A stretch of DNA of 59,219 bases from Holosporales bacterium. Its GTDB lineage: Bacteria; Pseudomonadota; Alphaproteobacteria; RUG11792. The DNA lies in assembly GCA_031282805.1 (NCBI GenBank), contig JAITDA010000015.1, positions 1 to 59,219 of the forward strand, read 5' to 3'. The position numbers were made by a program, and so were the translations under genes. Below, in pieces: positions 1-59,219 of this stretch; the first letter of the stretch is position 1, and the number at the start of each line of letters is the position of its first letter. Below the pieces are notes generated by a model that had not been told where the DNA came from, ran no database searches, and was given only the letters and a program-made list of their open reading frames with translations.

Positions 1-77
1 TAACACATATCTGGCTGTTTCTCACAGGAGTGTTGCAATAAATCAGTTAATGAATAAATACATGGGACACGTAAAAA

Positions 78-2225
78 ATGACGTTACTGCATAAGAGAAA
101 TTTACGTTTTGACGTTCTAACCGCTTTTTTGGCGCTAATTTGTATTACTGTAGCGTGCGAAATTCTTTATTCCTCATACGCTAATAGAAAGTTAATTTTG
201 CAGTTTGAAAAAGAATACCACTCGAAAAAAATCGTGGAAACCTCAAGTAGCTGGATCAACTCGTATTTTAAACAACTTGAGATAATAGTAGACGTTCTTT
301 CGCAAAATTTTGATAAAACCCTTTCTGGTAAACTTGATGGATTCGAAAAACCATTATTAGAGAGTATTAAAAAAATTCCGTTTACCCTAAGTTTCTACGT
401 TGCCCTTAATGATGGAACATTTATCCAAGCACGAACTCTTGATGGAGTAAAAAATTTCCAAGGAGAAAAGGAGGTTTTGTTGCCAACCTATACAAAGTAC
501 GCAATCAGAAGAATAATTTTTTCTGACACAAATACTTTGACTGAAACTTGGGATTACTTGGACGAAAATTTTGAACGCATTGCGAATGAGAAATTGAAGG
601 CTGTAACATATGATCCAAGAAAACGTGATTGGTACGTAAAGGCAGAGTTGAATTCCGGACTCACATGGAGTGATGCCTACATATTTTCAACAACAAAAAT
701 GTCTGGATTGACGTTATCTAAACCCTTAGGATACGGAGAAGATAATATAGCATATGGAGTAATATCTGTAGATTTTGCATTATCTAGCATAAAGGGATTG
801 CTCGAAAAAGTGAAGGCGAGCCAAAATTCTAGGGTTTACTTGATAAGCACAAAAAATGAAATTTTGTCTTCAACCTGCGATACTAAAACATTTGCTCAAG
901 AAGATTCAACGGACAAAAAATCAAATTTACTGGAAAGTATAACTTCGTCCGATGATAAAGTTTTGCAGGTTGCTGAGAAAATGTTATTGGGAGCGAATAC
1001 GTCTCATGCGAGATTTTTTGTGGATGGAGAAGCTTACGTTGCATCGACGAAAAAACTGGCTATACAACCAGCCTCACTGCTAATTATAACTCCACAATCA
1101 GATTTCACCGCAGATTTTGAAAAAGTACAACATCACATGCTGTATATATCAGTAGCCATATTTCTGTTTTCTTTCGGAATTGTGCTTATATTGGCTAAAA
1201 AAATAGCAACTCCTATAACGAAACTTTGTGAATCTGCAAGGGTTATTGGTGATATGGATCTTGATAAATATCCAAGTCCACCAAAATCAAATATCATTGA
1301 AATTCAGGAGCTTTCGAATTCGATAAACTCGATGAGATTAAGTGTATCAACTTTTGCTAAATATGCTCCAAAAGACCTTGTAAAAAAACTGATAAAACAC
1401 AACTTACAACCAGAGCTAGGCGGAGAAATTAAAGAAATAACCATGTTATTTTCAGATATAGAGAAATTTTCCACTGTTGCGGAAAGGTTGCCATCTGAAT
1501 ATCTGATACTGCATCTATCTGAATACTTTGATGAGTTGACGAAGGTTATAATGGATCACGATGGAATAATTGATAAGTACATCGGGGACTCGATAATGGC
1601 AATTTGGGGAGCACCAAATCCAGATGAAAATCAGGTAGTGAATGCATGTTACGCCGCTCTTGAATGCCAAAAAGTCCTTGACCAACTGAAGGGCAAGTGG
1701 GCTCCACTTGGGAAGCCGCCCTTGCCGACGAGGATAGGACTACACACTGGTGCTACTATAGTAGGTAATATTGGCTCACGTGACAGAATGAATTTCACTG
1801 CGATAGGAGATGCTGTGAATATTGCTTCAAGACTTGAGGGGGTAAATAAAGTGTATGGTACAAAAATTCTGGCCTCAGAGGAGGTCAAAAGCGCAGCTAC
1901 AGGTCGTATTTTATTCAGGGTAATAGATAAAATCGCTGTTAAGGGACGCTCTTCCGGAATCACAATATTCGAGCCACTTTGTGCTATGGGGGATATTAAC
2001 GATGGAGAATACTATACTCTGATAGAACTGAGTGCGAAGTCTAACGAAGCATTTGAATTATATCAGGGAAAAAAGTTTAAGAAAGCGTTGAAATTGTACG
2101 GAGAAATACAAGCAAATTTCCCAGACAAGACGTCTTCTGTTGTGCCCTTAATGCAAAAATGTAGGGAATTTGTGAAAAAATCGCCCGTAAATTGGGATGG
2201 CATTAATTATTTGAGCGAGAAATGA
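78..2225 (+). CDS. Membrane sensor class III adenylate/guanylate cyclase (TM, ~320-aa periplasmic Cache-like region, TM, HAMP-like linker, cyclase domain, TPR-like tail)
   Basis: 715-aa ATG ORF. Cyclase-homology motifs FSDIEKFSTVAE, DKYIGDSIMAIWGAP, RIGLHTGATIVGNIGS, NFTAIGDAVNIASRLEG. Two hydrophobic segments at aa ~13-33 and ~355-375. Confidence 0.9.
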   Translation: MTLLHKRNLRFDVLTAFLALICITVACEILYSSYANRKLILQFEKEYHSKKIVETSSSWINSYFKQLEIIVDVLSQNFDKTLSGKLDGFEKPLLESIKKIPFTLSFYVALNDGTFIQARTLDGVKNFQGEKEVLLPTYTKYAIRRIIFSDTNTLTETWDYLDENFERIANEKLKAVTYDPRKRDWYVKAELNSGLTWSDAYIFSTTKMSGLTLSKPLGYGEDNIAYGVISVDFALSSIKGLLEKVKASQNSRVYLISTKNEILSSTCDTKTFAQEDSTDKKSNLLESITSSDDKVLQVAEKMLLGANTSHARFFVDGEAYVASTKKLAIQPASLLIITPQSDFTADFEKVQHHMLYISVAIFLFSFGIVLILAKKIATPITKLCESARVIGDMDLDKYPSPPKSNIIEIQELSNSINSMRLSVSTFAKYAPKDLVKKLIKHNLQPELGGEIKEITMLFSDIEKFSTVAERLPSEYLILHLSEYFDELTKVIMDHDGIIDKYIGDSIMAIWGAPNPDENQVVNACYAALECQKVLDQLKGKWAPLGKPPLPTRIGLHTGATIVGNIGSRDRMNFTAIGDAVNIASRLEGVNKVYGTKILASEEVKSAATGRILFRVIDKIAVKGRSSGITIFEPLCAMGDINDGEYYTLIELSAKSNEAFELYQGKKFKKALKLYGEIQANFPDKTSSVVPLMQKCREFVKKSPVNWDGINYLSEK

Positions 2226-3496
2226 GTATATTATCTAAAATTTTAAATAGCGGAATTACAACAATTGTAGCTGCTATTCTAGCAATGTCAGTTGGAATTT
2301 TATTTCCATCCGTTGGAAGTAAATTTAAGCCAATTAGCAATATATTTTTAACATTGATATCTGTATCCGTAATTCCAATAGTTTTTTCATCTGTAACATG
2401 CAGTATTGTTCAAATAATTACGAAAAAAGAGCGTGAAATTAAGATAAGGGATATTGTTCTGACATTTTTGGGAATCCTTGTTATTGCTGGAATAATAGGC
2501 ATTTTAACAAGCGCACTATTAAATCCAGCACATGACATTTCCAACTCTGCAACAATATCTAACCTCATAATGGCAGATATGCAAAAATCGATTACTGAGT
2601 TATCCGTTGACGACTCGTTAAATCTACTTCATAAAGCGGGTTTTTCCGATTTTATGATTACATTATTGCCAGGCAATCTATTCAAGGCATTTGCTGATGG
2701 TAACATAATTCAAATTCTAGCTATATCAATCTTGGTTGGAATAGCGGTCTCTAAATTGGATAAAAATACCCAGATAAGTGTCACATCTTCATTGGAAGTA
2801 ATGACGAGGTCATTTAAAAAGATTCTGGCGATTCCAACAAAAATTCTTCCAATTGGGTTGTTTACATTGCTAGCCAGTAACCTCTCAAAGGTAAAACTAA
2901 ATGACCTACTTGCAATGAAACATTTTTGTTTATGTACGTTGGTCGGCTTTTTTATAATCACATTGGTTTCGTGCTTAATTTTACGCATATATAGTCCTAT
3001 AGGATTCAAAAATTCAATGTCAGCATTGAAAGAGATAATCGTTATCGCTTTTTCAACCTGCAGTAATCAGGCAACATTGCCATTTTTAACCGCGGCCTTG
3101 CACAACAGATTCAGACTACAGGAGGATGCAATAAATTTTGCAATACCGCTCGGAGTAACGATGTGTAGAGTTGGTAATGTGTTATATTACGCATTCATCG
3201 CGATATTTATCGCATCAATTTACCACGAGCCACTTGGTATATACCAATATTGTTTTATAGTTATTGGATCAATCTTAACGAGTTTTGCTGCATCTGGAGC
3301 TTCTGGTGTTATCGCTATCTCAATGATTTCCATCGTTCTTGATCCTTTAAATTTGAGAATAGATTCGATACTCGCAATTTTAATCATTGTAGATCCGATA
3401 CTAGATCCATTTAGAACTGTTACATCCTTGGTTATGAATGCTGCATTGTCATGCTTCATCATAAACAACAAGAGAAAAAAAGAAAAATGCGAATAA
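2222..3496 (+). CDS. Dicarboxylate/amino acid:cation symporter (DAACS, GltP/DctA-like)
   Basis: 424-aa polytopic ORF. DAACS-type motifs FSTCSNQATLPF, GVTMCRVGNVLY, DPILDPFRTVTSLVMNA. ATG overlaps the upstream stop (ATGA at 2222-2225). Confidence 0.8.
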   Translation: MSILSKILNSGITTIVAAILAMSVGILFPSVGSKFKPISNIFLTLISVSVIPIVFSSVTCSIVQIITKKEREIKIRDIVLTFLGILVIAGIIGILTSALLNPAHDISNSATISNLIMADMQKSITELSVDDSLNLLHKAGFSDFMITLLPGNLFKAFADGNIIQILAISILVGIAVSKLDKNTQISVTSSLEVMTRSFKKILAIPTKILPIGLFTLLASNLSKVKLNDLLAMKHFCLCTLVGFFIITLVSCLILRIYSPIGFKNSMSALKEIIVIAFSTCSNQATLPFLTAALHNRFRLQEDAINFAIPLGVTMCRVGNVLYYAFIAIFIASIYHEPLGIYQYCFIVIGSILTSFAASGASGVIAISMISIVLDPLNLRIDSILAILIIVDPILDPFRTVTSLVMNAALSCFIINNKRKKEKCE

Positions 3497-4560
3497 ATAC
3501 ATTTCGAGCAATAAGATTTGAACAAAATTATTGGCAAGAACAGAATATTTTAAAGTTAAATAATTTTGATACCAGGACAAAAGTCCCTAAAACTTACGAC
3601 ATAATGAATTTTTTAAATCAACAAATTGCGAATGGTATCGCCAAAATAGACGGCGTTGCAAGTTTGTACGTTTTACGATTGACTGCCCAAGACAAAGGCG
3701 TAGTGTTCGTTGTTGGAGAAGTGAATTACGATGATAAGATTATTTTTTGCGTAAACGAAGATGTTCATGATGAAAAGTTAAAAATATATAAAAACATTTT
3801 TAATCAATTCAAGATGCAAATCACTCCAATTTTGACTTTTTACAAAAGCGGAAGATCTGTATCGTCTACAGTGAAAGATGTAACACTTCTTCCTCCAACT
3901 CTTTCAGCCCACATAAGTGGCGTATTCTATGAATTATGGCAAATTCACGATCCATTGATCGTAGAAAGAATAAAACATAGTTTGGCGGAGGTCGAGAAAT
4001 TATACGTAGCCGATGGACATCATAGACTATCGATGTTTAACAGTAGTATATCCAAAGTCTCAGCAAAAATTATTGTGTCAATTACTGACTCAGATTCCGT
4101 AATACTTAAAAGCTGCCACAGAGTGATAGTCGGAGAAATTCAAAAAGGATGGCGTGAGGATATTCAAAGTTACGCAACATTAGAAAAAATTCGAGATGAC
4201 ATTACACTACATAATGGTAAAATTTTGCTAGTTCTAAAAAACAATGAGAAATATGCGATAAATCTTAATTTGGATGTTGAGAACACCGAATTATATGATG
4301 CTGTAAAAAACAAAATAATACATAACTCTCTCGGAGTTTCTGATTATGATGGCAGGGTTTTTCCTCTACCTGGAACGTTAGATATTAACAATAGTCAGCA
4401 AATTTTCAACTTGTACAAAGGCAGTTCGGCAATTATATTTATTCCAGATATCACGATATCTAATTTTCTGAAGATGATGGAAACCGGGGAGAAATTACCG
4501 CCGACTTCTACGTGGTTCGAACCTAAAATAATAGACGGCTTTATAGTAAGGAAATTTTAA
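3487..4560 (+). CDS. DUF1015 family protein
   Basis: Family hallmark YVADGHHR present. I prefer ATG 3487 (MRINTFRAIRF..., 357 aa) over the longest ORF start at 3451. It overlaps the symporter's last 10 nt. Confidence 0.7.
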   Translation: MRINTFRAIRFEQNYWQEQNILKLNNFDTRTKVPKTYDIMNFLNQQIANGIAKIDGVASLYVLRLTAQDKGVVFVVGEVNYDDKIIFCVNEDVHDEKLKIYKNIFNQFKMQITPILTFYKSGRSVSSTVKDVTLLPPTLSAHISGVFYELWQIHDPLIVERIKHSLAEVEKLYVADGHHRLSMFNSSISKVSAKIIVSITDSDSVILKSCHRVIVGEIQKGWREDIQSYATLEKIRDDITLHNGKILLVLKNNEKYAINLNLDVENTELYDAVKNKIIHNSLGVSDYDGRVFPLPGTLDINNSQQIFNLYKGSSAIIFIPDITISNFLKMMETGEKLPPTSTWFEPKIIDGFIVRKF

Positions 4561-4923
4561 AACTTCACAATTTCCTACTTTTTTAATGCAGACAAGCTAA
4601 CTTAAACGTGCACGTCAACCACGCAATGCCATGAACTTATATGGACATGAGACCAAGAGAGGAGCCAGTTGTTTTAATCTCTGTTGTAGTCTCACTACCA
4701 CAATGTCCACATATCTCGCCAAATACTGAAGAGTATCTTATTATGTCATACGGTATTTTTCGCCAACGCAGTAATTTTGCACTACTGAAACAAGCTTTTA
4801 GCATTGGAACAGTCAGCTCAACCAAAGAGTAACATCACCCTTCACTTATTATACCACATGTAATTGCCAATACACTTTGTTTCTGCCTCTGAAACTAATT
4901 GGATGCAGGAGGTTTTGCCGGTC

Positions 4924-7365
4924 TCACGCTCCAGGCCTCTTAAGACCTGCTACAGGATTTGGAGCAGCTGGCTCATCCCTAGAACCAATGAAAAGTTTCT
5001 CGAGTAGTGGTATATCTCTAAATGCCTCTCCAACAGTTGGGGCACTTATAAATCTCTTTGTTTGCAAATTCGCTACTGTAATTTTGTCAAGAGAAACACC
5101 ATCAATCGACTCACGCAAGTCAAGGCAGCTCAACACTACGTTGAAAGGTTGATTAAGTATCAATGCTACAATAGATTCATCTTTGCCTCCTTCGTATCTT
5201 GCTTCGCAAATTCTCAATCTTAACTTCTCAAACTCATCAGGGTGTAATACAATGAACATTCCGCGCACAGTTCTACCAACTCCCAATGAATCGATGTCCC
5301 TTATCGAATTGCCATCTGTAAACTCAGTTACAAATGGGAATATCACAGATGGGCAATCCGTTAAATAACCAATTGTCGGATCTTTTTCAGATATGCTGTA
5401 AGAGCCCCCCCCCTGGTTATTATCGTGAAGTGATTGTTGTACAACGCAATTATGCAGAACTTTTTTAAATAATTGTAAATCCCGGGTTTCCCACAGTGAG
5501 ATGTTCATGTCGCAATATCGAAAAAACCCTTCACCTTTCTTCGCTTTTTCGATGATATAATTTCTGCAAAAGAGGTGTTGGAATTTGACTCCAGTGAGTT
5601 CATTCCGATCTGCACCATGCAAACGTTCACCATTCTGGATTGTAATAAATATTGGTGCATTATCACCAATCGCGCCAAATATGCCTGCGATTGAACCCCG
5701 TGCTTCAACAGTGAGATCACGGAACAATCCCAAACATGATATTACGGTTCCACTAATGTTATTGTACCCATCGTAGGAATGTAACAATGGCACTAGCGAC
5801 GTTTCTCCATCATGTAAATTTGGTCTACCAAGTATCATCTCTACTCTCAATATCTCGTCTGCAAGACGTCTCTCAGTAAATGGCGTGTCTTCAGGTATAT
5901 CTTTCACTATAAGTGAAAAGTTTTCACGCGAGAGAGTTGTACTACATCTGGCAATCACTTCGATCCGTTCGTCAAACCTTAATACAGGCCGATACAGGCG
6001 GTAGAGATCACACATATTCTGGCATCTGTGTATAAATGCAGGCAAAACATACGGCTTGAACAGTGGATTATCCGGTTCTTGTTTCATAAGTTCTCTAGAC
6101 ATCGTACTTACAGCTTGCATTACACCATGATTTTCCCTATCGCAGCAATGGAGGGCTAACAGGTATTTGGAAGATGAATAATTTACCATCCCCCTCATTG
6201 CAGCTTCAAACGTCATGTCAAACCAGTTGCCACTTCTCCCGTACGCAATTGCAATTGCCCCATCAAATATCTCAGTTTCTAGTCTTGCTAATCCCTTCGT
6301 TTGACCTCGTTCTCTATCACGATACCTTTCTTCAATCATATTCCAAATCGCTACTAACGGCATTCTCTCCAGATACCGCCAAAGCAAATCTCTCGCTTCC
6401 TCAATGTATGGCGCGAAAATTGCTAAGTTACCAGTTGTCAATGTATTCGCAATTTCATCCAGAATTGCTCGTATTTGATCTGGCCCTCTATCATTCATGA
6501 ATGCCGTTGCAAACAGTCTCTTTAACATAAAATGCGCTATCTTGCCGGTAGTTCCCATTCTCATGTCATACGCCAAAAGGTTACTACCAAAATTCTGCGC
6601 CCTCCTCAATTCCTGTAATCTTACTTCCATCCCGCTCCTATATGCAAGTGCACTATCAACGTATGCCTCTAATATCATTACTGCATTTTCATCTTGCGGG
6701 GTTTTCCCGACTCCCTCTTGAATACACTCTCTGTTTCCAACTAGGAATAGTCCAAAATTTGAATCATGATAGCCACTCCCTGTATGGGTTAAGTGGAGCA
6801 GTTGTACCATGGTGTACATCAGCGCTTGAATCTCTGGATGGGATGTGGACAAATTTTTTACTGCCTGCATCGCGTCTTGAAGCCAAGGTTCGTGCTGTTC
6901 ATTGCCGACAAAAAATGATTTGATTCTTCCAATTGCCTCAGTAGCATCCCATCCTGCTTTTGGCTTATCCCAATTGAATAAAACGAAATCCCTGAACACT
7001 TCTTTAAGTACAAGATGCGCTAATCTCGGTAGGGTGTTTTCGCGTAAGTTATATGCAAACAAATTCACTTGACGTCCTATTACAAGGCTCACATCCCCAT
7101 TTACTAATGCTCCAAGAGGTCCTCGCATTAAATTAAATATAACTTCAACGTTTTCCGTCGAAAGCCTACTTTTTATCAGTTTTTCCCGGCAAAAAACATT
7201 CAGTGCTCGTTCCAGCTTATCCTCCATTGCTAGGCCACCACAACTATCATAGTCGTGTGAATTTGGCAGCTCTCCTGCCACAACACTCAACGTCAACATC
7301 ATTACCGCAACTGTCACACACATCGACACAGTACACAGAGCTTTTCTAATTAAAGTACTTGTCAT
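4924..7365 (-). CDS. Hypothetical secreted protein, 813 aa, no recognisable domain
   Basis: Uninterrupted 2.4-kb ORF. ATG 7365 is preceded by AAGAAGG 8 nt upstream. N-terminus MTSTLIRKALCTVSMCVTVAVMMLTLSVVAG-ELP looks like a signal peptide. The longest ORF would start at 7428. Confidence 0.7.
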   Translation of the reverse strand: MTSTLIRKALCTVSMCVTVAVMMLTLSVVAGELPNSHDYDSCGGLAMEDKLERALNVFCREKLIKSRLSTENVEVIFNLMRGPLGALVNGDVSLVIGRQVNLFAYNLRENTLPRLAHLVLKEVFRDFVLFNWDKPKAGWDATEAIGRIKSFFVGNEQHEPWLQDAMQAVKNLSTSHPEIQALMYTMVQLLHLTHTGSGYHDSNFGLFLVGNRECIQEGVGKTPQDENAVMILEAYVDSALAYRSGMEVRLQELRRAQNFGSNLLAYDMRMGTTGKIAHFMLKRLFATAFMNDRGPDQIRAILDEIANTLTTGNLAIFAPYIEEARDLLWRYLERMPLVAIWNMIEERYRDRERGQTKGLARLETEIFDGAIAIAYGRSGNWFDMTFEAAMRGMVNYSSSKYLLALHCCDRENHGVMQAVSTMSRELMKQEPDNPLFKPYVLPAFIHRCQNMCDLYRLYRPVLRFDERIEVIARCSTTLSRENFSLIVKDIPEDTPFTERRLADEILRVEMILGRPNLHDGETSLVPLLHSYDGYNNISGTVISCLGLFRDLTVEARGSIAGIFGAIGDNAPIFITIQNGERLHGADRNELTGVKFQHLFCRNYIIEKAKKGEGFFRYCDMNISLWETRDLQLFKKVLHNCVVQQSLHDNNQGGGSYSISEKDPTIGYLTDCPSVIFPFVTEFTDGNSIRDIDSLGVGRTVRGMFIVLHPDEFEKLRLRICEARYEGGKDESIVALILNQPFNVVLSCLDLRESIDGVSLDKITVANLQTKRFISAPTVGEAFRDIPLLEKLFIGSRDEPAAPNPVAGLKRPGA

Positions 7366-7590
7366 CTCAGCTACCTTCTTTTGTAGATTGCACAACGGAC
7401 ATGCTTGACATTGTACCACTCGTCTCACCCTTCTTCAAGTTTTTTACAAAGAAAATAAAACGTAGTATAGTGCTGAAATGGTCAAGTAAATAACATACGC
7501 ACTATTTGAAGTACTGCTTCACACTCTACATTGTTACACAAAATATGCGACAAGAATAAAACATACTGAAAGCCACTTCAAATTTGAGAT

Positions 7591-7611
7591 AAAAAACGAA
7601 TTGTAATTCGT
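7591..7611 (-). terminator. Possible weak intrinsic terminator after lpxA
   Basis: On the minus strand, 3 nt after the lpxA stop: ACGAATT-AC-AATTCGT followed by TTTTTT. The stem is short and AT-rich and the loop is tiny. Confidence 0.35.
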
Positions 7612-7613
7612 CA

Positions 7614-8444
7614 TCAGTAATCAGTTGGTATTGTCGTACATATTGGATTTTTTGAGGAAACATCGATAAAATCAATTATCTCTTCAACTTGGCTATTTCC
7701 TGAATACTTTAAACGTACCTCCACGAGATTTTGCGTAAATTGAACGTCACTATCTGTCTTCTCAAATATATCTCTGTATGCGGATAGCATTTTTTCTATT
7801 TCTTTTGCGGAAAATCCACGTCGTTTCAGCCCAATTATATTTATTCCCCTAACGGTCGTTACTCTATCGCTCCTCGCAACACCGTACGGTATTACGTCAC
7901 GATCAACTCCAGTAAATCCGCCGATTATAGCATTTTTACCGATCCTTATAAATTGTTTCACTGCGGACATTCCACCAATTATAACGTCGTCTCCCACAAC
8001 GACGTGACCCGATAAATTTACACCGTTTACAAGGATGACATTGTCTCCAAGTAGACAGTCATGAGCTATGTGACAGTACGCCATAATCAAGCAGTTGTTT
8101 CCTATTTTTGTCAACATTCCCCCGCCTTCAGTTCCAATATTGGCGGTCACATACTCTCTAATTACAGTATTTTTACCAATCTCCAATCTCGATCTTTCGT
8201 TTTTATACTTCAGATCTTGAGGTTTTTGTCCGAGGGAAGCAAATGGGTAAATTGTCGTGCTATCGCCGATAACTGTATCTTCAGCAATTACAACATGTGA
8301 TTTGAGCAATACGTTATCCCCAATGACTACACGAGGCCCAATACAACAATACGGCCCAATACAACAATTTTTTCCTATAACTGCCCCATCTTCAACAACC
8401 GCTGTCTCGTGTATCACCGCAGTACCGCTCACGTTTGACATCAT
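7614..8444 (-). CDS. lpxA: Acyl-ACP--UDP-N-acetylglucosamine O-acyltransferase
   Basis: 276 aa. Left-handed beta-helix hexapeptide repeats throughout. Motifs GQKPQDLKY, IGKNTVIREYVT, GGG..TKIG, AHDC, GLKRRGF. Start overlaps the fabZ stop by 4 nt. Confidence 0.92.
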   Translation of the reverse strand: MMSNVSGTAVIHETAVVEDGAVIGKNCCIGPYCCIGPRVVIGDNVLLKSHVVIAEDTVIGDSTTIYPFASLGQKPQDLKYKNERSRLEIGKNTVIREYVTANIGTEGGGMLTKIGNNCLIMAYCHIAHDCLLGDNVILVNGVNLSGHVVVGDDVIIGGMSAVKQFIRIGKNAIIGGFTGVDRDVIPYGVARSDRVTTVRGINIIGLKRRGFSAKEIEKMLSAYRDIFEKTDSDVQFTQNLVEVRLKYSGNSQVEEIIDFIDVSSKNPICTTIPTDY

Positions 8445-8911
8445 GCAGCTTCCGGAATCATCGCTCTAAAACACGCTTCATCTGCAAGCGCATCATCAAC
8501 AAACGCTTTCCCGTTAAACTTCCAAAATTTATTTCCACGCCTTTGGTCAATTGTGATGACGAAGCGCACAACATTTCCTGGAATTACCGGAATTTTAAAT
8601 TTTGCATATTCAATCGATGTAAAATATACAAAATCCGAGCTTCCCAATTTACAGGCATTTTCACTGATCAATGTCGCAAATGCCAACACTCCTGCAGCTT
8701 GCGCCATTGCTTCAATAATAATGACCCCTGGCATAACGTTGTAATTTGGAAAATGTCCTTGAAAAAACCACTCATTACCAGAAACGTTTTTGTACGCCAC
8801 ACACGAGCTACCAAACACAACGTCTTCGACCTTGTCTATAAAAAGAAACGGATATCTATGAGGAATTATTTGCTTGATGTCCTCTACATATAAAGTTTTC
8901 TGAAAATTCAC
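8441..8911 (-). CDS. fabZ: 3-hydroxyacyl-ACP dehydratase
   Basis: 156 aa. Motifs IPHRYPFLFIDKV and NEWFFQGHFPNYNVMPGVIIIEAMAQ are textbook FabZ. Confidence 0.95.
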   Translation of the reverse strand: MNFQKTLYVEDIKQIIPHRYPFLFIDKVEDVVFGSSCVAYKNVSGNEWFFQGHFPNYNVMPGVIIIEAMAQAAGVLAFATLISENACKLGSSDFVYFTSIEYAKFKIPVIPGNVVRFVITIDQRRGNKFWKFNGKAFVDDALADEACFRAMIPEAA

Positions 8912-8926
8912 CGTTTCTCCACCTTT

Positions 8927-9304
8927 TTAAGACTCCTTCTTCTGTTCTGGAGTGACTGGAGGTGAGGATGGAACTGTGGCTGATTCGGCAATTTTTCCAT
9001 CAATCGACTTCGCTTTTTCAACACTCTCAGGCTCACCAACATCACCACCGTTCTCGCCAACGATAGTTTGGGAATTTCTTATTGTTGTGGAGTTAATCAT
9101 GGCCATCACAACACAGTTAACAAGGAAGATCGCAGCCAAAACCCATGTTGTCTTCGTTAAAATATTTGAAGCGCCTCTCGCATTAAACATCCCTCCGCCA
9201 CCACTGTTCGCAAAAAGAGAACTTCCTCCCTCATTTTTTTGCGCAAGCACAACCAAGATCAAAAATATGGTCACCAGAACGTGAATTGCTAATAGTACTC
9301 CCAT
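8927..9304 (-). CDS. secG: Preprotein translocase subunit SecG
   Basis: 125 aa. N-terminal TM + VVLAQKNEGG + Gly-rich loop + second TM (TKTTWVLAAIFLVNCVVMA), which is the SecG layout. Followed by a Pro/Glu/Ser-rich tail. Confidence 0.75.
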   Translation of the reverse strand: MGVLLAIHVLVTIFLILVVLAQKNEGGSSLFANSGGGGMFNARGASNILTKTTWVLAAIFLVNCVVMAMINSTTIRNSQTIVGENGGDVGEPESVEKAKSIDGKIAESATVPSSPPVTPEQKKES

Positions 9305-9316
9305 AACCTTCTCCTC

Positions 9317-9874
9317 TTACTTTGAAGTTAAAACTGCTATAATAACTGCTCCGTCAAGTTTAGGCGGGCTTTCCTCTTTAGCAAATTCATGACAATAGTC
9401 GATAACCTTCCTTACGACATCTTGTCCTATTTCCTGGCGATTCATCTCTCTTCCGCGAAACCGCAACACTAATTTTACTTTATCTCCAGCTTCAATGAAC
9501 TTTTTGATAGATCTACATTTCACAAGCAAATCGTTTTCGCCAATAAAGGGTCTGACCTGTACCTCCTTTAAGCTCACGGTCTTCTGTTTTTTACGGGACT
9601 CCGTCTTCTTTTTTTGCAGTTCGTATCTATATTTCCCATAATCAAGTATCTTGCACACCGGAGGAACTGATTCAGCCGCGATTAAAACCAAATCAAGTCC
9701 AACATTCTCAGCTGCTCTCAACGCTTCATCTATCGTGACAACTCCAATTGCCTCCCCCCCTGCTCCTATCAACCTAACTTCCCGAAAGGTTATATTTTCA
9801 TTAATTATAGGCGAGTTTTGTTGCGGCAGATCTTGCCTACCACTTGTAAAGATTTTCGCCAAACAAGATTCCAT
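9317..9874 (-). CDS. infC: Translation initiation factor IF-3
   Basis: Motifs INENITFREVRLIG, GLDLVLIA...PPVCKILDYGKYRYE, KVKLVLRFRGRE. The longest ORF starts at 9925. I prefer ATG 9874 (185 aa, typical IF-3 length). A non-ATG start is also possible, as is usual for infC. Confidence 0.9.
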   Translation of the reverse strand: MESCLAKIFTSGRQDLPQQNSPIINENITFREVRLIGAGGEAIGVVTIDEALRAAENVGLDLVLIAAESVPPVCKILDYGKYRYELQKKKTESRKKQKTVSLKEVQVRPFIGENDLLVKCRSIKKFIEAGDKVKLVLRFRGREMNRQEIGQDVVRKVIDYCHEFAKEESPPKLDGAVIIAVLTSK

Positions 9875-10040
9875 TGAATCTACCACCTCACATTGAATTC
9901 TAAAGTCTTTCAAATGATCTATCAAGTTTTATTTGTATGTGGCATCATCGTGAATAGATATCAACACGTCTTTATGAACACAAATGCAAACAATTTGAGT
10001 GTTTAAAATAATTTGGTGTAGCAATTTTTACGTAATGTTG

Positions 10041-10068
10041 TAATGTGATCTTTCGATGTAGAATTACT
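10041..10068. repeat. Copy 1 of a ~28-bp intergenic direct repeat bracketing the MFS gene
   Basis: TAATGTGATCT-ttcg-ATGTAGAATT-a-CT here, against TAATGTGATCT-agc-ATGTAGAATT-c-CT at 11624-11650. Confidence 0.8.
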
Positions 10069-10370
10069 ACAAGACTCCACAAAACATGGCTTACTGGTAC
10101 CATCAATGTATCAGTGGTGTCTCCGGTTCCTTATGAGTATTTTTCCTTACTACACACCACAAAATTCCAGTCGCAACACTTGCGGAAATGCGCATATTTT
10201 CTTCTTGCAAAACTATTTTGTATCACGGGAGTGCGTACATATTCCTAAATCCTAAACTTCCGAGATATCCTGCACATTTTTTGAGTTTATAAGTATATGC
10301 CTATCTTGCCTCCATTGAAAATTTCTTAAATTCATACTAAAATGTCGTTTTAGCGAAGTTGTTTTGATAA

Positions 10371-11585
10371 ATGTTCGGGAAACCTAGTTTCTTCGCTTTT
10401 TTAAAATGTTCAATTCCTGGCACAATCTGGGCCATCGGGGTTTCGTCTCTCTTGGTTAACATTTCTACGTCTATTGTCTTCGCAGGTTCCGCCCTGTATC
10501 TAAAAACGGTGTTGGGTGTTGCTGTGTCCGCTATAGGACTACTCGAGGCAGTTGTCGAAGCAATTGCATACGGAGTCCGAATCTTTTCCGGAGTGATAAG
10601 TGATTACTGCAAAAAGAGGAAATTTTTACTAGTAATCGGTTTTGTCATGCTTGCTTTGGCAAAGCCATTCTTAGGAATATCGAGATCATTCACAGGAATT
10701 TTCGTTGCTAGGGTAATCGATAGAATGGGAAACGGAATTCAGGCCAGTCCACGGGATGCACTAGTAAGTGACTGCGCCCCGAAGGACATGAAAGGGGCAT
10801 GTTTTGGTTTACGGCAAAGTTTAGCTGTAATCGGTTCGACTGTTGGGGGATTGTTGGGTATCGTTGTAATGAAATTGACTGGCAACAACTTCGAGCTGCT
10901 ATTTATACTAGCTGGAATCCCTGCGATTGTTGCAACCGTCATTTTAATCATATTTGTAAAAGAAAAATGCGTCAAAAAATCAGAACTACAAAGAAAAAAG
11001 ATTAAATTGAAAGATTTGAAATTACTCGGCAAAAAGTTTTGGATATTAATGATAGTCGTAATGATCTTCATGCTCGGGAGATTTGGAGAAATGTTCATAT
11101 CCCTACATGCATGCAGTAACTTCGCTTTGGATGTCGCATACGGTACTGCCATCACACTTATATATAACTTGTTTGCAACAATCATATCCTATCCAATTGG
11201 AAAATTATCAGATAAAAAAAACAGAACTACCTTGCTTTTAGGCGGTTTCATCGCACTGCTCCTTGCTCATTTGCTAATTGGGTATGCAAAAAATTTAACA
11301 TTTGTATTCTGTGGAACCGTTCTTTGGGGAGTACAAAGAGGAATAACGGAGGGACTATTTGCAACGCTAGTCTCTGATTACGTTCCCAAAGACCTCAGGG
11401 GAACAGGATTTGGTGTGTATTACCTCATTATCTCCGCTGCGACTGCAACAGCGAGCACAATTGCAGGAATCATTTCGCAATGTAATGGTGAGGCGTCAGC
11501 CTTTATCGTTGGAGCTGTCTTCTCGTGCTGTGCAATATTGACACTATTACTCTGTAAAAAGGCGTTGGCAACCGTGGTTGTTTAG
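10371..11585 (+). CDS. MFS transporter, substrate unknown
   Basis: 404 aa, ~12 hydrophobic segments with a central charged loop (KEKCVKKSELQRKKIKLKD). MFS-like GVISDYCKKRK loop between TM2 and TM3. Confidence 0.75.
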   Translation: MFGKPSFFAFLKCSIPGTIWAIGVSSLLVNISTSIVFAGSALYLKTVLGVAVSAIGLLEAVVEAIAYGVRIFSGVISDYCKKRKFLLVIGFVMLALAKPFLGISRSFTGIFVARVIDRMGNGIQASPRDALVSDCAPKDMKGACFGLRQSLAVIGSTVGGLLGIVVMKLTGNNFELLFILAGIPAIVATVILIIFVKEKCVKKSELQRKKIKLKDLKLLGKKFWILMIVVMIFMLGRFGEMFISLHACSNFALDVAYGTAITLIYNLFATIISYPIGKLSDKKNRTTLLLGGFIALLLAHLLIGYAKNLTFVFCGTVLWGVQRGITEGLFATLVSDYVPKDLRGTGFGVYYLIISAATATASTIAGIISQCNGEASAFIVGAVFSCCAILTLLLCKKALATVVV

Positions 11586-11623
11586 GACTGCAATGAATAA
11601 CCTCTCCTCTCCAAACAAGTGTT

Positions 11624-11650
11624 TAATGTGATCTAGCATGTAGAATTCCT
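11624..11650. repeat. Copy 2 of the ~28-bp intergenic direct repeat
   Basis: See copy 1 (10041-10068). 23 identical positions arranged as an 11-mer plus a 10-mer plus CT. Confidence 0.8.
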
Positions 11651-11954
11651 CTGAGAAGATTTTTTTCTATAATTCCTCTCTATTTAAGTTACTTTTATGG
11701 GGGGATGTGCCTGGCATTTAATATTGTAAGGTTCTTAATTAGCAAAATCTGGAAATGTGCCTACCTAACATTGGCGATAACTAGAGATAGCACTCGGTAA
11801 GTACCTCGTAAAAAAGTGTTATTTGATCAACGCCAATTGTACATTACATCTCGCTACATGCTCGTAAAACAAAAGCTCGCTCTAGTCAAGAGGTCGTGAT
11901 TGTAATTGTTTTTGCGACGTGTTATCATCGGAAGTTACTTTTTGTGGGGACTTT

Positions 11955-12464
11955 ATGGTCAAGGACAGAGAGGGCAATTTCAGGAATGGTGTTGGCATGG
12001 TAGTCGTTAACAATGACAATAGGATTTTTGCCGGTAAAAAAAATTCTGTCAATACAAAGATGGTGTCGTTCTTTCTGAAAAAACCTTGGCAAATGCCGCA
12101 AGGAGGTATTGAAAAAGGTGAGGCCCCGATTGAAGCCGCTCTTAGAGAGCTCAAGGAAGAGATTGGAACTGATAATGTCGACGTTATCGCAGAGACAGAA
12201 GAGTGGTTGGAATATCTGGTTCCGCATGGCCTTAGGAGAAAAAATAATAAATTTATTGGACAGCGGCAAAAATGGTTCCTTTTGAAGTTTCTTGGAAATG
12301 ATAAGGAAATTGATTTGAAATTGACGAATCATAGCGAGTTTGACATTTGGCGCTGGATGTCCGTTGGAAATGTAATAAGACTATCCGTGCACTTTAAACG
12401 TAATTTATATTTGGACGTATTTAAGAGTTTCAGGTGGTACTTTGATGGTGAAGAGCGGAAATAG
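11955..12464 (+). CDS. rppH: RNA pyrophosphohydrolase / (di)nucleoside polyphosphate hydrolase, Nudix family (InvA-type)
   Basis: Nudix box GGIEKGEAPIEAALRELKEEIG. RppH-type WQMPQGG, GQRQKWFLLKF, EFDIWRW. ATG 11955 (169 aa) has GGGGA just upstream. The longest ORF starts at 11919. Confidence 0.85.
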   Translation: MVKDREGNFRNGVGMVVVNNDNRIFAGKKNSVNTKMVSFFLKKPWQMPQGGIEKGEAPIEAALRELKEEIGTDNVDVIAETEEWLEYLVPHGLRRKNNKFIGQRQKWFLLKFLGNDKEIDLKLTNHSEFDIWRWMSVGNVIRLSVHFKRNLYLDVFKSFRWYFDGEERK

Positions 12465-12526
12465 TATTAAATTTTTCTGCGTTTTAAGTATAACTTAATG
12501 AAAATACCTCATAATGACGTCAGTGA

Positions 12527-13249
12527 ATGAATGTGCGGTTTTTTATGAACGTATTCAAATTTTTCTCAAGAATTACTGTCTTGATTTGCTTTCAACTTGG
12601 CTCGTTGTATTACGGTGTTTGTTCGGATCAAGGTGATGAAGATAGTACCCTCGAGCAAGCATATGATTCTGATTTGAATTTTGATCCGATAACAGAGATA
12701 TCTCTCGGATGCAAAACTTCTCTAAATCCGGTATACGTCTACGTATCTCCGACTTGCCTGCATTGTGGAAGGTTTCTGATCGAAGATGTGGAAAAATTTC
12801 TTGAAAAATACGGAGAGACTGCTTGTGTAGTTGTAGGAATTCTGCCAACTTCAGCAAAGGATATTTTCATCATGAAACTAATCCAAAATGAGACAAATGA
12901 TGCAAACAAATACTTCGCGATCTTCACAAACCTTATAAAACGAGCTATAGCCACGATAAACTATGTAAAACCCACTGACCATCAACTCAATCTTTACAAG
13001 GGGTCAAATACCGATGAGGAAATGATAAAGTTTCAGGTTATAGCCTCTGAATTTGGTTTTACTGATGCTCAAATAATTAGTGCAATCCCAAATATGGGTG
13101 GTCTCTTTGAAATTAGTGTGATTGGTAAATACAAAACGGGTGTAAGAGTGCTTGCCGACATTCTTGAAACAAAGGAACTGAACCTACCAATTATTGTTCG
13201 TGGCAACAAAAAATATGAAAGCCTGGAAAAGGCTATGGAAGATAACTAA
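12527..13249 (+). CDS. DsbA-family thiol:disulfide oxidoreductase (Com1-like), exported
   Basis: 240 aa. Hydrophobic N-terminus. Thioredoxin-fold active site SPTCLHCGRF (CxxC). Confidence 0.7.
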   Translation: MNVRFFMNVFKFFSRITVLICFQLGSLYYGVCSDQGDEDSTLEQAYDSDLNFDPITEISLGCKTSLNPVYVYVSPTCLHCGRFLIEDVEKFLEKYGETACVVVGILPTSAKDIFIMKLIQNETNDANKYFAIFTNLIKRAIATINYVKPTDHQLNLYKGSNTDEEMIKFQVIASEFGFTDAQIISAIPNMGGLFEISVIGKYKTGVRVLADILETKELNLPIIVRGNKKYESLEKAMEDN

Positions 13250-14026
13250 CTTGATATAAACGTGTACAAACTTGTCGTCAATGTCAAGTCGAGAAGTTTT
13301 ATCAGTGCCAAGTTGATCGTGGAGAAGAGAGGAGTTATACTTGCTTTTGGCGTTATATCAAAGGGGATAGTTGTATATTTTTATCAATAGCAATATTGGT
13401 TTTTCAGCGTAATCAAGTTTGGTAACGTAACACAAAATTACAAGACTTTTAATTTTCAAAATTTGTTACAACATACTCAATATAGGCATCTTCTTCAAAG
13501 ATTTCTTCGTACTAAAATTCTAGCCTGTATGCACCATACATACACCGTTGAATTTCAATGTTCCACCATGGAAATTTCTAAAAGTTTTAGTGCCACCATT
13601 TTCAACTTCAAATCCAGTAATACACACTGCGTCTCGATCACCATCAATTCACATATATTCATGCGGTCTGTAAATTTTCAACAATGGTATTAAACTATTT
13701 TAGTGAGCAGTTGGTAAATAAAAAAAATAATCTAAGATGGAGAGATGAGCAAGAGGAGATTAAGTAACCAAAAACACTGCAGCATTGTTTTCCATAAGTT
13801 GGGATTGTCGATTCATAAGAACACTGTGGATAGTGGGAAACAGAGGTAGATGAATCATATTTTGAAGGTGCGATGAAGTGTATTTAAAATATCAAAACGA
13901 AGATGGAAGGATGTACTCCGTATCATATGATAAGAATCAAGATATAGTCAGGGAGCATTGTTTATACAGATTACTGAATTGGGTATAATACACTTAGTGT
14001 GTTCAAACATTTCATGACAACTAATA

Positions 14027-14106
14027 TAGATAAGTATAATTATCAATGGAATAGAGAACTTTCGGGATCAAGCTAAGAGACATATGAGGAAATTTAATGA
14101 TATGCC
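14027..14106. repeat. Copy A of a dispersed intergenic repeat (partner at 43961-44015)
   Basis: TAGATAAGTATAATTA + 26-bp insert + CAAGCTAAGAGACATATGAGG + aa + ATTTAATG-a-TAT-g-CC. The partner has the same blocks without the insert. Confidence 0.85.
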
Positions 14107-14430
14107 ACAAAGAAGCACTCTTATCCACTACTGCCACATAATTTAAATGATACTTTATTTTGAAAATTATTTATCATTTTAGTCATCCGGTTGTCTCAGC
14201 TATTATCTTCTTTTCGTGTTATGTGTTATAAGTAAACAAAATTGGTAATTGATAGCGGCTATCAACGAATAAAAAAGTACACGCGACACCACGTGACAGC
14301 TCTATAGGGATTTGTAAATACAAAAACGAATTTGGAAGTATCGACTGGAGTTAAATTTGATAACCGCAAATTACGGTATTGAGGCAGATATCTACGTTTT
14401 TAAACTGGTTTAATGCCTGGTATCCATCGA

Positions 14431-14464
14431 AGCGATGAGTTGGGAAGATCCCAAACTCATCGCT
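14431..14464 (-). terminator. Hairpin 10 nt after the repeat-protein stop; possible terminator or 3' stabiliser
   Basis: AGCGATGAGTT(GGG)-aagatc-(CCA)AACTCATCGCT: 11 perfect bp plus 2 more after one mismatch. No U-tract follows. Confidence 0.3.
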
Positions 14465-14473
14465 GATATTCCA

Positions 14474-17400
14474 CTATTCTACCATTGTTTCGCGTAGATT
14501 TTCAAGTCCGTCCACAACCCTTGTGAGCCGTTCTGCGTAATCGGCGCTGCGCGCTACAGCTCCACTATCCAAACTCGAATCCGATCCCTCATCGATCACC
14601 GTCACCGATTTGTCTTCATCAGTCACCGATTCCCTATCTCTACCAAAGTCAGTATGCTCTTTTGGGGCCTGATCGGCTGGGCTCACAACGTCTGATTCTG
14701 GTGTCACCGATGTTTCTGATGACGCCGATCCAGATGGGGATACCTCATTGCTTTGTCGATCTTCGCTATATTCGGACCGTACGTCAGTCGTTTCTCCACC
14801 ATGGCTGCCATGCTTTTGCTTTTGCTCTTTGACTTGAGCGGTTGGGCTCTCAGCATCTGGACCGATTGATTCTGAGCTCTCCAATTCCGATTGGCGCCCT
14901 ACATCTCTCCCTTGGTCTTCGATATATTCGGACCGTACGTCAGTCACTTCTCCGCCTTGGTTGCCCTGCTTTTTCTCTTTGACGTGAGCGAATGGGTTCT
15001 CAACTTCTGGTCCGATTGATTCTGGGTCCTTCAATTCAGGGCGGCGTCTCACTTCCTTCCTTTGATCTTCGTCACGCTCATCACCCGAATAGGTCTCTTG
15101 TACTTCATCTCCACCTGCATCCCGGTGTGCCCCCCTGTCGTCTCGTCCGACATTGCCTGTATCAACTCCATAGTCGGTGGGCATTGCATCGGTTTGTTTG
15201 TGCAGCACCATGTCTCGGCCTCTTCTATGTCTCGAGGCGATCTTTCGGCTTCCTGTGTTCGCTCTACCTGATTCACCGAGTGTATCAGCATTCCTTAATG
15301 ATTCTGTTCCGGTCGTCAGTGTATCTCGTTGTTTTGCTTCAAGACGTTCTCCTTCCGGTCCCCCCTCTCTATGAATCCTCTCATCTTCCAACACCCGCAC
15401 TGATTCCGGGATTGGATATACCCGCCGCGTAGTTGCTAGGGGCGCTACCTGCCGCTCGTTTACCTCCCTTCGAATGTCGTCTATATGTTGCTCTATAACG
15501 TTGGCTATCTCCCGCTTTATACCGCTTGCCATCCGTTGCATCAAAACCGCGAAAGTTGATGCTGCATCTGCTAGGGCCGGTGGTGGGACCGGATCTAATG
15601 TCGGTGCCTCTATTGGTGTTGCATCCGCATGTGCTGTTGGTGCGTCTTCTGCTATCGCTGAAGCTGCTACCGGTGCTGCTACGCTCTGAGCTGTTGCAAA
15701 CCCTACTTGCGCTACAGGAGCTGGAACTGCTGTTGCGCTTGGATTTGTTGTAGTTACCTCTGCTGGTGCTGTTGCTGCGCTCGGAACTGCTGTAAACTCT
15801 ACTTGCGCTACAGGAGCTGGAACTAATGTTGCGCTTGGAACTACTGTAGTTGCCTCTGCCGGTGCTGCTGCACTTGGAACTGCTGTAGCTATCCCTGTTT
15901 GAGCTACCGGGGTTAGAGATGTCGGTTCCGCACCTGGAGTTGCTGTATGTACCGCTTCTACTGGTATTGAAGTTGGAGCTGCTACTGGTGCTGCTGCGCT
16001 TGAAACTACTGCAGTTGCCTCTGCCGGTGCTGTTGCGCTTTGAACTGCTGTAGAAACTACCTCTACAGGTGTCACTGGTATTGCAGCTTGAGCTTGTCCT
16101 GATTCTATTTCAGTCACTTTTTTATTGAGATCTTCTAACATTGTTAAAATTTTATCCGTATCTCCGGCCACATTTTTCATTTCTTCGACCACTATTTTCA
16201 CTTCGCCCCTCGTCTCAGCCACCTCATCCGCTACTTTTTCAACCTTCTCCACTGTTTCTTCCGTAGGCCGATTATCTTCATTGACCTTTTGGCTTGCCTT
16301 CTCTGCTATTTTTTGTCCTGCTTCTTCTGTTGGATCTGGAGATTCGCCAGGTTTAAGTGGAACCAACAGCTGTTGTTCATTTGGAGTCACTGTTACCGTT
16401 AGTGCTGGTGCTGCCACTGGAGCCGCCGTTGGTGCCGGTGCTGGTACTTCCGCTATTGCTGTTGGAGCCACTGTCGGAGCTGCCGTAGCCTCAGCAACTT
16501 GTGCTGGAGCTGGTGCTGGAGCTGGAGCTGTAGTGGCCTCGGCAACTTGTGCTGCTGTTTGTACCGCCGTTGGTGCTGGTACTGGAGCTGTTGCCGGTAC
16601 TACTGTTGTTTGAGCCGCTGTTGGAGCTGCCGTAGCCTCAGCAACTTGTGCTGCTACTGGAGCTGGCGCTGCTACAGGTACTGTTGGTTCTGGTACTGCT
16701 GCTGGTGCTGTTGGAGCCGGTGCTGGTACTCCCGCTACTACTGTTGTTTGAGCCGCTGTTGGAGCTATAGTGGCCTCAGCAACTGGTTCTGGTACTGCAG
16801 CTGGTACTGCAGCTGGTGCTGCCACTGGAGCCGCCGTTGGTGCCAGCGCCTCAGCTACTGGTGCTGCTACTGGTGCTGCTGCCAGTACTGTTGGTTCTGG
16901 TACTGCTGCCGCCGTTGGTGCCAGCGCTTCAGCTACTGGTGCTACTACTGGCGCTGCTGCCGGTACTGTTGCTTCTGGTACTGCTGCCGCCGTTGGTGCC
17001 GGTGCTGGTACTCCCGCTACTACTGTTGTTTGAGCCGCTGTTGGAGCTGCCGTAGCCTCAGCAACTTGTGCTGGAGCTGGTGCTGGAGCCGCTGTTGGAG
17101 CTGTAGTGGCCTCAGCAACTGGTGTTGGTGCTGCTACTGGTGCTGGTGCTGCTGCCGCCGTTGGTGCCAGCACCTCAGCTACTGGTGCTGCTACTGGAGC
17201 TGGCGCTGGAGCTGTTGCCGGTACTGCTGTTTGTACCACCGTTGGTACCAGTGCCTCAGCAACTGGTTCTGGTACTGCTGCCGCCGTTGGTGCCGGTGCT
17301 GATACTTCCGCTACTGCTGTTGTTTGAGCCGCTGTTGGAGCTGTAGTGGCCTCAGCAACTGGTTCTGGTACTGCAGCTGGTGCTGTTGGAGCCACTGCTG

Positions 17401-17983
17401 TTGGAGCCACTGCTGGAGGATCTGCAAATAGTTCTTGCATAAACTCTCTATCTTCATTTTGCTCTGGTTCAATTGGAGTCCCCATTCCTAGTGCCTGATC
17501 GGCATTGGCTACGTCAACTAGAGCATTCTGATCACCTGCTGCTGGTTGATACACTCCCTGGGTAGGCAACGGCCCGCCCTCTGCATTTGGTGCAACACCT
17601 CCTAGTGCCTGATCGGCATTGGCTACGTCAACTGGAGCATTTAAATCACCAGCTGCTTGCATTGGGGGAAACGCTGCTTCTGGTACCTGATCGACATTGG
17701 CTACATCAACTAGAGCATTTTGATCACCAGCTGCTGGTTGATACGCTCCCTGGGCAGGTAACGGCCGGCCCTCTGCATTTGGTGCAACACCTCCTTGTAC
17801 CTGACCAACATCGACTACATTGGCTGGATCATTTTGATCACCAAATGCAGGTGATTGGGCTGGCATGCCTTGTGGAGCCTCCACATTTGGCGCAAACGCA
17901 CCTTCTGCAGCATAGGAATATCCCCCCACTATACTCAAAACGAGTGGGGTAAGACAAACCGTTATTAATTTCTTATTTATCAT
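14474..17983 (-). CDS. Large secreted mosaic tandem-repeat protein (Ala/Pro/Thr/Val-rich arrays, coiled coil, acidic Ser-rich tail)
   Basis: 3.5-kb ORF. ATG 17983 has GAGAGG upstream and gives the signal peptide MINKKLITVCLTPLVLSIVGGYSYA-AEG (1169 aa). The longest ORF starts at 18025. Four internal repeat families are listed below. Confidence 0.85.
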   Translation of the reverse strand: MINKKLITVCLTPLVLSIVGGYSYAAEGAFAPNVEAPQGMPAQSPAFGDQNDPANVVDVGQVQGGVAPNAEGRPLPAQGAYQPAAGDQNALVDVANVDQVPEAAFPPMQAAGDLNAPVDVANADQALGGVAPNAEGGPLPTQGVYQPAAGDQNALVDVANADQALGMGTPIEPEQNEDREFMQELFADPPAVAPTAVAPTAPAAVPEPVAEATTAPTAAQTTAVAEVSAPAPTAAAVPEPVAEALVPTVVQTAVPATAPAPAPVAAPVAEVLAPTAAAAPAPVAAPTPVAEATTAPTAAPAPAPAQVAEATAAPTAAQTTVVAGVPAPAPTAAAVPEATVPAAAPVVAPVAEALAPTAAAVPEPTVLAAAPVAAPVAEALAPTAAPVAAPAAVPAAVPEPVAEATIAPTAAQTTVVAGVPAPAPTAPAAVPEPTVPVAAPAPVAAQVAEATAAPTAAQTTVVPATAPVPAPTAVQTAAQVAEATTAPAPAPAPAQVAEATAAPTVAPTAIAEVPAPAPTAAPVAAPALTVTVTPNEQQLLVPLKPGESPDPTEEAGQKIAEKASQKVNEDNRPTEETVEKVEKVADEVAETRGEVKIVVEEMKNVAGDTDKILTMLEDLNKKVTEIESGQAQAAIPVTPVEVVSTAVQSATAPAEATAVVSSAAAPVAAPTSIPVEAVHTATPGAEPTSLTPVAQTGIATAVPSAAAPAEATTVVPSATLVPAPVAQVEFTAVPSAATAPAEVTTTNPSATAVPAPVAQVGFATAQSVAAPVAASAIAEDAPTAHADATPIEAPTLDPVPPPALADAASTFAVLMQRMASGIKREIANVIEQHIDDIRREVNERQVAPLATTRRVYPIPESVRVLEDERIHREGGPEGERLEAKQRDTLTTGTESLRNADTLGESGRANTGSRKIASRHRRGRDMVLHKQTDAMPTDYGVDTGNVGRDDRGAHRDAGGDEVQETYSGDERDEDQRKEVRRRPELKDPESIGPEVENPFAHVKEKKQGNQGGEVTDVRSEYIEDQGRDVGRQSELESSESIGPDAESPTAQVKEQKQKHGSHGGETTDVRSEYSEDRQSNEVSPSGSASSETSVTPESDVVSPADQAPKEHTDFGRDRESVTDEDKSVTVIDEGSDSSLDSGAVARSADYAERLTRVVDGLENLRETMVE
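14771..15082. repeat. 156-bp (52-aa) tandem duplication in the acidic C-terminal region of the repeat protein
   Basis: TTCGGACCGTACGTCAGTC recurs at 14771 and 14927. Peptide units are ...ESIGP(E/D).E.P.A.VKE.KQ...GGE.TDVRSEY.ED... Confidence 0.85.
15703..15894. repeat. 96-bp (32-aa) tandem repeat in the second Ala/Pro/Thr/Ser-rich block
   Basis: CTACTTGCGCTACAGGAGCTGGAACT occurs at 15703 and 15799. Peptide: AVPSAA.APAE.TT..PSAT.VPAPVAQV.F. Confidence 0.8.
16400..17425. repeat. ~1-kb degenerate coding tandem array, unit ~138-147 bp (46-49 aa)
   Basis: GTTGTTTGAGCCGCTG recurs at 16605, 16743, 17025 and 17319. Peptide core: VAEAT.APTAAQTTVV.GVPAPAPTA..VPEP. Confidence 0.85.
17487..17800. repeat. 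192-bp (64-aa) tandem duplication near the N-terminus, with a nested 114-bp sub-repeat
   Basis: CTAGAGCATT occurs at 17518 and 17710. CCTAGTGCCTGATCGGCATTGGCTACGTCAACT occurs at 17487 and 17601. Peptide: GGVAPNAEG.PLP.QG.YQPAAGDQNALVDVAN.DQ. Confidence 0.8.
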
Positions 17984-18114
17984 AAAGACACCTCTCACAA
18001 CAACAAATGGATTATGAAGTCCCATAAATTTCTTCTATTTCAATTATGAGAAGAAAACATTAAGAATAAGTTAATATATGTAGAGAATTTTGTATTTTTC
18101 TGAATTTTTCAAAA

Positions 18115-19353
18115 TTACAATGTTTTGTATTTCTTACTACGTAATTTTGAGTATAAAAATATCCCAGGTATATTTGAAACTACACATAAGAAATATATCA
18201 TGTACCAAGAATAGTGTTCCACAATCCATCCAGCGACGCTATACGAAGAAATGCGAACTATCGATCCAATGGATAACAAGATCGTATACGTATTTATATC
18301 TTTTTTTGACTCCTCTGCTGTAAATGTCCGAAATATCACATTTGAAAAGCCAAAGGTAAAGGTAGCGATGTTAACCAACACCGTTATCGTAACCAAATTT
18401 GTTTTAAAGGATGCTAAATATAAAAATGCAATAGATGTAAGTATTTGCATGATGAATGTCAATTTGATGCACTTTGGAGTTCCAAATTTGCATGCTGTGA
18501 TTCCAGCAACAATTCCACTGATAATGGTCGTAAAAAGTCCCGCTACATGGGCTATATTTGCAAATTCCAATTTACTTATGCCAAGGTAAAGCATAAATGC
18601 GGGTTTTAAGACATTTATGCAACTATCCGTAAATTTAAATGAGAAGATTACAATGAGGAGAATGAACACTGCATATCTTTTAAGAATTTTTAAACAAAAC
18701 GCGAAATACTCCTTAAAATTTGTTGACTCATTTTTTGTTGCGTAGTGTTGCTTTACGTGCATTTTCGCGAAAATCACAGAAAATGTTGATAGAAATACGC
18801 AGGTACTTGAAATCAAAAAAGCAAGCTTCCAGTTTAAGGCATTTGCTAGATATATGAGACACGCTCCAGCAAGGAACATTCCAACTCTAAACCCCGCGTT
18901 TTCAACTGCAGAAACCAATCCCATGTTGGTAGAATCAAATAAAACTAATTTAATATGTCCCCTCACAATGTCGTGAACAGATACAGAAAAAATCGTGAGT
19001 AGTATCACAAAACTTGACATTGCAAGTGTTTGTGAATGTTCAAAAAAACCGAGCGATGCGAAACCGAAAAATGTTGTTAATTGAGATAAAAGCGCAACTG
19101 TTTTTATCACATTGAATTTGCTTTTTTCGAATTTTATTAAAAAATTCTTTATGAATGGGGAAATTGCAAACTTCCAACTATACGGAATTGTTGCCATCAA
19201 GAGGTGTGTTATTGTTTTGATACCAACACCTTTTTCTGAAAGCATAAACGAAAAACTTGAACATATTCCGACAAAGACCAGTCCACTCAGCAGAGCACTG
19301 TTAAACACAAAAAGTGCAACGGCAAATTTATCGTGAAACAATTTTTTCAACAT
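18115..19353 (-). CDS. ampG: AmpG-family muropeptide permease (MFS)
   Basis: 412 aa, ~12 TM. The N-terminal region SALLSGL...LSEKGVGIKTI...IPYSWKFAISPFI parallels AmpG signatures (SGLP...GV...PY.(W/L)KFLW.P). Confidence 0.65.
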   Translation of the reverse strand: MLKKLFHDKFAVALFVFNSALLSGLVFVGICSSFSFMLSEKGVGIKTITHLLMATIPYSWKFAISPFIKNFLIKFEKSKFNVIKTVALLSQLTTFFGFASLGFFEHSQTLAMSSFVILLTIFSVSVHDIVRGHIKLVLFDSTNMGLVSAVENAGFRVGMFLAGACLIYLANALNWKLAFLISSTCVFLSTFSVIFAKMHVKQHYATKNESTNFKEYFAFCLKILKRYAVFILLIVIFSFKFTDSCINVLKPAFMLYLGISKLEFANIAHVAGLFTTIISGIVAGITACKFGTPKCIKLTFIMQILTSIAFLYLASFKTNLVTITVLVNIATFTFGFSNVIFRTFTAEESKKDINTYTILLSIGSIVRISSYSVAGWIVEHYSWYMIYFLCVVSNIPGIFLYSKLRSKKYKTL

Positions 19354-19356
19354 GCA

Positions 19357-20649
19357 TTAAATTCCGCGTTTAATCCACATGATAACGCGCTGCCATGTGG
19401 TTTTTCCACTTGTTGATAATTTTTTGTTAGCAAAATCACCGAGGCAATATATTACGGATCCAGCTGCACTGGCAAAGGATGGAGTTTTTACGAAATCATG
19501 TGAGCCCGTCGTTCCTATTGGCTTTCCAAGACGTACAGATGCATTGTTGAAATATTTTTTTGATTTAATGAATTCATTTAATCCTGAGAGCCTGCTTCCA
19601 CCGCCAGTTATTATGATCCTCTGACGCAAAAATTCGTCTGCCCCGCATTCGGATAAGTGCTTCTGGATTAACTCGAGGAGCTCCTCCAATCTATCTGAAG
19701 TTATGGAATCTAAGGTGTTCTTCGATACATTTTGAATGTGCTCTTCCCCGTATTCGTCAATTCTTGAAACCAAGATTGATTCATCCTCTATAGTACTGTT
19801 GGCAGCTATTCCATAAAGTATCTTGAGTCGTTCGGCATTTGTTTTTGTCGTTCTGAGTACCATTGCTATATCGTTTGTGATATTTTGACTTCCTACAGGA
19901 ATATATCCTAAATATAATAACGCCCCTTCATGTACGCACGCTATTGAGGTGATTGTTCCACCGATATCAATAAGTGTAACGCCAGGAGAAATTTCTTCGT
20001 CAAGAGTAACAGCAAGAATTGAGGCATAAGTTGAGGATATGAATCCTGAGATCTCAATATTGTTATTAGTTAGACAATTTTTTATATTCTTTAGTAATGA
20101 AGAGTGACAGGTCATCACGTGAAATATAGCAGACAACTTTTCACCAACCATTCCGATTGGATCTTGAATTCCGTACGATTCATCTATCGAGTATGCTATT
20201 GGAAAAATATGTACGATTTCACGAGAGCGATCGAGATACTTCGATGCATCGAAATTCATCAACGAATTTAAATGAACATCATCAACTGGAAGCTGTCCGA
20301 TATTAATCGCTGTCTCTATGGCAGTGGATTCAAATGCCCATGTAGGGAGTGCAACCAAGACAGATTTTATCGATTTCTGAGCCTCTTTTTCAGCAGATGA
20401 AATAGCTCCAAGGATCGATTCCTCGAGAGCATCCAGACTTGTTATCGAGTTTTTGTTTATTCCCTTTGCTAGCTGATAGCCAACTCCGAGCACCCTTATC
20501 GCATGCTCTAAACCTAACAAATTTTCTGAACTACCTTTCTCTCCTCCCTTTGCGATGGCCGCACAAATAGTGTTAGTTCCGAGATCTAAGACAGCTACAT
20601 CTTTTTTTGCATTAACTATACTTCTAAACAAAGCCAGATTCCTCAACAA
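19357..20649 (-). CDS. ftsA: Cell division protein FtsA
   Basis: 430 aa. Actin/HSP70-fold phosphate motifs VLDLGTNTICAAIA, LIDIGGTITSIAC, IIITGGGSRLSGL. C-terminal amphipathic tail. Confidence 0.88.
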   Translation of the reverse strand: MLRNLALFRSIVNAKKDVAVLDLGTNTICAAIAKGGEKGSSENLLGLEHAIRVLGVGYQLAKGINKNSITSLDALEESILGAISSAEKEAQKSIKSVLVALPTWAFESTAIETAINIGQLPVDDVHLNSLMNFDASKYLDRSREIVHIFPIAYSIDESYGIQDPIGMVGEKLSAIFHVMTCHSSLLKNIKNCLTNNNIEISGFISSTYASILAVTLDEEISPGVTLIDIGGTITSIACVHEGALLYLGYIPVGSQNITNDIAMVLRTTKTNAERLKILYGIAANSTIEDESILVSRIDEYGEEHIQNVSKNTLDSITSDRLEELLELIQKHLSECGADEFLRQRIIITGGGSRLSGLNEFIKSKKYFNNASVRLGKPIGTTGSHDFVKTPSFASAAGSVIYCLGDFANKKLSTSGKTTWQRVIMWIKRGI

Positions 20650-20723
20650 AGAGGCATACGCGAACTGCCAGATGATGATACAATATGATTTATTGCTAAT
20701 CCACTACATTTTTTTAAAATTTC

Positions 20724-21653
20724 TTGCTACTATACTTTGAAAAACAAGTAACTACCGCCGACAATAGGTCTGTGTTTTCAAAATTAATTAATAATGTTTT
20801 GGAAAAAACATCGACATTTACTGAAGACATAGCTGTATTAAATCAATATCTATTTACTTTCATTGAAGGAAATAATTCACTACAAAAACTCATTCCTTTT
20901 GTTAAAAATCACGGAAAGTATGTTCGATCAGTATTATATTTTGACTTTTGGGAGAACTCTGATTTCGTGGAAGAGGAGGTAAAATACAAAACAGTAGCGT
21001 TGATAGAACTGTTACATTTTGCTTCAATGATGCACGATGATGTAGTTGATGATAATTGCAAAAGAAGGTCTGATGACTCATTCAAGAAAAAGTATGGAAA
21101 TAAAGAAAGTATACTGCTTGGAGATTTTGTGCTTGCAAAAACCGTAAATGAATTTTTGGCGCTATATGAAAACGAATCGCTGATAAAAAATTTATTTTTG
21201 AGGGAATGCTCGGCTACTGCCTATGGAGCAGTTCTCGAACAACAATTAACATACTTGTCTACTTTTACGGACTACCTTCGGGTAGTGACATTGAAAACAT
21301 CTCCACTTTTCAAGTTGTGTTGTTTTCTTGGCTCATATTTACCAACAAAAAATTTCGCTTTTGCCAAAAAAGCAGCGATTTTTGGCACATGTTTTGGAAT
21401 TATATTTCAGGCACAAAATGATATAGACTGCTATAAATTCGAAAATTTTGAAGACTCTGAAGATTATGTACAAAAAAATATAACATTGCCGACAGTAATT
21501 TTGCGTGATCACTTCAATTGTGACATTTCAAGATTTGAACAACGTAATCAAGCATACTACGAAGAAATAAGAAAAATGATATTTTCGAATAAATTTGTAT
21601 TAATGGTCACGGAACATTTAGATAAGTTCATCAATTATGTTAATAATTTTTAA
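20724..21653 (+). CDS. trans-Polyprenyl diphosphate synthase homologue (IspB-like) with a degenerate second Asp-rich motif
   Basis: First Asp-rich motif LLHFASMMHDDVVDD and GN...ILLGDF are present. The expected GxxFQxxDDxxDY reads GIIFQAQNDIDCY. The ORF opens with TTG (20724) and there is no ATG before the catalytic region. Confidence 0.75.
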   Translation: MLLYFEKQVTTADNRSVFSKLINNVLEKTSTFTEDIAVLNQYLFTFIEGNNSLQKLIPFVKNHGKYVRSVLYFDFWENSDFVEEEVKYKTVALIELLHFASMMHDDVVDDNCKRRSDDSFKKKYGNKESILLGDFVLAKTVNEFLALYENESLIKNLFLRECSATAYGAVLEQQLTYLSTFTDYLRVVTLKTSPLFKLCCFLGSYLPTKNFAFAKKAAIFGTCFGIIFQAQNDIDCYKFENFEDSEDYVQKNITLPTVILRDHFNCDISRFEQRNQAYYEEIRKMIFSNKFVLMVTEHLDKFINYVNNF

Positions 21654-21724
21654 TACCAAAGTACTTGACAAGTCAAACCGGAAATCGTAACATTTAAATA
21701 CTGAAGCATTGGGGATTTTTAGAA

Positions 21725-22438
21725 ATGAGAGTAATTAACAGTTTGGTTTTGGGTGCGTGCATCTTGGGAGGTTTCTACCTCCACAATAGGTTCGTAACAG
21801 CCGATAAACTGATATCTACTATATCAGTAAATGGTAAAGCAGAAGAGGCAATAAAAGCGGATATGTTCGACTGGAAATTTATATATTCTTCTGTTGGTGA
21901 TACGCCTCAAGCCGCCAAAGAAGCAGTGAAAATTGCAAAAAAAGAAATCTGTGCAATTCTTGAAGAGTCAGGATTGATTCGCGATGAGGATTATGCCATT
22001 AAACCACGTGAACTTAATCACAAAAAAACTGATGATGGCAAGGACGTCTTCACGATGTCACAAACATATGAAGTCAAAACTCAGAAAATGGAAGCCGCTG
22101 AAGCTGCGTATAAAGCTTCGGAAACGCTCTCTGATAAGGGGATCACAATATCATCCGGAAACGACAGCAGATATACACCAGGTGTATACAATATAAAGGA
22201 CAAAAGGGATCTTGAGAAGAAACTTTTAGATCGAGCAATGAGAGACGCACGTGAGAAGGCCGAACAAGTAGCGAGTCTAGCAGGAGGGACAATTATTGGT
22301 ATGCCAGAATTGGGCTACAGCTATGTGAGGACGAGAGACGCGAACGCAGCGGAAGATGCATATCAATGGGGGGGTGGCTCCACTATAGATCAGATTGCAA
22401 CTTTGGAGGTAAGCACAACTTTCAAGATGAGGCCATAA
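21725..22438 (+). CDS. SIMPL/DUF541 (BP26/Omp28-like) periplasmic protein
   Basis: 237 aa. N-terminal hydrophobic segment, then ISVNGKAEEAIKADMFDWKF, typical of the family's first strand pair. C-terminal EVSTTFKM. Confidence 0.6.
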   Translation: MRVINSLVLGACILGGFYLHNRFVTADKLISTISVNGKAEEAIKADMFDWKFIYSSVGDTPQAAKEAVKIAKKEICAILEESGLIRDEDYAIKPRELNHKKTDDGKDVFTMSQTYEVKTQKMEAAEAAYKASETLSDKGITISSGNDSRYTPGVYNIKDKRDLEKKLLDRAMRDAREKAEQVASLAGGTIIGMPELGYSYVRTRDANAAEDAYQWGGGSTIDQIATLEVSTTFKMRP

Positions 22439-22985
22439 CCGAAACAAGACTTGAAAGAGCCAACATAGAAATATGCTTAGGATAACATTCGTTTACCGCT
22501 TGTGTTACTGCGCTTCAAGGTGTATGTTGTGTTCATATAAGAGTACAAATGGAATCAATTAGGCAAAGCCACGACAATTCTTCATATTTTTGTATGTGCA
22601 AAAGAAACAACATTTCGGACAAAAAACGTACACAATGCCATCTGTTATGGCTACATCAAATCGTGTCAAAACCATTTTTTGTTTCTCAAGATAATATTGA
22701 AGTGCGTCCAAGCGGCATAACGATTGAGAATGACTAACTTTTTTTATGCACAGGGTTATCTTTCTTTGAAATGCAAAAACGAATCTTTTACTAGTTTTCT
22801 TGTTTCACATCGTATATTTTCATGATGTTTTATCCGAGGATAAACAACCAGTCTATATCGTCTTTTCAACATTTTCTGCAGTCTTTTTGTCATCGTAAAT
22901 CTTATTATTTCCGATTGCGTCGTCAGTAAACTTTACAGACCTTAAACAATCGTGATGGCAGTTGTAAATTTGAGGCACGGCGTAT

Positions 22986-25364
22986 TTACGCAGTGCCCTC
23001 TATTACACTGACAGCCTGCTTTAAGGATAGTTTTATGAAATTGATATTTTTTTCAAGTTTATAAGACTCCTTTCCGCACCTAATATAAGGACCAAATTTT
23101 CCGAGAACCAAGTGAATCTCTTTTCCATTAGTAGGATGGGCCCCTAGCACTATTGGTAGCGTATTCAAAGCCAAAATCTCATCAATTGTCAGTTCCGAAG
23201 GTTCGGTAACAAATTTTGGAATAGGCATCCTTTTTGGTTTTTTCTTGTTGCGTTCATCCTTGGTATTTTGCCATTCGCAATAATAGCCAAATGGACCTTT
23301 TTTGAGAAAAATAACGTCTCCGTTCCTGTCTTTTCCAACTTCTGTTTTTAGTTGAGATGCGCCTTCATCCTGCGTTTCGCTACCTGCTCCAAGTTTTTTA
23401 GTGAATTTACATTCAGGGTAGTTAGAACAGCCTAAAAATGCTCCATATTTTCCCAATTTCAAATTAATACGTCCAGTTTTGCATAGTGGACATTCTCTCT
23501 TACCCTCAAAATTTTTAAAGATATAGTCGCTGATATCCTGTTCAACGACGTCTATCACCTTCGTTATTGTTAATTCTTTTGCTTTATCGATACAACTGCA
23601 AAACTTTTGCCAAAATTTATCTAAGACCTCTTCCCAAATAAGTTTTCCATTGGAAATATCATCGAGCTCCTCTTCGAGTCCTGCTGTAAAGTCATATTCA
23701 ATGTACTTAGAGAAAAAATTTCTCAAAAACGAAATTACAAGGAACCCTATACTTTCCGGCATAAAAACTTTTCTTTGCAGGGATACGTACCTCCGTTCTT
23801 GCAACACGTTTATAATGGTTGCATAAGTCGACGGACGGCCTATTCCCAACTCTTCAAGTTTTTTGACGAGACTTGCTTCGTTGAATCTCGGAGGTGGTTG
23901 TGTAAAATGTTGATTTGTTGTCACATCTGCTAGGCTCAATTTCTCCCCCTCAGATAAAATAGGAAGTTTTTTGTTTTTCTTATCTTCTGAATCGTCATCC
24001 GTTGCCTCAGCGTAAACTTTTAAAAAACCGTCAAACGCAACCGTTGATCCGGACGCCCTAAATAAAGCCTCACTGTCTTCCGATGAAATATCTGCAGACA
24101 CTTGCTCAATCACTGCATTTTCAATCTGAGATGCCATTGCTCGCTTCCAGATTAATTCATATAGCGAAAACTCGTCTGCCTGCAAGTAATTTTTGATGGA
24201 ATTCGGAGTTCTCATAAACGATGTTGGACGAATGGCCTCGTGAGCTTCCTGTGCATTTTTTGTTTTCGTTTTATAGGTTTTAGGAGATTTTGGCAGGTAT
24301 TTTTCAGAGAAATTTTGTTTAATGAATGCTCTTGCCTCTTCGATTGCCTCATTTGAAAGTGTCGTACTGTCAGTTCTCATGTATGTAATAAGTCCACTCA
24401 TGGTCCCATTAATTGGTACCCCTTCATATAATTTTTGAGCAATTTGCATTGTCTTTTTTGCGCTAAATCCCAACTTCCTGACAGATTCTTGTTGCATGGT
24501 TGATGTTGTAAATGGAGCATATGGACTACGTTTTGCCGATCTTTTTTCAACCTTTTCAACAAAGTACTTCTTGGCTTCAACATTGGATTTGATTTTGTTT
24601 GCTGTTGATTCATTTTTAATATCAAGTTTCCCGAGCTGTTCTCCACAAATGTGAGTGAGATTTGCCGTAAAAAACTCATCGTGAGTTCTAAAATTTGCGT
24701 AAATGGACCAATATTCTTCTGAGTTAAACTTTTGAATCTCTAACTCTCGTTCAACTATCAACCTAAGGGCCACCGATTGTACTCTTCCAGCAGATCGTGC
24801 GCCTGGCATTTTTCGCCATAAAATTGGTGAAAGCGAAAAACCAACGAGATAATCCAAAACCCTTCTTGCAAGATACGCTTCAACCAAACTTTGATTAAGT
24901 TGCTTCGGATTTTCAAAGGAGCGTTTCACAGCGGATTCTGTGATCTCATGAAATACAACGCGACTGATGTTTTTATTGGAAAGAACCTTTTTCTGTTTTA
25001 GAGATTCCAAAATATGCCATGAAATGGCCTCCCCCTCTCTGTCTGGATCGGTAGCAAGAAACAAATCACCTGCCAACTTCAGTGAATCGGAAATTTCTTT
25101 AACTTGGCGTTTCCCCTTTTCATTGAATTCCCATCGCATTTCATAATGATTATTTGGATCAACAGACCCATCCTTCGATACCAAGTCCCTTACATGTCCG
25201 TAACTTGCGACCACTTTGTAGTCGCGCCCCAAAAAACCCTCAAGAGTTTTTGCTTTCGCTGGAGATTCAACTACAACTATTCCTTTCAACACTTTAATGT
25301 ATTTTCTATATTGAAAAATCAATTCAATGACAAGCTTAATCAATTTTAAAAATTTTTCCACCAA
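22986..25364 (-). CDS. topA: DNA topoisomerase I
   Basis: Toprim start VVVESPAKAKTLEGFLG and DPDREGEAISWH. Active-site region LITYMRTDS. C4 zinc ribbon CPLCKTG...CSNYPEC. The ATG at 25364 adds ~25 atypical residues, so GTG 25292 or TTG 25289 just before IVVVESPAKA is the more likely start. Confidence 0.93.
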   Translation of the reverse strand: MVEKFLKLIKLVIELIFQYRKYIKVLKGIVVVESPAKAKTLEGFLGRDYKVVASYGHVRDLVSKDGSVDPNNHYEMRWEFNEKGKRQVKEISDSLKLAGDLFLATDPDREGEAISWHILESLKQKKVLSNKNISRVVFHEITESAVKRSFENPKQLNQSLVEAYLARRVLDYLVGFSLSPILWRKMPGARSAGRVQSVALRLIVERELEIQKFNSEEYWSIYANFRTHDEFFTANLTHICGEQLGKLDIKNESTANKIKSNVEAKKYFVEKVEKRSAKRSPYAPFTTSTMQQESVRKLGFSAKKTMQIAQKLYEGVPINGTMSGLITYMRTDSTTLSNEAIEEARAFIKQNFSEKYLPKSPKTYKTKTKNAQEAHEAIRPTSFMRTPNSIKNYLQADEFSLYELIWKRAMASQIENAVIEQVSADISSEDSEALFRASGSTVAFDGFLKVYAEATDDDSEDKKNKKLPILSEGEKLSLADVTTNQHFTQPPPRFNEASLVKKLEELGIGRPSTYATIINVLQERRYVSLQRKVFMPESIGFLVISFLRNFFSKYIEYDFTAGLEEELDDISNGKLIWEEVLDKFWQKFCSCIDKAKELTITKVIDVVEQDISDYIFKNFEGKRECPLCKTGRINLKLGKYGAFLGCSNYPECKFTKKLGAGSETQDEGASQLKTEVGKDRNGDVIFLKKGPFGYYCEWQNTKDERNKKKPKRMPIPKFVTEPSELTIDEILALNTLPIVLGAHPTNGKEIHLVLGKFGPYIRCGKESYKLEKNINFIKLSLKQAVSVIEGTA

Positions 25365-25475
25365 ATTATGTGACTCTCCAGAAATACAGCACCATTTTTG
25401 AACACAGCCGAACGAACACGGTTTATTTCTCGCAAATTCAATCGTAAATTTGCTACCATTTCAACTAAGCGAAAT

Positions 25476-26534
25476 ATGAATGGATACGTCATGAAATTCG
25501 TGAAAAAGATCGTTGGATTTGCAACTGGCGCTTTTTATGTATTTGGTGCATTAAATGCCTCAACTGTCATTCACGAATTAGCACAACAAATTGCCCCTGC
25601 CTTTGAGAAAAGAAATTTTCCGATAGTCTTTGCTAGTGATGAAAACTATGCAATGTACCTTGGTGTTACGATACAATCCCTCATAGATAACTCTAGTGAC
25701 CAAAACAACTATGATATATTGGTATTGGATAGTGGAATCTCAGATGGAAATAAAGAGGGAATAGTTGGACTTATAAAGGGTAGAAAGAACTTTTCCATAA
25801 GGTTCTTTGATATGAGTAAGATTGTTGAAGAACATAAGGATAAACTTCACCCCCAGGGATACTGGTCGGTTGCGGCATACTACAGGCTATTCATCCCACA
25901 GATATTCAATGTATATTCAAAAATGCTCTACTTGGACTGTGATCTAATAATCAATGAAGATGTTGCAAAGTTGTTCGAAGAAAATTTAGCTGGCAATCTA
26001 GTTGGCGCTTCAAAGTGTTATCACATTTGTCCAGGAAAAGATCGCCCATGTCGCTGGAGAGACTACTGTGAAGGTATCCTGATGCTTGATGATCATGATA
26101 ACTATTTTAACTCTGGAGTACTACTTCTTAACATCAAAAAAATGTTGGAAAGCAATTTTACGGAAAAATGTTTATCGGTGAAAATTGATCACAAAAAGCT
26201 ACAGTTTCCAGATGAGGGGCTTCTAAATATAGTTTGTGAAGGTAAAGTACTTTTTATAGATGAAAGATGGAATGTTCCGTGGCATTGGAATCTACCACAA
26301 AGCAAATTTAAAGCCGCAAATGAACCATGGTTCTGGACATATCAAGAAAGAAGCATACACCCGTACATTATCCATTACACGACTGAGCAAAAACCGTGGA
26401 ATTCTAGGGCATGTGAACCGGGCATGAATATATGGTGGTATCACGCCAGAAAAACACCGTTCTATAAAAAGCTTGTTGAACAAAGCAAAAATCGTCATAA
26501 ACAACCCAGCAACGTAGAGGGACGCCCGCATTAA
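25476..26534 (+). CDS. Glycosyltransferase family 8 (RfaI/RfaJ-like retaining hexosyltransferase), signal-anchored
   Basis: Motifs FASDENYAMYLGVTIQS, YYRLFIP, DxD motif YLDCDLI, YFNSGVLLLN. The track ORF opens with TTG 25398. I prefer ATG 25476 or 25491 (MKFVKKIVGFATGAFYVFGALNAS). Confidence 0.85.
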   Translation: MNGYVMKFVKKIVGFATGAFYVFGALNASTVIHELAQQIAPAFEKRNFPIVFASDENYAMYLGVTIQSLIDNSSDQNNYDILVLDSGISDGNKEGIVGLIKGRKNFSIRFFDMSKIVEEHKDKLHPQGYWSVAAYYRLFIPQIFNVYSKMLYLDCDLIINEDVAKLFEENLAGNLVGASKCYHICPGKDRPCRWRDYCEGILMLDDHDNYFNSGVLLLNIKKMLESNFTEKCLSVKIDHKKLQFPDEGLLNIVCEGKVLFIDERWNVPWHWNLPQSKFKAANEPWFWTYQERSIHPYIIHYTTEQKPWNSRACEPGMNIWWYHARKTPFYKKLVEQSKNRHKQPSNVEGRPH

Positions 26535-27281
26535 TTGTAGTAAGGCGAAACAGAAGCCTGAGCACACACATTACGGAACTGCCATAAACAGACGAGAATA
26601 CCTCCTTGTTAACGAGCGTTAGTATTCATAATCATGGCATCTGAAGAAATGTGGAGGAATATAATGCAAATTTTCAAATCACAAGTGGCTAAGATAATTC
26701 AAGATAAAGATACGATTCCAGAAATTATTAAAACAATTTTTTCTTAAAAAACAATAGACAAGGCAAATTGCAGTAATAAAAATGATATTAAAAATAACTA
26801 CATCTTTGAAAAAAGCGTCCTAAGACATGATGAATAAAATTTTGGATCACAGTAGAAAGCAACTAAACGCCATCTTCAATTCACCAAATATGGTTGAAAA
26901 TGGTGATTAGTTGTTGTCTACGACAGGTTACTCTTTTTTTTTTTAAATTTCATATTACCGCCACAGTTCATCCATCCTCAACAATGATGCTGAATATACT
27001 TTCTAAAGGCTGAATCATTCCTAGACATTTTGCACCGTGTGTTACGAATTGGTAGCTGATCTTCACGTAACAAGTTTTCATCTATAATTTTCAACCAAAT
27101 TACTAATAGCTACCACATGATTTGGAAAAATTTCACCGAAAGTAAATTGGGAACATAATTACATCGCGAATGATTGTTTCTTTGTCATGTTGGCGATACC
27201 TCATAATGAATATTACGTACTTATACCACCGTGATACTAGAAATTAACGTACCTTTATGCTAGCATGGTTGCCGTCTTAAC

Positions 27282-27288
27282 AGGAGGA
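27282..27288 (+). promoter_or_regulatory. Shine-Dalgarno for the LD-carboxypeptidase gene
   Basis: AGGAGGA lies 7 nt upstream of the TTG start at 27296. Confidence 0.6.
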
Positions 27289-27295
27289 GATTCAA

Positions 27296-28234
27296 TTGAA
27301 TTTCAAAATTTTACTGTGTTTGTTTGTTTTAACGTTCAACGCCTTTGCTCACTCATTGTGCAATCTTGACATAGAAATAATTGCTCCATCGAGTGGTGTC
27401 TGTGCGGCTGTTTATAAAAAAATTCTCAATATAACTGGACAAAACGTTGAACAAAGCGGAATATCCACAAAGTCTTCAAATGATCAGGTTTTCGTAAATC
27501 AGAGAGAAAAGTTTAAAATTTTACGCAACTCATTAGCGTCTCCTCATCGAATCATCTGGGCACTTAGGGGTGGTTACGGGCTTAGCAGAATAATGCCTGA
27601 TATCGTGAACACCGATTATTCAACTGTTGTGCCGAAAACGATAATCGGATACAGCGATATAACCCCTCTCTTGATCTTTCTTTCACAGAAATACAACTGG
27701 ACTGCGATCAGTGGCGTAATGTTGAAAGATGTGGCACAGAACGATAAGTCGCGCGATTCATACGATGTGTTGTTTAATTTTTTACGTGGAAAAATAAAAG
27801 AACTAAAAATGACGGGATTAACACCGATGAATAATACAGCACGTACAAAAGCAAATATTGTTGGAAGAGTTACAGGTGGAAATTTGACTTGCATCGTAAC
27901 GACGATTGGTACTTCATGGCAAATTGAAACTAACAACAAAATCGTACTTCTCGAAGATGTTGGATTGAAGGGATATCACCTCGATCGTACTTTAACCCAC
28001 ATGGAAAATGCAGGGCTTTTTAGGGGAGTTGTATGTATCATATTTGGAGACTTTAGCTGCGATGTTTCTAACGTTTTAAAGAATTTTGCCGACAGGATCA
28101 ATGTTCCCGTGTATAAAACAGATAAATTCGGACATGGAAAAATAAATCTCCCATTTGTGTACAATTCTCTCGGAACGGTGACAAAATCAGGAGAGAAATT
28201 TGAAATAGTGATGAAGACAGCGGGCATTGGTTAA
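27296..28234 (+). CDS. ldcA: LD-carboxypeptidase (peptidase S66, LdcA/MccF family)
   Basis: 312 aa. Motifs WALRGGYGLSRI, nucleophile context IIGYSDITPL, VLLEDVG..GYHLDR, FGHG. Signal-like N-terminus. TTG start with a strong SD. Confidence 0.85.
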   Translation: MNFKILLCLFVLTFNAFAHSLCNLDIEIIAPSSGVCAAVYKKILNITGQNVEQSGISTKSSNDQVFVNQREKFKILRNSLASPHRIIWALRGGYGLSRIMPDIVNTDYSTVVPKTIIGYSDITPLLIFLSQKYNWTAISGVMLKDVAQNDKSRDSYDVLFNFLRGKIKELKMTGLTPMNNTARTKANIVGRVTGGNLTCIVTTIGTSWQIETNNKIVLLEDVGLKGYHLDRTLTHMENAGLFRGVVCIIFGDFSCDVSNVLKNFADRINVPVYKTDKFGHGKINLPFVYNSLGTVTKSGEKFEIVMKTAGIG

Positions 28235-28282
28235 CGAAGGGTTGTAACAAGTTTAGCATTGCAGTACTTCGCCAAGTGCCGG

Positions 28283-29608
28283 TTAACGCTTTCCCCATTT
28301 TCCTGCAAATGACTGTATAGCCTTTGGATTTTGAAGCTTGGTCATCATGATTTTAACTTGCTCAAATTGTTTTATCAGCCTATTTACGTCAGCGACTTCT
28401 TGGGCACATCCGGCTGCAATACGTCTTCTTCTGCTAGAATTTAATACCTTGTAATCACGGCGTTCATCTTTTGTCATTGACCTAATGATTGCAATTTGCC
28501 TGTTGACTGTCTTGTCTGACATGCCGGAAGCATTTAATTGCTCCTTCAGTTTGCCGATACCGGGAATAAATTTTAAAAATCCACTAACACCACCAATTTT
28601 TTGCAACTGCATTAAGTATTTTTCCATACCGTTCAAGTCGAAGTTTTTTCCGATGGCAATATCTTTAACATCATCAATCATGTTTGCATCCATCGCATTT
28701 TCAATTAATCCAAGAACATCGCCTTTATCAAGAATTCGAGATGCTACACGGTCAGCGTGAAATTGTTCTATATCACCTATTTTTTCGCCAGTGCACATGT
28801 ACTTTATTGGACAGTTTGTGATAAATTTTGCGGATAAAGCCGCTCCCCCTCTCGCATCTCCATCGACCCTTGTTAATATCAAGCCACTAAGACTGAGAGA
28901 TTCATTAAATGCTCTTGCTGTATTAATTGCATCCTGTCCCATCATGCTGTCAATTACCAGGAAAATTTCGTTTGGAGAGACGATTTCTTTGATTTTTGCA
29001 ACCTCTGTCATCATTGTTTCGTCAAGATACAGCCTACCGGCGGTGTCATATATTGTAATGTCATACGATAGCCGTTTATTGATTGCCTTGCTGGCAATAG
29101 TAATTGGAGAATCAGTTTCCAAGTTAACATCAGCAAAGAAATCTATTGAATTGCTATTTGCTATTTTCCGCAGTTGATCAATTGCGGCCGGACGATACGT
29201 ATCCAAGGAAACCAAGAGGACATTTTTTTTGAATTTTGTTTTTAACAGATTTGCCAACTTGGCAGCAGTTGTAGTTTTTCCAGTCCCCTGTAACCCAACT
29301 ACAAGTACATTTGTTCCTTTTTTGTCGTACAATATTGGTTCACTACTTCCAAGTAAGTCCACCAACTCGTCATACACAGCTTTTATAATTGTTTGTTCAG
29401 GAGTTATTGTATTGATAATTTTTTTTCCAACTAATTTCTCCTTCAAATTTGTTGTGAATGCTTTTACAACACTAAGGGCAACATCTGCTTCTAAAAGCGA
29501 AATTCTAATTTCTCTTATTGTACTATCTACAGCATCTTCAGTTAGGATGCCGCGTCCTTTAAGTCCATTTATTATGGATGTTAGCTTTTTTGAGAGGGCG
29601 GAAAACAT
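28283..29608 (-). CDS. ffh: Signal recognition particle protein Ffh
   Basis: 441 aa. Motifs GLQGTGKTTTAAKLA, DTAGR, TRVDGDARGGAALS. Met-rich M domain. Confidence 0.95.
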   Translation of the reverse strand: MFSALSKKLTSIINGLKGRGILTEDAVDSTIREIRISLLEADVALSVVKAFTTNLKEKLVGKKIINTITPEQTIIKAVYDELVDLLGSSEPILYDKKGTNVLVVGLQGTGKTTTAAKLANLLKTKFKKNVLLVSLDTYRPAAIDQLRKIANSNSIDFFADVNLETDSPITIASKAINKRLSYDITIYDTAGRLYLDETMMTEVAKIKEIVSPNEIFLVIDSMMGQDAINTARAFNESLSLSGLILTRVDGDARGGAALSAKFITNCPIKYMCTGEKIGDIEQFHADRVASRILDKGDVLGLIENAMDANMIDDVKDIAIGKNFDLNGMEKYLMQLQKIGGVSGFLKFIPGIGKLKEQLNASGMSDKTVNRQIAIIRSMTKDERRDYKVLNSSRRRRIAAGCAQEVADVNRLIKQFEQVKIMMTKLQNPKAIQSFAGKWGKR

Positions 29609-29906
29609 GTTATGAAACGACTGTGAAACGATGTCTGCCAGTTAATGTAGCACGTGATTAAAATATATATCAAGGCAAATGGGGGAAAGTGTATCCCCAA
29701 AGTACAAGAAAATGTAAGTACCTAGCAGGCATAAATTCTGGATGTAAACTTGCGTATACAATTTTTACGTGTTAAGAATGCCATGTATTTGGAATTTTCA
29801 GAGTGAAATACCAAAATTATAATATTGATTACTGAGCAGTATTTAACTTGTATGCGCTTTGTGATACAATGTGGTGTGCATTGATCAGGTTAGAGTATAG
29901 ATTAAG

Positions 29907-31691
29907 ATGAAAAGATTGTTGAGTATCGCGATGTTGGGAGCCGTTTTTGTTACTGCCTTTGCGCAGTTCAATGTGTTTGCGGACGATAAGAAAACAGATA
30001 AAAACAAGGAAAAGGTTGTTGTCTTGTTTAAAGATGGAACGAAGATTTTAGAGCGAGAAATAAATAAGGATCTCGAAGAGATTCCAGATCAGCTATCGGC
30101 TAAGATGTCACTAGCCGAGATAAAGTCGTTTTTGGCGTGGAAGCATGGATATAATCGGGTGATGACAGAAGTGGCTAAGAAGTCTGGTATAGCTAATAAG
30201 AAGGAAGTCAAGCGGCAAATAGAGAAAAGGAGAATTACAGCAGCAGGATTCTTGTTGTTAGATGACGAGGCCAAAAAGCTAATGACGTTCGAAGCATTGA
30301 AATCGTACTATGATGAAGTGTGGAAAAAAAATTTTGAGGGAACGCAAGAGTTTTCGCTGACTGCCATCACAACAAACGATGAAAAGGTAGCAGATGACAT
30401 AAGAAAAAATGTGAAAGATGAAGCATCTCTGAAAAAGGCTTTAGCTACGCACTCTACAGTTGTTAAAAGTATGGAAATGGATTCGCGTCCTGAGGGGATA
30501 TTTCCACCTGAGATCAGAGACGCTATTTCAAAACAAGGAAAAAATTCCGTGGTTGGTCCTTTCAAGTTGAATGACGCATATATGCTTTTCTTCGTGAAAT
30601 CAATAGGTGATGCGAAAAAGCAGGAATTTAATGAAGAGTTTGCGGAACGATTCAAAAATAATGTTGCAATGAAGGAGTTCGCAAATAGATATACAAAAAC
30701 GTTGTTCAAAAAATACAACGTCAAGATTTTTGATTTGGATGGCAAAGAAGTTGATCCAGTTGAAGCTACAGCTGAACATGGTGGTGATAAAAAGGATGAT
30801 TCTGGCGAATTAGTTGCTAAGGATGATACTGTTCTTGCAAAGATGGATGGTGAAGAAATTACAGTTAAGAAACTTAAAGAGTTTTTTAAAGTTAAGTCGT
30901 TGGCAGATGAAACATTCAAATCTATGGCCCAACAGTTTAACATCTCCAATAAAAGGGTTGTATCATACGCTGTAAAATTGATGGTGGATGATGAACTTCT
31001 TGCAAAAGAAGTCAAATCATTGGATTATTGTAAGAATGAGCAGGTGAAAGAAAAATTGAAGGATATAGATGATATGGAAATTCAGCATGCGTACTTCAAA
31101 GCGAACATCAAGGTGAAACCTGATGATATCAAGCGTACGTATAACAACGCGATAAAATCGATACCGGATGATGTAAAGAATGACAACGAAATAGCCGTGA
31201 AATTGATATTTTTCACTAGGCAGGAGGATGCTTCTAAAAAGCTGAATACGATAAATGCTGGTGAAGAAAAATTTGGAGATATGTATAAAGAAAGGTCTGC
31301 AATAAAGGAAAAAGAGACAGCTGATCTTGGGTATATCAAGAGGCAAGGGACTGATCCTGGGCTCTGGGCACTGTTGGCTCGTACTGCTCCGGGGACTTGC
31401 TGCAAGGAAGTTGTTAATCTAGACGGTGGACAATTTGGCGTAAAAAACAAAAAATACGCAATAGTGTATGTTGCTAACAGAAGACCAGTAACTTTGCCGT
31501 CATTATCAAACGAGAACGAAAAGAAATATTTCGAGAGACTCGCCGAGAGAGAGAAAGCCGTCGAATTAGCGAAAAAACACTTAATTGCTAAAATTCGTTC
31601 AATTGAAGGTAGGGACATCGAAGAGCTGGATAGAAAGAATCCGGAATATATAACGCAAATGCTCTCTGTGCTTATCGGGTATGCAGGATAA
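29907..31691 (+). CDS. Periplasmic SurA/PpiD-family chaperone with a parvulin-like domain
   Basis: 594 aa. Signal peptide MKRLLSIAMLGAVFVTAFA-QF. Lys/Glu-rich helical chaperone regions. A parvulin-like segment around aa 440-520 (KLIFF...GDLGYIKR...). Family assignment is by overall architecture. Confidence 0.55.
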   Translation: MKRLLSIAMLGAVFVTAFAQFNVFADDKKTDKNKEKVVVLFKDGTKILEREINKDLEEIPDQLSAKMSLAEIKSFLAWKHGYNRVMTEVAKKSGIANKKEVKRQIEKRRITAAGFLLLDDEAKKLMTFEALKSYYDEVWKKNFEGTQEFSLTAITTNDEKVADDIRKNVKDEASLKKALATHSTVVKSMEMDSRPEGIFPPEIRDAISKQGKNSVVGPFKLNDAYMLFFVKSIGDAKKQEFNEEFAERFKNNVAMKEFANRYTKTLFKKYNVKIFDLDGKEVDPVEATAEHGGDKKDDSGELVAKDDTVLAKMDGEEITVKKLKEFFKVKSLADETFKSMAQQFNISNKRVVSYAVKLMVDDELLAKEVKSLDYCKNEQVKEKLKDIDDMEIQHAYFKANIKVKPDDIKRTYNNAIKSIPDDVKNDNEIAVKLIFFTRQEDASKKLNTINAGEEKFGDMYKERSAIKEKETADLGYIKRQGTDPGLWALLARTAPGTCCKEVVNLDGGQFGVKNKKYAIVYVANRRPVTLPSLSNENEKKYFERLAEREKAVELAKKHLIAKIRSIEGRDIEELDRKNPEYITQMLSVLIGYAG

Positions 31692-31709
31692 CAAAGCTTC
31701 AGATTTATC

Positions 31710-32387
31710 GTGATTAAAAAACCTAACTCCATAGAATTGTCGTCGGGAGGTGACGCGTTTTTGAACGACCTGGCTATTAGTCGGGTAATTTCTGCTCGTA
31801 CTGAAGGCCTTGTTGCTATTCTTGGTGGAAGTAGGATTCCTGCAGATTCGGTATACTATGAAAGTGCCTTCAGGTTGGCTACTTCTTTATCTAAAAACGG
31901 AATCTCAATCACAACCGGGGGCGGCCCAGGCATTATGGAGGCAGGAAATAAAGGGGCTCAATGTGTCAATAATGGTGAAACTTCGTCATATGGGCTCAAA
32001 GTTCGATACATAAAGGATGACGCAAATGAAAATCTTTTTCTGGACCAACATGGCGATTTTACATTTAATACGCTTTCCGTGAGAATGTTGACCCTAATAG
32101 GAAACAGCGACGCTATAGTATTTTTTCCCGGTGGATTTGGGACTTTTGAAGAGTTATTTTCCTTGCTCGTGAGGCTGGAAATCAATATGATTCAAAGAAT
32201 TCCGGTATACCTATTTGGTATGAAGTTTTGGCATGGGCTGTTGTCTTGGTTAAGTGAGTCAGTGTTAAAGGAAGGTACAATAATCGATGAGCATCTAAAG
32301 CTCTTTAAAATAGAGGATGATGTTGATACAATAGCGCATGCAATAGTCGATCATCTTGGTATGCAACGGAGTTCTAAGTGCAAGTAG
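31710..32387 (+). CDS. LOG family / TIGR00730 (nucleotide 5'-monophosphate phosphoribohydrolase-like)
   Basis: Motifs GGGPGIMEAGNKGA and PGGFGTFEELFS are the two family signatures. GTG start. Confidence 0.85.
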   Translation: MIKKPNSIELSSGGDAFLNDLAISRVISARTEGLVAILGGSRIPADSVYYESAFRLATSLSKNGISITTGGGPGIMEAGNKGAQCVNNGETSSYGLKVRYIKDDANENLFLDQHGDFTFNTLSVRMLTLIGNSDAIVFFPGGFGTFEELFSLLVRLEINMIQRIPVYLFGMKFWHGLLSWLSESVLKEGTIIDEHLKLFKIEDDVDTIAHAIVDHLGMQRSSKCK

Positions 32388-32414
32388 ATATCGATTCACT
32401 GTGAAGGAGTGAAA

Positions 32415-32888
32415 ATGCCGCGATTTGAAATAAATGAAGCTGTATTTGATAGATTGGCCGAAATCTTAAAAAGACATTCCCTGAGGGAGTTGGAGTACCA
32501 TGAGGGGAACGTGAAGATAAAGATCGTTGCAGCTGTTAGGCATGAGAACTTTTACATGCCAGCTTCCAACAATTTGCAAGTGGATACCACACAGAGCAAG
32601 ACTGAAACCGCGAGACTTGATGAAAAAAGCGACAATTATGCCGGTCACCCAGGAGCTATCACTTCTCCAATGGTTGGTACGTGCTACCTCTCTCCAGAGC
32701 CAGGAGCCAAGAATTTTGTTGCGGTTGGTGATATTGTTCACGAGGGGCAACCGATATTGATAGTTGAAGCGATGAAGGTAATGAATTTAATAAAGGCACC
32801 TAAATCTGGAAAGGTAATACATATAGCCGTCTCTAATGCCGCCCCAGTTGAATTTGGGCAATTGCTACTCGTTATTGAGCAAAGTTAA
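32415..32888 (+). CDS. accB: Biotin carboxyl carrier protein of acetyl-CoA carboxylase
   Basis: Biotinylation motif EAMKVMN. GAAGGAG lies 5 nt upstream of ATG 32415. The track ORF opens two codons earlier at GTG 32409. Confidence 0.9.
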   Translation: MPRFEINEAVFDRLAEILKRHSLRELEYHEGNVKIKIVAAVRHENFYMPASNNLQVDTTQSKTETARLDEKSDNYAGHPGAITSPMVGTCYLSPEPGAKNFVAVGDIVHEGQPILIVEAMKVMNLIKAPKSGKVIHIAVSNAAPVEFGQLLLVIEQS

Positions 32889-34228
32889 TGTTTAAAAAAA
32901 TACTCATAGCGAACAGAGGGGATATTGCTGTGAGAATTTTGAGAGCTTGTAAAGAAATGGGAATTAAGACGGTTGCCGTTCACTCCCTTGTTGATGAGTC
33001 GCTGATGCATGTCAAACTTGCTGATGAAAGTGTTTGTATTGGTCCAAACAATGCAAGAGACAGTTACCTTAATGTGTCTGCAATAATCAGTGCGGCTGAG
33101 CTTACCGGTGCTGATGCCATTCATCCAGGTGTTGGTTTTTTATCTGAGAATGGGAAATTTGCAGAAGTTGTTGCACTGCACGGGATGACGTTTATTGGGC
33201 CGAAACCTGAACATATTGCCATTATGGGTAATAAAATAACGGCTAAAAAAACTATGGAGGAACTTGGAATTCCAGTAGTAGATGGATCAAATGGTGATGT
33301 AAAAAGTATTGACGAAGCAACAAATTTTGCAAACGAGGCTGGATATCCAGTTCTTTTTAAGGCGGTTTCCGGTGGAGGAGGAAAAGGCATGAAAATCGCA
33401 AATTCTCCAAATGAGGTAGAAAATGCATTCAAGATGGCACGTTCCGAAGCAGAAGCAAATTTCGGAAATTGCAGTGTGTATCTCGAGAGATATCTCGTCA
33501 ATCCACGGCATATAGAAATTCAGATAATTGCAGATTTTTACGGGAATGTGATTCACCTCGGTGAAAGGGATTGCTCCATACAACGAAATCACCAAAAGTT
33601 GATGGAAGAATCACCATCAATTGCGTTACCACGGGAAAAACGGGATGAAATTGCTGAAAAGGTGAGTATTGCGATAAAAAAACTTGGGTATGTCGGGGTT
33701 GGAACACTAGAATTTCTGTATGAAAAAGGTGAATTCTTTTTCATGGAAATGAATACGAGATTACAGGTTGAGCACTGTGTTAGTGAAGAGATCACCGGAA
33801 TAGATATCGTGAAGGAACAGATAAAAATAGCAGCAGGAGAAAAACTGTCGATTAAGCAATCTGATATACATTTTTGTGGACATGCTATTGAGTTTAGGAT
33901 AAATGCAGAACATTCCGAAACATTTATGCCATCTCCAGGAAAGATTGTAGAGTTGTATTTTCCAGGAGGCAATGGAGTTAGAATAGATTCACATGTGTAT
34001 AGGAATTACGAGGTACCACAATACTATGACAGTTTAATTGCCAAAATAATAATTCATGCACCAAACAGAGAGGAGTGCCTGGCAAAAGCACAGTGCGCGT
34101 TTGATGAGCTAATTGTTGATGGCGTGTTCACAACAGCAGATTTACATAGAAAATTAATTAAAAATCAAGATATAATCAGTGGCAATTTTGATATCCACTG
34201 GTTAGAAAATAATCTAAGGAGATTATGA
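32888..34228 (+). CDS. accC: Biotin carboxylase
   Basis: 446 aa. Motifs KILIANRGDIAVRILRAC, GGGGKGM, EMNTRLQVEH. 1-nt overlap with the accB stop (TAATG). Confidence 0.95.
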   Translation: MFKKILIANRGDIAVRILRACKEMGIKTVAVHSLVDESLMHVKLADESVCIGPNNARDSYLNVSAIISAAELTGADAIHPGVGFLSENGKFAEVVALHGMTFIGPKPEHIAIMGNKITAKKTMEELGIPVVDGSNGDVKSIDEATNFANEAGYPVLFKAVSGGGGKGMKIANSPNEVENAFKMARSEAEANFGNCSVYLERYLVNPRHIEIQIIADFYGNVIHLGERDCSIQRNHQKLMEESPSIALPREKRDEIAEKVSIAIKKLGYVGVGTLEFLYEKGEFFFMEMNTRLQVEHCVSEEITGIDIVKEQIKIAAGEKLSIKQSDIHFCGHAIEFRINAEHSETFMPSPGKIVELYFPGGNGVRIDSHVYRNYEVPQYYDSLIAKIIIHAPNREECLAKAQCAFDELIVDGVFTTADLHRKLIKNQDIISGNFDIHWLENNLRRL

Positions 34229-34229
34229 A

Positions 34230-34985
34230 ATGAATGTCACTAAATCTGATACGCTATCTGAAATCGAATTTATAGACCATGGTTTTTTCGACAGAACTGG
34301 TGGAAATAGCGTCGGTAATTTTGAGTCACTTAACGTTGGTTTTGGAAAAGGAGATGATAATCAAGCCGTTTTGCAAAATCGTGAGAAGATCGCACAGCAT
34401 TTTGGACTTACTCTCTCTGATATAGTAATTTTGCAGCAAGTACACGGAGATAATGTTCACATTATCGATTCAAAAAATAAGAAAGATTACACATTTGTTG
34501 ATACTAAACAAGATACAGTTAATGAGGGAGATGCCATAATAACGAATGAGAAAGGTGTATTGATCGGAGTAACAACTGCAGATTGTGCTCCTGTGTTGGT
34601 TTGTGATAAAACACAAAAATACATAGCGGTAATCCACGCGGGATGGAAAGGAGCTGTTGGTGCAATAATTGAAAATACAATAAGTAAAATGAAATCTTTC
34701 GGTTGTAGAAACATGGTTGCTGCAATTGGCCCGTGTGTGCAAAAGAGGTACTTCGAGATAAAATTTGATGTTGCAAAATATATAAATAGTAAGTACATCT
34801 ACAGGAATGAAAGTAAAATATTATTTGATATGCCACTGTTGATTGTGGATAAGTTGATGACAGCTGGAGTTAAAGTGGTTTCCAAGATAAGTATTGACAC
34901 GACATCAAACGACAATTATTTTAGTTGTAGACGGCAGGGAGATTCGTATGGTGTCCAGTTTTCTGGGCTAATGATAAGGAAGTGA
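34230..34985 (+). CDS. pgeF: YfiH/PgeF (DUF152) laccase-domain / purine nucleoside phosphorylase-like protein
   Basis: 251 aa. Motifs QVHGDNVH, TADCAPVL, IHAGWKG. Confidence 0.85.
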   Translation: MNVTKSDTLSEIEFIDHGFFDRTGGNSVGNFESLNVGFGKGDDNQAVLQNREKIAQHFGLTLSDIVILQQVHGDNVHIIDSKNKKDYTFVDTKQDTVNEGDAIITNEKGVLIGVTTADCAPVLVCDKTQKYIAVIHAGWKGAVGAIIENTISKMKSFGCRNMVAAIGPCVQKRYFEIKFDVAKYINSKYIYRNESKILFDMPLLIVDKLMTAGVKVVSKISIDTTSNDNYFSCRRQGDSYGVQFSGLMIRK

Positions 34986-34988
34986 TGT

Positions 34989-35300
34989 ATGAATAATATG
35001 CAACAAATTTTGGCAAGGGCGCAAAAATTACAGGCAAAGGTTTCTGAGACACAAAAACAGCTTGAAAAAGAAATCGTAACGGGCACATCAGGCTCTGGAA
35101 TGGTGAATATCACAATGACTGTGAAGGGGAATGTTCAATCGATATCAATTGATAAAAAAGTAATTTCGCCAGAAGAGAAAGAATTATTGGAAGACTTAAT
35201 TATTGCTGCATTAAATGATGCAAAAACACAGGCCGACAGGATCTACGAGGACGGCATGAAAGATATCACAGGAGGAGTTCAAATCCCAGGGTTGTTTTGA
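34989..35300 (+). CDS. ybaB: Nucleoid-associated protein YbaB/EbfC
   Basis: 103 aa. Motifs MQQILARAQKLQAKV...GTSGSGMVNITM.G......ID and LLEDLIIAALNDA. Confidence 0.9.
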   Translation: MNNMQQILARAQKLQAKVSETQKQLEKEIVTGTSGSGMVNITMTVKGNVQSISIDKKVISPEEKELLEDLIIAALNDAKTQADRIYEDGMKDITGGVQIPGLF

Positions 35301-35318
35301 AAAGTTGAAAAGACTCCA

Positions 35319-36188
35319 CTAGTTCAACATATCTTTTGGATTGAAACTTAGTTCCAGATTTTTCCATTCGTTGTACTTTTCTTTTGGAAGCGGAAGCGGA
35401 CTGCACTCTAAAACTGCCCTGTGTGCGTTCTCGGCAGCTATTTTGAAATCTGGATCACTGTTCATCCTATCGGTATCTACAATTTCCGCTTTTGTGACAT
35501 TACCGCTTTGGTCAAGTTCCATCTTTATGTCAACCACCAAATCTTCAGCACTTTTCAATCCAGCAGGAAAATGCCAGCATTTTCGTATCGTTTGCCTAAT
35601 TAAATCGATTTGAGTAGCAGTTAATACATCTCCCACCTCTTCAGCCTTAATGCCACTATTTTCATTATCATCAGTAGCAGCAGCGTCATCTAGTATACTA
35701 CTAAAAGATTTCTTTGCAGCTTTAGGATCCACCTTATTTTTTCTCTTGTCCCTTTTCAAATTGACAACTGCCTTTTCTTTCGTTTGGGATTTGCTGCTTG
35801 ATTTCCAATCTTCCTTCTTGTGTTTTTTAGTTTTTGGTGGCTTTTGTGTTTGCTTCTTCCTTTTTTCCTTTACTACGACTTTTGGAGTTTCTCCATCATC
35901 AGTATCACTTCTGTTCGTTACCTCTTCTTTCGATTCTGGTAAATTCGCTGGACTCTGCATACTAGTATCTGGTGCTTCATCTGAAGCATTCGACTTCGTT
36001 TTGCTCAACTTCCCCTCTTGGTTTGAAAGAACAGGAGCCTTACTCTTGTCTCCCAGCTCAACAAAATCGAAAACAGCATATCCAGAATCTTTTATTTTTG
36101 ATGAAAAAATTCTACCAACATCTGCATAGAGGAGCAAAACTACCACGACATGCAGAATGAATGAGACTAGTAGCGGTTTTTTGTTCAT
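35319..36188 (-). CDS. tolA: TolA-like envelope protein (N-terminal TM, Lys/Pro/Glu-rich linker, TolA/TonB-type C-terminal domain)
   Basis: 289 aa. Sits immediately after tolR with a 1-nt overlap. C-terminal IRKCWHFPAGL...VDIKMELDQSGNV fits TolA_C/TonB_C. Confidence 0.65.
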   Translation of the reverse strand: MNKKPLLVSFILHVVVVLLLYADVGRIFSSKIKDSGYAVFDFVELGDKSKAPVLSNQEGKLSKTKSNASDEAPDTSMQSPANLPESKEEVTNRSDTDDGETPKVVVKEKRKKQTQKPPKTKKHKKEDWKSSSKSQTKEKAVVNLKRDKRKNKVDPKAAKKSFSSILDDAAATDDNENSGIKAEEVGDVLTATQIDLIRQTIRKCWHFPAGLKSAEDLVVDIKMELDQSGNVTKAEIVDTDRMNSDPDFKIAAENAHRAVLECSPLPLPKEKYNEWKNLELSFNPKDMLN

Positions 36189-36688
36189 TACACACCTTTT
36201 TTGTCAACCTTCTTTCTTCCAGAAAACCCATTCGATTTATCCTTCAAACTACTGTTTAGCGAAGAAATATGATTTGTTGAGTCAACTTCAGAAATCAGGG
36301 AAACCTTACAAGCACCAGCTGAAGAGATGAACCCCATTATCTTCATAATGACTCCGTATTGGAGGTCTTTGTCACCTCTGATGTACACAGTGTCACTTTT
36401 CCCATTTTCTAAAATCATTGGCAGTTTTTGAATTAATTCATCCAACGTAACATTTGCTTCCTCAATATAAATTTGAGAATCCTTGTCAATAGACACAATA
36501 ACAGGAGCATTTTTCGTTTCAGCTAGCGATGCTGCTTTTGTTTGTGGGAGATCAACTTGTACACCAACGTTAAGCATCGGAGCAGTTATCATGAATATTA
36601 TGATCACGACGAGCATAACCTCAACGAGCGGGGCTATATTGATATAAACCTGTACCTTTTGCCGCCTACTGCCGTTCCTAACGTTCAT
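36188..36688 (-). CDS. tolR: TolR/ExbD biopolymer transport protein
   Basis: INIAPLVEVMLVVIIIFMITAP is the ExbD/TolR TM signature. I prefer ATG 36688 (166 aa), which overlaps the tolQ end by 11 nt. The longest ORF starts at 36727. Confidence 0.8.
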   Translation of the reverse strand: MNVRNGSRRQKVQVYINIAPLVEVMLVVIIIFMITAPMLNVGVQVDLPQTKAASLAETKNAPVIVSIDKDSQIYIEEANVTLDELIQKLPMILENGKSDTVYIRGDKDLQYGVIMKIMGFISSAGACKVSLISEVDSTNHISSLNSSLKDKSNGFSGRKKVDKKGV

Positions 36689-37460
36689 CAAATTGCCTCG
36701 AAACAATTGAGCAAAACTCCTCCGCAAATGTCTCTAGCCTATTTATATACCTGTTCGTATCGTTCATCAATTTATTGTATCCTACAGCTGCTGGAATTGC
36801 AGCAACGATACCAAGCGCTGTAGTAAATAATGCTTCTGATATAATTGGCGCAACAACGGCTATGCTAGCATTCTGTTGAATAGCAATTGCCTTGAAGCCA
36901 TTCAAGATGCCAAGAACGGTTCCAAAAAGCCCAATAATGACACCATTTGTTCCCAACGAAGAGAGAAAACCAAGGCCCTTCTCTAATTCATCAACCTCTT
37001 TCCTTATTGCAATTTGCGCTGCCCTATCAATTCGTCTTTCAAGTAGTTTTGTCGCTGACGAATCACTTGACTGAGCGCTCTTCAAAAATCTCCCCCATTC
37101 AGCCATCGCTGCGCAAAAAATATTGACCATCGGGTTGAAGGCATCATCCCTTAACTCCTTATATAGAGTTTCCAACGGAACGCCAGACCAAAATTGGTCA
37201 TCAAATTCATCTGTATCCAGCGCAAGCTTTTTCATTTTCAGATGCTTGCCAATTATGAGTGTCCAAGACCAAATAGATGCCGCCAATAAAACCAGTACAA
37301 CAACCTTTATTACAAAACCAGCATTCCAAAACATTGCAAACACTGACGAATCGTGAACTGTGGCTACCATGTTGGTTGCTCCACTGGTTGTAAGTATATC
37401 CTGCGTCGGCAGATTATTCACTATATCAGAGGCTACACTTGACGCCGGAGAACTTTCCAT
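36678..37460 (-). CDS. tolQ: TolQ/ExbB (MotA/TolQ/ExbB proton channel)
   Basis: Motifs GLFGTVLGILNGF and EALFTTALGIVAAIPAAVGYN. ATG 37460 gives 260 aa. A GTG at 37481 would add 7 aa. Confidence 0.85.
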   Translation of the reverse strand: MESSPASSVASDIVNNLPTQDILTTSGATNMVATVHDSSVFAMFWNAGFVIKVVVLVLLAASIWSWTLIIGKHLKMKKLALDTDEFDDQFWSGVPLETLYKELRDDAFNPMVNIFCAAMAEWGRFLKSAQSSDSSATKLLERRIDRAAQIAIRKEVDELEKGLGFLSSLGTNGVIIGLFGTVLGILNGFKAIAIQQNASIAVVAPIISEALFTTALGIVAAIPAAVGYNKLMNDTNRYINRLETFAEEFCSIVSRQFDER

Positions 37461-38076
37461 ATTGTCTTGAATAAAAAACACCCATCATCACACCATTATA
37501 GTATAATCCATAACTGAATAAAACCAGATATTACTTGTCTACTTAAAGATTTATTAATCCATTCGTAACGCAAGTTCATTTGACGAATAATTTAGTGTAC
37601 CAACGTATATGAAGATGCCATTGCATGAAGATCACGAAAAAATGCCAAAGAATGGTGAAACAATGGAGTAAGTAGCGAGAATGTGGGTAGGTAGGCCGTT
37701 ACAAAGTCAACAACAGTTGGCAGAACGCAATTCCAAGCTAGAAATCGCCACCAGGAACTCATTTGACATTCCCTCACTAGAATATGCTGCCCATTTTTTC
37801 CTGATGTGCAAAGGCTCATTGATTGATATTGGCAACAACGGTGTTGGGCTTGTTACTAACGACAGATGAAATATGATGTAGACAATTAAGGGTATGAGAG
37901 CTAGAAACACAAATCCACAATATTAATGAACGATAGATTAACGCATATCGTCCTCAGCATTGAAAACCACGAAGACCATGATTGGTGTTAAAGTACATCA
38001 ACTTAGGAACATCCAGCAGGAACTGCTAACAGTTGAGAGGTAGACTGAGATACTTTGAATCCACAGCCACATTCAT

Positions 38077-38325
38077 ATGGCTCAGAACCTAAAATGAGAT
38101 TGGATAGAGAAAGAGCGCAACAAACTAAGGAATAAAACGACTTATTTGATAGCAAGACTTCGTAGTCAAGAGACTATAGATCAACGGAACGGACTGAGAA
38201 AATTGGAGAAGTTGATGTATGACATTGCAGCCAGTTTAGCAACGGAAGCATCCAGATATGATTGGGATCATCTTTCAGAAAGAGCTCAACACCTGGATGA
38301 CGAGCTGTACAAAGTAACCCATTAG
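38077..38325 (+). pseudogene. Possible fossil of a coiled-coil protein gene
   Basis: ATG 38077 (MAQNLK), in-frame TGA at 38095-38097, then a 76-codon open frame (DWIEKERNKLRNK...LEKLMYDIAASLATEASRYDWDHLSERAQHLDDELYKVTH). Further heptad-like fragments lie in other frames at 37926-38060. Confidence 0.3.
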
Positions 38326-38582
38326 TGGAATAGGCTGACTAACGATCAAAAAGTGAGGAAAAAAATGCATTATGTTATATTTGCGGTAATCTTATTTTAA
38401 GTAATTGACTTTTACTCAATATCAAATAATCTCTCCCTTTCAGCAAATATATTGTGTAATTGCTTTTTTTAGCCAATGTATGACTACCTTTCTACAAATC
38501 AACGAAGAACATTTAACTAGTTTAAAACTTCAAAAGCCTGTGCTAGACTTGCAGTGTGTACACCAAAAGGATCTTTTGGAAA

Positions 38583-38972
38583 ATGGCAAGAGTTACAGTT
38601 GAAGATTGTATTGAGAAAGTTGAAAATAGATTTGAATTAATTTTGATGGCAACTAGGAGGGCAAAGGATATTGAAAGGGGTGCACAGCCATCGGTTCCAA
38701 AGGACAACGATAAGGCAACAATCATCGCGCTTAGAGAAATCGCTGAAGAGGCTCTCTCTCTCGATGGTCTAAAGGAATTAACTAAGCGTGGGTTGCTTGA
38801 TGAAAACAGAGGGGTCATTGACGCAAATCACCAAGACAATACAGTTAATCTTTTTGCAGAGGAACTTGAAGATGAGGAAGAATATATAGACCTGGATGAA
38901 GAAGACTTGGCTGCATTAAAAGATTTGGATACAGTTCTTGATGAAGACGAGTCCGGCAAGGCAGATGATTAG
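38583..38972 (+). CDS. rpoZ: DNA-directed RNA polymerase subunit omega
   Basis: [30 protein letters not shown] is a canonical omega N-terminus. Acidic C-terminal tail. The track ORF opens at GTG 38556. Confidence 0.9.
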
Positions 38973-49046: not shown

Positions 49047-50507
49047 ATGAAAAAAGTATTACTCTGCATACTCGATGGTTTCGGGTACAGTGAGTCCGAT
49101 TTTGGGAACGCTACGCTAGAAGCCAGGTACATTATAAAGTTACTCAAATCCGGGAGGACAGCTCTTCTGGATGCCAGTGGCGAAAGCGTCGGTCTACCAT
49201 CCTTACAAGTGGGAAATTCGGAGGTCGGTCACCTAACAATTGGAGCGGGAAGAGTTGTAATGCAAAAATTACCGCTGATAAATAACGCCATTGCCTCAGG
49301 ACAACTAGCAAAAAATTCGACATTACGAGAATTTCTCGATGCCGCGAAGAACCATACGTGTCATGTGATGGGCCTTTTTTCCGATGGAGGTGTTCACTCT
49401 GAACTTACACACTTTTTTTGGGCTATAGATACATTGAGGAGGATGAATATAAAAACAAAGGCTCATCTGTTTTTGGATGGACGTGATGTCGGATATCGTA
49501 GTGCTCTCGAAATACTTTCGACTGCAATCAAAGATGAAAAAATAAAAGTCTCCGAAATAGCCACAATGCAGGGGAGATTTTATGCAATGGATAGAGACAA
49601 GAATTTGGATAGGACTAAAATTGCGTACGATGCACTAGTAAATGCGGTAGCTGACCATGTTGTAACGGATCCAGTGGCTCAAATTGCCGCATTTTATAAA
49701 GATGATATAAACGACGAAATAATTCCACCCGTTGTTATTGATGGGTATCGTGGAGCCGAAAGGCAGGACCATTTCTGGATGCTAAATTTCAGAACAGATA
49801 GAATTAAGCAAATTTTAAAAATGTTGATTGAAAGTGACTTTTCACTCATGAGTATGACGAGATGCGGAGACGAAATCGATTGTAAGTCTCGTATTCTTTT
49901 TCCGCATATTGAGGTTAAAAATACTCTTGGAGAAGTTTTATCACAAAACGGTATTAGACAATTGAGAATTGCAGAAACGGAAAAATATGCACATGTAACG
50001 TATTTTTTCAATGGTAATACCGAAGTCCAGTACGAATTCGAGGACAGAATTTTGATTCCTTCCCCTAAGGTTAATAACTATGCCTCAACTCCAGCAATGT
50101 CTTCACGACAAATCACAGATGAAGTGATTAAGGCCATGGTGAATTCTGCACATCAAGTCATTATAGTCAATTTTGCAAATGCCGATATGCTTGGGCATAC
50201 TGGTAATTTCGAAGCAACGAGGAAATCCATAAAAATCCTGGATGCAAATATACATGAAATTATAGAAATCGCAAAAGCCACGGGATATACGGTAATTTTA
50301 ACTTCCGATCATGGAAATGCGGAGACTATGCTCAATGGTGACTTAAGTCCTCAAAAATCTCACACTAATGCAAAGGTGCCATTCATTATTATTCCCGAAC
50401 AAAGGTTGCTTAAAACCATTGGAAATTTATCCGATATAGCTCCAACAGTACTTAGTGCCCTTGAAATCAGCGTACCATTGGAAATGAGTGGCCAAAGCTT
50501 GATATAG
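49047..50507 (+). CDS. gpmI: 2,3-bisphosphoglycerate-independent phosphoglycerate mutase
   Basis: 486 aa. Motifs LCILDGFG, GNSEVGHLTIGAGR, FSDGGVHS, NFANADMLGHTG, LTSDHGNAE. Confidence 0.92.
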   Translation: MKKVLLCILDGFGYSESDFGNATLEARYIIKLLKSGRTALLDASGESVGLPSLQVGNSEVGHLTIGAGRVVMQKLPLINNAIASGQLAKNSTLREFLDAAKNHTCHVMGLFSDGGVHSELTHFFWAIDTLRRMNIKTKAHLFLDGRDVGYRSALEILSTAIKDEKIKVSEIATMQGRFYAMDRDKNLDRTKIAYDALVNAVADHVVTDPVAQIAAFYKDDINDEIIPPVVIDGYRGAERQDHFWMLNFRTDRIKQILKMLIESDFSLMSMTRCGDEIDCKSRILFPHIEVKNTLGEVLSQNGIRQLRIAETEKYAHVTYFFNGNTEVQYEFEDRILIPSPKVNNYASTPAMSSRQITDEVIKAMVNSAHQVIIVNFANADMLGHTGNFEATRKSIKILDANIHEIIEIAKATGYTVILTSDHGNAETMLNGDLSPQKSHTNAKVPFIIIPEQRLLKTIGNLSDIAPTVLSALEISVPLEMSGQSLI

Positions 50508-50757
50508 GTACGAACGGAAAACACACATCACGTTATGGATGCACTACTTTATGCTCCTCATACTTCTCGACAAAGCAACGCGAATTGAATCTCATTTTCA
50601 AGCATGATAATGCTACAGGTGTCGATGCAATCTTCCACTTCTGAAACTCTTCCTCAAAAACTGCTATGTTTACATCACTATATTACCTAGTAAAGAGGTG
50701 AAGTATAATTTGATAACAGTGGTGTCGCATACGGTGCAGATAGTGAGGTGTTCTATA

Positions 50758-52020
50758 TCAAAAATCGATTGTTGATACGTAGAAATTTTCACGTTCTTTT
50801 AACTCGGAGACTGCCCATACTAGTGCATCGACTCTATCCGGTGAATGTTCTGGTTTTTCGGTATACGATAAGTTACACATCTGTTCTTCGAGTTCGGTAA
50901 ATTCCTTAATATGGAAAATCTTGTGCGATTCATACAGAAAAGAAATAGGTTCAGCCCTTGCAATTTTTCCTTTAATAGCCCTAGTTTTCTTGAATGGGAG
51001 ATTCGGCTGGATCGTTGCGAGCATTTCTTCAACTAAGTCACCGCCATTGTTCGTTTCAGCAACCACTCGCGTTGCCCTATAGTCATAACACGCTCGGCAT
51101 ACTATCTTAGCCCATTCCGGTGGCTTGTACTTACCACTGAGATCATCGATGACGTACATCTTGTCATCATATCCAATTCCTGCCACTATTATACCAGTTT
51201 CATCAGAGTTTTCACCCGAACTAACGGCGGGGTCAACCCCAATCACAATTCGTGCCAGATTTTCCAAATCTACATCTCTGTAGATGATATTCTCTCTTTT
51301 CCAAACGGTATCCTCTTTTTCCATAATAAGTTCCCCATTTAACTCCTGCCTACCAACCCTCGTATTCTGGTACATATCCCTCATTGTTTTTATGAATCTT
51401 TGAGATAAATTCGCTGCATTATCGAATGTAGAACCTCTCGTTAAATGCGTGTCGCGAGCCTCAGACAGAGTCTTCAAAATTTTAAGGGGTCTCGGAGTTG
51501 TGGTCATTATGCATTTTGGATCATCTCCAATACGTAATGTAAACATAACCTGCTGCCAAATGGCATTGGGATCTTTGTATTTCGCAAATTCGTCAATCCA
51601 CAATAAGTCGAATTGGTATCCTCTTAGTTTTTCTGGGTTATCACCACTTAAAATATACGCCCTTGCTCCATTTTCCCAAACAATTTGATTTTTCGATTTG
51701 TAATATTTAAATTTTACTATATCTGGATCTTCGAACTTGTTTTCCTCGAGTTGAAACACTTTTTCGGCGATCGTCGTTGAAAGAAGTCCACTCATTCCTT
51801 CCACCATAACATCATTTGCCTCACGAATTGTTTTTCCGATGATGCCTATTCGTTTGTAGCGACCACTGTTGACCATCTCCATTACTGCTTCGGCGCCTGT
51901 CCTCGTTTTACCGAACCCGCGTCCCGCTAAAATCAGCCAGAGCCACCAGGATCCATTCGGAATTTTTTGTTCTTTTCTGGCAATATCGTGCCAGTTTTGT
52001 ATTAAATTAGTATTGTTCAT
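50758..52020 (-). CDS. Phage/GTA-type terminase large subunit, isolated
   Basis: Walker A-like AGRGFGKTRTGAE and Walker B LLWIDEFAKY. Nuclease-half motifs VIGVDPA and VVAETNNGGD. ATG 52020 (420 aa) has AAGGA ~9 nt upstream. The longest ORF starts at 52041. Confidence 0.8.
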   Translation of the reverse strand: MNNTNLIQNWHDIARKEQKIPNGSWWLWLILAGRGFGKTRTGAEAVMEMVNSGRYKRIGIIGKTIREANDVMVEGMSGLLSTTIAEKVFQLEENKFEDPDIVKFKYYKSKNQIVWENGARAYILSGDNPEKLRGYQFDLLWIDEFAKYKDPNAIWQQVMFTLRIGDDPKCIMTTTPRPLKILKTLSEARDTHLTRGSTFDNAANLSQRFIKTMRDMYQNTRVGRQELNGELIMEKEDTVWKRENIIYRDVDLENLARIVIGVDPAVSSGENSDETGIIVAGIGYDDKMYVIDDLSGKYKPPEWAKIVCRACYDYRATRVVAETNNGGDLVEEMLATIQPNLPFKKTRAIKGKIARAEPISFLYESHKIFHIKEFTELEEQMCNLSYTEKPEHSPDRVDALVWAVSELKERENFYVSTIDF

Positions 52021-52283
52021 TGTTATAATCCTTTCCTTCATATTTGGTTATTTATATCGTTGATTATTTGGCATTTGAACGTTCAATGTAATTCATTACA
52101 CATTGAAACTGCAGTTCATTTGCCGTTGTTTACACTCTTTGTGAGTAAGGTAAAATACGAAATGTGAGTACACTGATTGACAATTGTGTCTCAGAGTTCA
52201 CATTGAAATGCGCTTAACTGAGTTGTTCTCCCTGATAACACATTTCTTGAGAAATTTTGTTGAGAATAGTTGAGGAAATCCGG

Positions 52284-52334
52284 GGGCGGCGCGATGTGGT
52301 ACAATTGACGAGTATACCACATCGCGCCGCCCCG
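52284..52334. repeat. Perfect 19-bp GC-rich inverted repeat (hairpin) with a 13-nt loop
   Basis: GGGGCGGCGCGATGTGGTA (52284-52302), loop CAATTGACGAGTA, TACCACATCGCGCCGCCCC (52316-52334). 14 of 19 stem pairs are G:C. No flanking T- or A-run. Confidence 0.95.
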
Positions 52335-52776
52335 CTTCCGAAGTAAAAATTATCCTTGATTAGGACAACAAGTTGAAATACAACAAATACAATTTTAAAT
52401 ATCTGAAGAGTTCCCTTTTGCGATGTATACATTCCTTGGATACAAATACTTCGTTTTGGCTAACTATAAACTAACCTTTATAAAGGTTGCATCAATCGCG
52501 ACTTGTAGTGAGAATTTTTCAGGATACACTCCAATATGGCCGCCGATATTCTCTTATTTTTCCTGATCTACAAGCAGTTCTGGAGATAACAGTATCGAAT
52601 CCAAGTTCTTAGTATACAAAATTTTGCAATTCGCAACTTTCTTGCACATGCGTACTTAACATACACTTAAAAGTTCCAAGGCGTTTTCCTCCGCTTTTTT
52701 CCTGTAAATTCACATCCCGTTAACATAACACTTTTCTTAATTTGTTTGCGTATACCCAGTTGTTTCAACGCTCATC

Positions 52777-55359
52777 CTACGCAATTAGATATTTTTGTAA
52801 ATACCGACCAGTGTGGCTATTTTCACAGGATGCGACAACTTCCGGAGCTCCCTCAACAACGATATTGCCGCCATTTTCTCCTCCCTCTGGTCCTATATCT
52901 ATTATCCAATCTGCGGTTTTTATAACTTCCATATTGTGCTCTATCACTACAACTGAGTTTCCAGCTTCTACCAGCATATGCAATATTTCAAGAAGCTTTT
53001 TTATATCATCCACATGTAGTCCTGTGGTTGGTTCATCGAGAATATACAATGTGTTTCCAGTAGACTTTCTTGATAACTCTTTAGCTAATTTTACCCTTTG
53101 AGCTTCCCCGCCTGAAAGAACCGTTGCCTTGTGTCCAAGTGTCAAATATCCAAGTCCAACCCGGTTTAAACAATTCAATTTATGATGAAACGGTTGATTT
53201 TTAAAAAAATTTGCACACTCTTTAATTGTCATATCTAAAACGTCAGAAATGCTCTTATCTTTAAACTTTATTTCTTGTGTTTCCCTGTTGAATCTCCGTC
53301 CGTGACATTGATCACACTCGACATAAACGTCGGGCAAAAAGTGCATTTCTACTTTGATTACTCCGTCACCCTTGCATGCTTCACACCTCCCACCTTTCAC
53401 ATTAAATGAAAATCTACTACTCGTGTAGCCCCTCGCCCTTGCTTCCGGTAAACTAGCATACAGATTTCTTATATCTGTGAAACACCCGACATAGGTAGCA
53501 GGATTGGAGCGCGGGGTTCTTCCGATTGGAGATTGACTAATATCGATAATTTTGTCGATTAACTCTGTGTTACGTATTTCTCCGAGATTTCGTGTACTCG
53601 TGATTCCACGATTTATTTTATTATATACCGCCCTAAACAAGGTATCTATGACGAGGGTGGATTTTCCTGAGCCAGATACCCCTGTAACGCAAACAAAAAT
53701 TCCAAGGGGAATTTTTACGTTGAGGTGTTTCAAATTATTCGCATGTGCATCTATCAATTCCACTACCCTTTGAGGACTTGTATGCCTCCGTCGCTTTGGA
53801 ATTTCGATTGATTTAATTCCGGCGAGATACTGTCCAGTCAAGCTATTTGGATTTTTCTTGAGGGCATCAACATTACCAACAGCACAAACTTCTCCACCAT
53901 GAATTCCTGCCTCTGGGCCAATATCCACTATCCAATCTGCAGCATACATTGCGTCCTCATCGTGCTCGACGACGATGACGGTGTTGTCATGATCTCGTAA
54001 CTCCTTCAGGGTTTTTATCAATCTGTTATTGTCTCTTTGATGTAGACCAATTGATGGTTCATCAAGAACGTACATAATTCCTGTTAATCCAGATCCTATT
54101 TGTGAGGCTAATCTTATTCTCTGGCTCTCTCCTCCTGATAGCGTTTCCGAAGCTCGTGAAAGCGTTAAGTAATCTAGACCAACATCTATCAAAAATTGCA
54201 GTCTATCCTGAATTTCTTTCAGTATTTTCTCAGAAATTGAAGAATCTTTTTCATTAAGGTTATTTCTAAGTTGCTCAATCCACTCCTTCGCAATACAAAC
54301 TGGCATGTTGGACACTTCAGCTATGTTTTTCTCGTTTATTTTTATGCAAAGAGCTTCCTTTGATAACCTCGCGCCACCACAAGCCGGGCAAATCTCTTTT
54401 TCAACAAATAGATTATCTTCCGAATCTAAATCGTCACTTGCTTGTGACGTTTTTTTTAAATTTCCAACATTGCCGGAAAAGACATTTTTGAATCCAAGAC
54501 CATAACACGCTCTACATGCGCCTTTCGGGCTGTTGAACGAAAATAGTCTGCGTTCTATTTTTTCGATACAAAAACCAGAAACTGGACATGCAAAGTTTTC
54601 CGAAAATAGCCTCTCCTCTTTTGTATCAAAATGTTTCACTATCAGGAGGCCGCCCGACTGTTTCAACGCAATATCAATTGAATTAGCTAATCTATGTTTG
54701 AGATCATCAATATCAGCTTCATCCGGGGAAATCGATATCCTATCAACAACAACTGAAATATTGTGTTTAACATTTTTGGTGAGGTGAGGAACTTCATCTA
54801 TACGATAGAGTGTTTTGTCAACAAATATCCTTTCAAAACCAAGCTTTTTCATGAGCATCAGTTCTCCACGAAACTCCCCCTTTTTTTCACGGGCAATTGG
54901 AGAAAGGAGATAATATTTTCCAGCTGGAAGTGTGGCTACTGAATCAACAATTTGTGATACTGTCTGTGCTCGAATTGGTAATCCTGTAGCAGGAGAATAT
55001 GGAACTCCAATGCTAGTGTATAACAATCTTAGATAGTCGTAAATTTCAGTGATTGTTCCGACTGTTGATCGCGGATTTTTTGAAATGGTCTTTTGCTCAA
55101 TCGATATTGCAGGGCTCAATCCATTTATCTTATCAACATCTGGTTTGGGCATTAAATTGAGAAATTGACGCGCGTATGATGATAAGCTTTCGACGTATCT
55201 CCTTTGTCCTTCTGCATATAGTGTATCAAACGCAAGAGTTGATTTTCCCGAGCCACTTAATCCAGTGATAACGACGAGTTGATTCTTTGGGATATCGAGA
55301 TTGATATTTTTTAGGTTATGTTCTCTCGCCCCCCTGATTTCGATGTATCTCTGTTTCAT
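52777..55359 (-). CDS. uvrA: Excinuclease ABC subunit A, short form (860 aa) lacking the insertion domain
   Basis: Two ABC modules (GLSGSGKST / [17 protein letters not shown] / [15 protein letters not shown] / YILDEPT). Zinc modules CPVSGFC...CRAC, CPACGG, CEACKG...CDQCHG. Only 34 aa lie between CRACYGLG and CPACGG. Confidence 0.95.
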
Positions 55360-56399
55360 GATAAACGACTCGCTATTTCATTTTTTATCATTCTTACAGC
55401 CCTATCGGCTTCAAAAAAGCAAGAAACGATGTTTCTCTTTTTGTTTGGGTACAGCACCACATCTCCAATCGCATAGCAGTTTTTCAACGAGGTTTTCATC
55501 GTATTGATATCGACTTCCACTAAACCACCTTCCATTTTTAGACCTTGTTCTTGAAGACCAAACACAGAGCCGCAGCTTGTCAAAAATCCGTGACAGAATA
55601 CGAGATGATCCGCACATAACACAATTTTTTTCGAATTTTTGTCTACTGTTATCACATTTCCTTTTTCAATTCCTGAAACACTGTGTTCCAAAAGTAGCTG
55701 TAGCTTTCCGTTTTTGTGTAAATTATCTAGGTCCTTCAGTTTCGATTCTTCACATGTAAATTTATCTCTTCTATGGAGCAACGTAACACTTTTAGCAAGT
55801 GGTGCCACGTTAATTACAAAATCAATAGCGGAATCGCCACCACCGGAGACGACAATATTTTTGCCTTTGTAAAAATCTACTCTAATGCAACAATGTTGTA
55901 TAAAATCTGGTGGGTTATCATTAGAGTTATTCTCCAAAACTGCTCTAGGTATACTTGGAATCATGTCTCCAATTCCAGTTGCAACAATAATATGTTTTGC
56001 ATTAACGTGACTTTGCTGTTTGGAAGAAACATCGCACAACCTGATAACAAAGCTATCGTCCTCCGTCACGGATATACTCTCAACCTTTTTTCCAAGAAGT
56101 AGCTTTTTTGCAAAGGTTGTACACTGACCCGACAAACTTTCGACAAACCCCTTTGCCAATACATCGTTAAACCCAGGAACCCCGTAGATCTTTTTCTCTG
56201 GATACAATGCAGTGCACTGCCCGCCGGTAAATACCAAAGCATCAATAAGTACGCACTCAAGTCCGGAAATTCCACAACAATACGTTGCATATAATCCTGC
56301 AACACCTGCCCCAATTACCGCAACACCGATCTCTACCTCATTCTCAACCCCGCGAACCATAGCTCCAACGCTCTTTAAAGTCTCTTTAGTTGGACTCAC
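55356..56399 (-). CDS. Ferredoxin--NADP+ reductase, TrxR-like type 2 (YumC-type)
   Basis: Motifs [32 protein letters not shown] (YumC-type signature; no CxxC redox pair), [15 protein letters not shown] 56399 overlaps the rpsT stop. ATG 56360 is an alternative start. Stop overlaps the uvrA ATG (ATGA). Confidence 0.85.
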
Positions 56400-56689
56400 C
56401 GAGATTTGACCGATGATGTCCCTTCAACAACACTTCTGACTTTACTGTACATTCTGGAAATTTTTCTTGCTGCTGCATTTTTGTGAATAACTCTCTTATT
56501 GACTCCACGCATGATCTCTTTTTGCATCGCAGAAAATACTGACATGATATCCTTAACGGGACTTTTGGCCAGCACCACTTTCTCGAAATTCTTAATGAAT
56601 GTCCTCATCCTACTAAGTCTATTAATGTTCACGGTACGCTGTCTCGCGGTTTTCCTTATACTTTTTTTCGAGGATCTATGGGAAGCCAT
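56396..56689 (-). CDS. rpsT: 30S ribosomal protein S20
   Basis: 97 aa, basic. MASHRSSKKSIRKTARQRTVN is the canonical S20 N-terminus. Confidence 0.92.
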   Translation of the reverse strand: MASHRSSKKSIRKTARQRTVNINRLSRMRTFIKNFEKVVLAKSPVKDIMSVFSAMQKEIMRGVNKRVIHKNAAARKISRMYSKVRSVVEGTSSVKSR

Positions 56690-57057
56690 ATCTTATTTGA
56701 TGAAAAACACCTACGGTTGTAATCGTAACATTTAAAGGCTAAACGGTCAATAAATTATTCTGAAAAGCTATCCCCAAAATATGCATTTAGCCTGTCATAG
56801 CAGCGATTTTTTGTCAATCTGATATGGGCTTTATATGAACAGATGGTATGCATTTCTCATTGACACGATGTTATCAACACAGTGCATTCTGTCATGGTAG
56901 TAATTTCAAATATTTTTACAGTAAAAATAAATGTTTTATTGTTAATAGTAAATACTGTTAACGTTTTGTTAACTTTTTTTATGAGGCAAGTAATCGGAAT
57001 TAAAATACGGTTGGCTACTGTGAAATAACGAAAAAGCACACTGCGAACCGGTAAATT

Positions 57058-57065
57058 GGGAGGAG
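57058..57065 (+). promoter_or_regulatory. Strong Shine-Dalgarno of the decayed secreted-protein gene
   Basis: GGGAGGAG lies 6 nt upstream of ATG 57072. Confidence 0.6.
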
Positions 57066-57071
57066 TTTTAT

Positions 57072-58420
57072 ATGAAAAAGCATAAAATAAGGTATCTTAA
57101 CGCTGTCAGTTAGCTTGACTATCTTGACAACGACAGGACACGCGACACGCACAGTCGTTGAAGATGGTGTCGAAGGAGTGTGAGATCCGGAGAATCAAAT
57201 CGATTCTAGCACATTGGGAACGATGGTTTGCAAAAATCCTTTGACGATTAATGTAGAAGTAACAAAATCTCTGACAGTAACCGAAAAGGATTTAAGTGTT
57301 TCAGTTTTGATTAGTGGGACTGCGGCATTTGCGGGACTTAAAACGTTGAATCAACGAACGGAATTAATTTTGGGTAAAGGAGCACGGTTAGCCTGTGTTG
57401 ATGACAGTGGAAAGCCAGTGATAGCAATGCTTGGTAGGCCCTACCGGATGGGTCTACCCAAGTGTATCAGACGGTGACTTTAGCGACTATAGTGACGGAT
57501 CAGGCGTGACACTGAAAGACGGTAAGCCGTTAGACGTGGAAGGGAAAGAGATACCGCTCGGTTGTTTATGCAACTATAGCCATATCACATTGATAAATCC
57601 GGATACAGATTTCCCAAAAAGGTATTGAATGCTTATAAAAATAGAAAACCAAACAACTGGAGACCAATACATACAACCAGTGATTTATGTTAAAAATCCC
57701 GCTGGTGATGTATTGAAATACTATCCATTTAGGTTGCTCGATCCGAATAGTTATATCAAAACACAATGCACTTACTGGACGACCACTCCGGAGGCCCAAA
57801 ATGTTCAAGTCTCTACACCGGAGCAGTACTTAGTGACATACACAGGTGACGATGGATCAACAACGATTGTGAAGAGTGACGATTCTACCTCTTCTTATTC
57901 TCCATTGCAATGCGATGGTTATTCACTAATACCGTACTACAGCGCAACCCCATCATTAGTTTCCATCATTGGAGCTGATATAACCTGGTCAGAATTTGCA
58001 GGGGCGGACGAATCCGGTGAAAGCGCAGAAGTTTTAAAAGATGGATTGACATTCAGTGCATACACGCTAATCTCTACTGTACACCAATCCGTTACAATTC
58101 CACATGAAAAGTGCATGAAAATCATCTCATCTTCGTCGTCTGAAGCCGGAGTACGACTGAATAGTGAGATAATACAGTGTGTGCCGGATATAACAGGTGG
58201 CGGAAAAGGCCTTTCAGATGTGAGAAACACGATATATACAAGCGATCCAGATGGTCTTACCGGCAAGAAAAAATTAATGAACGCTTTGGATGCGCTAGGT
58301 TTAGACATACAACTCGGGACAAAAATCGATTGTAACATTATCGATGTATTCAAAGTGCTGACAAACTCAGATAGAGAAGGATACACAATACGGCTTGGTG
58401 ATGCAGACGCAAAACAGTAA
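57072..58420 (+). pseudogene. Fragmented gene for a ~450-aa signal-peptide protein of unknown function
   Basis: SD+ATG 57072 (MKKHKIRYLNA). Frameshift near 57105-57111 continues as SVSLTILTTTGHA. In-frame TGA at 57181. Second frameshift within 57431-57477. In-frame TGA at 57626 immediately before the 263-codon open segment 57629-58420. Confidence 0.6.
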
Positions 58421-58446
58421 CCAACAGCGGAACAATATTCTTCAGT

Positions 58447-58740
58447 ATGCATAACTATGGAGAAAGCGAAGGCGTCGAGTTTATTAAATCCGGAGATAAC
58501 TCACACACCGTGACGTTACGAGGCGATAATTCACTACTTAGTAAAGCAACATTCAGAGTGCCAGTGGTGTTTGATGGTTTGCGATCAATTCCCATAAAAA
58601 CCGAGTGTTCCTCGGGTGCTGAAGTAGCTAGTCAATTGCTTATTCCAGATAATAGCAATGTGAAAATACACGGAGGCTTTAGCGTGAAAAAAGGCGCACG
58701 AGCCATTGTTAAGGGCAATTTGTACATACTCAAGAATTAA
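58447..58740 (+). CDS. Hypothetical 97-aa protein, possibly another fragment of the same decayed locus
   Basis: ATG ORF 26 nt after the preceding stop. No recognisable motif. Only weak resemblance (KGAR-containing beta-strand-like segments) to the 57214-57477 fragment. Confidence 0.35.
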   Translation: MHNYGESEGVEFIKSGDNSHTVTLRGDNSLLSKATFRVPVVFDGLRSIPIKTECSSGAEVASQLLIPDNSNVKIHGGFSVKKGARAIVKGNLYILKN

Positions 58741-58975
58741 ACTACATCCTCCCTGTTAGTTGAAGCAATACCAACCTAAAATCGAATACACCGGTTTTAG
58801 GTTGGGCGCACAATTTAAACAAATAAGTAAAAATTTGGCTGTGTAATTGAAACTGTTCACAGCAGTGTCGTACCAAATTCATTTGTAATAAACCTATTGC
58901 GCAACCACAAAAAATCAAGATTCTCACTGGAATACCATTGAACGCAGCGAGGAAGAAATGTTAGCATTGCGATAC

Positions 58976-59066
58976 GGAGAGGTGGCCGAGTGGCTGAAGG
59001 CGCCCGCCTGGAAAGCGAGTATACGTTAATAGCGTATCGAGGGTTCGAATCCCTCTCTCTCCGCCA
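58976..59066 (+). tRNA. tRNA-Ser (anticodon GGA)
   Basis: Acceptor GGAGAGG/TCTCTCC (one G-U). D arm GCC...GGC. Anticodon loop CTGGAAA. Long variable arm TATACGTTAATAGCGTATC. T arm GAGGG-TTCGAAT-CCCTC. Discriminator G and encoded CCA. Close to E. coli tRNA-Ser(GGA) from memory. Confidence 0.95.
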
Positions 59067-59152
59067 TGGACGTTGATGATAAAAGAAAGAAAAGAAGAAG
59101 CAAGAAAAGAAAGAAAATTTTTAAAATTTATTTAGTTGGTGACAGTAAAAAC

Positions 59153-59188
59153 TGTTGATAAGTCATCTAATTGACTGACTTATCAACA
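59153..59188 (+). terminator. 13-bp perfect hairpin ~90 nt after tRNA-Ser; possible terminator
   Basis: TGTTGATAAGTCA - tctaattgac - TGACTTATCAACA, followed by TTCCTTGTTGTT (T-rich but interrupted). Confidence 0.35.
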
Positions 59189-59219
59189 TTCCTTGTTGTT
59201 GGTAAGTCTTGTGAAAACC

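Follow-up and report, generated by a model that had tools for sequence, protein, structure and literature searches.

The question raised by this locus is what is encoded by a long, repeat-rich frame located just after ftsA and ampG, and whether it is a gene at all. We have analyzed it within the whole stretch of 59,219 nucleotides of a Holosporales bacterium (the window), where it lies on the minus strand (14474..18025) and would give 1183 amino acids counting from the first ATG. We set the start at the ATG of MINKK, at 17983, because the Shine-Dalgarno site and this ATG are conserved: the strong GAGAGG (17991..17996, minus strand, between -10 and -13 in each locus) and the ATGATAAATAAGAAA start are common to the four orthologous loci described below. 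Judging from this conservation, 17983 is the correct start codon. The gene thus covers 14474-17983 on the minus strand, with a product of 1169 amino acids, and is separated by a 131-nt gap from the preceding ampG. Its frame is open over the 1169 codons and uninterrupted in the assembly up to the stop codon (14474-14476), and about 180 nt past the stop a hairpin followed by a T-run, terminator-like by consensus match only, is found on the same strand (14280..14295). The source annotation had called 665 amino acids beginning at an internal GTG, with the loss of 504 residues, the signal peptide among them.

The GC content is 0.53 within the gene and about 0.33–0.40 in most of the remaining window. 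The original prediction had attributed this to Ala/Pro codons and our counts confirm it, the rise being accounted for by codons for Ala, Pro, Thr and Val. The values of GC1/GC2/GC3 were 0.74/0.56/0.30, housekeeping genes having a GC3 of 0.31–0.37, and synonymous codon choice resembles that of the housekeeping genes. Since the rise is confined to GC1 and GC2, with a GC3 like that of housekeeping genes, the gene is native and translated in the frame given here.

The same prediction described the protein as a mosaic of tandem repeats, and Tandem Repeats Finder recovered every repeat listed in it, with offsets that agree with the self-comparison of the protein. Following the leader, and always on the minus strand, comes an acidic G/Q/N/P/A-rich region predicted as coil (residues 26-192, 17408..17908), with a 64-aa (192 nt) repeat present 1.8 times (17494-17843) and, by repeat search and self-comparison, four copies of the sub-motif AGDQNALVDVANADQ. 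The A/P/T/V block (residues 193-530, 16394..17407), also predicted coil, is made of nested imperfect repeats with periods of 147, 78, 54 and 39 nt and shorter (16425-17214) and offsets of 26, 41–49, 80–98 and 192 aa; between residues 201 and 500 these four amino acids make up 42–46 of every 50 residues. A linker with helical module 1 (residues 531-630, 16094..16393) is followed by an A/P/T/S block (residues 631-800, 15584..16093) with 2.3 copies of a 32-aa (96 nt) repeat (15670-15887) and by helical module 2 (residues 801-900, 15284..15583). The charged R/D/E/S/G-rich tail (residues 901-1141, 14561..15283) carries a 150 nt repeat, present twice (14758-15071), that corresponds to a unit of 50 aa, or 52 counting a 2-aa indel, with the pattern ..ESIGP..VKE.KQ..GGE.TDVRSEY.ED. 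The protein ends in a predicted (AF2) amphipathic helix (residues 1142-1169, 14477..14560). The last 120 residues form the Ser-rich stretch, the pI of the whole protein is 4.3, and the very acidic mature chain has 115 kDa. In the AF2 model, a single-sequence one of low confidence (mean pLDDT 34.5), helices appear in the mature chain at three modules only: 552-627, 801-900 (as 801-846, 860-873 and 876-900) and 1142-1168. About four fifths of the mature chain is low-complexity and predicted to be unstructured.

The opposite strand of the repeats also carries long spurious ORFs. These frames, together with the source gene caller having taken the last 665 codons alone, would be the arguments for a non-functional ORF, i.e., a repeat assembly artefact or a chance open frame in GC-rich repetitive DNA. 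We consider this very improbable. The codon-position composition is strongly frame-specific across both halves (the GC3 of the N-terminal half is 0.23), four genomes keep the leader, its start codon and the Shine-Dalgarno site, every repeat period is divisible by 3 and the longest exact DNA repeat inside the gene is 56 nt. Mis-joining of repeat copies is unlikely, given the age and divergence of those in the assembly; identical copies may have collapsed in the assembly, something that would take the reads to exclude. The gene is real, intact and native.

Sequence searches gave no family for the product. There was no significant match in Pfam, NCBIfam or PDB (the sole Pfam match at E<=1 was a weak one to DUF1664), phmmer, run exhaustively over 1.84 billion proteins with residues 530-1169 as the query, returned nothing but the protein itself, and again the protein alone was recovered among 5.8 billion word-indexed sequences. 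The lack of recognisable homology noted previously is therefore upheld by profile, word-index and phmmer searches, and the protein is an orphan, without detectable relatives in public databases.

Relatives could nevertheless be found by position. The FtsA of the window is 56–66% identical to those of MAGs labelled Holosporales, recovered from the rumen and from termite gut, and an Anaplasmataceae origin was rejected on this basis; the window also encodes tolQRA and ampG, and relatives carry tlc. The clade appears to be host-associated, since one related MAG encodes a TLC ATP/ADP translocase and another a UCH deubiquitinase whose N-terminus has a hydrophobic segment. In three related MAGs (L002, L005 and L007) a gene of 483–1365 aa is located in the same place after ftsA-ampG. 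All three products have the same MIN[KR]K signal peptide, repeat families of their own and a central helical module, and each ends in sequence that looks helical by eye. FtsA is 62–66% and AmpG 38–53% identical, while the protein itself is not alignable and its similarity to the orthologues is not significant in pairwise comparison. The central segment did give a modest signal against L002 and L005 (z about 5, none of 300 shuffles scoring as high), with a family motif in module 1, G556-x-x-I-A-E-x-A-x-Q-K566, that aligns in both; in L007 the sequence GRGIAEAAQ matches it by eye, MAFFT having aligned another glycine. Orthology thus refers here to position, leader, architecture and the modest central helical similarity. 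The gene is absent at the ftsA-ampG locus in six other genomes (L001, L003, L004, L006, L008 and L011) that are equally close relatives, and only its upstream neighbours are conserved. The dN/dS between intragenic copies, those of the A/P/T/V block included, was about 0.7–1.25. Unalignable orthologues, private repeats, these ratios and the absences at the locus indicate that the gene is fast evolving and dispensable.

The N-terminus is conserved in all four. Residues 1-25 (17909..17983, minus strand) form a predicted Sec-type signal peptide, MINKKLITVCLTPLVLSIVGGYSYA, cleaved before AE, with two lysines, a 16-residue hydrophobic core that is the sole hydrophobic segment of the whole protein, and an A-x-A-like cleavage site (SYA-AE). 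A helix is predicted by AF2 at residues 4-25, and the three positional orthologues share with this leader 8–10 of its first 16 residues. The signal peptide proposed earlier, with cleavage near SYA-AE, is thus supported by core, helix and conservation. A lipoprotein was rejected, as Cys10 is too near the N-terminus to be the lipobox Cys at +1, and L002 has Tyr instead. Neither a C-terminal beta-barrel nor an N-terminal TPS domain, as in autotransporters and two-partner (type V) secretion, was detected with Pfam and AF2; no beta strand is predicted anywhere in the protein, which ends in a charged helix. Neither a further hydrophobic segment nor an NCBIfam match points to a PEP-CTERM or GlyGly-CTERM sorting signal, and no secretion-system genes are found within the 59-kb window. 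A Sec substrate without beta-barrel, lipobox or sorting signal goes by default to the periplasm, not to the surface. The term secreted is supported for a predicted export only as far as the periplasm, and effector or surface antigen candidate would be a reasonable guess that fits the rapid divergence and the patchy distribution.

The gene has a promoter region of its own, within the 131-nt gap, and this is also conserved. A CtrA-type box, TTAA-CTTATTC-TTAA (18060..18074, minus strand, -91 to -77 from the ATG), overlaps the -35 position and is followed 11 nt later by a -10-like hexamer, CATAAT (18043..18048, minus strand). This corresponds to the CtrA motif TTAA-N7-TTAA(C), overlapping the -35 region, as defined in PMC9791040. 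The TTAA-N7-TTAA box is found also at -85 (L002), -84 (L005) and -89 (L007), the hexamers in the four loci being CATAAT, CATAAT, TATGAT and CATAAT; the full TTAAC second half-site is present in two of the four boxes only (L002 and L005). An intergenic region would contain such a box by chance in 1.5–5% of cases, and the joint probability is about 5e-7 if the regions are independent. Over the whole window this AT-rich pattern appears 10 times vs. 4.1 in shuffles, a marginal excess, since 4 of 100 shuffles reach 10. A start cassette made of box, -10, Shine-Dalgarno, ATG and MIN[KR]K leader is thus kept in four loci straight after ftsA-ampG, and the gene is probably under CtrA control. Other CtrA-type boxes in the window are found upstream of tolQ, a thioredoxin-like gene (weak, below threshold) and orf517. 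No ctrA gene is located within the 59-kb window.

We favor, with a probability of roughly 0.4, a protein of the envelope or surface that is exported by Sec, evolves fast and sits where bacterium and host meet, with CtrA as its probable regulator. The best reading is that the gene is lineage-specific, that its product acts outside the cytoplasm and that the bacterium, an uncultured one from the gut, is host-associated and a relative of the protist-dwelling Holosporales. CtrA would turn on the gene at a given stage of the cell cycle or of development, and the protein would be exported by the Sec machinery and its leader cleaved. The helical modules might then pair or bundle, and the Pro/Ala/Thr-rich and acidic repeats would form a brush, extended, hydrated and negatively charged, that faces the host from within the envelope or from the cell surface. 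To pass the outer membrane the protein would depend on vesicles or on the type II system that has been reported in Holosporales. Selection would act on composition and module order alone and the repeat units could drift, expand and contract freely, which would account for the threefold range of length among the orthologues and for their resistance to alignment.

Somewhat less probable, but a serious competitor, is a periplasmic structural or spacer protein, either a disordered acidic filler or a ruler for envelope remodelling and division, in which case CtrA-type control would just group the gene with other envelope genes. The Sec leader without any outer-membrane targeting feature would fit, as would the conserved position beside ftsA and the muropeptide permease ampG, and the other CtrA-type boxes of the window do precede envelope or possibly exported products. 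There is also a precedent in the periplasmic proteins of Holospora (PMC9866348, PMC11909080). However, equally close relatives do without the gene at this locus, 483–1365 aa and such extreme divergence would be odd for a housekeeping envelope component, and with only the upstream neighbours kept the link to division may be mere inherited gene order.

A more specific version of the favored reading, that the gut Holosporales clade keeps after ampG a conserved export cassette of CtrA-controlled promoter, Shine-Dalgarno site and MINKK leader, fused to a freely evolving disordered repeat body made at one developmental stage only, seems rather unlikely. If it were true, CtrA would drive in these uncultured symbionts an infectious or transmissive form comparable to that of Holospora, with the protein as the major component of its periplasm or surface where it faces the host. 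To our knowledge nothing is known about the host interaction of this uncultured Holosporales-related clade of termite, rumen and other animal guts. A review lists only uncharacterised members (PMC11909080). Being predicted as exported and quickly evolving, the gene is a concrete experimental candidate for that interaction. Through its conserved CtrA-type promoter it could mark a cell-cycle or developmental stage, its repeat length could be used for strain typing, and localisation of the protein would reveal the site of contact between bacterium and host. The 504 residues dropped by the automatic call are also a warning that similar proteins are under-reported in MAG annotations. For now it is one more orphan low-complexity protein rather than a new mechanism.

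Among known systems, TolA and TonB share with this protein an N-terminal hydrophobic segment and extended Pro/Ala-rich and charged (Lys/Glu-rich) helical stretches able to span the periplasm. A divergent energy transducer of this kind is close to refuted: searches at E<=1 gave neither TolA domain III nor, despite the Pro-rich spacer, TonB_C, and in place of a stable anchor the leader carries a signal-peptidase site. The gene lies outside any tolQR/exbBD operon, and the true TolA is a separate gene (35319-36188), directly after tolR in a canonical tolQ-tolR-tolA operon (35319-37481); this TolA matches TIGR02794 above its cut-off (68.9 bits) and gave a negative BLASTP with our protein. Ala/Pro-rich secreted or surface proteins of mycobacteria and Gram-positive bacteria, such as Apa/MPT32 and the Ala-/Pro-rich stalks of streptococcal antigen I/II or PspA, also combine a Sec leader with extended segments rich in Ala and Pro (and Thr) and with coiled-coil modules of alpha helix, serving as stalks or host-binding surfaces, but the likeness is one of composition only, our organism being a diderm and the protein having no cell-wall anchor.

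The original prediction stressed a resemblance to the tandem-repeat proteins of Anaplasmataceae, and this did not hold beyond analogy. TRP32, TRP47, TRP75, TRP120 and the MSP1a-type repeats of Ehrlichia and Anaplasma are likewise acidic, Ser-/Thr-rich and intrinsically disordered, with species-specific repeats that vary in number and sequence among relatives, and our protein does have acidic Ser-rich tandem repeats (pI 4.3, periods of 64, 26–49, 32 and 50 aa) in a disordered chain. Both come from host-associated alphaproteobacteria, but of different orders. The Ehrlichia and Anaplasma proteins are not known to have an N-terminal signal peptide and exit by type I secretion, in one step and with a C-terminal signal, or by type IV secretion. 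That ours were an effector delivered in one such step, its acidic Ser-rich repeats hitting host proteins or DNA, is improbable even in a clade that seems host-associated: the conserved cleavable Sec leader misfits one-step export, RTX or glycine-rich repeats and a basic C-terminus are both lacking, and the long Ala/Pro/Thr/Val blocks and three helical modules set it apart. No sequence link appeared among the 5.8 billion word-indexed or 1.84 billion phmmer-scanned (residues 530-1169) sequences, and the organism is Holosporales-related.

Closer in lineage, and again only by analogy, are the periplasmic proteins of Holospora. We know of no developmental cycle in the gut clade, unlike Holospora. 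The infectious forms of Holospora have an enlarged periplasm packed with stage-specific proteins (PMC9866348, PMC11909080), in H. obtusa the 63-kDa PRP1 and an 89-kDa invasion-tip protein (PMC9866348). PRP1 has a D5_N-type DNA-binding domain and our protein has neither a domain nor detectable homology (phmmer, residues 530-1169). Holosporales are described as having stage-specific periplasmic proteins, with signal peptides and novel sequences, that are released towards the host, as well as a type II system (PMC9866348, PMC11724238). The two H. obtusa proteins, with novel sequences, a putative signal peptide, periplasmic storage, partial release, expression tied to a stage and a proposed Sec plus type II route, come, like ours, from Holosporales in the broad sense.

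We have found that the 1169-aa repeat protein at 14474-17983 (minus strand) is encoded by an intact native gene, a real feature that the original prediction described accurately. The ORF extends over 14474..18025 on the minus strand and encodes 1183 aa if translation begins at the first ATG and 1169 aa if it begins at the ATG of position 17983. The latter start, the one first proposed, was kept on the evidence of the upstream DNA of four loci (the window and three orthologous loci from related MAGs). Their alignment revealed a common GAGAGG/GAGG Shine-Dalgarno located 10-13 nt ahead of the conserved ATGATAAATAAGAAA, and because both this element and the start are conserved in the orthologous loci the 1169-aa form is the correct one. 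The source's own gene call (P0001, 665 aa) begins at an internal GTG, so that the first ca. 504 residues and with them the signal peptide are lost (window 16397-17983, minus strand), an annotation error typical of repeat-rich genes in MAGs. The GC content of the gene is 53%, against about 33-40% across most of the remaining window. Since this excess affects only codon positions 1 and 2 (GC1/GC2/GC3 of 0.74/0.56/0.30 for the whole gene and 0.82/0.64/0.23 for its N-terminal half), and since GC3 and synonymous codon preferences resemble those of seven housekeeping genes of the window (GC3 of 0.31-0.37), the frame is coding over its full length. By the same two measures the gene is native and was not recently imported.

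Every repeat originally described was reproduced by Tandem Repeats Finder, and self-comparison of the protein recovered the same offsets. The 64-aa unit corresponds to 192 nt repeated 1.8 times at 17494-17843, the 32-aa unit to 96 nt repeated 2.3 times at 15670-15887, and the tail duplication of 50-52 aa to 150 nt repeated twice at 14758-15071 (aligned as ..ESIGP..VKE.KQ..GGE.TDVRSEY.ED). Nested periods of 147, 78, 54, 39, 27, 18, 15, 12 and 6 nt were found over 16425-17214, and A, P, T and V together account for 42-46 of every 50 residues between positions 201 and 500 of the protein. All the periods are multiples of three. The longest exact DNA repeat inside the gene is 56 nt, and the copies in the assembly have long since diverged; a collapse of identical copies can be excluded only with reads. 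Between intragenic copies dN/dS was ca. 0.7-1.25 (small samples), and the exact repeat sequence is hardly constrained. The N-terminus is the sole hydrophobic segment, with K4, K5 and a 16-residue hydrophobic core followed by S-Y-A|A-E. A single-sequence AlphaFold2 model of low confidence (mean pLDDT 34.5), consistent with the composition, contained no folded domain and predicted helices only at residues 4-25 (the leader), 552-627, 801-846, 860-873, 876-900 and 1142-1168. The body of the protein is shown to be disordered, acidic and repeat-rich, with three helical modules. Downstream of the gene, at 13250-14473, there are 1.2 kb without any ORF longer than 76 aa or any Rfam match, a long stretch for an otherwise compact window, with a terminator-like hairpin at 14280-14295.

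We compared the ftsA-bearing loci of related MAGs. In three of them ftsA-ampG is followed immediately, and in the same orientation, by an ORF beginning MIN[KR]K: L007 (12640-16737, 1365 aa), L002 (10325-12796, 823 aa) and L005 (2987-4438, 483 aa). BLASTP between the window protein and the L007 orthologue gave no significant alignment, so the orthology rests on other evidence. Over the first 16 residues, 8-10 are identical to the window protein (FtsA is 62-66% and AmpG 38-53% identical), and all four proteins have a pI of 4.0-4.5. By inspection they also share the order of their parts, i.e., leader, P/Q/A/S/E-rich region, K/E-rich helical region, acidic Ser-rich region and C-terminal amphipathic helix. 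The central helical segment scored above all 300 shuffles against L002 and L005 (z of ca. 5), and the motif G-x-x-I-A-E-x-A-x-Q-K was aligned in the window protein and in both of these; in L007, GRGIAEAAQ matches it by eye and MAFFT aligned a different glycine there. The repeats are each protein's own, 24 aa x10 and 15 aa x4 in L002, 98 aa x2.9 and 34 aa x1.9 in L007, and no repeat families were found in the L005 protein. Pfam recognised no domain in any of the three orthologues. At the post-ampG position the gene is missing in L001, L003, L004, L006, L008 and L011. Because the positional orthologues have diverged so far and six related loci lack the gene, the family is small, patchy and very fast-evolving.

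In the 131-nt gap after ampG, TTAA-CTTATTC-TTAA is found at 18060-18074, with CATAAT 11 nt further on. The same TTAA-N7-TTAA box appears at -85 (L002), -84 (L005) and -89 (L007), each followed 11 nt later by CATAAT or TATGAT, and in L002 and L005 it is the full TTAA-N7-TTAAC. The two half-sites are the invariant columns of the upstream alignment, and a chance box was obtained in 1.5-5% of shuffles per intergenic region. TTAA-N7-TTAAC is the alphaproteobacterial consensus for CtrA binding (PMC9791040), and recognition of the site is conserved from Caulobacter to Rickettsia (PMC2877005). We infer that the gene is probably controlled by CtrA. The window contains 10 boxes against 4.1 expected, a marginal enrichment that we do not use as an argument. 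Seven of the nine other boxes are intergenic (starts at 12484, 37543, 40822, 43316, 43336, 52656 and 56958), and several boxes precede genes whose products belong to the envelope or may be exported: tolQ (box at 37543-37557, 62 nt upstream), the ORF at 12527 with its weak likeness to thioredoxin, and orf517, a 517-aa ORF whose ATG has two boxes 24-58 nt ahead of it. Promoter, Shine-Dalgarno and leader are shown to form a conserved cassette, and the joining of this CtrA-type cassette to a freely evolving body is the one distinctive feature of the family. Two ORFs without Pfam or NCBIfam matches, orf517 (41739-43292, minus strand; N-terminal hydrophobic segment) and an 834-aa ORF (4924-7428, minus strand; N-terminal hydrophobic stretch, ordinary composition), are candidates for lineage-specific exported proteins. 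A CtrA-type box also lies 615 nt upstream of a lone phage-type large terminase (50758-52041, minus strand; Terminase_6N and 6C), which may be the remnant of a gene-transfer agent or prophage; the flanking ORFs scanned were not phage-like.

Housekeeping genes flank the gene: on one side a NUDIX hydrolase together with a 240-aa ORF that resembles thioredoxins only weakly (E=0.0047, below the Pfam cut-off), on the other an AmpG-family permease, FtsA and a polyprenyl synthase. In a scan of one genome per species with FtsA, the nearest relatives (56-66% identical) all proved to be MAGs of termite-gut or rumen origin that carry the label Holosporales, Holosporaceae or Alphaproteobacteria. An uncharacterised gut clade of this sort has been placed within 'Ca. 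Paracaedibacteraceae' (PMC11909080). Next to ftsA in a related rumen MAG (L008, 1-981) there is a TLC ATP/ADP translocase (PF03219, E=5e-112), which speaks for members of the clade living inside cells as energy parasites, and a related termite-gut MAG (L003, 16583-21284) codes for a UCH-family deubiquitinase whose N-terminus is hydrophobic (PF00443, E=4e-21). Both kinds of protein are characteristic of bacteria that live with or within eukaryotic cells, and the proteins of the UCH region are candidate eukaryote-like effectors. The ORF adjoining the UCH gene looks paralogue-like by eye, and a protein encoded nearby has a weak leucine-rich-repeat match (E=2.6e-4, below cut-off). The window itself codes at 78-2225 (plus strand) for a sensor cyclase (adenylate or guanylate) whose extracytoplasmic domain is of the Cache type, a signalling protein notable for an apparently host-associated bacterium. 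An Rfam scan of the window found one tRNA only.

The original prediction recognised no sequence homology, and the sequence searches returned none. Word-indexed searches of 5.8 billion proteins recovered only the query with the whole protein (the candidate list being saturated with low-complexity words) and with the protein minus its A/P/T blocks, and only the window protein with the trimmed alignment of the four orthologues; exhaustive phmmer with residues 530-1169 against 1.84 billion representatives found self only. There was no match above noise in Pfam and NCBIfam for the protein or in Pfam for its orthologues, the best sub-threshold ones (DUF1664, E=0.07; YoaA helicase, E=0.011) being far below the cut-offs, and no significant match in a PDB sequence search. 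A metagenome scan with FtsA for closer strains in which to compare repeat number found only relatives below 30% identity. Several identities were rejected. The window has a canonical tolQ-tolR-tolA operon at 35319-37481 (minus strand), with MotA_ExbB and ExbD domains and a 289-aa TolA above the TIGR02794 cut-off; the repeat protein has no similarity to this TolA, nor was a TonB_C domain found in it, so it is a paralogue of neither TolA nor TonB. Neither a beta-barrel nor a TPS domain (autotransporter or TPS protein), a lipobox (lipoprotein) or a C-terminal sorting signal was detected. For a FliK-like ruler or a ZipA-like linker there was no matching Pfam domain, and a Sec leader suits neither. 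The conserved Sec leader also argues against a TRP-type effector (TRP, tandem-repeat protein): Ehrlichia TRPs leave the cell in a single step, by type I or type IV secretion, a route to which such a leader is ill suited.

We propose that transcription would be timed by CtrA, that the Sec machinery would export the protein and its leader be cleaved, that the helical modules could self-associate, and that the repeat regions would form an extended, negatively charged brush that faces the host, either within the envelope or at the cell surface. A role at the host interface is our preferred, still tentative reading (probability of about 0.4). The protein could instead be purely periplasmic and structural, which we consider somewhat less likely, since it is unusual for housekeeping envelope proteins to be dispensable, to vary threefold in length and to defy alignment at such distances. 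Passage of this protein across the outer membrane would be hypothetical: type II secretion has been reported for Holosporales (PMC11724238, PMC9866348), but no such system was seen in the 59-kb window. Of the original reading, an exported mosaic repeat protein that is not a TolA or TonB relative stands; its Anaplasmataceae frame was wrong, because the FtsA relatives are Holosporales-type gut MAGs, with TLC and UCH genes in related loci, and the suggested effector or antigen role is a conjecture. By sequence the family is an orphan of a familiar kind. The closest biological precedent, by analogy and not by homology, is that of the stage-specific periplasmic proteins of Holospora obtusa, which carry a signal peptide and one of which is released into the host nucleus (PMC9866348).
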